Source: Mytilus californianus (Eukaryota). From it: a stretch of DNA of 64,000 bases. Under the pieces are notes generated by a model. That model did no database searches, was not told where the DNA came from, and worked only from the letters and a program-made list of their open reading frames with translations. Made by a program: the position numbers and the translations under genes. Shown piece by piece: positions 1 through 64,000 of the stretch. The stretch lies in the NCBI RefSeq assembly GCF_021869535.1, contig NW_026262745.1, positions 93,930,001 to 93,994,000 on the forward strand, in the 5' to 3' direction. How positions within the stretch are numbered: the first letter of the stretch is position 1; every line of letters starts with the position of its first letter.

Positions 1-358
1 CAGTTTTCGGAAGGCATATCGATGGTTAATTGCATGTAGATGGCGTCTAAACTGAAATACAAACAAAATACTGATATATATTATCGAGTCCATGCATTGT
101 TAATTGTTTATTTTAAACTTTTTTGTAATTTGTATATACGTTTTAGTATGCTATAAATCAAATATGAGAATTTGAGTCAAATTGGTGAAAACGAATTTGA
201 TAGCTAATGCACTTTCAAGAGCTATAAAATTAAATAAAATATGGACGAGAGGCAAATAAGAAGACATACAATGAATCAGCTTTCATGGCATTCTCGAAAT
301 CTTCCATCCTCATTTAAAAAAAATTGTGATAAAACAATGCGAGGCATGCATAGATATA

Positions 359-2024
359 CTGACGTTGCGCACGATGTTGGTACTACTTAAGCGTTTCACG
401 ACGTTCCTCAAAATAAGGCGATTTCGACGATTTCAAAGAAAGTTTCAGGCGTTCAAGCATATTATTGATGATGTCAATTTACTGTTGTGAATTTGGTAAC
501 CGATTTCGGTTTGTCTGAAAAAATGCATAAATTTACAAATAAAACTCAAAGTGGTCGTATAGATATTTTTTTAATGAAATTCATTTACAGGAGTTGTCAG
601 TCTTTCCAGGCCATAATTGATAATTTTCCTTTCGGCAGCAGTTCGCATTAATGAATCCGATACAATAATGTCCAAATTTACACAGATTTATTTTTAATAT
701 AAATTAGATTTTGAATTCATATTCTCCTATTTTTTGCATATTTATTCCTTTTATTGCATTTCTTCCCGTTTTCGTTTCCTTTCTATATTTTATCATTTCC
801 CGATGCTTTCTTTGTCGCAAAATATTTAGGAAGTTAAACATTCGGGACTCATGTTTTAAATTTTCTCATTCCCGTATTTTTGTGGCATATCCTTTGTTTG
901 TTATAATTGCCAGCAATGGGTTTTCTCTATTTTATTTTATTAACAAAAAAAATATACATGTTACTTTTGACGATTTAAAACTTGCAGATAGACAATGTTC
1001 CTTATATAAAACAAATATGCTATAAAAAAAACCCCGAAGATCCCGATATTTTTTTTATATCGATCTCATTTGGTCAACATTTGAATTTAAACTTAAACTA
1101 TTCCTTTCTCATACATTGGTTGTATTGTAATTTATACGTGTATTTTTATTTTCATTCGAATTAAACTGGAAACAAATAATTACGATATAAAATTAAAAAC
1201 CAGAGCATGACATCAATTACGTTTTGCGAACGTTGGGACAAAACGGCTATACTTTTTGAAACGATCTAAAAACCTTGTTGCCTAACGTAAAAATATTAAA
1301 CACTATATTGTTTAAGAAGAAAAACAGAAAAACCTTTACCGCCAAGTTTTATTTTTTATGATCTAACTATGCTTATTTGATAGACAGCTGGTTAAAACCT
1401 CAATTTTAAAGAAAATACAGCGTTTTTTTCGTTGGGACAAGATAGCTATACTTTTTGAAGTCATTGCAATAGAAACTATACGCATGGTTTCCGGCAAAAA
1501 AATATCATGAACCAGGAGAAAAGTAAAAAAAACTTTCAAATATAATAAATATTTTTTCTCTCAGCTTTTTCAATTTCACGGTATAAATGCGCAAACCCGA
1601 AATATACTTACTTTGCATACGGTTGGACATTTTTCAGACCGTTTACAAAAATAACATTTTCCGGATTACGGTTTCAGTGATAATGATTTTGCTTTAACAC
1701 GCGAATAATTATAACAATAGCAATATTATTGTGAAGTTTTACAATGGTCAGAGAAAAAATACCGTAGGAGAGAAACGGAACTTTGATCTTTTGCACACAA
1801 AATGAAACGTTGGACATTACGTTTTTGCGTAAAAATGGGATAATTAAGTGTTATAATTCCTGGTATTTTGAATTTCGGTTCCTTTTTTACTTTAATTTCA
1901 AGTCTAATGGAATGAATTCAATCAGAAATCACTATATTTTTATCGAACTGACCAGTCTACGTATTTATTTTTATGCTAATCTATAGCAAAATGGAATTGG
2001 TACCAACATCGTGCGCAACGTCAG
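359..2024. mobile_element. Non-autonomous TIR DNA element, TA-flanked (Tc1/mariner-like)
   Basis: Perfect 28-bp inverted repeat at 356-383 and 2000-2027 (ATACTGACGTTGCGCACGATGTTGGTAC). TA at 357-358 and 2025-2026. No transposase ORF inside. Confidence 0.75.
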
Positions 2025-2381
2025 TATCGCACTATACTATCAGGAGCCAACTTTAAGGAGAAGTGTGCAAGCTCTGTAACAAGTTTGAAGATCCCAATGT
2101 CCCCAATGAAGGCGAAATTTGTTGTTCCTTAATTCTCACTATTTCAGTCAAAGTGCCAATTCTTACATATTAGTTTTGAAAAATTCGGCGATTTTTTCTT
2201 GAATGTAGGTTAAACATTTTGGCTTCTTATGATAGAAATTTTCAATTTTCAGATCGTTACTACTAATATGGAGGTTTTTTTCCAAGTTTGCCGAGAAAAT
2301 CCGAAGTTAATCGACATTTACTTTTGTAATCACGTGATCACTTATACACAATGGATGCTTACAGAAGATAGTATCTTTTAC

Positions 2382-2571
2382 CTGTTTAACTTGTTCCATT
2401 TGTTCACGTAAACTGCTGTACTCATCTCTATAATCATTGACAGGACTTCTTTTCCCTGACCCCTCTTTCTTTAATTTCTTTTCAAGTTTCTTTGCACATG
2501 CCTTCAGCGAATTGATTCTCGATTGAGCTTCTGCCCCTGTCACAACAACTCGAACTTCAGTGGAAACACTA
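2382..2571 (-). pseudogene. Possible exon of a Myb/SANT(trihelix)-like protein, probably from a DNA transposon
   Basis: Segment bounded by a TTTTCAG acceptor and a CAG|GTAAAA donor. It translates VTGAEAQSRINSLKACAKKLEKKLKKEGSG, resembling the recognition helix plus GSG tail of trihelix domains. Confidence 0.35.
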
Positions 2572-3727
2572 CTGAAAAGCAGCAAATATTTGGTATAAGC
2601 AGCAAGTACTCGGTATAAGCAGAAACTATTTTGTATTATAACGAAATATGATATGCAACACCACTTTGATTGGATGATGTCTGGTCTGTCATCAATTCCA
2701 TGGGGTATGCGCATAATTTTTTGCATGGCGATAGCGTATGTTTTGCAAAACGGAACATAATCACGGAACAGGTTTGGTGATAATTTATGCAATTGTCGAA
2801 CATTCATTGAAAGGTTCGACTGGAAAATAAAAAACAACGTTAGCTAAAAACTGCTTTCCTGGATCGAGTATGGCCGTTATTCACTGACATAAATGTTGAG
2901 CTTCGATAGCAAGCAATCTATATAGGAACTTTACATTAGTCTCTTGTTCGAACGCATTTGTTTAACATGCATTATAGGCTTATAAAATCTTGCTACTATA
3001 AAAAATCAGAAGTCAGAAATAAAAGAACAGCGTTCCAATGTCCCTCGTGGTTGCACAAATGTATAGTCAAAAAAAATTTGTCTTTTTTCATTTTGAACTT
3101 TTTCATAAATATCATACATTTCATATAATTTCCAAGTGGCAAAATTCATGTAAATATAATTGTTCGGCACTCTTCCAAAAAAAAAAATTATTGGCATAAA
3201 ATTTTGATATAAATTTCATAAAACTTGGAAAAGACATGTAGGTGTGAGATTGCTTACATACATTTCCATTTTCAATTTTATAAATAACATTTCAAAGGGA
3301 CATAACTCTTATGAAAATAATTGATCAGCAATGCCGGACTTTCGAACTTTTTTGAGACGATGCCAATATAAATATAGGATATAAGAAACTGTGCTAAAAG
3401 TGTGTAATAACAGAATAAAATCGGTTATTGACAAATAGACTATTTATCATAAAAAGAAATCACGAAGTTTTACTGTATAAAAGTGATAGCCCCAGGGGCC
3501 TCGTGGTAGATTACTTGCTTCGATTTCAAAAGGTTGTGGCCCTGGGTCAACTCAGACATCATCATGGAAAAGTGGCTCTGTACTTATTTCTATTTCACCG
3601 ACTAGCGTCCAGTAAACCGTTGGGGACACATAACCATTTTTATTACAAAGCTTATACTATTTGTAATGCGCTGTTTGTATATTTAATGAAATGTAAAAAC
3701 ATAATACATATGAATAAAAGGGTGTGT

Positions 3728-3950
3728 AAGAGGGTCTGGACGGGAAATACATAACAGAGGATAATGGGAAAAAATTGCAGAATAAAGGCCGTATTAAATA
3801 AAGAATAGAGAATAGGGAAAAAATAAAGAATAGAGGACAATGGGGAGTTAAAATGTAAGGAATATAGAATAATGGGCGAAATAAATGAAGAATAGAGAAA
3901 AAAAGGTTAAAGAATAAAGAAATTGAAGCTCCGATATCCAGGCCTTCGTG
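3728..3950. mobile_element. MITE family with GAGGGTCTGGA...TCCAGACCMTC-like ends and AATAGAGAA-rich interior; related copies at about 13545-13710, 32113-32297 and 44200-44383
   Basis: Imperfect terminal inverted repeats and a shared internal repeat in four copies. Confidence 0.55.
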
Positions 3951-4469
3951 TTATAACGTCAATAAGACAAAAATAACCAAAATATATATCTACAGGATCA
4001 CACTCCGACGTCAACAAAAGACAGGGCCTGTATGCATAAAGCTACAAGTTTAAGTTAAGATATCCAATCGTAATACTAATTCATTGTAGGACATGAAGAA
4101 AAATCCGTCCGTTCGGAACAAATCTTAAGGTGTTTATGCACTATGTCAAGCTCAAAATCTTCTGGAGTCTTTAAAATTTATATCATCACCGAGTTATCTT
4201 AATAAGTTGATATTCAGTTTGAGTAATGTATTAATAATAATAATTGCTGTAATTTATCATTTATATCAGACTTTTAGTTTTAGATTTTTCAGAGTCAATA
4301 TTTTTTTTATTGTCATGATTGTAGACTGGTTTTAAAACGAACAAATTATATTGCTGCACATGCAAAAAATGCTAAGTTGAAGGTGATATATCGGTGTTTT
4401 AACCAATTTTTATTGATATCAAAAGGTTTTAGTTTAAAAAAAGATTATATATAATCTTAAAATTTGATA

Positions 4470-5960
4470 AAAAAAATTGAGAATGGAAATAGGGAGTATG
4501 TCAAAGAGACAACAACCCGACCAATGAGCAGACAACAGCCGAAGGCCACCAATGGGTCTTCAATGCAGCGAGAAAATCCCGCACCCGGAGGTGGTCCTCA
4601 GCTGGCCCTAAATAAAATTGTGTGCTAGTTCAGTGAAAATGGACGTCACACTAAAATCCAAAACATATAAATGAACTAAAATTAAAAAACATACAAGACT
4701 AACAAAGGACAGAGGCTCCTGACTTGGGACAGGCGCAAAGATCCGGCGGGGTTAAACATGTTTTGTGAGATCTCAACCCTCCCCCTATACCTCTAGTCAA
4801 TGAAGAAAAACGAAACACATAGCAATACGCACAGTAAAACTCAGTTTAAAAGAAGTCCGAGTCCGATGTCAGAATAGGTAACAAAAGAAACTAAGCAAAA
4901 TGACAATGATACATAAATGAACAAAGGACTACTAGCAGTTACTGACATGCCAGTTCCAAACCTCAATTAAACTGATTGAAAGATTATGTCTTCATCATAT
5001 GAAAATCAAGTACAATCCCTCCCATTAGGGGTTTAGTATCATACCATCATACAATATATGAGAAGAACATAACCCGTATAATGCCAACAACTGGTTTTAG
5101 AATAAATGTGTTTATTTCCGATGCAAAGACCCTATGAGTGAATCAATATATACCAAAATATGCAATCCTTAATGACTTGACAACAGTATCGTAACTATAT
5201 TCTTTCCGAATAAGTCTGTTTAAAGGTTTGGTTAGCTTTTGAGGTGAATGCCGACATTTTTGTGCTTTGTAAAGAATATTAACATAAAATATTGGATGTG
5301 AAATACCTGAACGTATAAGATGTCTGCATGTTGATTTATATTTACGAATGATATCCTTGCACCGATGATAAAATTTAGTAAATGTTTTGACTAGTTTGTG
5401 ATATCGAAAACCCTGGTGTAATAATTTTTCAGTAATACAGAGATTTCTTTCGTTGAAATCAAATACGTTGTTACATACACGAGCGAATCGAACAAGTTGA
5501 GATATATAAACACCATAAGATGGCGACAAGGGAACGTCACCATCTAAAAATGGATAATTAACAATTATTATAGGAAATGAAAAATCATCTCTTTTATCAT
5601 AAATTTTGGTATTAAGTTTCCAGTGTTCATTGTTAGTAATAGCTTTATTTAAAGTCAGTTCGGCAGGATAAATATCTTTAGTATACATACTGAAGTCGTC
5701 ATTTTTGAGAGCCAATATATCATCTAAATATCTAAAAGTGTTATTAAATTTTTGAATCAGATGTTGTTTCGATGGGTCTTTACAGATTTTAGTCATAAAT
5801 TGTAACTCATAACAATACAGAAACAGGTCCGCAATAAGTGGCGCACAGTTAGTCCCCATGGGAATTCCGATAACCTGACGATATACGGAATCTCCATAGC
5901 GAACAAAAATGTTATCTAGTAAAAATTCAAGGGCAGTTATAGTATCTTACAGATTACACA
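4470..5960 (-). mobile_element. 5'-truncated Penelope-like retroelement: defective RT C-terminal half (ORF 5143-5859) plus about 670-nt 3' region
   Basis: Motifs GIPMGTNCAPLIADLFL, FRYLDD, IYDKRDDFSFPI and SYGVYISQLVRFAR are typical of PLE reverse transcriptase. The expected FLD motif before KLNTKIYDK is missing, indicating an internal deletion. Confidence 0.85.
4711..4794 (-). ncRNA. Twister-ribozyme-like motif, P5-type permutation, in the PLE 3' region
   Basis: Minus strand reads AGAGGT-ATA-GGGG-GAGGG-[TTGAGATCTCACAAAACATGTT]-TAA-CCCC-GC-CGGATCTTTGCG-CCTG-TCCCAAGT-CAGG-A-GCCTCT. This matches the twister core (UAA, P2, T2, P3, P4, L4 UCCCAAGY, GAGGG). P1 is non-canonical. Confidence 0.75.
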
Positions 5961-7714
5961 CTTTACGCACATACATGTATATAAATTTGTGCTTTCCGCT
6001 AGCTCTTCATTTTCAATAAAAATGTAGGTCCCTTCTAAGGTAAATAGCTAGTACAAATGATCTCTCTAATATTGCAGGAACAATTACGGAATTGACAAAA
6101 AACCTACAGGGTAGAACAACAATTAAAGAAAACTTATGAATGAAACTCGTATAAAGTTCAAATTGATAATAACATTAATTTGAAATAATGACACATTATA
6201 ATTTCAATAATTGAATATCAAACATGTCAAATACAGATCTTTTTATGTCTTATAATCCCTTTCGTCTGGTATTGAGAACACAGTTATCGTCCTTTGGATT
6301 TCTTTATCTATATAGGCCACATTCCCAGTTTATTTATTCATTATTGATGCATTAAATAAGAAAATTGGGTATATATGTGAAGGGCATTTGACCCATTAAT
6401 GTTGTGGCATCAATGATTTTCTGTCCTCTCAGTCATGGTATATTGGATTTAAAACCTTTGAATAGCGGTTTACATGTATGTCAATTTAAAGGGAAAGACT
6501 TATGATAAAAAGTCAATGATATTTGGTATGCAGTTGTATGAGCATTAGGATATCTCATTTCTACGGAGATTAGTTGGTCCTGTACTCTCATACAGTCATG
6601 GTATATTGAATTTGAAGCTTTTGGATAGCGGATACATACATCTCTGTGTCATAAGTTTATTATTGAAAGGTCCATATATGATCCTTTTCATTTTTGTATA
6701 ATTTAATGCTTTTTCAGTAATTAACAACAATGCTACAGGTTCACAAAACCGAAAGTAAACAAAATGCATTTGTCAATAATTTCAACTACTATAAGTGCAT
6801 ATACAAACCCTGCGGTCTCTGGTCTGTAATTATTATCATCTTTATGCTTATTTTTCTTTCTTCTTCTGAAAGAATTCCAGAACTTCTCCATTATAAATAA
6901 GGAAGTAAATTAGACGATGTCGTACACTTTAAGAAAATCAATGTTTCGTCTGAAAGGGTTATTTTTAAATTTATTATCAGGTGAACGTAGCTGATTGTAA
7001 TAACGATTATCAATGGCCAACGAATGTTTGCTTTTGTGTTGTATACAAAAGAGAATGTCACAAATTTAAAGTATATTTCAGTATATTAAAATTCTAATTT
7101 AATACTTAAAATGTGTTTTTTTTCTTGAAAGAATTCAATTGCAGGTGTGTACAGAAAAAGGGGGTCAAGGTAGTATATGAATAAAAAATTAACACAATGC
7201 ATGGATTGAATGGACGGATATTCACGGAAATAGTAGCAAAGAGTTAAGTCGGAAATCATGCATTTGTGATTTTTATGTTCGTCTTTTTTTAATCGTTCTT
7301 CGTGATTTGGTCCGTGGTTGAGAGTTGTATTATTGGTAATCATACCACGTCTTCTTATTTTTGTATTGACGTGGCTCTCTATACATTTATTCATCACAAA
7401 ATTTTTTATCATTTTCATGCATAGACTTTTGACATATTATACTCTAAACGTTGCCTAGTTCCCCCCCCCCCCCCCCCCCCCCCTTTTCAAAATTCTGGAT
7501 TCTCATCTTCTTGACATTTATTCCAGGTGATAAAAATACACCATATCGATTGTAGTAAGAAAATGTAATATTACTTATAGCAATCACTTTGAATCCTCGT
7601 CAACTTATTCCTTTATTAAAGTTTGAATTGATTGTGGGTTGGGTACCTCTGTTGAAAATACTGAAACCGGGAAAGCGAATAGCTATTATAAATGGTATCC
7701 TTGATGACTTTTTA

Positions 7715-9142
7715 GGGGACGACCATTTGATATTCTGGGGGGGGGGGGGGGGGGGGCAGGAGGATTTTGAAAATAAATAACTCAGCCTTGATAATAACAA
7801 AAATGAATGGTTTGTTCTGTGGTAGTTTGAACATAAATAACCTGACCTACAATGTATTGAAAATAAATAACTCGGCAGGTCTTTTAAGCCATTTTATAAA
7901 TGCTATTCAAAAGTATGAAATGGCACCAGATTCCTACAAAATTCGTCTTTTTTCATATTTTTTTCGGAAAATTCTTTCCAAATCTTTTATAATGCAATGT
8001 ATAAATATTAATGTACTTGAAATATCTGAAAATGGGTTTCATTTAAGTAGAGGTATATTAACTCAGGAACATTTACCTCACTTTCATAAGTCATAGGGCT
8101 GTAACTAAATTGAGGCAAATGCCTCAGGTAGGAAATTTCAAAAACAAAAGCTTGTCTTCATATCAAATTGTTTTTACTTCGAATGCCTTGCAAGAAGCAA
8201 GTTCTGTTCACCCTCTGGCATACAGCCCCTGTTTTTCGTGATCCATGTTTCACATTTAATTTTAGTTTTCAGTGTTATTTGTCTATAATGTTTGCCGTTT
8301 TGTGTTTTATCGGTTCCAGGGTTTGTCTGTTGTTCATTGATTGCCCTTCTTTATTCTCTTAGTGTTGCATTCCATTTGTAATTTAGTAATTTTTTTAAAC
8401 TTGAGTTTAATTTTATTTAAGGACTTTTTATCTAATTTTACAAACTACATGAATTTCAAATTGTATCTCAGTTAGGAAAAAGATCAAGTTGTAATTGAAA
8501 TGTGTTATAAAAACTTACCTGACATAGTTATATCAATGATAATCAACCCCTCTTAACTTAATTTGAGAACAAAAACACATAATTGACAGGTATATAAAAA
8601 AGATTTTATGCAAGCCAAAACATTAAAAAAAAAAACAAAAAAAAGCAGCCACATACTTAAGTTTCTGAATTACACTTGTTGCTTTATCCTACATATTGGT
8701 CTTTTGATGTTGTCCCTAAAAACAAAAAATCTTACACTGAATCTATATATTTTGCTTTGAGACCAACATATTGTCTTCTTGTGGCCTTCAGCGGCTCCCA
8801 AAACCTTCGCCAATTTTTTTGGCCTCGCTCCGCTCGGCAAATATGTTTGGCATTACTTTAAAAAGAGGCTTAGTTACAGCCCCACTTTAAATGGTACATA
8901 ATGATTTGACTATACACTTATTATCTATTTAGGAATAAAACAAAAATTTAAAATTGTGTGTTTTCAAATATTATAAATATAATTGTGAAAATAAATAATC
9001 AGTCCCTTGTTTTAATGAAAATGAAAAACCATGCTTCATCAGTGTAGAAAATAGATAATCTCTTCTTCTAGTTCACAAAAATAAATAACTGATCCAAAAC
9101 AAATCCTCCTGGCCCCCACCAGAATATCAAATGGTCGTCCCC
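7715..9142. mobile_element. Non-autonomous PIF/Harbinger-like TIR element
   Basis: TIR GGGGACGACCATTTGATATTCTGG at both ends. Direct TTA repeat at 7712-7714 and 9143-9145. Confidence 0.8.
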
Positions 9143-9344
9143 TTAGTGTTCGGAGGTCTTTATTAAAAAGAGATTATACAGTTCCATCTTGTCTATACAT
9201 TCTCCAATGATACTACACTGACTAATAAATAATGTGTACAATACAGATCTATTCTTGACTGAAGGTTTTATTTTTTTAAAGGTTAAGATGTTGCTTTGGA
9301 ATAAAGTTTTTTCTACATTTAATGCATAATTTTGCATCCTTTAA

Positions 9345-10866
9345 GGGTCATTATCAAAAAAACATGCAAATATATGTTATTTGGTCTTTTTAAGTCACAG
9401 ACATGAAAATATATCAAAATAACACTTGTACAATGTATATGTTAGATATGAATGTTTTGTGATACACTATATACAGTTTACAGTATGAAATGTTATAAAA
9501 ACATCCTTGTTAATGTTTTCTGAAACCCTTGGATATAGCCAGAATGAACTGTTATGTCTGGCTATAATACCTTTCAGACCTTTTATTCAAATCATTTGTT
9601 AATAGGATTTATCACTATTTATTTCATTTTGATACATACAAACCTTTTTTAATGATTTGGGAGGTGTATGTTGGTTTTATTATAAAAATTAGTGAAAAAA
9701 TCTTAAAAGTAAGTAAAAGCTATATCGTAAATGAAAATAGTGTCCATGGTGTACCCATATAAAAATCATTTTCCGAAAGATTTCCTAAATTTTGATTAAG
9801 AAAAGATATTGATTGTAGAATCATGCACCAGGGACAACATATAAAATAGGGGAATGGAGTACTTGTTTTGCAACTTAATCTAAAAATACACCTGTAAATC
9901 ATTGGTGTTACTGTCAATGGTGAGACCACTTTAATAAAGTTACACCACTGAATATATCATGACGATCAGCATTTTTTTGTGTTTCTTTCATGTTTAACAA
10001 GCGTAACATCATATTGTTTATGAAATATAATTCTTATTTAACAATGTTTTAGCAATATAATGTATTACCTATACAAAGATTTCACAAACTGGTGTATGCT
10101 GGTAACACCAATGACATAACTTAGTGACACTATTGACATTTTTAGTTAGTGATATGTTATGTTATATAATTTGGGATTTTTTAGCTTAAGAATTATTTTT
10201 TTTCTTTTTCTTTTGCTTAGTGTTCTTTTTTTGTGTTCAGTAGTACTTAATAAAAATAAAATTTGAAATGTGTTGTCAATGGTGATACTTTTGTGTCATT
10301 GTAGTTACTGAAGGGTCAGTGGTGTTACTATATAAAAATGCATTAAATTTCATTTTTATATTAACAAACGAAAGTGTTTTTAGGCCGTATACGAAGGATT
10401 AGGCATTATCTAATCATTCAGTCTTACACATTTTACATATATTCAGTTTAAGTGTATTTTCTAATGTTAACAACGACCATAATTAGGACAGCCATGTTTT
10501 TTACAACAATTTATTCTGACATTTATGTTTAAATAGAATGCAAACCTATAAAAATAATGTCAATAAGTAGTAATTTAAATCTTAACAACGAATTGGATCA
10601 GTTGTTTGGTATTTAACAATATTGTTAATAACTAAATGCATGTTTTTATATTAGTAACACCATTGACATGATTCTATCAAAATTGAAGATGACCTAAAAT
10701 TGTTCAAATTGAAGGAACACTGCATTTTTTTCCCATTGCATATTTCTGAATATAGTTGCTACCATATTATAAAATAGGAGGACATATTTAAATTTTTAAA
10801 ACAATGGCATCATTTTTCCAAATTTTCCCTCATCGAAATATGCATGTTTTTTTTTTATAATGACCC
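9345..10866. mobile_element. Non-autonomous TIR element (Kolobok- or Harbinger-like)
   Basis: Ends GGGTCATTAT(C/A)AAAAAAACATGCA in inverted orientation, flanked by TTAA and TTAT. Confidence 0.65.
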
Positions 10867-13265
10867 TTATATCGGAGCTTATTGGACCACCTCCATACCT
10901 ACCTAATACAATCTCTATGGGCTGGACAAAAGCGACACTGCATGTTCGAGTTGGTTAAAACATTTTGCGTACACTTTAGTTTGGGAAAGCTATGCATTTG
11001 ACAAAGTAATAAGAGTAGGCAATATGTGTTTTTTTTTTAGAATAAACGCGAAATAGCAACAAATCCGTTACACATAGACTAAACTAAGTGTTTGTATATA
11101 AATTTTTCAAACAGTTTTTATTTTTTGTTTTTAACAGCAGATCTGAAAAGTCTGAAACTATAATTGTTAAGTTTAAGTTTAAGTACTGGTCATATGTTTT
11201 GCTTGAAGTAAATCTAGAACTGTCAAGTAGCTTTTCAGATAATTTAATATGTTGTTATTTCTTTCAAAAAAAAAGTAACTGGAAATAGCATCCTCTCTGA
11301 GGGTATAACCAGCCCACAAGTCAGTACTTCAGTGTTGCATGAACTATCATTGATATAGTCATAATCTTAAATCAACCGGATCCATAAATTTTCATAAAAG
11401 GGGGATGGGCACAGACTACCATAAGAGGGGGTCCGCTTCAGTGATTCCCTAAGTAATCAACCAAATATTTTCAACAAAAAAGGGGGGGCTTTGACCGTTT
11501 ACAAAACTTTTTTTCTCTAAATTCTAAGGATTTTCTACCACAGGAATAGATTATCTTGGCCGTTGTTTGACCTATATTGGTTTACTTTTACAAAGTGTGA
11601 CTTTGATGGAGAGTTGTCTCATTGGCACTCATACCACATATTCTTGTATGATCTTATATCTGTCTAAGTCGTATTTGGCAAAACCTCAGTTTTGGAATTT
11701 TTAGGTCAACAATGTTCTTCAACTTAATTCGTACTGTATGTGGCCTTTTTAACTTTTTGATTCGAGCGTCACTTTGTAGACGAAACACGCGTCTGGCGTA
11801 CACAATTTTAATCCTGGTATCTTCTATGATGTTTTTATTTATTGACTGCAAGCAATAAGTCAGAAAATTAACTGAAAGACTAACATAACAATTGCTTTAT
11901 TTTCATGACCGTTTCATGTGTTAGTCCAGTAATCATTTACACTGTTTAAATTTTCCCTCTCGAACAAACTTATGTACTCCAGTTGTCTCGAACCTGTTAC
12001 AAGAACGATAACTCGTGTTGTTAAGCAATGTCAAAAATTAGCACTCAATATTTCTCTATTTTCATTGAGACACAACATACTGTAGTTACGCATTAGTTAA
12101 ACAAAAGGAACATCGCATTGGAATTGGGAGACTTAGATGCATATAGAAGCTTAAAGGTTTGCACGTATTTAACTTTAATATGATTTTAGATTATGTTGCA
12201 TTGAATGAGGAAGTAGAATATACATACAACATGTACATTAATGTACGAACTCGTCTTGTGTTTATATTTATCTATTTTCATTATTTAGATTTGCAGCGTT
12301 TAAATCCTTTTACTAAGTAAATAAGTTTGAATTGAACAATTTAATTAAAGACTGTATCTTTAATGAATAAAACGAACAAAATATAACACAAACTGACGAA
12401 TTTACTATTTAGTTTACAAAAAATTGAACATTCTTCCAAGAATTGATCGGTGTTAATGAGTGAAATAGGTCATGATTTGAAAGTTCTAAAAAAAAATACC
12501 CACAAGATTCCAGAGGAACAACAATTTAATTTTCTGTGGAGGGGTGACAATATAAACTTATTGATCATGTGATTAAAAAAAATATTTAAGGATATCATTT
12601 TAACATCTACATATTTTGTAGGTATTGAAGATCTTTGAATACATGACTTAAATGTGTACTATTTATTAGTAATAATAACATTGATTCTGTTTTGATTACA
12701 TCGAATACTTCAGGTTGATGGAACGCCCTCCTTACGCTGAAGAGGCTTTACAACAACAATTATTATATCATGAACATAAAACGAACTTGCGGTATAGGCT
12801 TTGTTCATTGTTGTAGGCCGTACGATGACCTATAGTTGTTAATTTCTGTGTCATTTTGTTTCTTGTGGAGAATTGTCTCCTTGGCAATCATACCACATCT
12901 TCTTATTTTTATATTGACCTGTTGCACGTTAAAAAAAAATGTCCAAATCAAAATGCCGTTTTGATATAGAGGTTGTTTTTATCCCATTCGATCTTTTGCT
13001 ACTTTTATGAACCTACCTATTGCACGTATTGGATAAATGTTAATATAAGACGAAGAAGATGTAGTAGAATTGCCAAGAATAAATATGTTCTTGGCCGGCC
13101 TGAATATTCTCGAAATGTTTTCCACTGGACTTTGAACAAACAACATTAAATATTTGCCACTGGACGTCAAACAAATAACAATACACCAAATTAATAAATC
13201 CTGCATGCATATAAGGCAAATTTATTTACTTTCAAGCTCAATGTGTACTAGGTCATGTAGGTATT

Positions 13266-13382
13266 CAGATGCGGATCCAAGATGTTGAAGTGGGCCTGTG
13301 GGCCTAGGTAAAAAGTCTGGATAAATCATAAATGACGCTCCATAAAGGGGAGGGGCTACCGAACCCTCTTAATCCGCGTCTG
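13266..13382. mobile_element. Short MITE with CAG...CTG ends and 5-bp TSD
   Basis: Ends CAGATGCGGATCC and AATCCGCGTCTG. Exact GTATT duplication at 13261-13265 and 13383-13387. Confidence 0.75.
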
Positions 13383-14439
13383 GTATTAGTTTATAGACAA
13401 TGATATTTCGGATGTTAATACACACAATTACATTAGGATTGAATGTGACCGCTGTTGTTCCAAGAGTAGCCAGCAAGTATAGATTTTAATTGAGGTGATA
13501 TATTCTGAAAATAAGTATCTTTGGCATTCTCTTTCATTCTTGTGTGAAGGTTTGAATGGGGTTTACCGAATGCAGAATAATAGGCGAAAAGTCTAGAATA
13601 AAGGGCCCAAAAAATAAAGAATAGAAAGAATAATAAAAAAAAAAACATAGACATGACAGAACAGAGAATATGGGGTGCTCAAATATAAGGAACAGAGAAA
13701 AATGGGCAAAATGGCAAAATGCTTACATGTATAAAGAGAAGAAAGAGAAGACAAATTACCATTACCTTCTCTTTTTTTTTTTTACATTTTTCATGTAGGA
13801 ACCTGTTGCAGGTTGATTTGAGGTATGCTTTGGTCTTTTTGAGGGCCGCACGGTGACCTACCTTTGCTAACATCTATCATGTCTATGCCATTTGGTCTCT
13901 AGTGGAATCGTGTAGTTGTCTCATTGGCAATCATGCATACCACATCTTATTGTATACTGACTTACATAATGTGCAATCTGAATTTTGTATAATTCTTTGT
14001 CTCCTTTTTTATATATATATATCTATATATATAAGAAAATGTGGTATAAGTGCCAATGAGACAACTCTCCATCTAAGCCACAATTTGTAAAAGTAAACCA
14101 TAATAGGTCAAAGTACGGACTTCAACACGGAGCCTTGGCTCACACCGAACAGCAAGCCATAAGGGGCCCCCAAAATAACTGGTGTAAAACCATTCAAACA
14201 ATATAAAACCATACAACTTGGATCGCAGAGTTTGTATATGGTAATCTTTCAAATACAATGTAAAGTCACTATAATCAAGATTTCGGTCTATTTTATGCTA
14301 CACTATTAAATCAAATTATAATTCTATTCCATGATGTCAAGTCAGTCACGTGATGAATTCATTTTTTTTTATTATGCATTACCTACTTTTTTTTAGACAA
14401 GAACAGATAGTTGAAAACTCCTTGAATACATAACCAGGC

Positions 14440-17400
14440 ATGGCCTACTGTCAAGAATATGACCCAAAAGACTCGAACAACGATAGTGACTTTTCCGTCA
14501 GTTATAAATCAGACAAGATTTTGGTGGCAGCCATTGACTTTGGAACTACGTTTTCCGGGTACGCTTTTTCTTTCAAGTCCTGGTTTGAAACCGATCCCAA
14601 TAAGATAGTTACCAACTCGACATGGGTAGCTGGACAGAAAAATTTAATATCATTAAAAACACCAACATGCATCCTGTTACAACCTAATAAATCATTTCAC
14701 TCTTTCGGATACGAAGCTGAGGAGAAGTATGCGGAGCTAGCTTTGGAGGAAGAACACGAAGACTGGTACTTCTTCAAGAGATTTAAAATGTCCCTGTTTA
14801 ATAATACTGTGAGTTGTTATTTTTTACTTAAAACATAAAATATTGTAGAGAATCTTTTAATTCAATATAACAACCAGATGAAAGGTATTTTTTTTTTTTA
14901 TTGTTTTTTAAGTATTTTTTTATACGGTGGGTATCTTTCTTTTAAAGACGTAAACAAAACTAAAGATGGAAGTGGAATTAGATAAATAATATTTAATGAC
15001 AAATTCAAGTGATTGCAAATGTTCATGCGTTGATTCTTTGGTGACGGCATAATATTCAGTGAATAGTATTACAAATATAATCTGGACACTTTCGTGTAAT
15101 TGAGATCATTATTTCATATAATAGCTACTTCGTTCTACACTGAGGCAAATTTTATATACGAAGTCTTCGGTCCGACCATTCTAAGGATCGAACCCGCCGT
15201 GACTTACCTCGCTCGGATCCCTTCGGTGTGAGGTAGCAATACACGGGAGTGTTGTTTCACATTTTGGCGCCGATGGATTTTTCAAATATAAAAGTTATAG
15301 TGCAATACAATTCATTTTTAAACAGCTGATGAATAATTAAGCATTCAAAGTGGGTTTATACATCATGTACATGTTATAAGAGCAAAGAGCATTAAGATGG
15401 TATTAAGATGTTTTTAGGGGCTACTTTTTGTTTGTCAGTCCGCATTTTCATATGTAGATTGGCCATAGGTCCAGGAATTATTGTAATATTTACCAAGGAT
15501 TTGTATAGTATTTCTATACAAATCCTTGTATTTAAAAACGCTTGATTTTTTACAAGATTTTGTTTACTCATTTTTACAAAAAAATTGAGACGAAAGGCAT
15601 ATGATGTTTACTTGATTTCTTTATAGATACAATCATGTAAATAATTTCAGAAAAAGTAGCACTTCAAGGGATTAAGATTCTTCTACTTTTGGCCAAATTT
15701 TGGGGAAATATGTGACGTTTTTGCACCCCATTTTCACAGGCACTTGTCTCAGAAATAAACTTCCTATATACCTTAATATAACGTTATATTAAGGTATATA
15801 GGAAATTTTTTTTCTGAGACAAGTGCCTGTGCCCAGTTTGCAATATTTTATAGCAAATAAATGCAAAATGTTGCCATATGGATACAACAAAAAGATTGCA
15901 TCGTTATCTTCATTAGGAACGCTGAAACCCAAACATTTTAAAGCCATGTAGTGATTCGTTAATACACAGAAACGTTAGGAGCTGTATGATCAAAAAGGTC
16001 AACTAACGCCACTCTGCAGGGACGAAAAAAGGGGGGCAATCAATAGCCTTAGGTCGGGAAAAGACAGACCCTTACATTTACCTTAAAACTGTTTAAGGTC
16101 AACAAATTCTAGATAACTCTACATATGTCGAAGTTTCAAACTATTCCGTAATTTTGATTTGCTCAGGCATTCCAAAAGTTAAACTTTCTGTGTAAAATAC
16201 AGCATATATTACTGCATGTCTTGTGCTATCCTTGACAATATTAAAACAATGAATAGAAAAACAAACAAAAGACTTCATTTAACTCGCAATTTCGTGCTTT
16301 CAGCATAAAAATGTAATGAAATGGATTGAATGCTTCTTTTTGTAATTTCAAAGGGTTGTAAAAGCGTTGAACATGCGCACATTTTTAGTATTGACCGCCG
16401 CGCTTCATACAAAATGTGCTTCGGTCAACGCTTTTACACCCTAATAAAATTACAAAAAAAAGAAGCATTCAATTCTTAATTATAATTAATTTTGCAGACT
16501 TTGTCAAGACACACTGAGATACCAGATGATTCAGGGAGGAAGAAGATGCCAGCCCAAATAATCTTTAGTCACGGGATACGTTTTTTAAAGGACCACCTTG
16601 TTAAACATCTTGAGTCCAGTCACACGGGTCTTAGTGAAAGTGATATTCATTGGGTTCTCACTGTACCAGCGATCTGGAATGATAGTGCCAAACAATTCAT
16701 GCGAGAAGCGGCTTCACAGGTAAATATATAGTTCATGAGGCTTCAAAAGCCAGATCAGTGGCATCTTATGTACATGTAATTAGAACAAGAGGTAGACAAA
16801 ATCAACGGTACATGTAAATAGTTCATGAGGTATGGTGTATGTGGTGTCATAGGAACATGCTACAGTCATGTAAAAAAGTTCACGAGTTAGGCAACATCGT
16901 AGGTACATGTAAAGTTCTCGAGTTAGGCAACATCGTAGGTACATGTAAAGTTCTCGAGGTAGGCGGCATCATAGGTGCCTGTGAAAAGTTCACGAGGTAG
17001 GCGGCATCATAGGTGCCTGTGAAAAGTTCACGAGGTAGTCGGTATCATAGATACATTTAAATAGTTCTCGAGGTAGGCGGCATCATAGGTGCCTGTGAAA
17101 AGTTCACGAGGTAGGCGGCATAATAGGTATATGTTAATAGTTCATGTGGTAGGCGGCTTCATAGATACATTTAAATAGTTCACGAGGTAGGTGGCATCAC
17201 AGGTACATGTGAATAATTCACGAGGTAGGCGGCATAATAGGTATATGTAAATAGTTCATGTGGTAGGCGGCATCATAGATACATTTAAATAGTTCACGAG
17301 GTAGGCGGCATCACAGGTACATGTGAATAATTCACGAGGTAGGCGGCATAATAGGTATATGTAAATAGTTCATGTGGTAGGCGGCATCATAGATACATTT

Positions 17401-20400
17401 AAATAGTTCACGAGGTAGGCGGCATCACAGGTACATGTGAATAATTCACGAGGTAGGCGGCATAATAGGTATATGTAAATAGTTCATGTGGTAGGCAGCT
17501 TCATATGAACATGTAAATTAATCATGAGGCAGGTGCATTATATATTCATGTACATATTTCACGAGACAGTGACATCATAGGTACATGTAAATAGAGAATG
17601 AGTTAGGCGGCATCAAATGATCATGTAAATGGTTCATGAAGTTGGCGGCATCAGAAGTACATGTGAATAATTCATGAGGTAAGCGGCATCATAGGTTAAA
17701 AGCTCATGAGATAGCCGAGTAAAAAAAAATGAACAGATATATCTTCAAAGAGAAACCATTTTTTTATCTGAAGCATTTGAACTGTTTTACATTTTGTTAC
17801 ACATGACATTGTGTGTTGACAGGTAAAATGTGTTTCTATTGCTGCTAATCCACATAACCGAAAACAATCATTATAAGGCTTAGCGTTTTTTAACTGAACA
17901 AAAAGACAACTTATTCATCGACGATTTGACACGATACTTATTCGATAAAGTTCAATTGAAGGTTACCAACTTTTCAAGGACCATACCCTTCTGAAGAATA
18001 CACTTTACCCCAAGGATTGACATGTTTTAAGAAGTATAATAACATACTTCAGACCTCCCTCGTTTGGCGGTGAAGACCGTTGTTAAAACTGGATGTCCCT
18101 CTGGCGTTCCTGGATGTATAGATACGCAGTCATGCCCGATTGGAATGCTCTCTTAAGTTACGACAACTCTTTGCGGCTTTCATAAGTGTTCTGTTGCATC
18201 GCAAAATTTGTGTCTCTATCCAACAACATTTTTCAGTGGCAGTTTAGGCCCTTCATCCCAGTTGATATTCTTTATCAAATTGAATTATTGCATTAATGTT
18301 TTATTTTTTCTCGATCTGAATATGATAAAATATCTGACATAGACTTATGTTGAGCTCTTCTGTTGAAGCCCGCTTATTTCTACTTTGTGCCCATCAAATA
18401 TGTATTTTGTCTTCTAAATTTTTGACACTTTTTGATTGCGAGTCCTACAATATCTATGAAATTTGTTAATGAAACTAGAGGAAGCACGCTTAACGGTGTT
18501 TCATGTTTTTATATTTTTTGTTTTCAATGGAGCCATATATTCCTCAGTAAGCACATTAAATGTACAAATGTCTTGAATAAAAACACTTTTAAATTTGTTT
18601 TAGAATTAAAGTGGGTAGGGGTAAAACACTAATTTTCAAACTAAACACGACTATAAACACAATCATAAACATATGTGTTTCGACAAAAAAGAGAAGAAAA
18701 AAAAAGCACACAAGATGTGTTTAGAATTGTGTTTAGGGTCTAAACACCATTTTTACAATATACATGACTGCACCATTTACGGTTGTATTCTTTTGAAATG
18801 CTGTTCTTTATTTTTCGAAATATTAAAGGCTGGAATAAAAGACACCCATTTGATGATTTCCTTGGAACCAGAGGCCGCAGCCATGTATTGTAGAATACTT
18901 CCGGTTGAAAAGTTCATTTCCGGTGGTGGTGGTAATTTGGGAGTATTCAGACCTGGTTCAAAATATATGGTTGCTGATCTAGGCGGTAAGTTAGATTCAA
19001 GGAACAGTGAAATAAAATGGAGAAAGTGTTATAGTATCTTAACTTTCAGCTTCCCAATTGTGAACTTTCCATTTCTATGTAGCAACATTCCAGCAGCGCC
19101 TGCATACGGAGTGTATATCTCCCAGTTGATACGATATACCAGGCTGAGGGCTTGTATTTCCTATCATGATTTCCTTGATAGAGGGTTGCTGCTCACAAGG
19201 AAGCTATTAAACCAAGAGTTCCAAGTGGTAAAGTTGAAGTCATCCGTTCGTAAGTTTTACGGACGCCATCACGAGTTGGTTGACCGTTATGGAATATCCG
19301 TTTCACAGATGATAACGGATATGTTCCTAATGTCGTAACTACAATCCCGTACCCTTTTCCCGAATGTGACCTACTGTATTAGACTTATTACCGGGTTTGT
19401 AATAACATGAGCAACACGACGGGTGCCACATGTGGAGCAGGATCTGCTTACCCTCCCGGAGCACCTGAGATCACCCCCAGATTTTGGTGGGGTTCGTGTT
19501 GCTCAGTCTTTTGTTTTCTATGTTGTGTTTTGTGTACTTTTGTTTGACTATTGGTCCTTTTGTTTTTTAGCCATGGCGTTGTCTGTTTATTTTCGACATA
19601 TGAGTTTGAATGTCCCTCTGGTATCTTTCGCCCCTTTTTTAACGCATTTTTAATATACATATTTAATGTATGACTTTAATCGTTTGACAAGTAAAATAAC
19701 TCAACAATTTTTGTAAACCAGAAATGTGAAAAATTATTGAGAAGAAAAATTATCCTAAGATGTTACTGCGAATATCAAGATTCATTAAGAACTACCGTAT
19801 TTACGTTTAAACATAATTTATACATTCAAAGCTGTTTTGATAAGCCACTCTAAATAAAAAAGTAAATATGCCGTAATCATTGTTTTGTTGAAAATGATAG
19901 CATTCAGTGCTTCTAAAAACTGGCGTTGCTGACTATCCGGTATGGGGTTTGTTCATAGTTGAAGGCCGTACTAAACAAAGACCTGTTTTTAAGAATAAAT
20001 TAAACAAACTATATATCGAAGATCTGCAATCAACACGATATTCTCCAAATAAGAAAACATATTTAGATATGACACTGACATTTTAGTATTCCAATTGTTT
20101 ATTATGTATTTTGGTCTCTAAATTTTTAGTGATTACGTTATTATTAGATACGCCAATACTGACCCTCATTAACAAAATATTTTATAGGTGGCACTGTGGA
20201 TATTACTGTACAGGAAGTTCTGGAAAAAAACACCCTAAAGGAACTTCATAAGGCAAGTGGAGGGGCATGGGGAGGAACGAAAGTAGATGAAAATTTTATG
20301 CAGATGATCGTTAAAATTGTCGGCGAACCGGTCATCAAAAAGTTCAAGTGCGATAGCAAATCTGATGAACTTGATCTACTTCGAGAATTCGAGATAAAGA

Positions 20401-21245
20401 AACGTTCTATCCGTCCCGATACTTCTGGTAAAACTGCATTCCGAATGCCCATATCTTTAACGGAAGCTTTCGAAGAGATAAATAATGTAGATTTGAGACA
20501 AAGCATTAAGCAGACGCCATATGCCAAACACATGAACTGGGTCGGGGACAAGTTAAAAGTGGATAATGGGATGATCAAGGAACTTTTTTCTAAAGTTTCC
20601 GATAGTATCGTCCAACATTTAAAAGATATTCTAAACAATCCTGTTAGTCAAGGTGTCGACACAATCTTGATGGTAGGGGGTTTCTCAGAATGTGCAATGA
20701 TACAGGAAGCACTCAAGACAAACTTTTCTCATATGAAAATTATCATTCCGGAAGATGCTGGTTTGGCAGTAGTGAAAGGAGCAGTATTGTTTGGACACAA
20801 TCCCGCTACAATTGTGTCCCGGAAGGCGAAGTATACATACGGAGTCAAAACAACGCGAGACTTCATCGAGGGTGACCCACGAGACAAGAAATTTCAAGTC
20901 AACGGACGTGACAAATGTCGTGACGTCTTTGATAAACACGTGGTAGTAGGTCAAACGGTCAAGGTTGGGGAATCTTTAAATCCCCAGTCATATTTTCCTC
21001 TGAACAGCGACGTTAAAGAAGTAGTGATTCCCGTGTACATGTCTACTGACGATGATCCCAGCTATACCACTGAACCAACATGTAACTACTTAGGAAAGAT
21101 CGAAGTACCTCTCCAAGGTTCATCTGTGAAAGACAAAGAAATAATAGTCCAGATGACCTTTGGAGGGACCGAAATCACAGTAGAAGCCGAAGAAAAGAAA
21201 ACAAGAAAAAAGTTAAAAGCCAAGTTTGATTTTCTTGATCACTGA
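14440..21245 (+). CDS. HSPA12A: HSPA12-like atypical HSP70, paralogue 1; join(14440..14808,16498..16719,18829..18985,20188..21245), about 601 aa
   Basis: Motifs VAAIDFGTTFSGYAFS, TVPAIW, LEPEAAA, DLG|GGTVD (split by intron 3) and MVGGFSEC. All introns are GT-AG with phases 0,0,1, and the joined exons give one open frame of 1806 nt. Confidence 0.93.
16325..16473. mobile_element. Palindromic MITE (ATTGAATGCTTCTTTT...AAAAGAAGCATTCAAT); a second copy at 51073-52774 is interrupted by a Helentron-type element
   Basis: Long terminal inverted repeats; two homologous copies in the window. Confidence 0.7.
16732..17700 (+). repeat. 38-bp minisatellite (TTCAYGAGGTAGGCGGCATCAYAGGTACATGTAAATAG) in intron 2 of paralogue 1
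   Basis: Direct tandem units, with a 114-bp three-unit periodicity (TAATAG variant at 17121, 17235, 17349, 17463). Confidence 0.95.
19044..19640 (+). mobile_element. 5'-truncated Penelope-like retroelement (RT thumb region plus 3' UTR) in intron 3 of paralogue 1; shorter 3'-end copies at about 33150-33370 (-) and 39190-39400 (-); RT scraps at about 32410-32500 and 62615-62740
   Basis: FSFPIVNFPFLCSNIPAAPAYGVYISQLIRY...LLNQEF...RKFYGRH, homologous to the RT C-terminus at 5143-5600. The 3' UTR recurs elsewhere in the window. Confidence 0.85.
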
Positions 21246-22593
21246 AGAATGTTGTTTTTTATTTCTCGTTTTTGTACCCTGTTTTTTAGTTTTTGGTTCT
21301 GGTTATTAACCAACTCACATATTTAACATTTAAGATTTCAAGTTTTCGTGACTACATCTGATTATTAATGTTTTAATATAGTACACCTACAAATTAAAAA
21401 CAGGATTTAACGATGAAACCTTTTAAAAAGATATTTTCTAACTATAGTTTGTTTCAAACTAACACTTGTCCAGTTCCTTTGTAGATTTTGAGCGCAAGTA
21501 TGGAAGATAGGATTGATTGATTGCTGTATATTAGTTTGTTTAAAGTTAAACTGGTTCCCTGTCATTTATCTGTTTGGCTCTGACAGATATAAGTTGACAA
21601 CAAAAGTATCTGAGATACCTGTATGTTGCAAGGGAGAGGACCAGCCCATATATTAGTTTGATTAAAGTGACAATAATTGCAGTGAATTGTTACGTTTAAA
21701 AGGAAGATTCTGTTACAGAGTTTTTCGTTATTGACCCCAGGGCTCTCACTCGTCTAAACTCGATCAATTCCGTTCCTCCTTCAAACGGATAGGAGAGTAG
21801 CGGATTTACCCGATGATTGCCCATTGGGAGGCTCTGTGTGTTTATGGTGTCCCTTTAGCTTATATATGCAAGTGTCTTAGACGTTAAAAAGAGACGTGTA
21901 GTTTTCGATAAAAACAAGTGCTTTTCTGTGACATCCAAACCTCTTAGTGCATCAGAAACAAAAGTACAATAAATTTAAGAAATTATTATTATAGCATTTG
22001 GTCAATTTTTTTTTATAAAATACTCCGTTCTAGGCAGCCGTGTTAGAATACGTTTTTTGTTTGTTTTAATTGTTTTGTATTTTAAATGACATATTACTTT
22101 CCGAGTTTTTAGAATGTTTTTAATATATTTCATTTATAGTAAGAGAAAATAAAAATAGAAAAAAAATAGAATAAATAAAAGACGGATACGCGAAATTAAT
22201 CTGTGATACGTAGTTATTTTACTTATGTGTTCCCTTTATCATGTTTATTGTATGTATATATAACTTTTATAAATATGAATTGAATTTAGATTACATGTAT
22301 ATACTTTTAGTCTTTTAGATTTGATAGGATTAATATATCTTACATAATAAATGTAAAAACAACTTTTTGTATATGGCTAAACAAATGCATGTCCTTAATA
22401 TACGTGAATGAGACAGGAATCCAACAACACAAAAAGACACAAGGCATAAACATGCAAATGTAAACATACACTTATCACCAATAGACAGTCGTGTATAATT
22501 GTCAAGCTCTTAATCGGCCAGAGACTAAACTAGTAATGAATTGATTTAATTACACTCATCATAGATACACTATACAAGGATTAAAATTTAGTA

Positions 22594-22638
22594 AGCCAGA
22601 CACTCGTTTCGTCTACAAAAGACTTATCAGTGACACTC
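22594..22638 (-). ncRNA. Decayed minimal type I hammerhead ribozyme (retrozyme relic); further decayed copies at about 11762-11810 (+), 28175-28220 (+) and 40266-40310 (-)
   Basis: Minus strand GAGTGTCA-CTGATAA-GTC-TTTTGTA-GAC-GAAA-CGAGT-GTC-TGGCT: stem II GTC/GAC, GAAA and a GUC site are present, but core CUGAUGA reads CUGAUAA. Confidence 0.65.
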
Positions 22639-22645
22639 CAATAAA

Positions 22646-23516
22646 ACTAGAGACTCTAAAGAGCCTGTGTCGCTCACCTAGGTCTATATGCATAATCAAC
22701 AATGGACTCTCCAACATTGTAGACAAGAATAGAATCCATGACAAAAATTTCTGTTTTGTTGATCTTGTATTGCTGATCATTTTGTCTGTTTAGTTTCTCT
22801 CTATCTTCTATAGTGTTTTCTCAAAAGGGCAATAACTCCAATAAGGAGTCATCGGGAAATTTTCTCCATATTGTCTGAAATGTAGATCTTGTCTTGCTGA
22901 TCATTTATGGTTATTTAAGTTTCTATCTATCTATTATATTTTTAAGATATAAGGCAAAAACGCAAAAAATTGGTAAATATTGTCTTCAAAGGGCAATAAC
23001 TCTAATTAGAAGTCGACTGACGTTTTCAACCATGCAAATTGAAGATTTATATGTAGAGCTTGTCTTCCTGATCATTTTTGCCACTTAAAGTTTCTCTCTA
23101 TCTATAATGGTTTTCAAGATAAAAGCCAAAATGATAAAAATTGGTAAAAAAAATAACTCCTATAAGACGTCGCCTGATAGTTTTGACATCAATGAACAAT
23201 TGATAAAGCTCAATATTCTGAACATTTTTGCTGTTGTCAGATTTTCTCTATTAACGATTTTCAAAATAATAGAAAAAACTTGCATTTAACCCCAATGTTC
23301 AATAATTTTTAGTCATGTCGGCCATCTTGGTTGGGGAGCGGGGTTATCGGACACATTTTTAAAACTAGATACCCCAATGATGATTGTGGCCAAGTTTGGT
23401 TAAATTTGGTCAAGTAAAAGGAGAAGATTTTTGTAAAAGTTAACGGACGACGACGGACGACGGACGACAAGTGATGAGAAAAGCTCACTTGGCCTTTTGG
23501 GCCAGGTGAGCTAAAA
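22646..23516 (+). mobile_element. Helentron-associated non-autonomous element (HINE/DINE-1/pearl-like)
   Basis: 5' GAGCCTGTGTCGCTCACCT subterminal repeat, internal AAGGGCAATAACTC repeats, GACG microsatellite and a 3' hairpin AGCTCACTTGGCC-TTTTG-GGCCAGGTGAGCT followed by AAAA. Confidence 0.8.
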
Positions 23517-24411
23517 GTTTGAAAAACCCAAATGATGTGCGAAGTAATGGATGTCTAACGACTTTAACTACTCATTAGGGTCTCGCACGTTCGGTACAGT
23601 AACTAATAAATTGACCATAAAAACTTGTTATGAATTGGGAAACATTGTAAACTGTTGAGCTCAGAAAAAATGACACCTACGTGTATCCAACTTGCATGTG
23701 CAACGTACATACTTACCCATCAATAGAAATATATACCAAATTAAAATGCAATTTTCATGTTTTGTAAATAAATTAATTAAGAAAGTGAACACTAAGGCGT
23801 TTATTTATTAAAAATAATACACTATTATACCATAATGGGGTTGATGGCATACATGAAAATTAACAAAATAACACATTACATAATACATCACAAAAATAAT
23901 TTAAAAAAAAACATGAATTTATATCTGTTCATATCATGCAGTTGTTGAATCCACTCTCCTCAGTGACCATGACTTTTTAATTAATGGAGCAGCATACTGC
24001 AAAACTGACGGACATGAAAGACATACAACTAATTTATCCAAGTTATCCATATCACTGTATGTACATTTAAATAAGAAATGATCTTCATCTGTTTTATCTA
24101 AACTGACGGACATGAAAGACATGCAACCAATATCCAAGTTATCCATCTTATCTATACTTAAATAGATATTTTTAATTTTTTTTAAGAAGAGTACTTGTAA
24201 TTGTAATTATTTGACGGGACCGTATGTAGGTAAATGGTACCATTTGTCAGCATGGCATGTAAAATATATATACTATACAGACTACAGGAAAACTAGATTA
24301 TAATAGTTGTATTTTGGAATCGTCAGACATCAAAAGCTTACTTAGATTTTTTCGATGGGGATATGGTCTTTCAAATATGTGTTTTGGCGTTAATTAGGAA
24401 GGAGATAGTTA

Positions 24412-24618
24412 GGGAACATTTGATTTACGGGGATTGTTGAGGGGTATGGTAGGAGGATATTGTAAATGAATATCCTGGCCCGGTAAGGGCTGAAATGAAG
24501 AACCTTGCACAAGACAGGATAAAAATGAATAATCTTCATAACAAAATGCAGGAATAAATTGTGTACAAATGTGAAAATAAATTTTCACCCTTTCCCAGAA
24601 TATGAAATGGTCGTCCCC
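24412..24618. mobile_element. Short Harbinger-like MITE related to 7715-9142
   Basis: Right end AAATGGTCGTCCCC matches the long element; left end is degenerate. TTA on both flanks. Confidence 0.6.
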
Positions 24619-26059
24619 TTACTAAAAAATGGACTTAATTTTCTGTAGATTGTATTCATTTAATCATATACGAATAAATGTTGACTTAAGATACGTATTG
24701 TTGAAATTATTGATTGGTATTAGAAAACTGAAAACAAAGACTCATATAGGTTTTGCTCATTGTTGAAGTCCGTACGACGACCTATAGTTGCTAACAGCTA
24801 CGTCATTTGGTCTCTGGTAGATAGTTGTCTCATTTGCAATCATACCACATTTCCTTATTTTATGTCATTTATCATCATTTTGTTCAATTTACCAGGTGGT
24901 TTAAGAAAAGATGTTTCTTTAAAAGTAAAAGTACGACGACGGACAATTTACACACATTGAAGGCAAATTCAAATTTGCATTTATGGTCAGGCGTGTTTAA
25001 GGGTAAATTGATAGAATACTAAGATAAACTTTGACCTGTACATGTTTATTTTGCATTTACATTTGAACAATACTTCCCCATAATAGAGATAGCATGATTG
25101 ATCATTTTATCTTATTGACTTAATGTCACGACCTACTTCTAAATATGCAGATGTTTCGTATGCCTACAATGTATTCAATTTCTATTAGAGATCTCCCGTC
25201 TAATCTTTAGTAATTCTGAATAAAGAACACGTTTCTTCCGTTATTCTGAATAAAGAACATGTTTCTATCACAACGGAAGGTTATCTACTTTACATGTAAT
25301 ACTGATTATGTTTGGTCGCGTTGAAATAAAGATGATAATTCAACTCTTAAATATATTCAAAGATACGAATAAAAGAAGAGAAAATATAGATTGTAAAGTC
25401 AATACGAAATTTAACAAAACAAGAAGACATCAAAAGACTTAGTAATAGTCTTCAACAGTTTTAATATCGGATGTCCAGCCCATATCACCCCGAGGAAATA
25501 CATTTGACAAAGACAACAACAGATTTATGTGATACTCTGAGGATCTGGGGGAGGGGGAATTGCCCTCACTTTTTTAAATGAACGACGACACTGACTAACT
25601 TCTGGACTATAATTTAATAGAAAAGATTTTGTTTCGCTTGTTACTTTCAGAAGTTTTATATGAACATGCGACAGGGATAATCAAGTACACCCACCTTTAT
25701 TAATAAAAGCACAGGTTAAAAATGAGTTCAGAACTTTAAAGCTATGAACAATAAACTGAATTAAATCACATTTCTGAAAGACAGTTAAAAAGTACTAGTA
25801 ATGTATCTTCTGATGTAGGAAGCTTGTCTTTTTACACTCTAATATCGGTCGCTGTACGAATTATGTCTAGGTTGCAATAGATCGATTATTTATATGACTG
25901 GGTTGTCTGGGCTGCTGTTTGTTTAGTTTTATAATGCGAATATCCTTCTCCCATTAGCTAAGAGTTATCATTTGCGGGATCAAAACAATTGGTCCATGAT
26001 CAAGTTTATAAAAATATAATCATAGCTTTTTAAGAGCCCGTACTTTCCTCGCACATCCA

Positions 26060-26590
26060 ACCATCTCGGTGGTCACGTGTTAGCGTGTTTTCCTCGACTA
26101 GTGCGTGAGGTTGTAGGTTCAAACCAGAGGCGGATTTAGGGGGGGGGGGGGGGCAGGGGGCCCACTTTTGCGGGAAAAATTTGGTTGATTACATAGGGAA
26201 TCACTGAAGCGTGACTGGAGCGGGCCCCCTCTTAGGCAGTCAGTGGGCCTCCTCTTATAAAAATTTCTGGATCCGCCACTGCGAACCCTGGCAGGGTCAA
26301 TCCAAAGACATGATAATCGGTATTTGCTGCGTCTCCGCTAAGCACGCCACATGTAGTGTAAGAGCAAAGACTGGTCGGCTCGGAGTTTTATAATGTGTCC
26401 GCGTAGGATGACATGTTTTCTTGTGGACTGTTTTAACTTGTGAACCAGCAGGTTAAAAATCCGACTCAGCGTAGGCGTCGGTCTAGTACAAAGCAGGGTT
26501 TACTCTCATATCACATTATCATGTTCTCGTCCTGAAAATGCACTTAATTTTCCACTGGACGTTAAACAGTCATATGCATCCATTCATTCT
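26060..26590 (+). mobile_element. tRNA-derived CORE-type SINE interrupted by a MITE; another degenerate copy at about 31750-31950
   Basis: A-box-like and split B-box (GGTTC...GAACC) head, CORE-like GGTATTTGCTGCGTCTCCGCTAAGCACGC...AAGAGCAAAGACTGG body and TTCCACTGGACGTTAAACA tail. Confidence 0.7.
26125..26281. mobile_element. CAG...CTG MITE inserted in the SINE B box; degenerate inverse copy at about 11373-11495
   Basis: Ends CAGAGGCGGATTT and GGATCCGCCACTG. 5-bp target duplication CAAAC/CGAAC with one mismatch. Confidence 0.75.
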
Positions 26591-29347
26591 CAGTCAGACC
26601 CTACAGGTCGTGCCTCTTCAAATGTGATATGTCTAAAAACAAGAGCAATTTTTTGTTGATCCCCGACACAATTTCATGTTACTATTATAGTATATTTGTA
26701 CAACTATTGTTACCTAGCATACGAAAGATAACGGACTTCGATAAGTCGGAGATATTAATAATAAAACCACACATTTCTCTTAACAGGTAGGCCACTTGAA
26801 TTTTATGTTTGAACAAATAAGACTTATTCATTTAGGTAGCTTTAGATTTATTGAATATAGAAAACCCACTTCTATTCGTTAATTCGTACTATTGAGTTGA
26901 TCAGAACCATTTTAAACCAGACATACGATCGATAGTAGTATTTTGAGGTGAACGCGCTCTTGGCATGATAAATTTGTAAATATTCATGAATTGTTATGAA
27001 ACTTGGACAAAAGCTAATCTTCAAGATTAAGAAATCGTTTGGATAATTACATTTGTTTTCTGTGTTTATCTGATAATTGGACTTTCTTTTTACAGTCAAC
27101 TTTACACTTTTACACTGACAACAATTATCGCAGACAAGACACAGGGCTCCACGGAACCGTTTTCGAATTGTTTTGTATGCATTGCAAATACATGAGTGTA
27201 CATGTATGAACTATACCTGTTTGAATGGTTTTACACTAGTCATTTTTGAGCCCTTTATAGCTTGCTGTTCGGTGTGAGCGAAGGCTCCGTGTTGAAGGCC
27301 GTACTTTGAACTATAATGGTTTACTTCTACAAATTGTGACATGGATGGACAGTTATCTCATTGGCACTCATACCACATCTTCTTATATCTATGAACTGAT
27401 ATATGAACAAAACGATTGGAAAGGTCGCTAGGTCTGACCAAAAACCCCCAAAAAATAACACTCCCACTATTCATGCAGGAAAAAGTGTTGTTTGGCGTAC
27501 AATTTACACTCTAAGGGTTCTTTAAATTTTGATATTTGAAATGGTGGAATATTAAAACATTGTTATTCCATATACGATAGCAAACGGAAAATCTTTCAAT
27601 CAGCTGACTCGATGCGCGACTACAGGAGAATTTATTTTTCATACATTTAACCAGGACTATTTTGCGCGGTTTTAGCAGTATTTGGATAAGTTCTCTTGTA
27701 GAATTGTCGGAAAATGATAGACTTAATGAAAATTTTGTTATTGAGTTTTATGGGAATAAAACATAAAAATCATCACACGAATTACCGAAAGATATGATTC
27801 ATATATTGTACAGTACGACAAACCACGACAGACCACGACAACCAACAACACCCGACTCATCCGAAAAAAAACAACCCCAAACAATCAAACAAACAACAAC
27901 AAGCTACACATGGTCCAGATAACCAGACAAGGTATAGGCACACAATGTGGTGGGGTTAAACTAGTTTTACGTGCACATACCCCTCACCATCTGCCTATTT
28001 AGGCCAGTAAAACTCCTTATTGAAAAAGATTTGTCAAGTGGACCTACCAACAGGATTCATTTTTCTGTCGTTAAACATGGTTTACATTACCTGAGCTGTA
28101 TTTGGCAAAACCTTTTGAAATTGGCCCTCAATGCTCTTCAACTTCGTACTTTAGTTGGCCTTTAACTTTTTTGATTCGAGCGTCAATGATGATTCTTTGT
28201 AAACGAAATGGGCGCCTGGTATTCAAAATTATAAGCCTGGTATCTTTATAAAACAAAGACGATGTAGCAAGATTTTCTGAGTTGATTCCAATTTTATTCA
28301 AATAACGCGGAAGGTCTGCAGTGTGGTTTCAAAGTTTATATTTGTTCCCCCTTTTCTAAATGCAAAATTCTTTTATTCTTAGAAAATGGAACAAAACAGA
28401 ACCAAACTAAATTCAAGGTAAGAACATGTAACAATAAAAAGATGTGGTATAATTGCCAATGAGGGAGGCAAATCTCAACCAGAGACCAAATGACGTAGAA
28501 GTATAAGCAATTATAGGTCGCCGTGTGGCCGTCAACAATGAGCAAAACCCATACCGAACAGCAAGCTATAAAAGGCCACGAACAAGCATACATCACATCT
28601 TGTCCTTTTGGATTATTTGTGGTTACTTGCCTCTATCATTAACAATCCTTAACGCATGTGATCTTTTTGATTTTATGTTTTTAAATTGACATTTCACGTT
28701 TGAAGTGATGTAAGATCATTTAAATAAAATATGTAAAATTAACTCGTCGAAAGAAACACTTTCACAGAAACTGTTAGTACTGTGTTTTAATTATTCGCCC
28801 TATGCTTATCTGTACTAAGATCCATCCCCTGCATGGGTGGGTAGTGATTTTTTAGAGGGTGCAAAAAGCTTCTTATGTTTGAGTGTCTGTTCGTCTGTGA
28901 CCATTTAACTGGACATTATTAATGATACTTTGAGTGTACTAGGTTTTAAAGTTTTGAGTAGTAACTAAAGTTGAACAAATTCGGCACTAAGCTAGTTAGG
29001 AAAATTTTCTTGTCAAAGATGAGGGTTTTGCGAATTTTATCTTGTTGTATTATAATATTTTAAAATAATATAATCTAATATCATCACTCTTTATATGAAA
29101 TCATGAAATATAAATATAAGATTAATAAAAAATATATTTGAAATGAAATGATTCGCCAATTATTTCTTTAAATTTTAAATTTTCGTGATCTGTTAAAAGG
29201 GTGAATTTTGAGAATTAAATCTTATTTTTTGTTTGACTATAGATGTCATGATTTTAAATATTTGTCGTTTTTATAATTGTTACTCATTTGAACTTGGATT
29301 AACACTTTACTTCGTCAATGCATTCTTACATTTTATTTTCGTTTCAG

Positions 29348-31292
29348 GTCCATCAATTATTGGTTGAAAATTCTTTTACTTCTATTTTTCACAGCCTCTA
29401 TATTTATACTTGGACAGAGCGTGAACTTTCCTTCGAACAACTTTGTCCTATCATTTACATCAAGATCAGAAGATGCCTTTTTAGTGTATACCTCCGCCTG
29501 CAAGATTCCAAGAGTAGATCCCTTTGATCCATCAGTCAAAAAACTATTAAAACCGGGAACAGTGTTGAGATGTAACCCGGATGTTGACATTGTTTACCAA
29601 AAAGACAACAAACTTATCATAAACCGGACGGCCGTAAATGAATCACGCAGATATAAAGATTTATCATACTGTAAATATGAGACAATATGGCGTCCATTTA
29701 AAAAACCAACGTCTCATGACTTTTTCCGGTACATAAATGAAAGCGAGGCTTTCACATCCGATATCAAACTAAGAAGTGAGGATGAATTTGTTAGATTGAA
29801 TTGTTATGAAAAAGACGACACTAGTATCTATACCAACTTTTTTGCGTTTGTTCAGAGAAAAGATCAAGTTGAAAAGAGATGCAATAATGTGTATCAAAAA
29901 CATTCGAAAAATCGGAATGAACGTTTAAGCGTCATGATGCTTGGAGTAGAATCTGTTTCACAAATAAATATGATTCGTTATATGACTGAAACACGTAAAT
30001 ACCTTCTACAAAATTTGTCTGCAATTGAACTTTTAGGATACAACAAGCTAGCTGATAACACTTTTCCAAATATCGTCCCAATGACAACGGGTAAATATCT
30101 AGAAGAATTACCATGGAACGAAACTGTTAAAGATGTGCCACTGGATAAACATGATTTTATGTGGAATAAATATTCTGGTGAAGGTTACCGGACGTTTTAT
30201 GCAGAAGATGCACCAAAGATCGCCATTTTTGATTACCACAAAGCTGGATTTGAACGTCCTTCTGCTGACTACTATAATAGACATTTAAGTGTCGCCATGG
30301 AAAAGGAGTATGAACCGTGGAACACAGATAATAATTGTATCCATGCACGTCCGGAAACTGCTTTTATTTTGGATTATTTAAAACAGTTTATGACCGTATT
30401 CAAATCCGATCCGTATTTTGCATTTACTTTTATTTCAAGACTAACGCATGATCGGATGGAACGCCCTGCAATGGCCGATCGTTTGTATAGAGATTTCTTT
30501 GAAAAGTTAAACAAAGGCAATACTTTAAATAATACAGTGGTATTCTTCTTCAGTGATCATGGAATAAGATTCGGAAAGGTTCGGGAAACTTTTATTGGAA
30601 AATTAGAGGAGCGCCTACCGTTTGCGTTTTTGATGTTCCCAAAATGGTTTTATGAAAAATATCCAAAAGTAAAACGAAATTTAGAAACTAATTCACGAAG
30701 ATTAACAACTCCGTTTGATATTTATGCTACTTTAATGAACATTCTTCATTTCAAAAGCAACAGAAAAGAGAAAATACATAAAAGTAGATCAACAAGCTTA
30801 CTGGATGAAATTCCGGAATCTCGAACGTGTAATGATGTTGACATGCTACCTCATTGGTGCTCATGCGCAGATCACGAAAAATTGTCACCTAAAGCAGAGC
30901 GTGCAGTACAATCAGCAAGACAAATGATACAAGAGCTAAATCAACAACTGAATAAAACGTCTGTGTGTGAAACGTTATATTTAAATGAAATAAAATTGGC
31001 TACAAAACTGATATTGCCGAATAAGGTTCTGACATTTAAAAGCAGTGATTGGGACGTTATCAATCGAACCGTAGTGTTCGGTAATCGGATAGATTCTTAT
31101 GTTGACTATCAACTTATGTTAGAAACTAAACCTGGTGGTGCTCTTTTTGAAGGAACCGTGCGCTACAATGAAAAATACAAAACTTACAAATTAATGGGCG
31201 AGGTCAGTCGGATTAATATGTATGGCTCACAATCACATTGTGTTAATGACTCTCATTTAAAAAAGATTTGCTTTTGTAAACAGCAGACTTAA
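29348..31292 (+). CDS. DUF229-family protein (alkaline phosphatase/sulfatase-like fold, N-terminal hydrophobic anchor); large terminal coding exon, start codon expected in an unidentified upstream exon
   Basis: 642-aa open frame with family-type motifs GYNKLADNTFPN, YRTFYAED, FFSDHGIRFG, LEERLPF, RRLTTPFDIYATL and PHWCSC. Hydrophobic N-terminus LKILLLLFFTASIFIL. Polypyrimidine acceptor TTTCGTTTCAG ends at 29347, and there is no in-frame ATG before the hydrophobic segment. Confidence 0.85.
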
Positions 31293-34200
31293 CTATAGCA
31301 TATCTTACTTTAAGACACAAGTCCTTACTTGAGCTTAGCAATTCCTTGAAAGTTTTTCGTCAATGTGATTAACACGAACTTTCGAGCAAATCAACTGTAC
31401 CGAGTACACATGGTTACTTATAATGTGATCGTTTAAAATCATTTTCCAAGACAATGTTAATTTTGACCCAGATTTCATGGTTCACTTAATATGGTAATAT
31501 GATTGTGCGAGCAGGACATGATGTCCTACAGACTGATATTTTGTTTTTTAATGATTTACATTCCTTGTTGATAGAAATTCAAGAATTTTAGTTTTGCTGA
31601 AACTTTATCAATATATTATTGATCCCGTTTCATCAGAACTCTAGCTATCTTGACAAGAAATCAATAAATTGACTTATACAAATGTTGTATTGGAGGGAAG
31701 ATACATGAAAGTTGCAGTTTTGATGCATGTACAATGGTTTTACTTCTAAGTGGTTTCTTTACAACGTGCTCGACTTGAGTGCGGGATGTAAAAGGTCCAA
31801 CAGCAGATTGGGACAAGAGACTTTAAAATTGCTATGCTATGATTCCTCATGTACACACTGTACGCTACATTTAAGAGTAATAGCAAAGACTGGCATCCTT
31901 GTGATAAACGTAATGTGTCCCGGTCTATAGGGTTGTCAGACCGCACACTGTAAGTGTTTACTTGAAGTGTCGGTATGTTAATAATCTTATCACAGTACCA
32001 AATGTACGTGTAATATCTGTCGATTGACGTTGTAAATATCACTCCATCATTCGATCTATATTTTTAGTAGAACTAAGATAGGTAGAAGAATATATGACAG
32101 TTTAAACACTCTACACGATGGTCTGGATGGGGATACCTTCATTTCTTTGATTTTTAATTTTAAGCCATATTTCTCTATTCGTTTCTGTCCATCATTCTCT
32201 TTTGTCCCATTCTTCTCTATTTTTGTTTTTATTTATTTATATTTTGCACCTTTTGCCCATTATCATTATTTCTGTTAACCCCATCCAGAGCCTTCTACTC
32301 ATTTAACTTTATGCCTGATATAAAGACTAGACAAAGAAAGACCAAAAACTGCTGTTTTCTGCGGGTGCAGATAAAATCTTGTTTTAGAAATCATGATTTT
32401 TTACAAAGCTCAGGTATCGACAATCGTAATTCTATATAATGAATTTGGTGGGCACATATTCCAGCAAACTATCGGAATTCCCTTGGGCACTTATTGTGCC
32501 ACCCAACAAATAGAATTTGTTTTCACTCGTAAGTTACAGAATTAATATAAATCTGATAAAACAATAAAAGTTAAAACAAACAAGCAAAAAACAAAACAAA
32601 AAAAAACCCCCCAAAAAACCCAACAAATCATCCAGTTCCCGTGCGCATGGTACGGGATTGCTAATACCCTTCGTCATTTCCGATCTTGACCAAAAGTAAA
32701 CATCTTCAACAGTACGATAATCATATTATGTGTCTGGTGAGAAGATTGGTCGGTCTAATAACAATCTAATTTAAATATATATCTCTGATTTCTTTATCCT
32801 TATAATCATATCCTCGACTCAAGTTACGATAGATCTAAGTTCCAATTAGTTTGGTATAGTAGTTTCAAGATAAAGTACTTTTAATCTTACATATCTACAA
32901 TTTCTGATTAAAAACACTACGGAAAAGTTTGACGATGATGGTTGGTGTGGCCTATCCTCTAGTATCTTGCATTAGCTTTCAAAATTTTGGATATTCCTGC
33001 TTTCTTCTTTATGTATTACGGAGAATGGAAAATCATCTGTCTATTTAAGCTTAATTTGTGTTCAACAATAAAACAACAATTATTAGGACACAAATAAAGG
33101 AAACACATTAAAATGCCAACATACAGTATTCCATAAATGATAGAGGAAAGAGAAAGGCAAAGTATACCGAAAGGATGTTCAAACTCATAAGTCGAAAACA
33201 AACTGACATACCATGGTAAAAAACTAAAAACGACGAAAAGACAAACAACAGTACAAAAAACACAACACAGAAAACTAAAGACTGAGCAACACGAACCCCT
33301 CAAAAAACCGGGGTGATCTCATGTGCTCCGGAAGGTTATGCAGATCCTGCTCGAAATGTGGCACCCGTCAAGGCGAGATTGACATATGAAAGCCCCTGTG
33401 ATATTGAGAAAAAAAGAGCAATAAAAGCGCTGTTCCTTTGTCTTAATTTTTCCAAGTTTGTGAGAAATTTTACATCCTTAATCAAAGCACCATATCCTAA
33501 CTCTTCTTTTTTTTAAAGATTTGAAATATTGTTTGAGACACTAACTGTAGGCTCTACTCCAGATGGGTTCCTTAATTAACGCCTATTTAAGCGGGAGACG
33601 GGTTGTGACTGTTTTCTGCTCTTTGTTCGGGGGGTTGTCTCTTTGACACATTCCTCGTTTCCATTCCCAAATCTCTTATTTAGGGTTCATCGCTTTTCGG
33701 CGTTTGATACATTAGGATTCTTCACATTTGATTAAATACACCACTGACTAGGATTGTTCTTAATTAGCATAAATATCTTGTAAATTTGCATAAGCTGTAT
33801 CTGAAATCCTCCACTGAAGCTGGGTTAGAGTACAGGTCACGTGTACATGTACTTGTTTACATCACAAGCTGCATGACTGGTCGTCCTTGGTATGCATGTA
33901 ATACTTGCCAATGAACATAATTTGCAATCAATCAATCCGACTAAATCGGTTCTGTCTATCTTGTCAACCATTATAATATACTGGTTGTTTTATCCTTCTT
34001 TATGTATACCGGGTAAAGTCAGGGAGGCACTGTTCAGTATTTCTCTGAAATGTGTCTTAGTTAAAGAACTGAAAATTAGACTTTATACATTTCGTGCGTC
34101 CGAAGCGCTTTTTTTATTTTTTATCTTTATCAGTAACTCCCACATTTGAGAGCCAATGATGTATAAAAAAAGGAACGAAATCGGCCCAGTTTAAACGAGT

Positions 34201-34709
34201 GTTGATTTTTATGTCTTGATTTGCTTTCTCATAGACGTATATTCCATGTTTCTTTTTATTCGTCTGAGTTAATTTTGTGATACCATGTTTGTGTGAACAT
34301 ACAAGAGAATTAGTCCAATTTCTGTGAATGTTTGTTTGTGTCATGAAAGCAAATATTTTCTAAGCTTTCGTCGACCCGCATTCGACAGTAAGGTACAAAC
34401 TTTTGTGCCATGTTGAAAACCTCATTGTGACTTCGAGATGAAGAATAACAATAAATGGCTTTGCTTTTGTTTTGGGTTTCGTCAAGTGCGTGTGAGATTT
34501 TGGTATACTACATTCCTTCTTTTCCTCCCTGTTAACGCGATAATAATTTCGTCTTACACAGAAGTGGACTTAAAATACGTAAAACATTTTATTGATTGCC
34601 ATAGTAAAATTTCTTTATATGTAATATAAAACAGAGTGAAATGACATTAATTGATCACATGTTCTGCAATTCAGACAATAAACAAATTATTGTTCACAAC
34701 ACGGAATGT

Positions 34710-37700
34710 TTAAAGAAGATCGAATTGGACTTCTGATATTCTTCCTGTGCGCAGATCCCTTGCCCTGCATAGAATTTCCGTGTCACCGAATATAAGCGTT
34801 TCTTCTATCTCTAGAGTCTGCCCTGCAGTATGGGGCGGTAATTGGATGGTAAGGATGCCTAGCCGTTGACAACTCGGATCCGTGATATATCGCGGATTTT
34901 CGTCTGAAGATGTGTAAACGGTACATTCTAGCGTAGTTTCATCCGGTTTGAGAGCCTGGAATATTTGTGATACTTCATGGCCGGGTGTTATTTGATCTCC
35001 TTTCGTCATATACTTGAAGAAAACATCTTTGCACCTCACTTGGCCATTTATAGTGACTTTTTTTGTTTCCGGGTGCATATCCGGGTCCCAATCCGGCCAA
35101 CTTTGAATACCATATGTAACTCTTGATATACGTTGGCTTACAACTCTAGGCTGGTGTCCGAATAAGACGGCTCCTTTCAGAACGGCAAGGCCTGCTTCTT
35201 CCGGAATAATCAATTTTCTTGGAGCACCAATCTTTGATCTTACAGCGTCTTGTAGTAGCTCACATTCGGAAAATCCTCCGACCATCAAGATAGTTTTTAG
35301 GTCCTCCAGTTTGTCATTATTAAGTAATTTTCCAACTAGTTTAATTATCTCATCGATCGTGTTTTTGAAAAGGCCACGGAAAGCATCAGGTGTTATATGA
35401 AGTTTTTGCTTTGCATAATTCACTTTTTCCTTGTGGCGGGATTTTTCAACTGCCATTTCAAACTTTGTATGCTGCTTTTTGACCAAATCCGTTAAAGACA
35501 CTGGTAGTGTTATTACAATCTTGCTTGTGGCACTATTCCGAATGGAACGTTTCTTAGTTTCAAATTCGCGAAACAAATCAATATAATCTTCTAGTTCAGT
35601 CGATTTTAAATCTTGCATTACTTTTGTGCCACATATTTCACACAGAAATTTGTGAAATGCCTCATCGATGGATTTACCTCCCCATGGACCGCCACTAGGG
35701 GACACCACTTCTTGTATTGTACCATCCGGTTTTCTCTGGTGAACAGTAATGTCTGCAGTACCGCCTTATAATGTAAAAAAATATTTCTGTCAATATTCTG
35801 AAAATATCAATATAAATTGGTCTTTCCCAAAATTGCCAATATAAATTATCATGAATGTGCACTCAAAACTAACAAAATAAGTCGCCTACTAAGGAAATTT
35901 TTTGCCTTGGTTAACTTTTTCTTAACACATGAATTTTATAAGGAATTGATGTAAATCTGTATAAAAAGTATTCTACAATAAAGTAACACAACATGGAAAC
36001 CAGTGCACCCAAAAACAAAACTAAAACAAAAACAAACAAAACAAACAAATAAATAAATAAAAAAGCTGCCGATTCTAGACATCTTGAATTTATAAAAAAA
36101 TACCTCCAAGATCAATGACCATGTATTTCATCCCAGATTTAACAGTTTCATCAAATTCATTTCCAGATCGATCTGTCTTTAATTTCTGACAAAATATGGA
36201 AGCTGCTTCGGGTTCAAGAGCTATTGCAAGCTTTTCTTTCTTGATGCCTGCCTAAAAAATAATAATTCGTTGCATATAGGTTCTTTTGAATATATCAGCA
36301 ATCCGACAATACCATACACATTAAATATGCAAATTGACCAACAGATGCATCATCTATATTTTGATAAATAGATCAAGAAAGACATGTTGTTTGGTCTTAA
36401 AACTTTTAATATATCATAAGGAGATGTAGTATAATTGACAATGAGACAACTATCCACAAGACACCGAAAGACGAAGATGTTTTTAACTATAGGTCAGGTT
36501 CGGATCCAGAATTTTTGAAAGGATGGGCGTAGAATATAATGTTTCAGCGAGCGGAGTTAGGCCAAAATATTTTTGACCTTTTTTTGGCTAAAAAACATAA
36601 AATAAGTGTAAAATGCACTAATTTAACGGTTCCTGACGTGGGGCATGTATATTTTATAGTTAAAGTGTAAGGGTTGGACATTTTTGATGACTTATTTTCC
36701 CGATTAATAGTCAATTATAAGATGATTGGATGGATCCAAAGCTATATACCAATATATTTGATGTGGGATTTGTCAGTAAAAAATGGACATGGAAAAATTC
36801 TCCCTAGCCAAGTCAGTCACTGAAATAGAGGTCACAACTAGCATCTGAAGAATGCATTGCAAATTTATGATTCGCACCCCAGATGCATCTGATCATACAT
36901 ACTAATATAATTGATGTTTTACTTTATTCACTTATCAATAAAACATGTATCCACAAAAACATTTATAAAGAGTTTCTAGTGATGACTTCTGTACAAATCT
37001 GTCGTCTAAGCCATAGGGTTCACCAGAAGCATCTTCCTGGAATTTTGTCGAGAAAAATCGTCAATGATTTTTTCATAGTCAACAGTCAAGTTCAATGTTT
37101 TTATGGACATACAAAAGTAACAGGGCATTTAAGCGTTCTTCTCCCATTGTACTGCGCGAGAAGGTTTTGATATCTTTTAACGACGAGTTTGCCCTTTCTG
37201 TGGAACTGGATGTTACGCTGGTCAATGAAAGTAAGCTTAGAACTTTAACGATGTTTGGAAAAATCGTGCTACATACTCTTGGGTCTGTTACGGTAGACGT
37301 TATTGTAGACGGTTTGTCGGTCTGGTCTCGCCATAACTCGTTCCTGATGCAAAACTCCTGTCTAAAAGAGTCAGGATATGGCATGCCAACTTCGTAGTAA
37401 CCGACAATGTCTTCGATAGTATCATTTGATTTTTGGCGAATGTTGCTTGGAATCAAAGCCAATGCCCTTACAACTGAAACAGCATGTTCACTAACCGAAT
37501 ATTGAACTGCTGAATCATGGAGTTTAAGAACGGTAGAAAAACTGTACGTCGAAAATATACTTTTTCATTGTCGGCAGGGACATTACTTCGCTGGGTCTGG
37601 CGCCCACATCGTCTTGGTGCCTTGATACCATAAAAGGGGCGAATAATATCTTTATAAGTAACGAATTGTCGCATAAAGATTAAATATACGGGAAATGGCA

Positions 37701-40437
37701 AAGTTAACGAAATATAGTCTGATTAATCATTATACAGTCTTAATTAAAACCAAAAACAAACAAAAAACAAAAGTGCAAGAAAAGGGGGGGGGGGGGGGGG
37801 GGGGCGTTCGACTGCAATCCTAATTGACGAGGATTACCAGTTTGTCTATCGAAGGTCAGTGGTTCTCTTCGGGCACGCCTGGCTTCCTCCACCAATAAAA
37901 TCTTGCCGCCACAATAAAGCTTACTGAAGTGGTGTTAAACCCCAACAATCTATCAATCAATATAGATTAATATTATGCAAACACAAAACAAAATAAAACA
38001 AGTACTCTTGAGAATCGTTTTGCTTAGACCAAAGCACAAACAGCTTTTTATTTTCATATCATGTGACAGTTAGTGCAAGTTTTTTTGGTACTTTTTCCTT
38101 ACTATATTTTAAAGCAGAAAGTTGAATGCCTCCAACTCTACATAATTTATCGCAAGACTTATGAAATTGTACCTGGTACCCATGGCACAGTAAGACTGTG
38201 ATTGAGGGGTTAAGGAGTTAAAGAGCATCTTAGAAATCTTACTGCTTCAGCTGCCTCTCTCATAAACTGTTTTGATGGATCGTCCCAAATGGCTGGAACT
38301 GTTATAACAAAGTATAAATCGTCATCTTGTAAGGCATTTCTCAGACGTTCCTGTATTTTCTTCAATAGGTGGTTCTTTAAGTATTCTATGGCAAGGCTAA
38401 ATACTTTAAGTGCCTGCATTGGTTTGTCTGCCACATCATTGATCTCTGTTGTTCTGGTAACTCTCTGAAAAAATATCAAAATGATTCCAATTTTTGAAAT
38501 ACAAAAATAAAGTCTTTCGAACGACGTTCTTTTCTTTGAGGTAGATCATGTATCCGACAGTTATTTAGTTTATAAGGATACACGAAGCTAGAATTGTTCA
38601 GAAAACTACTTTTTCTAAAGTCTAGCGGTCAGTATAACAAGTTGAATTTGGTTGATTTATGAAGGCATTTACGCACTTAGACCTCCAACTTGGTGACAAA
38701 AGGGAAGTAACTCTTGCTCAAATTGTGTCAAGCGAAACCTACCTGTATTTCATTTCTTTAAAAAAGGAAGAATCATTTGAATCATTAGAATTGAGTCCCT
38801 TCTCGGAAATTTCCTGTAGATTACAGATCTTTGATAGTCTATATTAAATTTCGTTCTGCTTTTCTAAACTTGCCATAATTTAGAGCCTAATATATTGTAT
38901 AGACATTTTTCTGTTATTGACCTCTAGATGTGTTTGTTTTCGTGTCGTTGGGTTGCTTATTCGTTGACGTGAATCCCATGTCTCCTTTTATTAATTTCAT
39001 TACAACTCAAGGTCAATGTTCATAATGCACGATTTTTATAATCTTCATTTAGGATTGATTTTCAAGGTCAAGAGCCAAACTGATGTCAAACGTTTAGTTC
39101 AAAGCATAAGAATGCAAATAGATAATCGACAATCGACTCAAATAAAAATGGCCCCTTATATCAGATGTCAACCAGAGATTCAAGGTCAAAAAAGAGAGGT
39201 GAAAGGTACCAAAGGGATATTCAAACTCAAAAGTCTAAATTAAACTGACAACGCCCGAGCTAAAAAAGAAATAAGACCAACAGACAAACAACAGTACACA
39301 AAACACAACATAGAAAACTAAAGACGAAACAACACGAACCACTCCGGAAGGGTAAGCAGATCCTGCTCCACATGTTGCACCCGTCGTGTTGATCATGTTA
39401 CATTTGTTGTAGTACAAAGATACAGACTATTCGTTTAACGGTGCTAATTAAACATCAGTTAATTTGTTTTTCCTTTAAATTTTCATAATAGGTACTTTTT
39501 TGTTAAGTTGGTGATTGGTTGAAGTTTTTTTTAGCCACCAAATACTGTCACAAAAGTGCGTATGAAAGGAAATCGATGCTACTGTAACACAAAAAAAAAC
39601 CTAAATTTATGACGGTAATTGGAAAATACAGATGTGACAATTAGTTGTTAAAAGTTAAAATAAGAAGATGTGGTATGATTGCTAATGAGACCACAACTCT
39701 CCACAAGAGACCAAATGACATAGAAATTAACAACTATAGGTCACCGTACGGCCTTCAACAATGAGCAAAACCCATACCTCACTGTCAGCTATAATAGGCA
39801 CCGAAATGACAAATGTAAAACAATTCAAAATAGAAAAATAACGGCCTGATTTATGAACAAAATAATGAACGAAAAACAAATATGATATATAGCAACAAAC
39901 GACAACCACTGAAGTACAGACGCATACAGAATGTGGTGGGGTTAAACTAGTTTGAAAGCGCCAACCCTCCCCCTAACCTGGGACAGTGGTGTAACAGTAC
40001 AACATACAAACAAATTATAAAAATCAGTTGAAAAGAGCTTCACTCATCAGATCGATACAAAGCAGAAATACATCTAACAAAAACTCAGACCGGAAGTGGC
40101 AGACGGTACTTATACATCTCCACAACAAAACAAAAAAAAAAACCACAAAGTACAGATCTGAGAGTACTCGCAGTTACTGACAGCTACTTTTGTACTTATT
40201 TCAATGTAAAAGCTTAAACTTTGCATACAAAAAAGATTTCCAAAATTAATTTTACATATTTATCAGGACAGCACTTCGCTTACATATAAGACTCGTCGTT
40301 GGCGCTCGAGAAAAAAAAAGAGATAAAAGACCAAATAATCACAACGAAGTTGAAGAGGAATTTTTAATCAAATTTTTTCAAAGGTTATAGGAAACCTGGA
40401 GCGGCTTTGGTTGTCGATGTCTTAGGTATAAAAAACT

Positions 40438-40468
<31 letters not shown>

Positions 40469-40771
40469 CACCTTATTATGCAGCAACATTTTGAACTGAT
40501 GGAAGTAATAATAATCATCTTGTTCTTCACTCGACAACAATTCTGAAAACTGATTTTCTGCTTCGTACCCAAAAGCAACTAATTCTTTATCTGCATTTAA
40601 TAAAACTGCTGTTGGTGCTTTAAGCGACAAAAGTTTACTCCCCTGCCATGAACTGGTACTGTATTTTGGTGGGTCATTAGCAAAGTCTTGTTTCGAAGCG
40701 AATGCATAACCGGAATATGTTGTTCCAAAATCAATTGCTACAACAAATATACTGTTTCCTAGATGTGTCAT
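34710..40771 (-). CDS. HSPA12A: HSPA12-like atypical HSP70, paralogue 2; complement join(40472..40771,38243..38464,36104..36251,34710..35764), about 574 aa
   Basis: Motifs VVAIDFGTTYSGYAF, TVPAIWDD, LEPEAAS, DLG|GGTAD and MVGGFSEC. GT-AG introns with phases 0,0,1. Exon 3 is missing from the ORF track but translates cleanly (AGIKKEKLAIALEPEAASIFCQ...VIDLG). An in-frame TGA lies upstream of the ATG at 40771. Confidence 0.92.
37004..37650 (-). pseudogene. Frameshifted hAT transposase C-terminus (ZMYM1/THAP12-like, hATC dimerisation domain) in intron 2 of paralogue 2
   Basis: PRRCGRQTQRSNVPA...YFRRTVFLPFL and SVTSSSTERANSSLKDIKTFSRSTMGEERLNALLLLYVHKNIELD. Frameshifts near 37495 and 37083. Confidence 0.8.
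39660..40190 (-). mobile_element. Near-full-length copy of the abundant ~520-bp non-coding retro-like element; its twister core lacks P4
   Basis: Reverse complement of 43545-44066 along its length. Confidence 0.8.
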
Positions 40772-41177
40772 TTTTCTTTTTCTAAGTTTCTCTATTAGAC
40801 ATCACCTGAAATATGCAAAATAATAATTGTTCAAAAAGTGAGTGTAACTATTTTCCAAGAAAGGTTATACATGTACACATGAAGTATTTGAATGTTAAAA
40901 CAAACATTCTTAGTATTACAGCTTCATGTTATGTAGTTCAAGGTTACGACTATATTATGCCATGCATATATCTAAACATTTCATCAAACAATACATGTGT
41001 AAAGGTAGGATAAACTTTGTAATATTTTGGCAAACTTGGAGTATTTATTTAAAAAAAAAATAAAATCAAGAGATTTCAAACCAAAACCAAACATTTATGA
41101 CAAAAGTCAGTACCATTTTTACGAAGCTTTGAACCCCAGTCTGCATATTAAACTTTCCTCTGTTGTCACGTTATCAT

Positions 41178-41678
41178 CATTTATCTTACCTCCTATACAT
41201 TTTTAGGAATATGATTGGTTAAAAGCAACCGCGTATAGAGACCGTGTAAATTTCAAAAGGGGTCAGTAGGAGTGGTTTATTTCAATACACGGTTAGTAGT
41301 GGTGTTACGTCCCTTTGTAAAAACTACACGGTGCTGAGGAAAAATCTGAAAGATTTCAACAGACGAAGAAATTAATGATGAACGATTGAAATTAATGCAG
41401 AAAACACATTAAAAGCTAACAAGTTGTTATTTTTGGCATTTGTTTTTGTATAGACCAATGAAAGTAGGTTCTTAATATTGAAGAGTTGATCACTTTGATA
41501 GGCCATTATTCTAAATGCCACATGTTAAGATAGTCGGTAAGATAAATTCGTTACACAGTGTGCTAGTGACCTAATATGATATATATGGGGTCAGTAAATT
41601 TCATATGGGGTTCGAGCTTCGCTTTCACTCCATATATATCGTATTAGGTCACTAGTACACTATGTAACTAATAATATT
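41178..41678 (+). repeat. About 500-bp interspersed repeat ending in a palindromic MITE; second copy at about 48233-49030 with a nested insertion at about 48650-48890
   Basis: Collinear similarity from TATCTTACCTCCTATACATT to GTAACTAATAATATT in both copies. Confidence 0.75.
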
Positions 41679-42406
41679 CAAAGCGTTTTCTTCACTGATT
41701 TTATTTCTGCATGTGAATATACAGCTGCAACCACTAATGCCATTTCGGACTTGGAGCATGAAAAACAATATACTTATTTGACATTAAATTTATGCAATTG
41801 TGTTGACACTACTTACAATTTCATACTTAAAAGAGAAATGCTGTGTCAGGGTTTATGTCAATGAGATAGATATCAGACAACAAAATCAAATTAGATCGAC
41901 TGATTGATTGATTGATTGATTGTTGACTGTTTAACCTCAAGCGCAAAGTATCTGCATAGTCATGATAACATTTAAAAACATAATGAATATACTCAACTTT
42001 GTACAGAACTTACATACTTGGGTCTGGTTTTTATTGTTCTTGCACATAAGGTAACAGTCTCGAGTACGACATGTTAACCAATTGTTATTTGTCATTTGGA
42101 AAATTTTAGGCTAATGGTGGATCAATGATATTCCATATTAAATTTATTTACATTTTGCTTTAACCGGACAGACACTAATCTTGATTATTGTAGAAGACTA
42201 AAATGTATGTTAACATCTAGTCTTTCGGATTTGAGTCGCTGGGTTGTTACCGCATTTAAGTATTCCCCTCAGCACCTTAAATTTGGTTTAAAAATGCAAG
42301 GCATGATAATATACATTCATGAAAGATGTTGGTATATGTTAATGAGGCTATATTTGGACAAAGTAACACAATCGAAAGGTCTACAAACTGTACATAAAAA
42401 CAGTCA

Positions 42407-42651
42407 GGCCATAAAAAAGAATATGTTTGTTTGCCCTAACCCTACCTACCCAGAAAATATCTGCCTACTCAAAATCTTTTATTGTCTTGATGTGAAAAAG
42501 TTTTTTTTTAATCAGATAGGCATGAAGACTAAACAAAATCTGACACTTCAATTTCTCTTTGCCGAAAAAAAAAGAAAATGCCTACCTACCTACCCACTGT
42601 CTCTACCTTTGGGTAGGGTTTGGGCAAACCAAAATATTTTTAGGTGTGGCC
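42407..42651. mobile_element. Harbinger-like MITE
   Basis: Imperfect ~40-bp TIR starting GGCCA. TCA duplication at 42404-42406 and 42652-42654. Confidence 0.7.
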
Positions 42652-43544
42652 TCAAGTCTCTATACTGTATAAGAGGGGTCGGACAGGGAAGAAGACACCT
42701 ATTGATTAGGGGTGGAAGTGTCACGGAATAGAAGTTCCTTCATAATATAAGTTCCAAATGGAAACAATATTCTGGAATATTATTTCCACTGGAATAAATA
42801 TTATAGTAAATGTTCCTAACGGAATAAATGGTATAGAATATTTGTTCCAACAGGAACAGATATTATGACATTGTTTATAACAAAGTTTCCAGTGGAACTT
42901 CTGTTAGGCGGAACAAATATACGTTGACAGAAGTGGTAGTCAATGTTGGGAACTGAGAGAAGAGGGGGATTAAAAGATAGGGATATGTTGGAAAACTTTT
43001 TTTGACCGATTTTCCAAGAGTTAGTGTAAGGGATGTGGAAATTTGGTGAGGTGAGAGGGAATCAGTTATCCCATTGCACATCCCCTTGTATAACCAGTTA
43101 TAAATCGTCCCGAGGCGAGACAAGAAGTTCGCTCCTATTCATCAAAAATCTATGTGAACATAAAAAAGAACAATAACAAATCCCAATTATGTAAACAAAG
43201 ATAACCAATGGTGAGTTTCCTCCTTTGAACAGACTTAGAAACTTGATTAGCACGGTCTTAATAGTTTCAAACTTAATCAACCTGTTTCCCTTTTACAAAA
43301 CATTCTGATTGACTGACTGGTTGTCGGTGTAATAAGCCACTTTCAGCACTCTTTGCTTAATCGTAGCGATCAGTTTTTACTGTTGATGGAAGCCGGAATG
43401 CCCAGAGAAAACCTTCGACAGGAATACTGACAGTGCTAGTAAATTAAGATCGAAGTCGAATGCACTTGTCACAAGCAGGGCTCTAACTCACAACCTCACA
43501 ACCTCAGTGTTGATAGGCTTTTTTTATTAGTTGTTATTGGCTTT

Positions 43545-44066
43545 ATAACTGCAAGTACTCTAAGATCTGTACTAAAGTGTCATTTTGTTGTTGGGATGTA
43601 CAAGTACCCGTCCACGTCCACTCTGTGTTTTTGTTAGATGTATTTCTATTTTTATCCATCTGATGAGTTAAGCCTTTTGCAACTGATTTTTATAGTGTGT
43701 TCTTATGTTGTAATGTTACACCACTGTCCCAGGTTAGGGGGAGGGTTGGGCGCCCGCTAACATGTTTAACCCCGCCACATTCTGTATGTGCCTGTCTCAA
43801 GTCAGGTGCCTGTAATTTAGTGGTTGTCGTTTGTTGCTGTGTTAGATATTTGTTTTTCGTTTATTATTTTGTAAATAAATTAGGCCGTTGGTTTTCTCGT
43901 TTGAATTGATTTACATTTGTCATTTCGAGGCCTTTAATAGCTGACTATGCGGAATGGGCTTTGCTCATTGTAGAAGGCTGTACGGTGACCTATAGTTGTT
44001 AATTTCTGTGTCATTTTGGTCTCTTATGGAGAGTGTCTCATTGGCAATCATACCACATCTGTTTTA
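43545..44066 (+). mobile_element. Abundant ~520-bp non-coding retro-like element with twister-like core; mostly 5'-truncated or partial copies at about 11585-11650, 12790-12910, 13826-13955, 14032-14200(-), 24745-24862, 27225-27390, 28430-28592(-), 36418-36494(-), 44600-44960(-), 46315-46472, 46485-46545(-), 50420-50560, 54335-54435(-), 54520-54610 and 62090-62420
   Basis: Shared 3' end GAAGGCCGTACGGTGACCTATAGTTG...GTCTCATTGGCAATCATACCACATCT with variable 5' extent, the pattern expected of target-primed retrotransposition. Confidence 0.8.
43730..43812 (+). ncRNA. Twister-like motif (P5-type) with two point changes
   Basis: CAGGT-TA-GGGG-GAGGG-[TTGGGCGCCCGCTAACATGTT]-TAA-CCCC-GC-CACAT-TCTGT-ATGTG-CCTG-TCTCAAGT-CAGG-T-GCCTG. 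L4 has TCTC instead of TCCC, and the A after P4 is T. Confidence 0.65.
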
Positions 44067-47000
44067 TAATTATGATCACTGTGGAACTTCTTAGATTAAT
44101 CCACCACTAAGACCCTCAAAAGATACTGAGAAAAGTGAACAACATAAAGAAAAACCATTCAACTACTTAATATCGGTATTACAGTCAACAAAAAAGACAC
44201 ATGCAAGAGGGTCTAGATAGAGTATAATGGGCAACAAAAAAAAAAAAAAAAAAACAGAATAGAGATATATAGGCATAACAAAATAGAATAATTGGGGACT
44301 TAAATATAAACAATAGACAACAATTGGCAAAAAACATACAAAAAAATAGAGAAAAAGAAAGAACCCCATCCAGACCATCGTGCATGTAATCAACAGTATT
44401 AAAGATTGTTTTGAAGATTTTGAAAGTTAAACTTTGTTCAAAATACTTAATTTGTTGTTTCAATAATCATACCGTTCTACACTCTAATATCGGCCGCAGT
44501 ACTTCAAAGTTAGAAACAATCTAAAAATGTTTGGATATTTATAGCACCTGTACCTCTGATATTAAAGAAGTGCATATCTTTCTTTTTTAATGCACCAATG
44601 AGACCCTCAACAGATAATAATTGATTTGTGATTGTTTTACGCCGCACCAGCACAGCACAACAATAAATAACGGTCTAATTTATACAACACACTATATACG
44701 AAAATCAAATATGACAGACATGGACAAACGACAACCACTGAATTACAGGCTCCTGAATTCGGACAGGCACATTAAACCTACGACGGGGTTAAACATGTTT
44801 GTGAGTGCTGAACAACAAACCACCAACCCTCCAACCCTACCGGGGACAGTGGTTTAACATGACAATATAAGAACAAGCTGTACAATTCAATTCAGTTGCA
44901 AATGGCTTAACTCAATAGATCAGTAAGAAGCACAAACAAACCAACTATTATATAACATAAAAACAATAAACACAAAGTACAGATACACGAGAGATGATCC
45001 GGTCCATAACTTTCGATATCATAAGCAAACATTTCAATCAAAGTTATAAACTTATGTTGAAAAACAAGGTTGAAAATAATTAAAAATACCTTGCTTTGTT
45101 GAAGAAATGATGTCTTGGACGTCTAAATGAGAGAATGATTTTCACCTGTCGCCATGTTCGTCGAAAAAGCATCCAGGAAGTAAAATTGAAATGTCCATAA
45201 TAGACATTATGTTTATTGTGAAGGTCGTAAAATTTAAATAATAATAAAAAAAATATACCAAATGTGTGTACAGGCAATGTATATATGCAATGTATTGATT
45301 GTTTATCTATTTCCAGCAATTTTGGTCTTGTAAGGATATATTTTGCATAATTAATAATATTTGTTTAGGAAGTAGGACATTTATTTTTAATACGGTTTCA
45401 ATGCTTCAAAAACAGGTACTTGTTTGGAAATTGCATTCTTTTTATGAAAATTTAATGCAAATATAAAATACGCATTGCCTCGCTTATGCTTCTCTCTTTT
45501 AAAGCATCCATTTGCAGAGTTGCGTGTCAGTATACTCTGCCTCCCCCTTTCAATCTCCAATAGCAAATAGTTATTTATATTTCAATGCGATCTACGTGTA
45601 AATGAAAGAGGCGTGATTCTCTGGTTAACACAACATAAGGTACAGGAAAACCACCCGTTGCTTGTCACAGTTCCGCTAGCAATGTTATAAAGTAAAGATT
45701 CATTTATTTCATATTTGCGACATACATGTATCTATATATTACATGAATATACATGTCCATTTTATAACCATTCGGAACCTACAGCTTTTACTGTCCAAAA
45801 CGATGATAAAACCCTAAACACTTCTTGTCATTTAAATATAGATATTTATTTTTATTTTTACACTTGACCCGACGATCGATCGATCAAATAGTATACATAG
45901 TGACGTCGCAATTTTTGTAATCATTGTTTGTAAATCATGCGATCCAAGGCTACGTACGGCCGGATACGGAAACCGGATTAGAATCTATGAATTTTAAATA
46001 ATTTGTTATGTCTATTTTTCGATTTCATTACAAAAATATAAAATTCATTATAACGAATGAAATCTGTCAAAAGGAACTTGTAATATACACCGTTCTGTAA
46101 CTAGAACAAATTCTTAAAACATGTATGCACTAATGAATTCTTTAAAATTTGTGAAAATTTTAAATTCCTAATAAATATTTTTTTTTTATTTCAGATTTAA
46201 TACAAAATTAAAAAGCTGTTAAAACGAATTAAAATATTTAATTTCGAAATATATAGGTCCCTTTTTTTTTGGCTTCGTGAAAAGCAGACGTTTGTCTTCA
46301 AAGCAATATAAACATTTTACATTTGTCATTTCGGGGATTTTTATAGCTTACTATCCGGTATATGGGTTTTGCTCATTGTGGCACGGTGACCTTTAATTAT
46401 TAACTTCTATGCCATTTGGTATCTGGTGGAGAAATGTCTCATTGGCAATCATACCACATTTTCCTATTTTTATATGTATATAAAATAAGGAGATGTGGTA
46501 TGATTGCCAATGAGACAACTATCCGGCAGAGACCAAATGATATATGCCCATATTTGGCCCTAAACTTAAATTGAAAATAGCAATACATGATCTTGCTCTT
46601 AAACTACTAAGATAACATATTTTTAGAAAACAAAAAACTTTTTTTACATTTTTAAATAGGAGTTACCAATGGCAACAAACCATGACGTTTATTGGTATAT
46701 TTTTTGAAATTTCTTGATTTTTCTTGATTGGTATCAACTTTTGAGCAAATTTTGGATGGCAAAGTATTGGGACACCAAAAACACATACTCGATGGGATTA
46801 TGCTAATAGCTTTAATGAAAAATATTTGTTTTATAACTTTTGTTACTAAAATGGATGGAATACTTCGAAAATCAGCATCCTGCCTCATTCTTGAAATTAT
46901 GCGCATATGATGAAGTAAATTTGATAGTATTTTACATTATTAATATTGTCTAACTTATCTTTATATTTATTTTTATGCATTTCAATAAGTTATGATCAAA

Positions 47001-47840
47001 TTTGAGTGAGGTCAACAAAACAAAACAAAAACCATTTTCTTTGGCAAAAAATGTGTCTTAACGCCCTTTCTCCTCTATTGAGTTACATCAATTTTTTGGT
47101 TATAATTGGGACCATCCACTTCACAAACACTGCGTTCAAAAGTACCTTTGAAATTTTATTATCTGAATACAGAATAACGTCTGTCGTTGAAATTTTACCA
47201 CTTTGATCTGAGCTAGATTAAAACGGGTTTCAACTGTCCGTGATATTTTGTTATGTCCAACTTGTCTCGTACTGTATGTGGCAGACAAGTTGTCTATGGA
47301 CAATAAAAAACGATTCAATATGACAGTCTCGGTGTGTGGAAAAGAGTACAATCTAGTAGTGTTGGTTTCAAATAAGAAAAGGGATATTCAATATTTTCAA
47401 ATGGAGATCGAGTTCTGTAAACGAAAACGTGAGCTCGTAAACCAGTAGATTTCATTGTATTTTCAAATTGTATTGTTTGTTCAAATCTAGGAATGACAGA
47501 GCGTGCACATATCTCCTTTGTTTGTGTCTGTATAACATGTACATTGTATGATGGGTATGTCGATCGTTACAAGATTTGTTTTCGTCCAAAACACTCACGA
47601 AATATTTGCCACTGGACGTACAAGGCAAATAATTAATCAAATCCACGCGAATATCACGTGAAAACAGTTCTCGTTTGAAGTGAAATTCACGTGAAGTTCA
47701 TGTGAGTGAAATTTTCATGTGCAAATTAAAGTTTTTTCTACCATACATTTGTAGGTCACCAGCGGCTTCTGGTTGAAATGGTTCATAATTCACATTGAGT
47801 TATTTCCCTTATATTATTATTTACTTCCTATTTACGAACT

Positions 47841-50800
47841 ATGGCAAAAAGTACAAAACAAAATGAAAAAGGAAAAGACAGGTGAGTAAAATGAATGATT
47901 GAAGTATAATTTGCATTTTGAATGGTTATTTTTAGACATATTGTAAAGCTTTAGATCTTAAGATCACAAACGCTAGTATATTCATGGTAGTTTAGTACTC
48001 GTTATACATGTGTAACTATGTTAATCTGGTGTCACAGTTTTCCAACTTATCATACAATAGTTTTTAAATTGATCTTTATTCTATAATTCAGTATTCAGTT
48101 ACAAAAAATAGGATAATCAAATATAAATTCAACTGATTATATTTGTTTTAAAGATGTCATTCTCGAAACTGAAAGTAGTTTCCTTCCTTCTCTTATAGTT
48201 GTGTCTAAACAAGAAAAGAGGATCAATATATTTTTTTATCTTACCTCCTATACATTTCTAGGAATAGGATTGGTTAAAAGCAACCGCGTGGAGATCGTGT
48301 ATATTCCATATTGGGTTAGTAGTCGGGGCTAATTTCAATACACGGTTAGTAGTGGTGTTACGTCTCTTTATAAAAACAACACGGTGTTGAGGAGAAATCT
48401 TAAAGGTTTCAACAGACGAAGAAATTGATGATGAACGATTGAAATAAATTAATAAAACACATTTAAAGCTAACATGTTGTAATTGTTGGCATTTGTTTTT
48501 GTATAGACCAATGGAAGAAGGTTCTTAATACTAACGGTATTGAAGACTTGATCACTTTGATAGGCCACTAGTCTAAATACCACATGTTTAGATAGTCGAT
48601 ACGATAAATTCGTTACATAGTGTGTTAGTGACCTAATACGATATTTATAGATTATCTATGGTTATCTGAACGAGATTGATTTTCTCGCTTGAGCCGGTAC
48701 GGCGAAAGCGAGAAAAGCAATCGATTTGAGATGACCAATGGTAATCTGTTTATCGCTATTTTACCTATGAAGACGTTGTTAATTTCCTTGACAACGGCAC
48801 GTGTTCCCTTAGTTTCTAGCGATAATTTTCATATCACTCGACTCCATTTTCATATCACTCGACTCCGCTGAGAACGGAAATTATCAGTCAACAAGATCAA
48901 AGGAAAAATTCTTAAAATAGCGATAAACAAATTTATATGGCGTTAGTAAATTCCATATGGGGATTCCAGCTTCGCTCTCACCCCATATATATCGTATAAG
49001 GTCACTAGCACACTCTGTAACTAATAATATTATGCCCCATTTTTCACTGATGTAAAGTGATTTAATATTTAAAAGTTTATTAAAAATTTTGCAAGGATAA
49101 AAAGAAAGACCCATCGCTTGCGATCATAACTATCAGTCGATTTTACCAAAATCTCTGTATAAAGATGATAAAGGGACGTGATTTCTGTGTACAAACAATT
49201 GATTTAATGCTTTTTAACACAAAGTTGACTGCTGTACCCCGATTTTTGATATTTTTACCTATTATGTCTGTTTGTTTTGTTCACACATTGTTGTCAATAT
49301 AATGGAATTTTATGAGACTGTCATACAAGTGAGAGGTTTAGCTAGCTATAAAACCAGGTTTAATCCACCATTTTATACAAAAGAAAATGCCTGTACCAAG
49401 TCAGGATTATGACAGTTGTTATCCATTCGTTTGAGCTTTTGATTTTGCCATTTGATTAGGGACTCTCCTTTTTGAATTTTCCTCGGAGTTCGGTATTTTT
49501 GTTATTTTACTTTTTAATATCCTAAGACGACGTAACAGTCGTAACCAGAAACAATTTGTTTTCCATGTTTGGTATCCAATTTGAAACAAAATTAAATTTC
49601 ACGTGTAACACCCCCCTCCCCAAAGAAAAAAAAGTTGAAAAACAAAAAAAGAAGTTTACTGTACATAGTGATACATTAACATATTATGACACATTAATAT
49701 TTTATAATATTTATTTTTTCAGCCATGAAATGGGTTCTGCCAAACTTTTTGTGGCTGCAATTGATTTTGGAACTACCTATTCTGGGTACGCATTTTCAGC
49801 CCGAAATTCTCCCGAAACCTTATACACGTGCGACTGGAAAAATAATAATTTACTGTCCAGGAAAGCTCCGACGTCCGTTCTTATTGACAATGACGAACAG
49901 TTTGTAGCATTTGGGTTTGATGCAGAAAACAAATATATGGCTAGTCTCGAGAATGATTCGGATTCAGATTCAGATGACAGTGACGAAGAGAAAAATCCTT
50001 CATGTAAAGCCGTATATCGTTATTTTAGTCGGTTTAAGATGGAACTACACGATAAGGTAATTTGAAAGGGTTTATATATTCACATATACTGTTTATTGAT
50101 TTTTTTTTTTATAAATGACCAATGGGAAATGAGTTCAGTTGAAATTGTTCCCTTTTTTTATCAAAGTTTTTTATTACTTCGATCAGCTCTTATCAAAAAA
50201 TGACTGTAGAAATATGGTTTCGTGTCGTTTAGTTTTTGCATGCCTGTTTCAGCAATTGCTATTTCCTGTCGTACATTTTTAAAATTTACAGATAACATTT
50301 ATAGAGCTAATTGAAGGCACGGACGGTATTGCAATCAAAAGCCAGAATGTTTCTTGCATTTCTTGTGACCGATTATGATTTTTATAATTTTTCTACCATT
50401 ACGAAGTTGGTCTTGTTCGCAAATTAGTTGTTTTGTTATAAATTACTAGGCCGTTAGTTTTCTCGTTTGATTTGTTCGACATTTTTCATGGCGGAGTCTT
50501 TTATAGCCAATTATACGGTACGAGTTTTCCCCATTGTTGAAGGCCGTACGGTTGCCTGTATTCTTATATTGACTAATCTTCTAAATTGGAATAGTCTCCA
50601 GTGCTTGGGATTCGATCCTAAAATAACTTGTATAGGATATAGTCTTTTTCCTTATTTCTTTAACGGTCTGGCTCTCATCGATGTATATTTTAAACATACT
50701 TGAATTAATGATTTCGTCTTTTTGATTTATTCGAAAAAAAGTATATGCATTGTGATATAAAAGTAAAATTTAACATTAGTGTTAAAAGGACTGAAAAAAA

Positions 50801-53800
50801 ACCAGATAACTTAGTTTCTGAGATATGAACTTGGAAATTATTTAAACGTGATATATATCAATAATTACATTACATGTATGTTTCATTATTATATGTTATT
50901 TTGATTGGCTATCAGCAATCTCGCGTCATTATGAAATTTACCTTCATTTCAAAAAAATGAAATGTAACATTTATGACGACACGAGCTTCCACAATAAAGT
51001 GCTAAGGTAGATAAGAGAAAAACTTGATAGAAATCGTGTTTTCATGATCCTAGCAAAATTGTAATTATAATTATTGAATGCTTCTTTTAGTAATTTTATA
51101 GGGTCGTAAAAACGTTGACCGTGCGCACATTTTTAGCTCACCTGGCCCGAAGGGCCAAGTGAGCTTTTCTCATTAATTGGCTTCCGTCGTCCGTCGTCCT
51201 GCGTCCTGCGTCCGTCGTCCGTAAACTTTTACAAAAATCTTCTCCTCTGAAACTACTGGGCCAAATTTGACCAAACTTGGCTACAATCATCATTAGGGTA
51301 TCTAGTTAACAAAATGTGTCCGATGACCCCGCCAACCAACCAAGATGGCCGCCATGGCTAAACATAGAACATGGGGGTAAAATGTAGATTTTGGCTTATA
51401 TCTCTGAAACCAAAGCATTAAGAGTAAATCTGACAGAGTAAAACTGATTATCAGGTCAAGATCTATCTGCCATGAAATTTTCAGACAAATCTGACAACCT
51501 GTTGTTGGGTTACTGCCCCTGAATTGGTAATTTTAAGCAAATTTTGCAGTTTTTGGTTATTATCTTGAATATTATTAAAGATAAAGATAAACTGTAAACA
51601 GCAATAATGTTCAGCAAAGTAAGATCTACAAATAAGTCGTCATGACCAAAATTGTCAGTCGACTTCTTTAGGAGTTATTGCCCTTTATAGTCAATTTTTA
51701 ACAATTTTTCGTAAATTTTTGTAATCTTTTACAAAAATCTTCTTCTCTGAAACTACTGAGACAAACTTAATAATACTTGGCCATAATCATTATTAGGGTA
51801 TCTTGTTAAAAAATGTGTCCGATGACCCCGCCAACCAACCAAGATGGCCGCCATGGCTAAAAATAGAACATAGGGGTAAAATGTAGATTTTGGCTTATAT
51901 CTCTGAAACCAAAGCATTTAGAGTAAATCTGACATGGATAAAACTGATTATTAGGTCAAGATCTATCTGCCCTGAAATTTTCAGACAAATCTGACAACCT
52001 GTTGTTGGGTTGCTGCCCCTGAATTGGTAATTTTAAACAAATTTTGCAGTTTTTGGTTATTATCTTGAATATTATTATAGATAGAGATAAACTGTAAACA
52101 GCAATAATGTTCAGCAAAGTAAGATCTACAAATAAGTTGTATGATCAAAATTGTCAGTCGACCCCTTTAGGAGTTATTGCCCTTTATAGTCAATTTTTAA
52201 CAATTTTTCGTAAATTTTTGTAATCTTTTACAAAAATCTTCTTCTCTGAAACTACTGAGACAAATTTAACCATACTTGGCCATAATCATTATTAGGGTAT
52301 CTAGTTTAAAAATATGTCCGATGACCCCGCCTTCCAACCATCATGGCCGACTTGGTTAGAAATAGAACATAGGGGTAAAATTCAGTTTTTGGTTTATATC
52401 TCTGAAACTAAAGCATTTAGAGCAAATCTGACAGTGGCAAAAATGTTCATCAGATTTAGATTTATCTGCCCTGAAATTTTCAGACGAATCCGACAACCCG
52501 TTGTTGGGTTGCTGCCCCTGAGTTAGTAATTTTACAGAAATTTTGCAGTTTTTTATTATTATCTTAGATATCATTATAATATCTAATATCTAATACTATT
52601 AATTATGATTTTAACCTTATGTTACATGATTTCCAAAGCATCAGTAAATACAGGTGAGCGACACAGGCTCTTGAGAGCCATTAGTTAGATTGAAGCGCTA
52701 CCGCGCTTCATACAAAATGTACTTCGGTCAACGTTTTTACACCCCAATGAATTTACAAAAAGAAGCATTCAATTCTTAAATGAATTATTATGCATGGGTT
52801 ATATTGATATCGGGGAAGGGTAATGGATTATTATGCACTGGGATATCGACATCGGGGAAGGGTAATAAATCATTATGCACGGGGATATCGACATCGGGGA
52901 AGGGTAATGGAATATCATGCACGGGGATATCGACATCTTGGTAGGGTCTTTAAGTGATTGTCTTGGTCTACTGCAATCGACCTCAATTTTTCTTTGTCTG
53001 TTTTATTTTCTATAAAGGATGATTTTGAACAAAGCGGCATAACTCAGACCTTAATATGTTAAAAACTTCTGTCGGATTTTATTCGTATTTGAACACATCA
53101 ATAGAAAAAAAAACAATAATAAAAAAAGTCTATGCCTTTTGATATTCATAATATTCGCAAAGGAATCAAAATATAATCATTATGAATGTTTGATGCAGAT
53201 AGCTATTCATGAAAACCATTTTGCAATTCCCTTTTCACTATTGAACATTTTGTAGGAATGCCTACTTAGTGCAGCCTATTGTGTCTGTTTGGGTTGCTTA
53301 CCCAATTTTGTCAAAATTAAATATCTTCTTTGCCAATCAACCTCAAAAGAAGTAGAAAGCTTAGGGTCCTTTTTTAAACAGGCATTAGAACTAAGGACAG
53401 GGGACTCTTGATTTATTTATATAAATATATATAGATAGATTGTTTTGCTTTTTGACTTGTATATGTTTAATGGGATATGTTTTCCTATGGTTTTGTTTTT
53501 GAAATGTCTTTTGTGTATTTGCATTCATATAATTTGTCACAAACTTATTGTTTAGAGTTTATATGACAATAAATATTTGAATTGAATTGAATTGAATTGA
53601 AATATAATGGAACTATAAACAACTGTCATACAGGTTCGAGGTTTAGCTAGCTATAAAATCAGGTTTAACTCACCATTTTCTTCGAAAAATGCCCAGCTAC
53701 GACTGGTGGTTAGATTGGTCAACAAACGATTCAATTGATATTGTAAAATATTAAGAGTGACTATTTTTCGTAATGAAAAAAAAAAAAAACTGAAAATAAC

Positions 53801-56800
53801 ACTTTGTAATTCTATGCGAAGAGCTTTTCTGGATTTATATTCATCAGAAACGTTCAAAGCAAACACACGAATATTTGGAAGCCAAGGAGGTATAAGTACC
53901 GAAACTTGCATTATGACCAGAAAGAACCTAAATATAATAGCCAAATCCATCTAAGGTCAACTTTGCCTGGGGCAGTTGGATTTTTTTCTAATTTCTAAAT
54001 TTCTAAACCTACTAAAGGAGGATTTATGACATAATATGTTTTTTTAATTTTCAATTCAAGGGTCTCATATCTTCTTTGTTTTTTTTTCAATATTGCAGGC
54101 AGTAAATTTAAAAACTTTTATCAAAGACCAAAATGGCGAAGAAATGAAGGCAATAGATATTTTTGCATTTGCAATAAAATATTTGAAAGACCAAGCTATT
54201 GGAAAGTTAGTCAAAAGTTTGAAGAATGTGGAAACAAAAGATATACACTATGTTCTTACAGTTCCGGCCATATGGGATGACCAGTCAAAAATATTTATGC
54301 GGAAAGCAGCAGAACAGGTTTGTAATAGTATACATTTCAAATACGGAGCCTTGGCTAACACCGAACAGCAAGCTAAAAAGGACCACAAAATGACTAGTGT
54401 AAAACAATTCAAATAGGAAAACCAACGGTCATGTTCTTTTCTGTAATTTCTGAAGGAAACTGATTGTGGAAAAGTAGCGTTAGGATTTTTCTCAATAGAA
54501 TTGTTTCATATTTTTCAAGTTTCATAAATTTAAAGTCGGGGCCTTTAATTTATATCCGATAATACGGTATGGGGTTTTCTCATTGTTGAAGGCCGCACGG
54601 TTGCCTATAATTTGTACATATTGGAGGGGGGGTCCTGATCCCGAAATCCCGGGCTTAAAAACATGGAAAAATTTAAATCCCGACAACCCAAAATTCGAAA
54701 AAAGAATTCCCGGATCCCGAAAGGATCAATCCCGAAATCCCGAGCTTAAAAACACCCGATCCCGGAGTCCCGATAAAGGTCCTACCCCCCCCCCCCCCCC
54801 CCCCCCCCCCCCATATTCATATCTCATAAACATGTTATCGTTCAACAAAGTAGTCACCAATCAATCATTTGTGTTTTCAATGAATGTTTATTTTCTAGGC
54901 GGGAATAAAAAGCAAGGATTTAATAATAGCTTTAGAACCAGAAGCAGCCTCCATATATTGCCAGGAACTTAGAACTAATGTTGATAAAAAGACAGATAAA
55001 ACATTTTCGGAAACAATTAAAAAAGGAACAAAATATGTAGTGATCGATCTTGGCGGTAAGTTAATCTTCAAATTTTAAAATCTTCAGTAGGCTGGTTCTT
55101 TCGCCAGTGAATTCTGAAAAAGGGTGTGGTTCGTTTGAAGAAAAAGAGTGACTTTGGAATAAGTAACTGTCAAAGTGGGGTATATGGAATGCATGTGTGA
55201 ACAAAATGGACAGGGATTCTCTATGTTTTTAGAGGGATGATTAAGTCAAAAGAAAATTAACCAAATTATATCCAAAAAAGTTCACACCAAAAAGAACATG
55301 TGTACTATAAAGTAACAAGTTGATGGCACAATGAGTTAACTACATTAAAGAAAAACAACCAAACCCCTTAACCTCAAAATTTACTGATTTCACACTTTTA
55401 CGTTTCTGTAATCAGTGAACTCTCAAAACCTAATAGGCATACCATGTACATGTATATGTTAAAAAGTTTACATAATATAAAGATGTGTAAAGAACTTTCC
55501 AGCTTCTGTGACCAACATTTCATTGTAAACTACCTTAAACCAAAACTTTAACTTGATAAAGGACGGACTAACAGATAGGAAGATGCACACACGGGAAAAA
55601 TAATTATGCTCCCTTGTGTCAAAAGCAACATATGTTTTAATGAGAAAGATTTATTAAATTTGTATTGAAAGTGTGGCAGTTTAATGGTGATGCCAATCTT
55701 TGATATTATATGTCAAACTCCGAAACAATGGAAACGTCGTCTTTGCTACGCTACGTTGACTTATTTAGGGTTTAGCAATGCAACGTCACCGCTGTTTCGG
55801 AAATTTTTTTTGGGTCAAATTATTGGATCATATTTAAATTTTAGGTGGTACTGCAGACATAACCGTACATGAACGCCAGTTTGATGGTTCATTGGAAGAG
55901 GTGCTCCCACCAAGTGGAGGAGACTGGGGTGGAACATCTGTTGACCGAGCTTATCTAGAATTTGTTAACTCGGTATTCACTAAGAGAGTCATTAGCGAGC
56001 TTCATTCAAATCAACTTGAAGACTATACAACTCTTTTCCATGAATTTGAAGTGAAAAAAAGAACAATTACTACAGAATATAGTACTGATATTGTTATTAC
56101 ACTACCTGTATCTTTGTTAGAAATTACACGGAAACATTGCACTTCTGTGCTCGCTGCCATTCAGAAGTCGATTTATAAGGAATCTGTTTCATTCAGTGGA
56201 CAGAAACTTTCTGTAAAACCGGAGGCATTCCGAAAGCTATTCAAGCAGACAATAGATTCAATAATAAAACATCTTGATAAACTGCTAAAACACCCAAACC
56301 TTTCCGACCTACATCATATTATAATGGTTGGTGGATTTTCTGAATGTGAGCTTGTCCAAACGGCAATGAGACAGAAATTTTCAAAGATGAAAATAATTAT
56401 TCCTGACGAGGCTGGACTTGCTGTCCTAAGAGGTGCTGTTTTATTTGGACATCAACCAAAGATTATAGGAAAGCGAATATTGAGGAAAACTTACGGAATA
56501 CAAAGCTGGCCTGAATGGGACGCTGAACTACATCCGGAAACGAAAAGAGTGCGAATTGATGGAATTGACCGTTGCAAAGATGTCTTTTATAAATTTGCTG
56601 TCAAAGGTGAAAAAGTTGAAGACGGTCATTCCTCTGGACAAATATTTCAGGCGTTAAAAACAGACGAAAAAACTCTAGAGTGTACAGTATACATTTCAGA
56701 TGACACTAATCCCCGATATGTCACAGATCCCAGTTGCCAACGCCTAGGGAATCTCATCGTCCCAATACCTCCCCTCAAAAAAGGAGAGACGCTTGAAATT

Positions 56801-56896
56801 GAAGAAACAATGATATTTGGTGGAACTGAACTCTTATTCAGAGCAAAGAATATGAAAACGGGTGAAATTTGTGAAAGTCAGTTTGAATTAATTTAG
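47841..56896 (+). CDS. HSPA12A: HSPA12-like atypical HSP70, paralogue 3; join(47841..47881,49723..50056,54099..54317,54899..55055,55845..56896), about 600 aa
   Basis: Motifs VAAIDFGTTYSGYAFS, TVPAIWDD, LEPEAAS, DLG|GGTAD and MVGGFSEC. The four main exons are secure. The 41-nt first exon (actATGG context, AG|GTGAGT donor, phase 2 matching the 49723 acceptor) is inferred; the alternative start is ATG 49730. Confidence 0.9.
49215..49515 (+). mobile_element. ~300-bp non-coding element carrying a second twister variant; inverse copy at about 60195-60505, fragment at about 53620-53690
   Basis: High similarity between the 49.2-kb and 60.2-kb copies over their full length. Confidence 0.8.
49317..49416 (+). 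ncRNA. Twister-like motif, second variant (L4 UACCAAGU / GAGGU)
   Basis: ACTGTCATA-CAA-GTGA-GAGGT-[TTAGCTAGCTATAAAACCAGGTT]-TAA-TCC-AC-CATTTT..AAAATG-CCTG-TACCAAGT-CAGG-AT-TATGACAGT, with a 9-bp P5. Confidence 0.7.
51135..52686 (-). mobile_element. Helentron-type non-autonomous element with about 2.7 tandem 500-bp core repeats, in intron 2 of paralogue 3
   Basis: Same termini as 22646-23516 in reverse. ACAAAAATCT unit starts at 51231, 51731 and 52230. Confidence 0.85.
52788..52937 (+). repeat. 42-bp minisatellite, about 3.5 units
   Basis: TTATGCACGGGGATATCGACATCGGGGAAGGGTAAT repeated in tandem. Confidence 0.85.
54623..54812. mobile_element. MITE with G-run/C-run ends and internal ATCCCGA repeats
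   Basis: Exact ATATT duplication at 54618-54622 and 54813-54817. Confidence 0.7.
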
Positions 56897-57788
56897 TGAA
56901 TTATTAAAAATTATACAACTGTTTACAAGATGAAAACCAATAGTCATTTTCTACAATTAATTTTGTTATAAAATAATTTCCATTGTTAGTAAATGAGTAT
57001 TTACTTATCAAATTGTTCATCAGTGACCGTGTTTAATGTCGTGACCTGTGCTCATTGAAAATTGAAAAAATTGAATGGAAAAATAATCAAAATAAATATA
57101 AGTTTAAATTAAAGTAAGAATAAAAGGTTTTTTTTTTCAAATTTCTCCAGACATATAAATCAATTGGCTCTATTTGATTGGAAAAACGCAACATTATCTT
57201 TTCACAATGATGACCGACGTTATGCTATCCCCAGAATTTACACAAACAGAATTTATTTAAAGAATGACTGTTAAACCAAAACCAAACAATAAACCTGCCA
57301 GTGGTCACCTGGACACGGTTGGTGCACTTTCAAACAACTGGAGATATTTTTTAAACGATTTTGTATGGAATAGTTGTATTGGAAGTATTACATACCATGA
57401 CATCCACATATTTTTTTCTTAGTATTCCGTTACCTCTGCAAATGGACGTGCATATTGATGTCTAGTGTTAGTGTATTATATACCTAGACAGCTTCCTTTG
57501 TAGCGTAAGGTGTATGTGAATCGTGTCTGTTTCTAATTCACATATATATCGGGCTTTCAAATATCGGTTTTAGTCAAGTCTGCTACATATGCCATTGTTT
57601 GTCTTGTTTTCTTAAAAAAAAAAGGGGACACAAGTTCTAAATAAGCTATTGCTATTGTACTGATTGACATATTAACATAAAAAAAACTCCATATACTGTT
57701 GTGTTCATGCTAACATTTATGCATGAAGACTATTTTTCATAGTTCCAACAAACTCCTGGGTTTAAATAATCAGTAATGAATTTCATCA

Positions 57789-58620
57789 TTTTTGTCGAGC
57801 CTTCGACTTTAGTCGAAAAAGCGAGACATAGCGATCCTACATTCCGTCGGCGTCGTCGTCGTCGTTGTCGTCGGCGGCGTCCACAAATATTCACTCTGTG
57901 GTTAAAGTTTTTGAAATTTTAATAACTTTCTTAAACTATACTGGATTACTACCAAACTTGGACAGAAGCTTGTTTATGATCACAAGATAGTATCCAGAAG
58001 TAAATTTTGTAAAAATAAAATTCCATTTTTTCCGTATTTTACTTATAAATGGACTTAGTTTTTCTGCCGGCAAATATTACATTCACTCTGTGGTTAAAGT
58101 TTTTAAAATTTTAATAACTTTCTTAAAATATTCTGGGTTTGTACCAAACTTGGACAGAAGCTTGTTTATGATCATAAGATAGTATCCAGAAGTAAAATTT
58201 GTAAAAAAATAAATCCATTTTTTCCTTATTTTACTTTTAAATGGACTTAGATTTTCTGCCAGGAAACAACACATTCACTCTGTGGTTAAAGTTTTAAAAA
58301 TTTTAATAACTTTCTTATACTATTTTGGATTTGTACCAAACTTGGACAGAAGCTTGTTTATGATCAAAAGCTAGTATCTAGAAGGAAATTTTGCTTTCTT
58401 CCAGTTAACATTACATTCAGTCTGCAGTTAAAGCTTTTTAACATTTATTAGATTCATAAAATATCCTTAATTTTTACCAAACTTGGACAGAAGCTTCTAA
58501 CAATCAAAAGATAGTATCAAGTGGAATATGTTTATTGATTTACTTCCTCATTTTTGTTGAGCCTGCAATTAACAGAAAAAGTAGGCGAGACACTGGGTTC
58601 CGCGGAATCCTTACAAATGT
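57789..58620. mobile_element. Second Helentron-type element family with 192-bp tandem core repeats
   Basis: Terminal hairpin (TCGACTTTAGTCGA) next to a GTC microsatellite. ATTCACTCTGTGGTTAAAG units at 57889, 58081 and 58273, with a shortened unit at 58415. Confidence 0.75.
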
Positions 58621-59476
58621 TTTCATTAAATCATGGACCGGGTGTTAACTTTACAGCACTTATTTCTCCTATATTCTTTAAGGAATTTTAACAAAACTTT
58701 CCCAAAAATATCTTTATATGTTGTCATATATTATTACATAGCTAAATATTAAATATGAATATTTTTGTCGATAATTTCCGTAGATAAAGATATATTTTTC
58801 ATTTTCTTACATGTTGGAAGAGAGGGTGTACATCACTAATCTCTAGCAATCAGGCATACGTATGACTAGCTGAATAAGTGGAGCATTCCCAGAGCATGCT
58901 TCTATAGAAAAGAGTTCTCATTTATCAGGAGGAACTACCGAGAAATTGTCAAAAATGCCAAAAAATTGCGATTTTTAAAATCCCCCCTTTTGACTTTTGA
59001 CCACAATTTTCAAAAATCTGCACCACTTTGGCACTCTACGACATACCTTAATCAAAGGGTAATACATTTATCTTCAAAATAAGACCAAAATTAGCCGTGA
59101 GGTATTTCGGTCCGTTAAATGTTTAAACTTACCTTACTTGTCACCGTACTATGATTATAAATGAATTAAACTGCTAAAAATGGATTCAACGTTTAGTCAA
59201 TGAATGATCATAAATTCGGACAGATCGAAAAAATAAAACTAAAATAATAATAAATATTAGTTATTCTGATTATAGATGTTTTCTGGATATATGCAATTAT
59301 CGAAGCTATGCATTATCATGGGCAAATGTTTCAAGCTCTTAAACGAGTTAAAGAACTCTCGAGTGTACTGTTAATGTATCAGAGGATACAAATTCTTGGT
59401 CTGCGCTTTGGATTCTAATAATACCATTACTTCCCCTGAAAAAAGGGAAGTCGCTTGAAATCGGAGAGATTGTATG

Positions 59477-59720
59477 GATTGATTGATTGTTGGTGTTTTA
59501 ACGCCACTTTTGGGCTATTTCGTGGCGGCCAGTTTTTATTGGTGGAGGAAGCCGGAGTGGCCGGAGAAAACCAACGACCTTCGATAGGAAAACTGACAAT
59601 CCTAGTCAATTAAGATTGGAGTTGAGTGCACCCGCAGGAGCGGGGTTCGAACTCACAACCTCAGTTTTGACTGGGTAGTGATTACAGAAGTAGAACTACG
59701 TAGACCACTTGGCCACCGAG
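59477..59720 (-). mobile_element. tRNA-derived SINE (V-domain/RUDI-like); partial copies at about 37825-37960 (+) and 43305-43510 (-)
   Basis: A box GGTGGCCAAGTGG, B box GAGTTCGAACC, body GGTTTTCTCCGGCCACTCCGGCTTCCTCCACCAATAAAA and a CAAT microsatellite tail. Confidence 0.75.
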
Positions 59721-60302
59721 AGAGATTATATGGAGGTACTGGACTTAATTCCTGTGCCCGAAAGTAAAAGCTATCTATATATATATAAGTACCGCTAGTT
59801 ACATCTGACCTGTTATGACATTGATAAAGCCTGAGAACTACTAGTATATGGGAGGATTGCTGTTATTGCCTATCGCAATCAACAGTATATCCTAGAGCAC
59901 CGTCCCTTGGTGTCTCCAGCAGATGAACAAATTTCCATCTTTATAGATAATAATTTAAGTATGTTCAAGTTCAGACTTTATTATTATATTTTTATTTTTA
60001 TTTTATTTATATTTTTTTTTGTTTTTTATTTGTGCACTGCTGGACATAGAAATAGTAATAATAATAAGGAAGGAAGAAAAAAAAATACTCAAGAGTTCTT
60101 TTAATGTATTTTTGTTATTAATGCTTTTTTCATTTGTCTATTATAATATCTGTCACGTTATATACTGTACAATGTCTCATGTTTGTTGCTTAAAAAAAAG
60201 TAAAATCACAAAAATACTGAACTCCAAGGAAAATTCAAAAAGGAGAGTCCCCAATCAAATGGCAAAATCAAAAAAACAAACACATCAAACGAATGGATAA
60301 CA

Positions 60303-60402
60303 ACTGTCATATTCCTGACTTGGTACAGGCATTTTCTTATGCAGAAAATGGTGGATTGAACCTGGTTTTATAGCTAGCTAAACCTCTCACTTGTATGACA
60401 GT
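60303..60402 (-). ncRNA. Twister-like motif, second variant, inverse copy
   Basis: Same architecture as 49317-49416. 8-bp P3 CATTTTCT/AGAAAATG; the triplet at the predicted cleavage site is CAA. Confidence 0.65.
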
Positions 60403-60978
60403 CACATCAAATTCCATTATATTGACAACGATGCGTGAACAAAACAAACAGACACAATAGGTAAAAATGTCAAAAATAGGGGTACAGCAGTCAACATTGT
60501 GTTATCATCTTAATCACTATAAAAACAAACAAATGTAACGAAGAAGCACAAATAGGCATACATCAAATTTAACATCCAATTATGCTTATATTATACGATT
60601 TTATTTATCTATGTAAAATCCACCCATAAAGGATGGAAGGTTTTAAGTACTGGCGTAAAATCGTATTATATTATCATAATTGTTAATTGTAAATGCCCCC
60701 CGTGGGACCCTGATTGGAATAATAAAATATTTGATTTATATGTATACAAGATCCTTTAATTTAACTGCCTCCCTATAATATTTCATTTGACAATTTCAAC
60801 AGGTAAAAATTAAACACGTATGCATTTTGCATACACATTTCTGCGGACACTTGACTTTGCTGTCAGTCAGAAATGGGTAAGATTACAGTCAATGAAATCG
60901 ATTAAATTACAATTACTTTGTCAATTGTACGATTAAATTAAATTAATGATTACACCATTTATCAAAGTAACTTATTAA

Positions 60979-61566
60979 GGTTCATGTGGACCCTTTTGCT
61001 AAAATGGCTGCGTTTTCACGTCAAAATTTACTCTGAGTACAGACAAACCTGTGCATCTGGAAAAGTTTTTTAAGGCATAGCATGCCCTAGATACATAAAA
61101 TTCAAATGCATTGTATGTTTTAGAAAATTCAAAACTTAACTTGATTTTGCAGTGCACTTTTTTTCGTCCCTGCAGAAGATAATAAAATTAACAAACAGTT
61201 GAGTTTCACTTGATATGGTCCACTCAGGTACAGAGTTTAAATCACCAATTATTGTCAGGTATCTATTGTCCATCTATTGTCCATGTCAATTAATACAGCT
61301 CACTTCAATTATTACCTGTGGGGAAGTTCTCAAACCTCTTTCACAACTTAGTTTATTTTTGCACATTCTGGAGGAATGAAAAAAAAAAGTGCACTGCAAA
61401 ATTCTGTAAAGTTTTTATTTTTTCCAAAACATAAAACATATTTGAAATTTATTTATCTAGGGCATGCTATGCCTTAAAACTTTTCCAGATGCACAGGTTT
61501 GTCTGTACTAGGAGTAAATTTTGAGGTGAAAATGCAGCCACTTTAGCCAAAGGGTACACATGAACC
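60979..61566. mobile_element. Kolobok-like non-autonomous element with ~190-bp TIRs
   Basis: TTAA|GGTTCATGTG...CACATGAACC|TTAA, with long imperfect inverted arms. Confidence 0.8.
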
Positions 61567-61867
61567 TTAAATGTGACAAGTAATCATGATTACATCTGAT
61601 TACAATTAATTTCAAAATAACCCATTTGAATGATGTAGAGGAATAAAAGTTATAACTGTAGCACTTTTCGAGAAAGGATTTTAACTGATGTGTTATCAAA
61701 TAATTATTTCAAACTTTATCAAATTAATAAACCAAAATGATTTTGTCACTGATTATGGCCCATTACGCTTCATCATCATCATTCTAGGAAATATTCTGAC
61801 TTCGATTTAATAAAGATTTGTCAAGAGGATTGGTTGTGACCTTTCTGATATCTTCCAAACTTTATAG

Positions 61868-61960
61868 TCCGTCGGATGGGGATGTTAAATCCGAGGTCCC
61901 GTTTTCAGGGAGTACCACGCTCTTTGCACATTAAAGATCCTTCTCAACAAGCTCTTTTTG
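61868..61960 (+). mobile_element. Possible Deu/Meta-domain SINE remnant
   Basis: CCGTCGGATGGGGATGTTAAATCCGAGGTCCC...CATTAAAGATCC resembles the conserved central domain of Deu-type SINEs, recalled from memory rather than aligned. Confidence 0.4.
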
Positions 61961-64000
61961 AGTGGTCCATAAGTGACTGGTTGTTTGGCAAAATTATTTC
62001 ATACTGGTTTTGACTTTGATATCTTTTTCAATGGTTTATGATTTAACTATTTGATAATTTGGTTTTCATGGTCTAATTTTTGTCTAAAATCTGTTAGTAT
62101 TCATACTTTGATGAGTTGAGCCTTTTTCAGTTAATGTTTTATTGTGTGTCCGTTTATGTTGTATTGTTACACCACTGTTTCAGCTTAGTGTAAAGATTGG
62201 CGCCAGATAAAACGTTCAACCCCGCTGCATTTGTTTGCACCTATCCTAAGTCAGGAACCTGATCTTCAGTGGTTGTCGTTTGTTGATGTGGTTCATAAGT
62301 GTTTCTCGTTTCTCGTTTTTTATATAGATTAGACCGTTGGTTTTCCTGTTTGAATGGCTCCGTGTTAAAGGCTGTACTTTGACCTATAATGGTTTACTTT
62401 AAATTGTGACTTCAATGGTCACGACTAAATACATATTCCAGTACATGCATGCAATTAAATTCGTAGGCAGTCTAACGCATCTTATGGACGTATATTGCAA
62501 AGACTAACTGAAACATCGATGTAGTCCGTGTTTTCACAATGCTTAACTTGATGTCCCAGTCCACTTTAGATAAGCGTTCTACCGATACTAGAAAGTCTGC
62601 TTCATATCTTCATCTGTTTGATTAATGTTGACACATATGGTCGAATTCAAACTAGAATCTTTGACAAATGTGATGATTTCAAACTTTTTTCAATAGTCAA
62701 TTTCCTATTTCTCAGCTGTAACATAACTTCTGCCCATTGTTTGGCGTTTTTATGGCCGTTGAATGTCGGGCAACTTTTTTTTCACATTGCCCAGCCTGAG
62801 GACTTCCGTTGACGATGAGATATGTAACAGGGTCCAATCCAAATTTACTAACCTTCATTCCGGTCAACAACTATTACAATACATACCAATTGCATTTATT
62901 TTTTTTAAGTGGTTCTCGTCCTGAACATGTATGAAATATTTGCCCCTAATGTCAAACAAGCTTCAATTAATCAATTGTCTAAAAAATCTTAAAATACGAG
63001 CTTATTACTGCACATGAAGACATAACCGACTGTTTTTTTTCTCACTTGGCAATGCAATTAAATATCAAATTTCTATGACTATCTACATTTTTTAAACATT
63101 TTGTTTCAAACCAAAGACTTGTATGGTCATGGTTTTTGTCGGAAATTTATGATAACGAGATTGTGGAATACGTTTGCATACCCTCTTACCATGGGATGGA
63201 AGAGGTGGTTTTATACACAAACGAGCCATCATTCTAAAGGCAAATTAATTGTATGTATAGTGTGCAGCTTGCATTTCTGTACAATACAAGAGGTAGACAT
63301 GCTGCTGACATCATTATCTCAATTGAATATGAAAGGAAACGGCGAAATGGCCTTATCAGACTAACATAGGTCACAAAGATTATGTAAAAAGTCATGCACG
63401 TAGGATAAAGTTGAAGATGAAAAACATTTTATATGTCAATGTCCGCTATATAATCTTTTGAGAAATGAGTTATATTATACAATTTCAATAAGTTGTAAAA
63501 AATTCGAAAAGTTTAAACACATGTGCCAAGTTTTAATTGGCTTTTTAATCAAGAAAAACCTAGAGGTATTAGAAATTATTGCAATTTATATTAATAAATG
63601 TTTTGAACTCCGAAAACTATCAATATAGTACAGATATGTTTTTATGTAAGCCTTAAGTATATTTGCCGGTTAATATTACATATAACTGTTATGCTTTTTA
63701 CTTATAAATGTATACTTATATGCTTATGGCTCTGGTATGGCGATGGTTTAGCATTTTATAATTGAGATGATTATATTCATGTTTATACATATGATTTTCA
63801 ATACTATTGTGTCAATTATCTAAATCATTGTAATAAATTATTTTGCTCTTCATGGGTCCTTTAATTGGAATAAAAATATCTCATCTCATCTTATCTTATG
63901 TTATTAGTAAATGTATACTCCATCGGGGGTGAAGTTGGTATATTGCTGCTAAGTTGATGAAGATATATCAATTGGACCAAATCAGAAAAGCTTGGATTGT

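Follow-up and report, generated by a model that had tools for sequence, protein, structure and literature searches.

A predicted twister-type ribozyme fold in the 3′ tail of a selenoprotein-coding Naiad retroelement of Mytilus californianus

The window analysed here is a stretch of 64,000 nucleotides from Mytilus californianus (assembly GCF_021869535.1, contig NW_026262745.1, positions 93,930,001 to 93,994,000 of the forward strand). Positions 4470..5946 (- strand) hold a 5′-truncated copy of a Penelope-like retroelement (PLE) of the Naiad clade, comprising the C-terminal part of the reverse transcriptase (RT) and the 3′ UTR. Twenty-nine other copies of 92-97% identity share the 3′ end at about 4470-4473 and have varied 5′ ends. 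The longest copies are about 3.67 kb. The C-terminal part of the RT reading frame covers 5143..5898 (-), with its stop codon at 5145-5143. Pfam searches with the RT fragments yielded no significant family. A 356-aa ORF from L064, a longer copy of the same family, found 4,207 homologues, with PLE-type RT motifs in the proteins P0002, P0006 and P0113. A SECIS element (selenocysteine insertion signal) is located at 4996..5060 (-), where Rfam SECIS_1 scores 32.5 bits. The same element follows the stop codon in L064 and in two further elements, L068 and L069. In L072 and in L073, a copy with pLTR-ORF-pLTR structure, it scores 42.8 and 37.4 bits, above the gathering score of 35.

The assignment to the Naiad clade rests on the domain order and the selenoprotein features. 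GIY-YIG endonuclease motifs lie upstream of the RT in three longer copies of this family and in L073, and a U-x-C motif lies between them in L073, in accordance with the N-terminal GIY-YIG endonuclease, CxC linker and C-terminal RT of Naiads. A phylogeny with reference Naiads was not made. All three internal stops of the L073 frame are TGA, and TGA stands at the same cysteine positions in three copies from the own genome. A pseudo-LTR (pLTR, partial tandem) architecture is clear in L073, in which positions 1-564 equal 4575-5138 at 99.8% identity. The placing of the motif relative to the pLTR had been asked for in advance, and in L073 the twister module lies in both repeats. Around the three longest copies of the window's own family no pLTR was found, and the architecture of this family is therefore left undecided.

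A whole twister module of 88 bases, of the circularly permuted P5 type, occupies 4709..4796 (-). Read on the minus strand, it begins with the 5′ strand of P5 (CUAGAGG, 4796-4790), followed by a UAUA linker (4789-4786), the 3′ strand of P2 (GGGG, 4785-4782), the G-A with the position of the conserved catalytic guanosine (4781-4780) and the 3′ strand of the T1 pseudoknot (GGG, 4779-4777), which pairs with CCC at 4728-4726. A 22-nt linker (4776-4755) leads to U/AA (4754-4752), where the predicted scissile bond lies between 4754 and 4753. The 5′ strand of P2 (CCCC, 4751-4748), the 5′ strand of the T2 pseudoknot (GC, 4747-4746, pairing with GU at 4723-4722) and the P3 hairpin (4745-4734) follow. 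P4 (CCUG/CAGG, 4733-4730 with 4721-4718) closes the loop L4 (UCCCAAGU, 4729-4722), and the 3′ strand of P5 (CCUCUGU, 4715-4709) ends the module. The observation of the earlier note, which had listed these elements in this order with the same predicted cut, is confirmed. Two corrections apply. The note counted one mismatch in P3, but P3 of this copy has two private changes, at 4743 and 4740, and P5 has one, at 4709, by which its last pair is lost. All three differ from what nearly all RNA reads and other copies carry; other copies form 4- to 7-bp P3 stems of different sequence. In addition, the stretch termed a linker in the note is not a P1 hairpin.

A search with the Rfam twister models had been named as a test of the motif. 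When only 126 bases were searched, Twister-P5 (RF02684) was the best of 4227 families and matched over the whole model, at 23.6 bits and E 0.0023. A second comparison gave 23.0 bits. Both values are about 14 bits below the gathering score of 37.6, and L073 reached 20.8 bits with twister-P1 against a cut-off of 67.2. Searches of the 64-kb window at the gathering threshold and of 701 bases by E-value found no twister. A whole-genome search with RF02684 returned nothing at E ≤ 10, but only 79 of about 36,000 candidates were scored, so that it is uninformative. Plain minimum free energy folding of the region was no better than shuffles (z 0.22), as expected for a pseudoknotted fold. The alignment to the Rfam consensus places GA at 4781-4780 on the consensus GAGgG and UAA at 4754-4752 on the consensus UAA, while the linker is aligned as a local gap. 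The G-A is kept in all matches scoring over 55 bits, and the cut site reads UAA in nearly all copies and CAA in three. The AAG of L4 is invariant in well-scoring copies. Departures from the consensus are the absent P1, a G-U wobble as outer T2 pair in this family, and the missing A after the T2 GC, which P3 follows directly.

The module is very abundant. A pattern from the GGUU that ends T1 through P4 has 11,727 exact matches in the 1.65-Gb genome, against 0 for the reversed pattern. A search model, R1, detected the module on the RT strand, about 215-740 nt after the stop, in all 10 related elements from 7 other assemblies, and 8 times in the window. Against L069, only the twister core and the SECIS region of the 3′ UTR still align. 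Against L070, one stretch that includes the twister aligns. Five more distant elements do not align by BLAST at all, yet the model still finds the module in them.

Absence of significant covariation in a genome-wide alignment had been stated beforehand as grounds to give up the reading; in the sequences compared here the pairs were found to covary. In 8 hand-picked sequences 99.2% of cells pair and 8 of 15 pairs are compensatory. Across 33 distinct sequences 95.2% of cells pair and 11 of 15 pairs show compensatory changes, which no shuffle of 500 reaches; slid controls pair only 31-52%. For P2, 96.8% of cells pair, for P4 95.5%, and in each helix three of four pairs are compensatory. Both pseudoknots covary, although neither was part of the search model. 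T1 pairs are GC, AU, UA and GU in different families (first pair GC 19, AU 8, UA 1), and one subgroup has only two T1 pairs. The outer T2 pair is GU 23, AU 6, CG 2 and UG 1, and the inner pair is CG in 31 of 32. A P5 helix of 5-13 bp, with unrelated sequences, is found in 22 of 24 distinct flank pairs (mean z of -3.2), in agreement with the P5 permutation.

The P1 helix of the twister class is missing. P1 is reported to be dispensable for catalysis. Two self-complementary tracts stand in its place. Palindrome 1 (UGAGAUCUCA, 4766..4775, -) occupies the place of the P1 3′ strand. At least 13 different sequences occur there in other families, all self-complementary to the centre. Palindrome 2 (AAACAUGUUU, 4754..4763, -) ends at the nucleotide 5′ of the predicted cut and is self-complementary in six sequence variants, one of them, in L070, through G-U pairs. 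The linker has no stable monomer structure (0 to -2 kcal/mol), while the homodimer scores -13 to -21. The tracts change sequence while staying palindromic, so two copies probably pair. In some families the second palindrome reaches across the cut site, where pairing could hinder the cut instead of helping it.

Cleavage has not been demonstrated, and self-cleavage was not assayed here. Four RNA-seq runs from two related organisms cover the site on both strands without a place where many molecules begin or end. The depth of pairs with the first mate on + rises 1.45-1.86 fold across the bin border at 4751/4752, against a ratio of 0.89-1.19 for the other orientation. This is a weak hint only, as most reads come from other families that share just 4674-4809 and the strandedness of the libraries was not known. 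Genomic copies that start 3 nt after, at, or 4 nt before the cut site number 13,926, 13,229 and 11,656. The counts fall smoothly without an excess at the site, and the cut 3′ fragment is therefore not a common template.

The stretch is best explained as a copy of a twister-class self-cleaving ribozyme module of the P5 type, which is a fixed part of the 3′ UTR (the pLTR in tandem copies) of selenoprotein-coding Naiad PLEs. This reading is held with fair but not full confidence. The analysis itself demonstrates the fold, with P5, P2, P3, P4, T1 and T2 kept by compensatory changes across subfamilies and assemblies, the conservation of the core letters (G-A, N/AA, and L4 with its AAG), and the place of the module after the RT gene on the coding strand and inside both repeats of a pLTR-ORF-pLTR copy. 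What goes beyond this is deduced. The RNA would cut itself between 4754 and 4753 as a twister does, by general base/acid catalysis of the conserved G and the A 3′ of the cut, giving a 2′,3′-cyclic phosphate and a 5′-OH. As there is no cis P1 and two tracts in its place are kept self-complementary, two modules probably pair, either on two RNAs or in the upstream and downstream pLTR of one transcript. This pairing would gate activity, as shown for the small hammerheads of other PLEs, and cutting in both pLTRs would release a unit-length RNA. The window copy itself is taken as an old, truncated insert with a weakened P3 and P5. The interpretation given in the earlier note is thus partly supported. 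The Penelope-like element, the twister-class fold of the P5 permutation on the coding strand about 350 nt after the RT stop, the core letters and the predicted cut site hold. "Apparently intact" is only roughly right, given the three private changes and the lack of a cis P1, and the use of a twister for RNA processing remains an inference.

A structured but non-catalytic RNA that only shares the twister fold is possible but less likely. It would serve, for example, as a handle for the element's RT/endonuclease, as a dimerisation or packaging signal, or as a stabiliser of the 3′ UTR. The missing read ends and genomic starts, the score below the Rfam cut-off and the replacement of P1 by tracts that look like a dimer linkage are in line with it, and in the one PLE studied in vitro ribozyme cutting was not needed for insertion (PMC11167929). 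However, unpaired core letters that a mere scaffold would not need, namely the G-A before T1, the AA after the cut site and the AAG of L4, are kept in all well-scoring copies across families, and the same absence of read ends was reported for a hammerhead that does cut in vitro (PMC11167929). A chance resemblance carried along by a successful retroelement is very improbable. Scaling of the E-value suggests that a 23-bit match to one Rfam model is expected a few times by chance in 1.65 Gb, and most copies are young (92-97% identical), so their likeness alone says nothing. The compensatory changes in diverged families and other assemblies, the P5 helices of unrelated sequence and the module in elements without BLAST-detectable similarity already contradict this view.

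The palindromes may alternatively act at the DNA level, as sites for a dimeric protein or the element's GIY-YIG endonuclease. Strict DNA palindromes of 6-10 bp, such as GGATCC, GGTACC, GGCGCC and GAGCGCTC, are typical protein sites, and PLE endonucleases recognise sequences in the element's own tail (PMC11167929). This is considered unlikely. The sequence changes freely between close families while only the symmetry is kept, which fits pairing better than a fixed protein site, the L070 palindrome is symmetric only through G-U pairs, which exist in RNA alone, and the tracts stand exactly where P1 should be.

The twister class, described by Roth et al. 2014 (summarised in PMC8501958), shares with the module P2, P4 and L4, both pseudoknots, the optional P3, the G-A before T1 and the N/AA cut site, and its type P5 (RF02684) has the same open end in P5. 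Twister variants at the 5′ end of Perere-3 (RTE, non-LTR) retrotransposons of Schistosoma mansoni are likewise built into a retroelement with a non-standard P1, the 5′ strand of which is supplied by the target-site duplication (PMC8501958). There, the ribozyme cuts a LINE-like element free of upstream transcript, whereas the present module lies in the 3′ UTR/pLTR of a PLE, is permuted to the P5 type and has palindromes in place of P1. Hammerhead ribozymes in the pLTRs of canonical PLEs cut as dimers (PMC4209133; Lunse et al. 2016, cited in PMC6765202). They occupy the same place in the same kind of element, on the coding strand, with a truncated closing helix and a self-complementary sequence so that two copies must pair, and are also very abundant in invertebrate genomes. 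They are a different ribozyme class with an unrelated fold and core. Naiad selenoprotein-coding PLEs of clams and spiders have the GIY-YIG endonuclease, CxC linker, C-terminal RT, in-frame UGA at cysteine positions, SECIS just after the stop and tens of thousands of copies seen here (PMC8557442). Their describers searched only for hammerheads, reported the clade as lacking canonical ones and do not mention twister. No hammerhead match was obtained in about 33 kb of the elements examined here. The twister therefore sits where relatives carry a hammerhead rather than alongside one. No paper linking twister to PLEs was found, and a text search of papers for the L4/P4 sequence gave nothing.

Naiads are among the most abundant retroelements of invertebrates and were the one endonuclease-bearing PLE group described without a canonical hammerhead. 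A twister in the same place would make a ribozyme a general requirement of the superfamily rather than a quirk of some clades, and two unrelated ribozyme folds would have ended up in the same niche with the same dimer-prone design. It gives twister, a class with few assigned functions, a second retrotransposon role, with thousands of natural variants for testing how pairing between copies controls cutting. The curated Rfam cut-offs miss the whole family, so twisters are probably under-counted in mollusc and other invertebrate genomes. A more far-reaching view, not excluded but speculative and rather unlikely at present, is that PLEs as a whole need a self-cleaving ribozyme of whichever class in their terminal repeat. 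The Naiads would then use a twister in place of the hammerhead and would have arrived independently at a crippled closing helix with palindromes, active only when two copies pair. Cutting in both repeats of a tandem transcript would give a unit-length RNA with ends fit for ligation into a circle, and reverse transcription past one turn could explain the partial-tandem pLTRs.

The 3′-terminal block of the element at 4470..4523 (-) is shared with other repeat families. The read-depth bins covering about 4466-4517 are among the deepest on the stretch, with loose ends at 4473 and 4523-4524. A second, well-kept twister module of another subfamily, with the palindrome GGGCGCCC, is located in the window at 43733..43808 (+), where model R1 scores 80 bits.

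On the - strand, the stretch 4796..4709 comprises the P5 5' strand CUAGAGG, UAUA, the P2 3' strand GGGG, G-A, GGG (T1), a 22-nt linker, U/AA, the P2 5' strand CCCC, GC (T2), a 12-nt P3 hairpin, CCUG (P4), UCCCAAGU (L4), CAGG (P4), AG, and the P5 3' strand CCUCUGU. The predicted scissile bond lies between 4754 and 4753. The order of elements described in the earlier note, which identified the stretch as a twister ribozyme in the 3' region of a Penelope-like element (PLE), was confirmed. A comparison with the Rfam models had been proposed there as a test. At the gathering thresholds nothing was found in the window, and an E-value search with 701 bases also missed the motif. With 126 bases as query, Twister-P5 (RF02684) was the best of 4227 families, matching over its full length at 23.6 bits (cut-off 37.6) with an E-value of 0.0023, while the P1 part of the model was skipped as a local gap. 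A copy without the private changes of the window copy scored the same, 23.0 bits. On its own, such a score would be expected a few times by chance in a genome of this size, and the case therefore rests on comparison.

The 201 bases around the motif have at least 1,354 candidate relatives in the 1.65-Gb genome, of which the 40 scored are 95-97% identical. Twenty-nine other copies share one 3' end, at window 4470-4473, and have scattered 5' ends, the mark of 5'-truncated reverse transcription. The window copy runs from 5946 to 4470, while the longest copies are about 3.67 kb. The frame ending at 5143 is the C-terminal part of an RT with Penelope-like motifs. A 356-aa ORF from L064, a longer copy of the family, has thousands of relatives, and Pfam gives at best a faint RVT_1 match; a full-length consensus or repaired frame was not built. 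The window copy differs from almost all reads and other copies at 4743 and 4740 (P3) and at 4709 (last pair of P5). It is a decayed, truncated insert. Seven more copies of the module, from at least four other subfamilies, lie in the window at 43733-43808 (+), 39906-39977 (-), 62184-62257 (+), 49325-49407 (+), 60312-60394 (-), 44750-44827 (-) and 27921-27987 (-). They range from well kept (80 bits) to decayed (28 bits), and better-kept modules than the one at 4796..4709 are found at 43733-43808 (+) and in many other loci.

Several features place the element in the Naiad clade. Three longer copies of the same family carry an N-terminal GIY-YIG endonuclease with TGA at the same cysteine positions. 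In L073, a related element from another assembly, all three internal stops of the long frame are TGA, one of them in a U-x-C motif between the endonuclease and the RT. A SECIS follows the RT stop codon. It scores 32.5 bits at window 5060-4996 (-), 32.2 bits in L064 (9028-9092) and 28-29 bits in the related elements L068 and L069, and is above the cut-off of 35 in the related element L072 (3956-4018, 42.8 bits) and in L073 (4143-4210, 37.4 bits). With in-frame TGA at conserved cysteine positions in the long frames, the element codes for a selenoprotein. The assignment is based on these features, no RT phylogeny with reference Naiads having been made. This is the architecture of the selenoprotein-coding Naiad PLEs of clams and spiders, whose describers state that the N-terminal-endonuclease PLEs 'lack canonical hammerhead ribozyme motifs' (PMC8557442). 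Only hammerheads were searched for in that study, and the word twister does not occur in it. No hammerhead match was found in about 33 kb of the elements examined here.

A pattern running from the GGUU that ends T1 through P4 has 11,727 exact matches in the genome and none for the reversed control. The matches fall into several subfamilies whose P3 stems differ: CGCA/UGCG, UGCAAA/UUUGCA and CACAU/AUGUG. In two copies from the same genome (L035 and L043), the G-run of P2, G-A and T1 has become one long run of about 14-15 G, which removes the conserved A and suggests slippage at this G-rich core. Ten RT-bearing relatives (47-76% protein identity) were obtained from seven other public assemblies. 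A covariance model was built from eight diverse modules, using only the nested pairs of P2, the two outer pairs of P3, and P4. It detects the module on the RT strand, about 215-740 nt after the stop codon, in all ten relatives, and eight times in the window. A pattern scan of metagenomes added 19 contigs, many of them labelled marine.

Absence of covariation had been named in advance as an outcome that would count against the motif. With both pseudoknots written in, 99.2% of cells pair in 8 hand-picked sequences, with compensatory changes in 8 of 15 pairs. For 24 distinct sequences the values are 92.9% and 11 of 15, and for 33 distinct sequences 95.2% and 11 of 15. In the largest set, none of 500 shuffles reaches the observed values, and sliding the partners by 1-3 columns drops pairing to 31-52%. 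The shuffle control does not correct for shared ancestry, although the slid-partner control does keep relatedness. T1 and T2 were not in the model, so their alignment is not fitted to them. The first T1 pair is GC 19, AU 8, UA 1, and the outer T2 pair is GU 23, AU 6, CG 2, UG 1. P5, also outside the model, is found as a 5-13-bp helix of unrelated sequence in 22 of 24 distinct flank pairs, with a mean z of -3.2 against shuffles. The unpaired core letters, G-A before T1, AA after the cut and AAG in L4, are kept in all matches above 55 bits. Against L069, only the twister core and the SECIS region of the window's 3' UTR still align. Against L070, another related element, one stretch that includes the twister aligns. 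Five more distant elements do not align by BLAST at all, although the model still finds the module in them. The twister-class fold is taken as established.

The module has no P1. The 20-24 nt between T1 and the cut site have no stable structure as a monomer (0 to -2 kcal/mol in nine families), and two self-complementary tracts stand there instead. The first follows T1 after one or two U and takes at least 13 different sequences, among them UGAGAUCUCA, UGGAUCCA, UGGUACCA, UGGGCCCA, GGGCGCCC, GAGCGCUC, AUGGCCAU and UAGCUAGCUA. All of these are symmetric right to the centre, which a hairpin loop would not need. Within one otherwise identical subfamily the centre reads AU, UA or GC. The second tract has the form AAAC..GUUU and ends at the nucleotide 5' of the cut. 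It occurs in six variants, one of them symmetric only through G-U pairs. Homodimers through the first tract score -13 to -21 kcal/mol. The simplest reading is that two modules pair, either on two RNAs or in the two pLTRs of one transcript, in parallel to the small hammerheads of canonical PLEs, which cut as dimers (Lunse et al. 2016, cited in PMC6765202). Pairing could switch cutting either on or off; in several families the second palindrome extends across the cut site, which could hinder the in-line geometry.

The position of the motif relative to the pLTR, another point singled out beforehand for examination, was resolved in L073. Bases 1-564 repeat at 4575-5138 with 99.8% identity, and the module lies inside both repeats (220-299 and 4794-4873), giving a pLTR-ORF-pLTR unit of 4,574 nt. 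This is the place that hammerheads occupy in canonical PLEs (PMC4209133). No such repeat was seen around the three longest copies of the window's own family. Some related elements carry two modules in the same orientation, 350-1,200 nt apart, after one RT gene: L073 (4446-4522 and 4794-4873), L074 (3850-3929 and 4612-4688) and L077 (4020-4096 and 5244-5325). If both cut, a small RNA would be released, as in retrozymes. Alternatively, they may be nested tail insertions.

Cleavage has not been shown. Raw RNA-seq reads from four runs (two related organisms) cover the site on both strands and cross it, without any place where many molecules begin or end. The depth of read pairs with the first mate on + rises 1.45-1.86 fold across the bin border at 4751/4752, while that of pairs with the first mate on - changes 0.89-1.19 fold. 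This is a hint at most, as most reads come from other families that share only 4674-4809 and the strandedness of the libraries was not established. Genomic copies do not pile up with a 5' end at the cut: patterns starting 3 nt after, at, and 4 nt before it give 13,926, 13,229 and 11,656 matches, a smooth loss of about 3% per base. For the Anolis PLE, whose hammerhead does cut in vitro, no RNA-seq reads begin or end at the cut site either, and insertion in vitro used uncut RNA (PMC11167929). The negative results therefore do not weigh heavily. The statement in the earlier note that this lineage uses a twister to process its RNA remains an inference: the fold and its place after the RT gene were demonstrated by comparison, whereas self-cleavage at 4754/4753 and the pairing of two modules are inferred.

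Twister is a known ribozyme class. Twister variants at the 5' end of the RTE element Perere-3 are known to cut and to serve retrotransposition (PMC8501958). Ribozymes in PLE repeats are known as well, but only hammerheads. In 8.4 million full texts, no paper was found that links twister with Penelope-like elements, Naiads or pLTRs, and the L4/P4 sequence does not occur in any text. A P5-type twister as a fixed part of Naiad elements, with P1 replaced by two palindromes, appears to be an unreported combination.

In RNA-seq of a related organism, depth on two blocks of the window, 4674-4809 and 4473-4523, is some ten to a hundred times higher than on the bins next to them. Reads leave the window sequence at the block borders with consistent other sequence. 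The twister module and the 3'-terminal block are therefore shared, as cassettes, by other and more highly expressed repeat families. One copy from the same genome (L056, about 1,890 on the - strand) joins the RT region coding for the YLDD motif directly to the module a few bases before the predicted cut site. It is an internal deletion with a short shared ATG at the joint.

Follow-up and report, generated by a model that had tools for sequence, protein, structure and literature searches.

A twister-like RNA domain in the 3' tail of a Naiad-type Penelope-like element of Mytilus californianus

The abundant non-coding repeat at positions 43545-44066 of the stretch of DNA analysed here, 64,000 nucleotides from the mussel Mytilus californianus (the window), is very probably a dead-on-arrival, 5'-truncated 3' UTR tail of an autonomous Naiad-type Penelope-like element (PLE) of about 4.6 kb, bearing a twister-like RNA domain and left behind by the early-halting reverse transcription that we propose below. 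A first-pass annotation, made from the sequence alone, had presented this repeat as a unit of about 520 bp and as a twister retrozyme or non-autonomous element. The link that it drew between a twister-like RNA and Penelope-like elements holds, as the domain sits in a Naiad tail. The rest of that description is not supported: in other copies the similarity continues upstream into a reverse transcriptase (RT) ORF, so that the flagged stretch merely forms the 3' end of a Naiad element that encodes an RT. What is new here is the identity of the family, the covariation statistics, the test for a short form, and the occurrence of the domain in other assemblies.

The window is AT-rich eukaryotic DNA (GC content of about 33%) from an assembly of 1.65 Gb. 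When 43545-44066 was compared with the window by blastn, 18 further partial matches were obtained, 14 of which stop at query position 514-516, while their 5' starts spread over query 320-482. This brings the family to 18-20 partial copies in 64 kb and agrees with the earlier count of more than ten partial copies, as well as with the common 3' end and the differing 5' extents ascribed to them. The reported absence of an ORF and of a tRNA head was also borne out, since the longest ORF in the stretch has 70 aa and ARAGORN finds no tRNA in it; furthermore, an Rfam search of the window gave no 5S, 7SL or tRNA match that could represent a Pol III head. The first-pass annotation had named terminal repeats as a sign of a DNA transposon, and tandem copies as something to look for. 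No terminal inverted repeats or meaningful direct repeats were found in the flagged stretch, and no tandem copies in the window or in approximately 300 kb of fetched loci.

The start at 43545 is not an element boundary but a 14-base internal deletion in the window copy. The similarity of this copy to longer ones starts at about 43512-43519 and ends at about 44068, which defines a 5'-truncated copy at 43512-44068 (+) consisting of the last ~560 bases (3' UTR) of the element. Its identity to a long reference copy, of which it covers positions 2240-2789 of 2816, amounts to about 88%, and its divergence from its relatives to about 8%. A second long 5'-truncated copy of the same tail lies at 39658-40189 (-), and its twister-like domain (39904-39990) has lost P4. 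The remaining ones are short tail fragments, about 15 in number, exemplified by the 3'-terminal fragment at 12788-12914 (+), with others at 7286, 11607, 13777, 14025(-), 24745, 27219, 28433(-), 36418(-), 46315, 46478(-), 50431, 54360(-), and 54536. All the window fragments of this Naiad family derive from the last 560 bases of the element, and isolated terminal fragments of 34-40 nt occur.

The nature of the parent element became evident from 29 high-scoring genomic copies, aligned together with their flanks. These copies share a sharp 3' end, ...CATACCACATCTTCTTTTTTATA, with a T-run near it, and TA repeats often adjoin; in many of 30 copies, the 3' junction enters TA repeats, which reveals an insertion bias for (TA)n. 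Upstream, the shared sequence continues in these copies for 38 to more than 1500 bases (for example 38, 41, 47, 68, ~90, and 140 bases, up to 930, 1100, and >1500), extensions of more than 2000 bases also occur, and the longer copies contain an upstream ORF with a reverse-transcriptase box of the YxDD type, YLDD (RYLDDIFS). A protein search of the genome with this RT ORF returned more than 51000 first-look candidates, and RT copies of 85-88% identity carry exactly this tail, beginning about 257 nt past the stop codon.

In one and the same frame, the ORF presents a GIY-YIG-like motif, then a DKA motif, and then the RT. The GIY-YIG-like motif, read by eye, is N-terminal to the RT (..IYLVT[TGA]TKPKCGIQYVGQTG..RTQEH), the DKA motif, with DKA in place of DKG, is VPVDKAANNVVVVC, and the translation shows a candidate [stop]NC for the CxC linker motif. 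Two in-frame TGA codons flank the GIY-YIG motif and are conserved in all seven young copies, and the UTR contains a SECIS-like hairpin shortly before the flagged stretch begins (SECIS_1 21.8 bits, under the cut-off of 35; L013:1381-1447). Judged by these sequence features, the parent is a selenoprotein-type Naiad Penelope-like element with a single ORF and a length of about 4.6 kb. Since Pfam recognised neither an RT nor a GIY-YIG endonuclease in four pieces of the ORF, the Naiad assignment is based on the motifs and on the literature (PMC8557442). The length comes from two overlapping copies, and the 5' end is approximate, as the boundary kept moving outward. No pseudo-LTR or tandem arrangement was seen in the few full-length copies examined, and no tail directly upstream of three long copies.

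Naiads are the most abundant PLEs of bivalves (PMC8557442), and they are recognised by the diagnostic DKA instead of DKG, an N-terminal endonuclease, and UGA codons at conserved cysteines (Craig et al. 2021, PMC8557442). The element described here resembles the selenoprotein Naiads of clams in its GIY-YIG-like motif, its DKA, its RT, the in-frame UGA near the GIY-YIG, and the SECIS-like hairpin in the 3' UTR, and also in its heavy 5' truncation, its tens of thousands of copies, its TA-rich sites, and the lack of a hammerhead (PMC8557442). It differs from them in three aspects. Its length of ~4.6 kb compares with 3.4-4.4 kb for published Naiads (PMC8557442); the cysteine located 8 aa past DKA is an ordinary Cys in this family, contrary to the UGA of the published clam Naiads; and the tail has a twister-like domain, whereas the paper reports no ribozyme (PMC8557442).

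The excess of tails over complete elements would follow from the way in which these elements insert. Target-primed reverse transcription would begin at the common 3' end and mostly halt early, leaving thousands of tail fragments of every length. Such 5' truncation predicts more tails than 5' parts, and this matches the rough number of first-look candidates in the genome, 14220 for the tail versus 1778 for the 5' part. The "520-bp element" should be annotated as a truncated Naiad tail and not as a new non-autonomous family.

The twister-like domain lies in the sense strand of the tail, about 450 nt past the stop codon and about 300 nt short of the 3' end. With its outer helix, where 43720-43726 pairs with 43818-43824, it spans 43720-43825 (+) in the window copy and scores 133.9 bits with our own covariance model, R1. 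The core had been placed at 43730-43812, and the Rfam model Twister-P5 indeed aligns there, at 43737-43806, with a sub-threshold score of 20.0 bits. From the outside inwards, the 5' strand of P5, CAGGT (43730-43734), pairs with GCCTG (43808-43812), and all five pairs covary; the difference between CAGGU/GCCUG here and GAGGU/GCCUC at 4.7 kb, which had been put forward as compensatory, truly is so. The P2 strand GGGG (43737-43740, +) is partnered by CCCC (43770-43773) and is followed by loop L1, GAGGG (43741-43745, +), whose GGG (43743-43745) pairs with 43796-43798 to form pseudoknot T1. A linker takes the place of P1 (43746-43766, +), containing the palindromes GGGCGCCC (43748-43755) and AACATGTT (43759-43766), and the predicted cleavage step, by analogy with the twister consensus, would be U^A, the first two bases of UAA (43767-43768, +). 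Pseudoknot T2 pairs GC (43774-43775, +) with GT (43801-43802). Two hairpins complete the domain: P3, CACAT / ATGTG (43776-43790, +), and P4, CCTG/CAGG (43791-43806, +), with the loop L4 TCTCAAGT against a family majority of TCCCAAGT. Minimum-energy folding recovers the nested helices.

Compared with the family majority, the window copy has the two core changes that had been noticed before: C to T at 43797 in loop L4, which makes a T1 pair G-U, and A to T at 43807 (+), at the P4-P5 junction after P4, where nearly all lineages have A. The suspicion that this copy may be dead fits its degraded appearance, with the ~8% divergence and these two changes. A truncated insertion with neither an ORF nor a promoter is most likely inert, and the twister-like RNA of the window copy is probably inactive.

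No twister was found by Rfam in the whole window, either at the gathering score or at E<=10. The matches appeared only in scans of short stretches, namely Twister-P5 at 43737-43806 and, with 23.6 bits, at 4718-4785(-), against a gathering score of 37.6. The Rfam twister scores of the copies (20.0, 23.6, and 20.2 bits) thus stay under the thresholds of 37.6 or 67.2, and one distant copy (L066) gave no Rfam twister match. The Rfam alignments match GAGGG, UAA, GC, and the P4 hairpin with its loop UC.CAAG. R1 was built from 30 close copies, because MAFFT misaligned the P5 of the diverged window copies, and it finds eight instances in the window and very many in the genome. Its matches represent at least four tail lineages, which differ in their helices. 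More than 100 genomic instances are identical 110-nt copies that all receive one and the same model score, and this indicates recent activity. These identical copies appear to be the GGGATCCC variant with a P3 longer by 4 nt, which points to a very recent amplification of one subfamily.

Within the window, the other lineages include a sister Naiad family, about 77% identical, whose twister-like domain lies at 4701-4797 (-) next to the RT remnant of the same copy (5141-5886), and a diverged tail lineage of the family B type, with domains at 62171-62274 (+) and 44733-44853(-). Further twister-like domains belong to other repeat lineages (49317-49417 (+), 60302-60402 (-), and 27906-28001 (-)), the first two of which carry the T1 change GAGGU with UACCAAGU. 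Beside the copy of the sister Naiad, SECIS_1 scores 32.5 bits (cut-off 35) at 4996-5060 (-), as would fit a selenoprotein-coding element; one TGA recurs within the RT-region match of the sister family, so the Sec positions may differ between families.

The fold is supported by its covariation. Among 65 distinct sequences, 23 of the 30 pairs change on both sides. In the combined set of 34 sequences, to which the following figures refer, 93.2% of cells are paired and 24 of the 30 pairs change on both sides. The double-change cells amount to 120, compared with 28.5 in shuffles (none of 500 reaches 120) and with 15-25 in controls with slid partners. P2 and P4 are paired in 92-97% of cells and show compensatory changes. 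T2 is 97% paired, and T1, with 85%, covaries even though it is absent from the model (GC to AU eight times, GC to UA three times). The pair that closes P4, G-C, shows no change of type, the same constancy that has been described for this pair in twister crystal structures (PMC5408937). The loop nucleotides GAGGG, UAA, GC, and UCCCAAG match the Rfam consensus, except that the last base of L4 is U and not C, which leads to a G-U or A-U pair in T2.

The domain is not restricted to this assembly. It recurs behind Naiad-type ORFs, with 48-50% identity, in two other public assemblies, either about 265 or 600 nt downstream of the ORF or right at its end, and in these distant copies the outer helix and the helices P3, P4, and P5 have entirely different sequences. 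The Naiad-type protein has 2729 homologues at E<=1e-10; a few of them carry a precomputed RVT_1, and none came with an informative name. Of seven related proteins from other assemblies that were inspected, six contain PADKAANN. One of the distant tails (L063) had no match in a DNA search of this genome, and so probably comes from another species, although the missing match is weak evidence. The fold is under selection across lineages.

The linker sets the domain apart from a standard twister. A P1 stem is absent, as the linker of 21-24 nt cannot pair its two ends, but it consistently contains two palindromes. The first one reads, depending on the lineage, GGGCGCCC, GGGATCCC, TGGTACCA, TGAGATCTCA, AGGTACCT, ATGGCCAT, or TAGCTAGCTA, and the second one AACATGTT, AAACGTTT, AAACTAGTTT, or AAACCGGTTT. 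Both stay self-complementary while their sequence changes, including in the lineages from other assemblies. The predicted folding energy of the linker monomer is 0 to -4 kcal/mol, versus -13 to -21.5 kcal/mol for the homodimer, which would therefore be more stable by 10-20 kcal/mol. In vitro, twister can cleave without P1 (PMC5408937), and for the small hammerheads of other PLEs cleavage takes place in dimers, according to the work cited in PMC6765202; taken together, and by analogy, these facts make a dimer-dependent twister plausible.

By analogy with the twister consensus, we infer that the tail RNA would self-cleave at U^A (43767/43768 in the window copy). Self-cleavage would here play the role that the hammerhead has in other PLEs, trimming tandem or read-through transcripts to unit length, with circularisation possibly following, and the ribozyme may act as a dimer through its palindromes. 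In its complete form, this proposal states that Naiads carry their own ribozyme, a P1-less twister with covarying palindromes that cleaves only as a dimer or in tandem transcripts, conserved across Naiad lineages in the genomes of several invertebrates, with copy numbers of hundreds of thousands in each bivalve genome. We put it forward as a tentative proposal, with the balance of probability somewhat against the whole of it. The cleavage of a monomeric mRNA would part the ORF from the 3' end required by the RT, which counts against the simple version of the mechanism, and no 5' or 3' ends of copies pile up at the predicted cleavage site in a small sample, made up of the window and incidental copies.

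This last result would also fit a conserved fold that is real but non-catalytic, a structure in the 3' UTR serving recognition, dimerisation, or packaging by the RT of the element. Such a role would agree with the missing P1, the sub-threshold Rfam scores, and the U at the end of L4, and the strong preference of the palindromes for the homodimer would suit a dimerisation signal. However, the unpaired bases that remain fixed amid changing helices are precisely those of the twister L1, L4, and UAA site, a double pseudoknot with the twister consensus would be needless for a mere binding site, and cleavage in vitro does without P1 (PMC5408937). We therefore consider a purely structural role unlikely, if still deserving of attention.

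Far less probable is the existence of a discrete, non-autonomous twister retrozyme of ~520-600 bp, whose transcripts would cleave themselves and circularise and which PLE proteins would mobilise in trans. Its very high copy number and the more than 100 copies with identical twister domains, suggestive of recent activity, could be read in this way, and so could the 5' ends of the 38 long tail copies, 8 of which lie no more than ten bases from a single point that precedes 43545 by about 85 nt. This shared start, at TTAGTC (L003, L008, L009, L014, L022, L023, L027, and L061), coincides, however, with the 3' foot of the SECIS-like hairpin, where the RT could plausibly stall. Stalling is the simpler reading, and the coincidence suggests that the RT often stops at this hairpin. 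Moreover, a tree of 30 copies has seven of the shared-start copies at scattered positions (6 changes, against a shuffled mean of 6.4); as they form no clade, the shared start reflects a hotspot of truncation and not a short lineage. The remaining 5' ends form a continuum into the ORF, and every copy tested upstream matches the autonomous element; these 5'-end statistics come from the window plus the incidental copies in ~300 kb of loci, where tandem arrays were not seen either. A retrozyme is a short tandem non-coding unit that is not continuous with an ORF, and the tail is nothing of the kind; a hammerhead search of it gave no match at E<=10. The continuity with the ORF, the continuum of 5' ends, the scattering of the shared-start copies, and the lack of tandem arrays rule out a retrozyme as the main explanation. 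As for a SINE derived from tRNA, 5S, or 7SL that had borrowed a LINE tail, the 5'-truncated copies sharing a 3' end with a T-run near it would fit, but there is no tRNA-like head and no Rfam match for 5S, 7SL, or tRNA, the sequence upstream of the longer copies is PLE UTR plus ORF, and this continuity leaves the idea with next to no credibility.

Regarding known ribozymes, the domain shares with twister type P5 (RF02684; Roth et al. 2014 in the part reviewed in PMC5408937) the helices P2-P5, the pseudoknots T1 and T2, L1 GAGGG, UAA, L4 UCCCAAG-, and the invariant G-C pair closing P4. It departs from RF02684 in having no P1, an L4 ending in U, a P5 lengthened by a second helix of 7 bp, and scores of 20-24 bits versus 37.6. 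Hammerheads have been reported in the pseudo-LTRs of canonical PLEs, where they work as dimers (Cervera and de la Pena 2014; Lunse et al. 2017, both as cited in PMC6765202). As in those citations, we find a small motif near the end of a PLE, in non-coding sequence, whose self-complementarity suggests dimer action, with cleavage being predicted in our case. Contrary to the hammerheads as they are cited there, the ribozyme class is a different one and no pseudo-LTR was seen.

Twister variants have also been found within other retrotransposons. In Schistosoma mansoni, the non-LTR retrotransposons of the Perere-3 (RTE) type have T-variants at their 5' end (PMC8501958), and twister variants at the 5' end of RTE-type LINEs are likewise described in PMC7761336. 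Like the Perere-3 T-variants (PMC8501958), the Naiad domain belongs to a retrotransposon and resembles a twister in which P1 is unusual. The former, however, sit at the 5' end, where they free the element from upstream transcripts, and their P1 involves target-site sequence, whereas the latter is internal to the 3' UTR of a PLE. With the metazoan non-LTR retrozymes (PMC7229834; bioRxiv 10.64898/2026.07.22.740005), the tail has in common its kinship to PLE terminal sequences and a small ribozyme, predicted in our case, but those are short tandem non-coding hammerhead units giving circular RNA, and the flagged stretch derives from an autonomous element, as one of its dispersed and truncated copies. 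The animal-retrozyme preprint (bioRxiv 10.64898/2026.07.22.740005) does not mention twister, and full-text literature searches found nothing tying twister to Penelope-like elements or bivalves.

Hammerheads are considered a hallmark of PLEs, and from their absence in Naiads it has been argued that PLEs can dispense with the ribozyme or that it is parasitic (PMC8557442). This argument would be reversed by a conserved twister-like domain in Naiad tails and, if the proposal is true, every endonuclease-bearing clade of PLEs would retain some small self-cleaving RNA close to the 3' end. The known twister variants would also be joined by a very large natural set that the Rfam models miss, and the Naiad set would offer a direct test of whether a natural twister can function without P1, perhaps as a dimer.

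Several minor observations accompany these results. At 46315-46540, an inverted pair of tails, resulting from a tail-to-tail insertion, forms a near-perfect hairpin of ~80 nt, for which Rfam proposes several miRNA precursors, all of them far under threshold (mir-944, 40.7 bits vs 100); inverted Naiad tails could be taken for hairpin RNA genes, or evolve into them. A run of 35 A lies at 40430-40464, about 240 bases past the 5' end of the minus-strand tail copy, and we draw no relation between the two. Among the deposited proteins, a Naiad-type RT fragment (P0054) bears the label of a hypothetical protein from a Campylobacter isolate, most likely due to invertebrate DNA contaminating a bacterial assembly. 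Finally, a called protein at L067:2501-5122, adjoining an AAA_11/AAA_12 helicase gene, fuses a part of a Naiad RT with a ZNFX1-type region, probably as an artefact of gene calling or by insertion into a host gene.

What the first reader, a model, noticed from the sequence alone, without database searches (positions are those of the whole stretch)
49317..49416. Second, unrelated repeat family has the same twister fold with compensatory pseudoknot changes, and sits sense in an HSPA12 intron
Seen: flanks and stems differ from the 4.7-kb and 43.7-kb copies, yet both pseudoknots co-vary. L4 UCCC / GAGGG becomes UACC / GAGGU (C-G to A-U in T1). T2 GC becomes AC against the same GU (G-U to A-U). P3 and P5 are different sequences that still pair (6 and 9 bp). 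P2 is irregular (UCC against GUGA). This is the strongest in-window evidence that the structure, not the sequence, is conserved. The copy lies on the sense strand about 360 nt upstream of the 49723 acceptor. Inference: if active, it could cut paralogue-3 pre-mRNA co-transcriptionally at 49361/49362, as intronic HDV-like ribozymes do in CPEB3.
Basis: partly seen in the sequence, partly recalled or inferred. Interest (0 to 1): 0.86.

Follow-up and report, generated by a model that had tools for sequence, protein, structure and literature searches.

The report
Twister-like RNA in intronic repeat
A 100-base stretch inside the first intron of a mollusc heat-shock-type gene has the fold of a twister self-cutting RNA, but it is one worn copy of a jumping-gene family with tens of thousands of copies, and nothing shows that it cuts the gene's transcript.

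Summary
The described fold is at 49317-49416 (+), helix for helix: P5 9 bp, P3 6 bp, P4 3 bp, T1 ACC/GGU, T2 AC/GU, irregular P2 (UCC against GUGA), U49361|A49362.

The stretch is the core of a 5'-truncated copy (49215-49515) of an ORF-less repeat of about 410 bp. I call it family B. Its DNA depth is tens of thousands of times that of single-copy sequence.

The family is not unrelated to the other twister copies. A covariance model built without any family-B sequence finds it at 36 bits (E about 2e-7). It shares their two-palindrome linker in place of P1.

The same module lies 225-332 nt after RT-like ORFs in other genomes. There P5, P3, T1, T2 and both palindromes differ in sequence but still pair.

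RNA contigs place the copy in sense inside intron 1 (47882-49722) of an expressed HSPA12-like gene.

No cutting is shown. Spliced mRNA exists. Stranded RNA reads cover the family equally on both strands. No read ends pile up at the site.

No Rfam gathering score is reached. P2 is one base short. This copy also has a private P3 mismatch.

This scan has already noted the twister in Naiad-type retroelement tails more than 50 times on other DNA of this genome.

The parts
49215..49515 (+). 5'-truncated copy of the family-B repeat (full length about 410 bp, no ORF, fixed 3' end ...UUUUACUUUUU)
   Evidence: It aligns with 60184-60594(-) and with copies in L030-L036 at 80-91% identity, and the 5' ends vary. 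Loose read ends mark the 3' boundary at 49515. Summed DNA depth is 2.5-2.7 million against about 35-100 for single-copy bins.
49317..49416 (+). Twister-like module, type-P5 permutation without a P1 hairpin
   Evidence: The segmentation was checked as contiguous. Leave-family-out CM: 36.1 bits, E 1.8e-7 over 49329-49405. Rfam twister-P1: only 18.3 bits against a gathering score of 67.2.
49317..49325 (+). P5 5' strand ACUGUCAUA; pairs with 49408-49416
   Evidence: 9 Watson-Crick pairs; present in the MFE fold.
49329..49337 (+). P2 3' strand GUGA (49329-49332), GA (49333-49334), T1 3' strand GGU (49335-49337)
   Evidence: GA and the middle G correspond to A46 and G48, which are essential in Osa-1-4 (PMC5113685). 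That mapping is my inference.
49340..49361 (+). Linker in place of P1: palindrome 1 AGCUAGCU (49340-49347), AUA, palindrome 2 AAACC-A-GGUUU (49351-49361). The last U of palindrome 2 is N-1.
   Evidence: Every related lineage has two different palindromes at the same places.
49361..49363 (+). Predicted scissile site U49361|A49362, followed by A49363
   Evidence: Position by homology to the twister consensus UAA. The family has C at N-1 in about half of its copies.
49364..49368 (+). P2 5' strand UCC (3 nt) and T2 5' strand AC
   Evidence: The CM alignment puts a deletion in P2.
49369..49389 (+). P3 hairpin CAUUUU/AAAAUG. A49375 is private to this copy (family: C, giving 8 bp).
   Evidence: Nearly all reads of the family show C at 49375, as does the 60.3-kb copy.
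49390..49405 (+). P4 CCU/AGG with loop L4 GUACCAAGUC (T1 5' strand ACC at 49395-49397; T2 3' strand GU at 49400-49401)
49408..49416 (+). P5 3' strand UAUGACAGU
47836..47881 (+). 3' part of exon 1 of the HSPA12-like gene (paralogue 3). In-frame ATG at 47841; donor CAG|GUGAGU after 47881.
   Evidence: Depth arithmetic on RNA contigs X13 record 8 and X9 record 23; sequence; in-frame translation MAKSTKQNEKGKDSHE-MGSAKLF....
47882..49722 (+). Intron 1 (1841 nt, GU..AG); it holds the family-B copy in sense
49723..50056 (+). Exon 2 with the Hsp70-type N-terminus AAIDFGTTYSGYAF
   Evidence: RNA contigs lie on 49720-50057; translation. The last exon matches Pfam HSP70 at 21.1 bits against a cut-off of 20.6.
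60184..60594 (-). Second, nearly full-length family-B copy. Module at 60303-60402, C at N-1, P3 of 8 bp.
53601..53693 (+). Truncated, decayed family-B-like fragment (module cut after P3)
   Evidence: CM score only 11.9 bits.

Best explanation
The stretch is the ribozyme module of one 5'-truncated copy of a very abundant, ORF-less retroelement family. I call it family B. It is about 410 bp long, has a fixed 3' end and variable 5' ends.

The module is a circularly permuted (type-P5) twister fold without a P1 hairpin. It is homologous to modules that lie 225-332 nt after RT-like ORFs, which are probably Naiad-type Penelope-like elements.

Inferred: in the source elements the fold is kept by selection. 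It most likely cuts the element's own RNA between N-1 and A1, leaving a 2',3'-cyclic phosphate and a 5'-OH. Pairing of two RNAs through the two palindromes that replace P1 probably helps.

Shown: this copy is a passenger, in sense, in intron 1 of an expressed HSPA12-like gene.

It carries the family's one-base-short P2 and a private P3 mismatch. I put the chance that it cleaves at all in vitro at about 0.4. I put the chance that it matters for the host gene at well under 0.1.
For: - The fold is present helix for helix.
- A CM built without family B finds the module at 36.1 bits, E 1.8e-7, and finds the 60.3-kb copy too.
- Five lineages (4.7 kb, 43.7 kb, family B, L037, L039) have different P5, P3, T1, T2, palindrome-1 and palindrome-2 sequences that still pair, including T1 UCU/AGA.
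- Modules lie after RT-like ORFs that are homologous to window 5146-5859(-).
- T1 and T2 pairs can be swapped for other Watson-Crick pairs with activity kept (PMC5113685).
- P1 is dispensable and N-1 is not conserved (PMC5408937).
- Rfam's type-P3 consensus has AC/GU in T2 and a U-A outer T1 pair.
- The family is very abundant and has variable 5' ends.
- Among family-B copies the module is 0.93-0.97 identical, against 0.82-0.89 for the flanks.
- The intron position follows from RNA contigs.
Against: - No Rfam twister model reaches its gathering score. Even the canonical-looking 4.7-kb copy gets no twister match at all.
- P2 has 3 nt against 4. Published structural work suggests that changing the number of P2 pairs may disturb the active site (PMC5408937).
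- There is no pile-up of read starts or ends at 49361/49362 at 150-210x per strand.
- RNA coverage of the family is equal on both strands, as expected for passenger transcription.
- None of about 12 family-B copies adjoins an RT ORF. No autonomous partner with the ACC/GGU module was found.
- The excess conservation of the module is partly an ascertainment effect. Most extra copies were fetched through a peptide that spans the module.
- The 'Naiad' label rests on an RT motif read by eye (FRYLDDIL), weak RVT_1 hits (E 0.01-0.04) and a SECIS match just below gathering (32.5 against 35).
Confidence: 0.6

Rival explanations
1. One reading: this copy is an active intronic ribozyme. It cuts the paralogue-3 pre-mRNA co-transcriptionally at 49361/49362 and so tunes the gene's output, like the CPEB3 ribozyme or the intronic hammerheads of amniotes.
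For: The copy is sense in intron 1, 361 nt before the acceptor. The core nucleotides and both pseudoknots are intact. This copy keeps U at N-1.
Against: - Spliced mRNA contigs are found in two runs.
- No read ends pile up at the site.
- P2 is irregular, and P3 has a private mismatch.
- The copy is one of tens of thousands read from both strands, so nothing marks this insertion as selected.
- Conservation at the orthologous site was not tested.
Confidence: 0.07
2. In family B the fold is catalytically dead. It survives as a structural signal only, for example a handle for the partner reverse transcriptase or an RNA dimerisation element. The one-base deletion in P2 disabled the active site before the family expanded.
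For: - All family-B copies share UCC against GUGA, whereas every RT-linked lineage has four P2 pairs.
- Palindrome 2 is interrupted by an unpaired A only in family B.
- No read-end pile-up is seen.
- The copies contain both sides of the predicted cut, and DNA depth per base is equal on the two sides.
Against: - Single P2 mismatches are often tolerated in Osa-1-4; 33 of 69 helix mutants keep more than 0.8 relative activity (PMC5113685).
- T1, T2, A1 and the L4 core, which matter only for the catalytic fold, are intact in the family consensus and are better conserved than the flanks.
Confidence: 0.25
3. A chance resemblance: an AT-rich repeat that happens to contain GCCUGUACCAAGUCAGG and some hairpins, with no descent from a twister.
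For: Rfam scores are far below gathering. The z-score of the MFE fold is modest (-1.4).
Against: The leave-family-out CM gives E 1.8e-7 over the full model length. The module shares its architecture and linker with RT-linked modules. The pattern occurs 5 times against 0.14 expected.
Confidence: 0.03

Closest known systems
Twister self-cleaving ribozyme, type P5 permutation (Roth et al. 2014; Rfam clan CL00120)
   Same: Same order of elements for an RNA opened in P5. L4 reads GUNCCAAGYC. GA-GGN forms T1 and NC forms T2. AA follows the scissile bond. P3 and P4 are hairpins, and P5 closes the molecule.
   Different: There is no P1 hairpin; two palindromes stand in its place. P2 is 3 nt against 4. 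The outer T1 pair is A-U. No Rfam gathering score is reached. Cleavage has not been shown.
Hammerhead ribozymes in the pseudo-LTRs of Penelope-like elements, many active only as dimers (Cervera and de la Pena 2014; Lunse et al. 2016, both cited in PMC6765202)
   Same: A small self-cleaving motif built into the non-coding tail of PLE-type retroelements. A weak or missing closing helix and self-complementary sequence suggest action in pairs.
   Different: A different ribozyme class. Naiad-type PLEs were reported to lack canonical hammerheads (PMC8557442). Family B has no ORF of its own.
Metazoan non-LTR retrozymes and ribozyme-bearing SINE-like repeats (Schistosoma Sm-alpha, mussel retrozymes; PMC7761336, bioRxiv 10.64898/2026.07.22.740005)
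   Same: Short, ORF-less, very abundant repeats that carry the ribozyme of an autonomous PLE and are presumably moved by it.
   Different: Those carry hammerheads and are often tandem, giving circular RNA. Here the motif is a twister, copies are mostly dispersed, and no circular junction was listed in the reads.
Intronic self-cleaving ribozymes with a proposed host role (the CPEB3 HDV-like ribozyme; intronic hammerheads of amniotes)
   Same: Sense orientation inside an intron of an expressed gene.
   Different: Those are single-copy and conserved at orthologous positions. This is one recent copy of a repeat with tens of thousands of copies, and it shows no cleavage signal.
Truncated twister ribozymes at the 5' end of RTE retrotransposons (mentioned as 'in preparation' in PMC7761336)
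   Same: A twister-class motif as a built-in part of a retrotransposon.
   Different: Those sit at the 5' end of LINE-type elements. This module sits in the middle of a short repeat and in the 3' tails of RT-like (PLE-type) elements.

Membership tests
Twister ribozyme (Rfam CL00120: twister-P1, -P3, -P5) | Reaches the curated Rfam gathering score of one of the three models | tested here: not met
   No hit at gathering in the whole window. Best narrow-scan hit is twister-P1 at 18.3 bits against 67.2, E 0.23. The canonical-looking 4.7-kb copy gets no twister match at all. A phage twister reaches 35.2 against 39.9. The models therefore handle these architectures poorly.
Twister ribozyme | Conserved core: A1 A2 after the scissile bond; L4 G-U-N-C-C-A-A-G-Y-C; G-A-G-G in L1 | tested here: met
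   U|AA at 49361-49363, GUACCAAGUC at 49393-49402, GAGG at 49333-49336.
Twister ribozyme | Pseudoknot T1 (3 Watson-Crick pairs) and T2 (2 pairs) | tested here: met
   ACC/GGU and AC/GU all pair. The same states or their equivalents occur in Rfam's type-P3 consensus and in phage twisters.
Twister ribozyme | P2 of four Watson-Crick pairs, extended by a sheared A-G pair | tested here: not met
   UCC against GUGA gives three pairs with a bulged U, in all family-B copies. The A and G of the sheared pair are present. The four-pair rule is taken from PMC5408937.
Twister ribozyme | P1 stem below the active site | tested here: not met
   The 23-nt linker cannot form a hairpin next to the cleavage site; it holds two palindromes. 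P1 is dispensable for catalysis (PMC5408937), so this does not exclude activity.
Twister ribozyme | Site-specific self-cleavage | tested here: inconclusive
   There is no pile-up of read starts or ends in stranded RNA reads at 150-210x per strand. By my estimate this would have shown cleavage of roughly half or more of the sense RNA. It cannot exclude slower cutting or rapid loss of the products.
P1-less P5-type twister module of RT-encoding (Naiad-like) retroelement tails | Matches a covariance model of the module built from other lineages | tested here: met
   Model R1 (4 sequences, none from family B) scores 49329-49405 at 36.1 bits, E 1.8e-7, over the full model length.
P1-less P5-type twister module of RT-encoding (Naiad-like) retroelement tails | Two palindromes between T1 and the scissile bond | tested here: met
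   AGCUAGCU is a perfect palindrome. AAACC-A-GGUUU has 10 of 11 positions self-complementary.
P1-less P5-type twister module of RT-encoding (Naiad-like) retroelement tails | Lies in the 3' tail of an RT-coding element | tested here: not met
   None of about 12 family-B copies in the window and in L030-L036 has an adjoining RT ORF. The longest copy is about 410 bp. Family B would be a non-autonomous derivative.
Naiad clade of Penelope-like elements (for the RT-linked relatives) | N-terminal GIY-YIG endonuclease, CxC linker, C-terminal RT with IFD | not tested
   Only C-terminal RT-like fragments were seen: the motif FRYLDDIL, weak RVT_1 hits at E 0.01-0.04, and HTH_animal clusters. A SECIS-like match of 32.5 bits against 35 lies downstream. 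The label 'Naiad' comes from earlier notes of this scan and from PMC8557442.
Host-domesticated intronic ribozyme (CPEB3 type) | Sense strand of an intron of an expressed gene | tested here: met
   Intron 1 is 47882-49722. The donor and acceptor are fixed by RNA contigs and by depth arithmetic.
Host-domesticated intronic ribozyme (CPEB3 type) | Single-copy and conserved at the orthologous position across species | tested here: not met
   It is a member of a repeat whose DNA depth is tens of thousands of times single-copy depth. The orthologous locus in other species was not examined.
SINE | Internal pol III promoter (tRNA-, 5S- or 7SL-derived head) | not tested
   No tRNA, 5S or 7SL match appeared at the family-B copies in the Rfam scans, but no dedicated search of the 5' end was made. 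The features shared with SINEs are short length, 5' truncation and abundance.

The most novel reading that the evidence does not exclude
Family B is a 'twister retrozyme'. On this reading it is a non-autonomous element whose spread depends on a twister that is switched on when two RNAs pair through the palindromes. Its thousands of sense-strand intronic copies, this one included, then cut host pre-mRNAs when the local RNA concentration is high. That would give the animal a ribozyme layer of gene control, here on an HSPA12-like paralogue.
Probability: 0.05. Interest if true: 0.85.

Novelty: new variant of a known kind. Interest (0 to 1): 0.42.

Why it matters
Twister ribozymes are known, and so are ribozyme-bearing retroelements. 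In the papers I could search, no paper combined the terms twister, ribozyme and Naiad. A P1-less, two-palindrome twister module in Penelope-like tails or their short derivatives is therefore not described there. Naiads were published as lacking canonical hammerhead ribozymes (PMC8557442).

This finding adds an ORF-less family of very high copy number. It also adds another set of pair-preserving changes, which helps to show that the fold is selected.

It also shows that such modules sit in sense inside introns of working genes without blocking them. That fact bears on how fast, or under what conditions, these RNAs cut.

For the HSPA12-like gene itself, the element is most likely just a passenger.

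Tried and rejected
- Rfam at gathering and at E-value thresholds gave no usable twister call for the candidate, the 4.7-kb copy or the phage twisters.
- The viral-contig scan for the core returned mostly a phage gene and true phage twisters. These were useful only as a comparison for T1 and T2. The longer pattern found nothing there.
- The single metagenome scan found one more family-B copy.
- Looking up earlier notes by sequence, and with words about reads or introns, gave nothing.
- The extra copies came from a search with the 46-residue ORF that spans the module. That route biases the sample towards copies with an intact module.
- MAFFT alignments of few lineages misplace P2 or P4. I dropped the 3-sequence alignment and did not run the count of structure pairs on such alignments. 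Pairs were counted on hand-cut segments that I checked against the sequence.
- Pfam gave no significant domain for the RT-like ORFs.
- A search for perfect heat-shock elements upstream of exon 1 found none.
- A hammerhead-core-like string in the tail of L038 has no Rfam match.
- No autonomous element with the family-B module (ACC/GGU, UCC/GUGA) was found in the loci fetched.
- The 5' ends of family-B copies do not cluster at the predicted cut.
Full report
**What is at 49317-49416.** I cut the stretch into the named parts of a type-P5 twister and checked that the parts join without a gap to give exactly these 100 bases.

In order, the parts are:
- P5 ACUGUCAUA
- CAA
- P2 3' strand GUGA
- GA
- T1 3' strand GGU
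- a 23-nt linker
- U49361|A49362, then A
- P2 5' strand UCC
- T2 AC
- P3 CAUUUU/AAAAUG
- P4 CCU/AGG with loop GUACCAAGUC
- AU
- P5 UAUGACAGU

P5 has 9 pairs, P3 has 6, P4 has 3, T1 has 3 and T2 has 2, and all of them pair. P2 is 3 nt against 4 (U-A, C-G, bulged U, C-G). The minimum-energy fold recovers P5, P3 and P4.

**Scores against known models.**
- Rfam gives nothing at gathering in the whole window.
- A narrow scan gives twister-P1 at 18.3 bits against a gathering score of 67.2.
- Rfam is a poor judge here. The canonical-looking 4.7-kb copy gets no twister match at all. Phage twisters with the same core also stay below gathering.
- I therefore built a covariance model from four modules of other lineages, with no family-B row.
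- With filters off, it finds the candidate at 36.1 bits (rough E 1.8e-7, full model length). It finds the second family-B copy at the same score, and six further modules in the window score 30 bits or more.
- The core pattern alone occurs 5 times against 0.14 expected.

**What the element is.**
- The module is the middle of a repeat whose second copy lies at 60184-60594 (-).
- One metagenome hit and a search with the short ORF that spans the module brought in about ten more copies (L030-L036).
- They show a fixed 3' end (...UUUUACUUUUU), variable 5' ends, a maximum length of about 410 bp and no coding capacity.
- In a DNA run the summed depth over the repeat is 2.5-2.7 million, against about 35-100 for single-copy bins. 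This is no exact copy number, but it points to tens of thousands of copies.
- The pattern fits a non-autonomous retroelement. I call it family B.

**Is it unrelated to the other copies? No.**
- Outside the module the flanks differ.
- Inside it, family B shares several pieces with the 4.7-kb and 43.7-kb copies: ACUGUC in P5, the linker AAAAC..GUUUAA, the 17-nt P4/L4 core and CAGU(G)GUUGU after P5.
- The leave-family-out model confirms the kinship.

**Relatives next to RT-like ORFs.**
- The 4.7-kb copy follows an ORF with the RT motif FRYLDDIL (5146-5859, minus strand) and a SECIS-like match of 32.5 bits against a gathering score of 35.
- This ORF has 6930 relatives at E up to 1e-10.
- Loci fetched for two of them, from other assemblies, carry the same module 225 and 332 nt after the stop codon.
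- One 21-kb locus has six modules from two lineages.
- Pfam support for an RT is weak (RVT_1 at E 0.01-0.04; HTH_animal clusters). The label 'Naiad' therefore rests on earlier notes of this scan and on Craig et al. (PMC8557442). I did not test it.

**Covariation across lineages.**

| Element | 4.7 kb | 43.7 kb | Family B | L037 | L039 |
|---|---|---|---|---|---|
| P5 | AGAGG/CCUCU | CAGGU/GCCUG | ACUGUCAUA/UAUGACAGU | GAUCCACA/UGUGGAUC | 16-bp helix |
| T1 | CCC/GGG | CUC/GGG | ACC/GGU | UCC/GGU (outer U.U) | UCU/AGA |
| T2 | GC/GU | GC/GU | AC/GU | UC/GG | CC/GG |
| Palindrome 1 | GAGAUCUC | GGGCGCCC | AGCUAGCU | GGCGCC | GGUACC |
| Palindrome 2 | AAACAUGUUU | UAACAUGUUU (outer pair unpaired) | AAACC-A-GGUUU | AAACCGGUUU | AAAUGCAUUU |

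P3 differs in every lineage and pairs in each.

Two cautions apply.
- The changed T1 pair is the outermost and least constrained one. One lineage has a mismatch there.
- AC/GU in T2 and a non-C-G outer T1 pair form the consensus of Rfam's type-P3 twister. They also occur in phage twisters.

Bench data agree with this. In Osa-1-4, T1 and T2 pairs can be replaced by other Watson-Crick pairs (PMC5113685). P1 is dispensable and the base before the cut is not conserved (PMC5408937).

**What argues against activity.**
- Family B is the only lineage with a three-base P2 5' strand. The review reports four P2 pairs and cites a suggestion that adding or removing pairs may disturb the active site (PMC5408937).
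- This copy also has A at 49375 where nearly all reads of the family, and the 60.3-kb copy, have C. That turns an 8-bp P3 into 6 bp plus a mismatch.
- In about half of the copies the base before the cut is C. That should not matter.

**Conservation inside the family.** Among the family-B copies the module is 0.93-0.97 identical and the flanks 0.82-0.89 (Mann-Whitney p about 1e-4). This suggests constraint on the source elements. Most of the copies were fetched through a peptide that spans the module, so the figure is biased upwards.

**Gene context.**
- The window holds three paralogues of the first coding exon.
- For paralogue 3, RNA contigs of two runs lie on 49720-50057 and break exactly at the acceptor. 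They carry 43 and 26 more letters upstream (table 8).
- Those letters were laid in bin 47782-47980. There, 43 x 7.71 / 199 = 1.67 and 26 x 2.5 / 199 = 0.33, which equal the reported depths of that bin.
- The bin holds CAG|GUGAGU at 47881/47882. That explains the three-base CAG ambiguity at 49720-49722.
- Exon 1 has an ATG at 47841 in frame with the Hsp70-type N-terminus.
- Intron 1 is therefore 47882-49722, and the module lies in it, in sense, 361 nt before the acceptor.
- The last exon matches Pfam HSP70 at 21.1 bits against a cut-off of 20.6.

**RNA evidence on cutting.**
- The raw-read run is stranded. A unique minus-strand piece reads 5.5 against 0.23, and exon 2 reads 0 against 3.4.
- Over the repeat, the two directions are equal (160/152 and 185/209). 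This is what passenger transcription of copies in both orientations gives.
- The tool lists no place at all where molecules begin or end.
- By my estimate, cutting of about half or more of the sense RNA would have passed its threshold. Slower cutting, or fast decay of the products, would not.
- There is no positive control in the stretch.
- DNA depth per base is the same on both sides of the predicted cut. Most inserted copies therefore contain both halves.

**Verdict.** The intronic sense position holds. The proposed cutting of the HSPA12-like pre-mRNA has no support, and several points count against it.

The most likely account is a passenger copy of a non-autonomous relative of RT-coding elements that carry a P1-less, two-palindrome twister module. 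This scan has noted that module more than 50 times on other DNA of the same genome. I found no paper describing it.

Noticed in passing
window 4711-4794(-), 43730-43812(+), 49340-49361(+), 27923-27988(-); L037:11374-11478; L039:11121-11228: In every lineage the place of P1 is taken by two short palindromes of different sequence. The second ends exactly at the base before the predicted cut. Perfect 6-10-nt palindromes cannot fold on themselves, so pairing between two RNAs is the simplest reading. Family B alone has an unpaired A in the middle of the second palindrome.
   Followed up: partly
window 4996-5060(-) and 5146-5859(-): A SECIS-like match (32.5 bits, just under the gathering score of 35) lies between an RT-like ORF (motif FRYLDDIL) and the 4.7-kb twister module. 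This fits the selenoprotein-coding Naiads described in clams.
   Followed up: partly
window 46433-46519, both strands: A hairpin-shaped repeat is hit by several miRNA models on both strands, all far below gathering. Its DNA depth is about 2.4 million, and both RNA and DNA show many 'goes back' joints at 46524>46482. It is probably a very abundant inverted-repeat element.
   Followed up: no
window 44996-45194(-): A unique segment is expressed from the minus strand (5.5 against 0.23 in the stranded run, and present in both RNA-contig runs). It is probably the first exon of the divergently transcribed paralogue 2, whose first coding exon is at 40750-40469.
   Followed up: no
window 47841-47881(+): Exon 1 of paralogue 3 holds an ATG in frame with the Hsp70-type start in exon 2. 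This would add 16 residues (MAKSTKQNEKGKDSHE). Intron 1 may therefore split the coding sequence rather than the 5' UTR.
   Followed up: partly
window 27923-27988(-), 39908-39973(-), 44752-44824(-), 62188-62255(+): Four further decayed twister modules were found by the custom model (30-39 bits). The one at 27.9 kb has its own palindromes (GUGCAC, AAACUAGUUU) and combines AC in T2 and ACC in T1, as in family B, with a four-base P2 strand.
   Followed up: partly
L001, L002, L003, L010, L017, L019, L021, L022, L024 (IMG/VR contigs): Phage contigs carry classical twisters with the same P4/L4 core. The outer T1 pair co-varies (G-C, U-A, C-G), and several lie near tRNA gene clusters. Those I scanned stay below Rfam gathering (L002: 35.2 against 39.9).
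   Followed up: partly
L038:10765-11409: After a truncated RT-like ORF (75% identical to the window's ORF), a tandem duplication holds the hammerhead-core-like string CUGAUGAG...CGAAA twice. Rfam gives no match at E up to 1.
   Followed up: partly
L037 (21 kb of another assembly): Six twister modules lie in 21 kb, all on one strand, from two lineages (T1 UCU/AGA and UCC/GGU). Some sit about 800-900 bp apart, which may reflect tandem or nested insertion.
   Followed up: no
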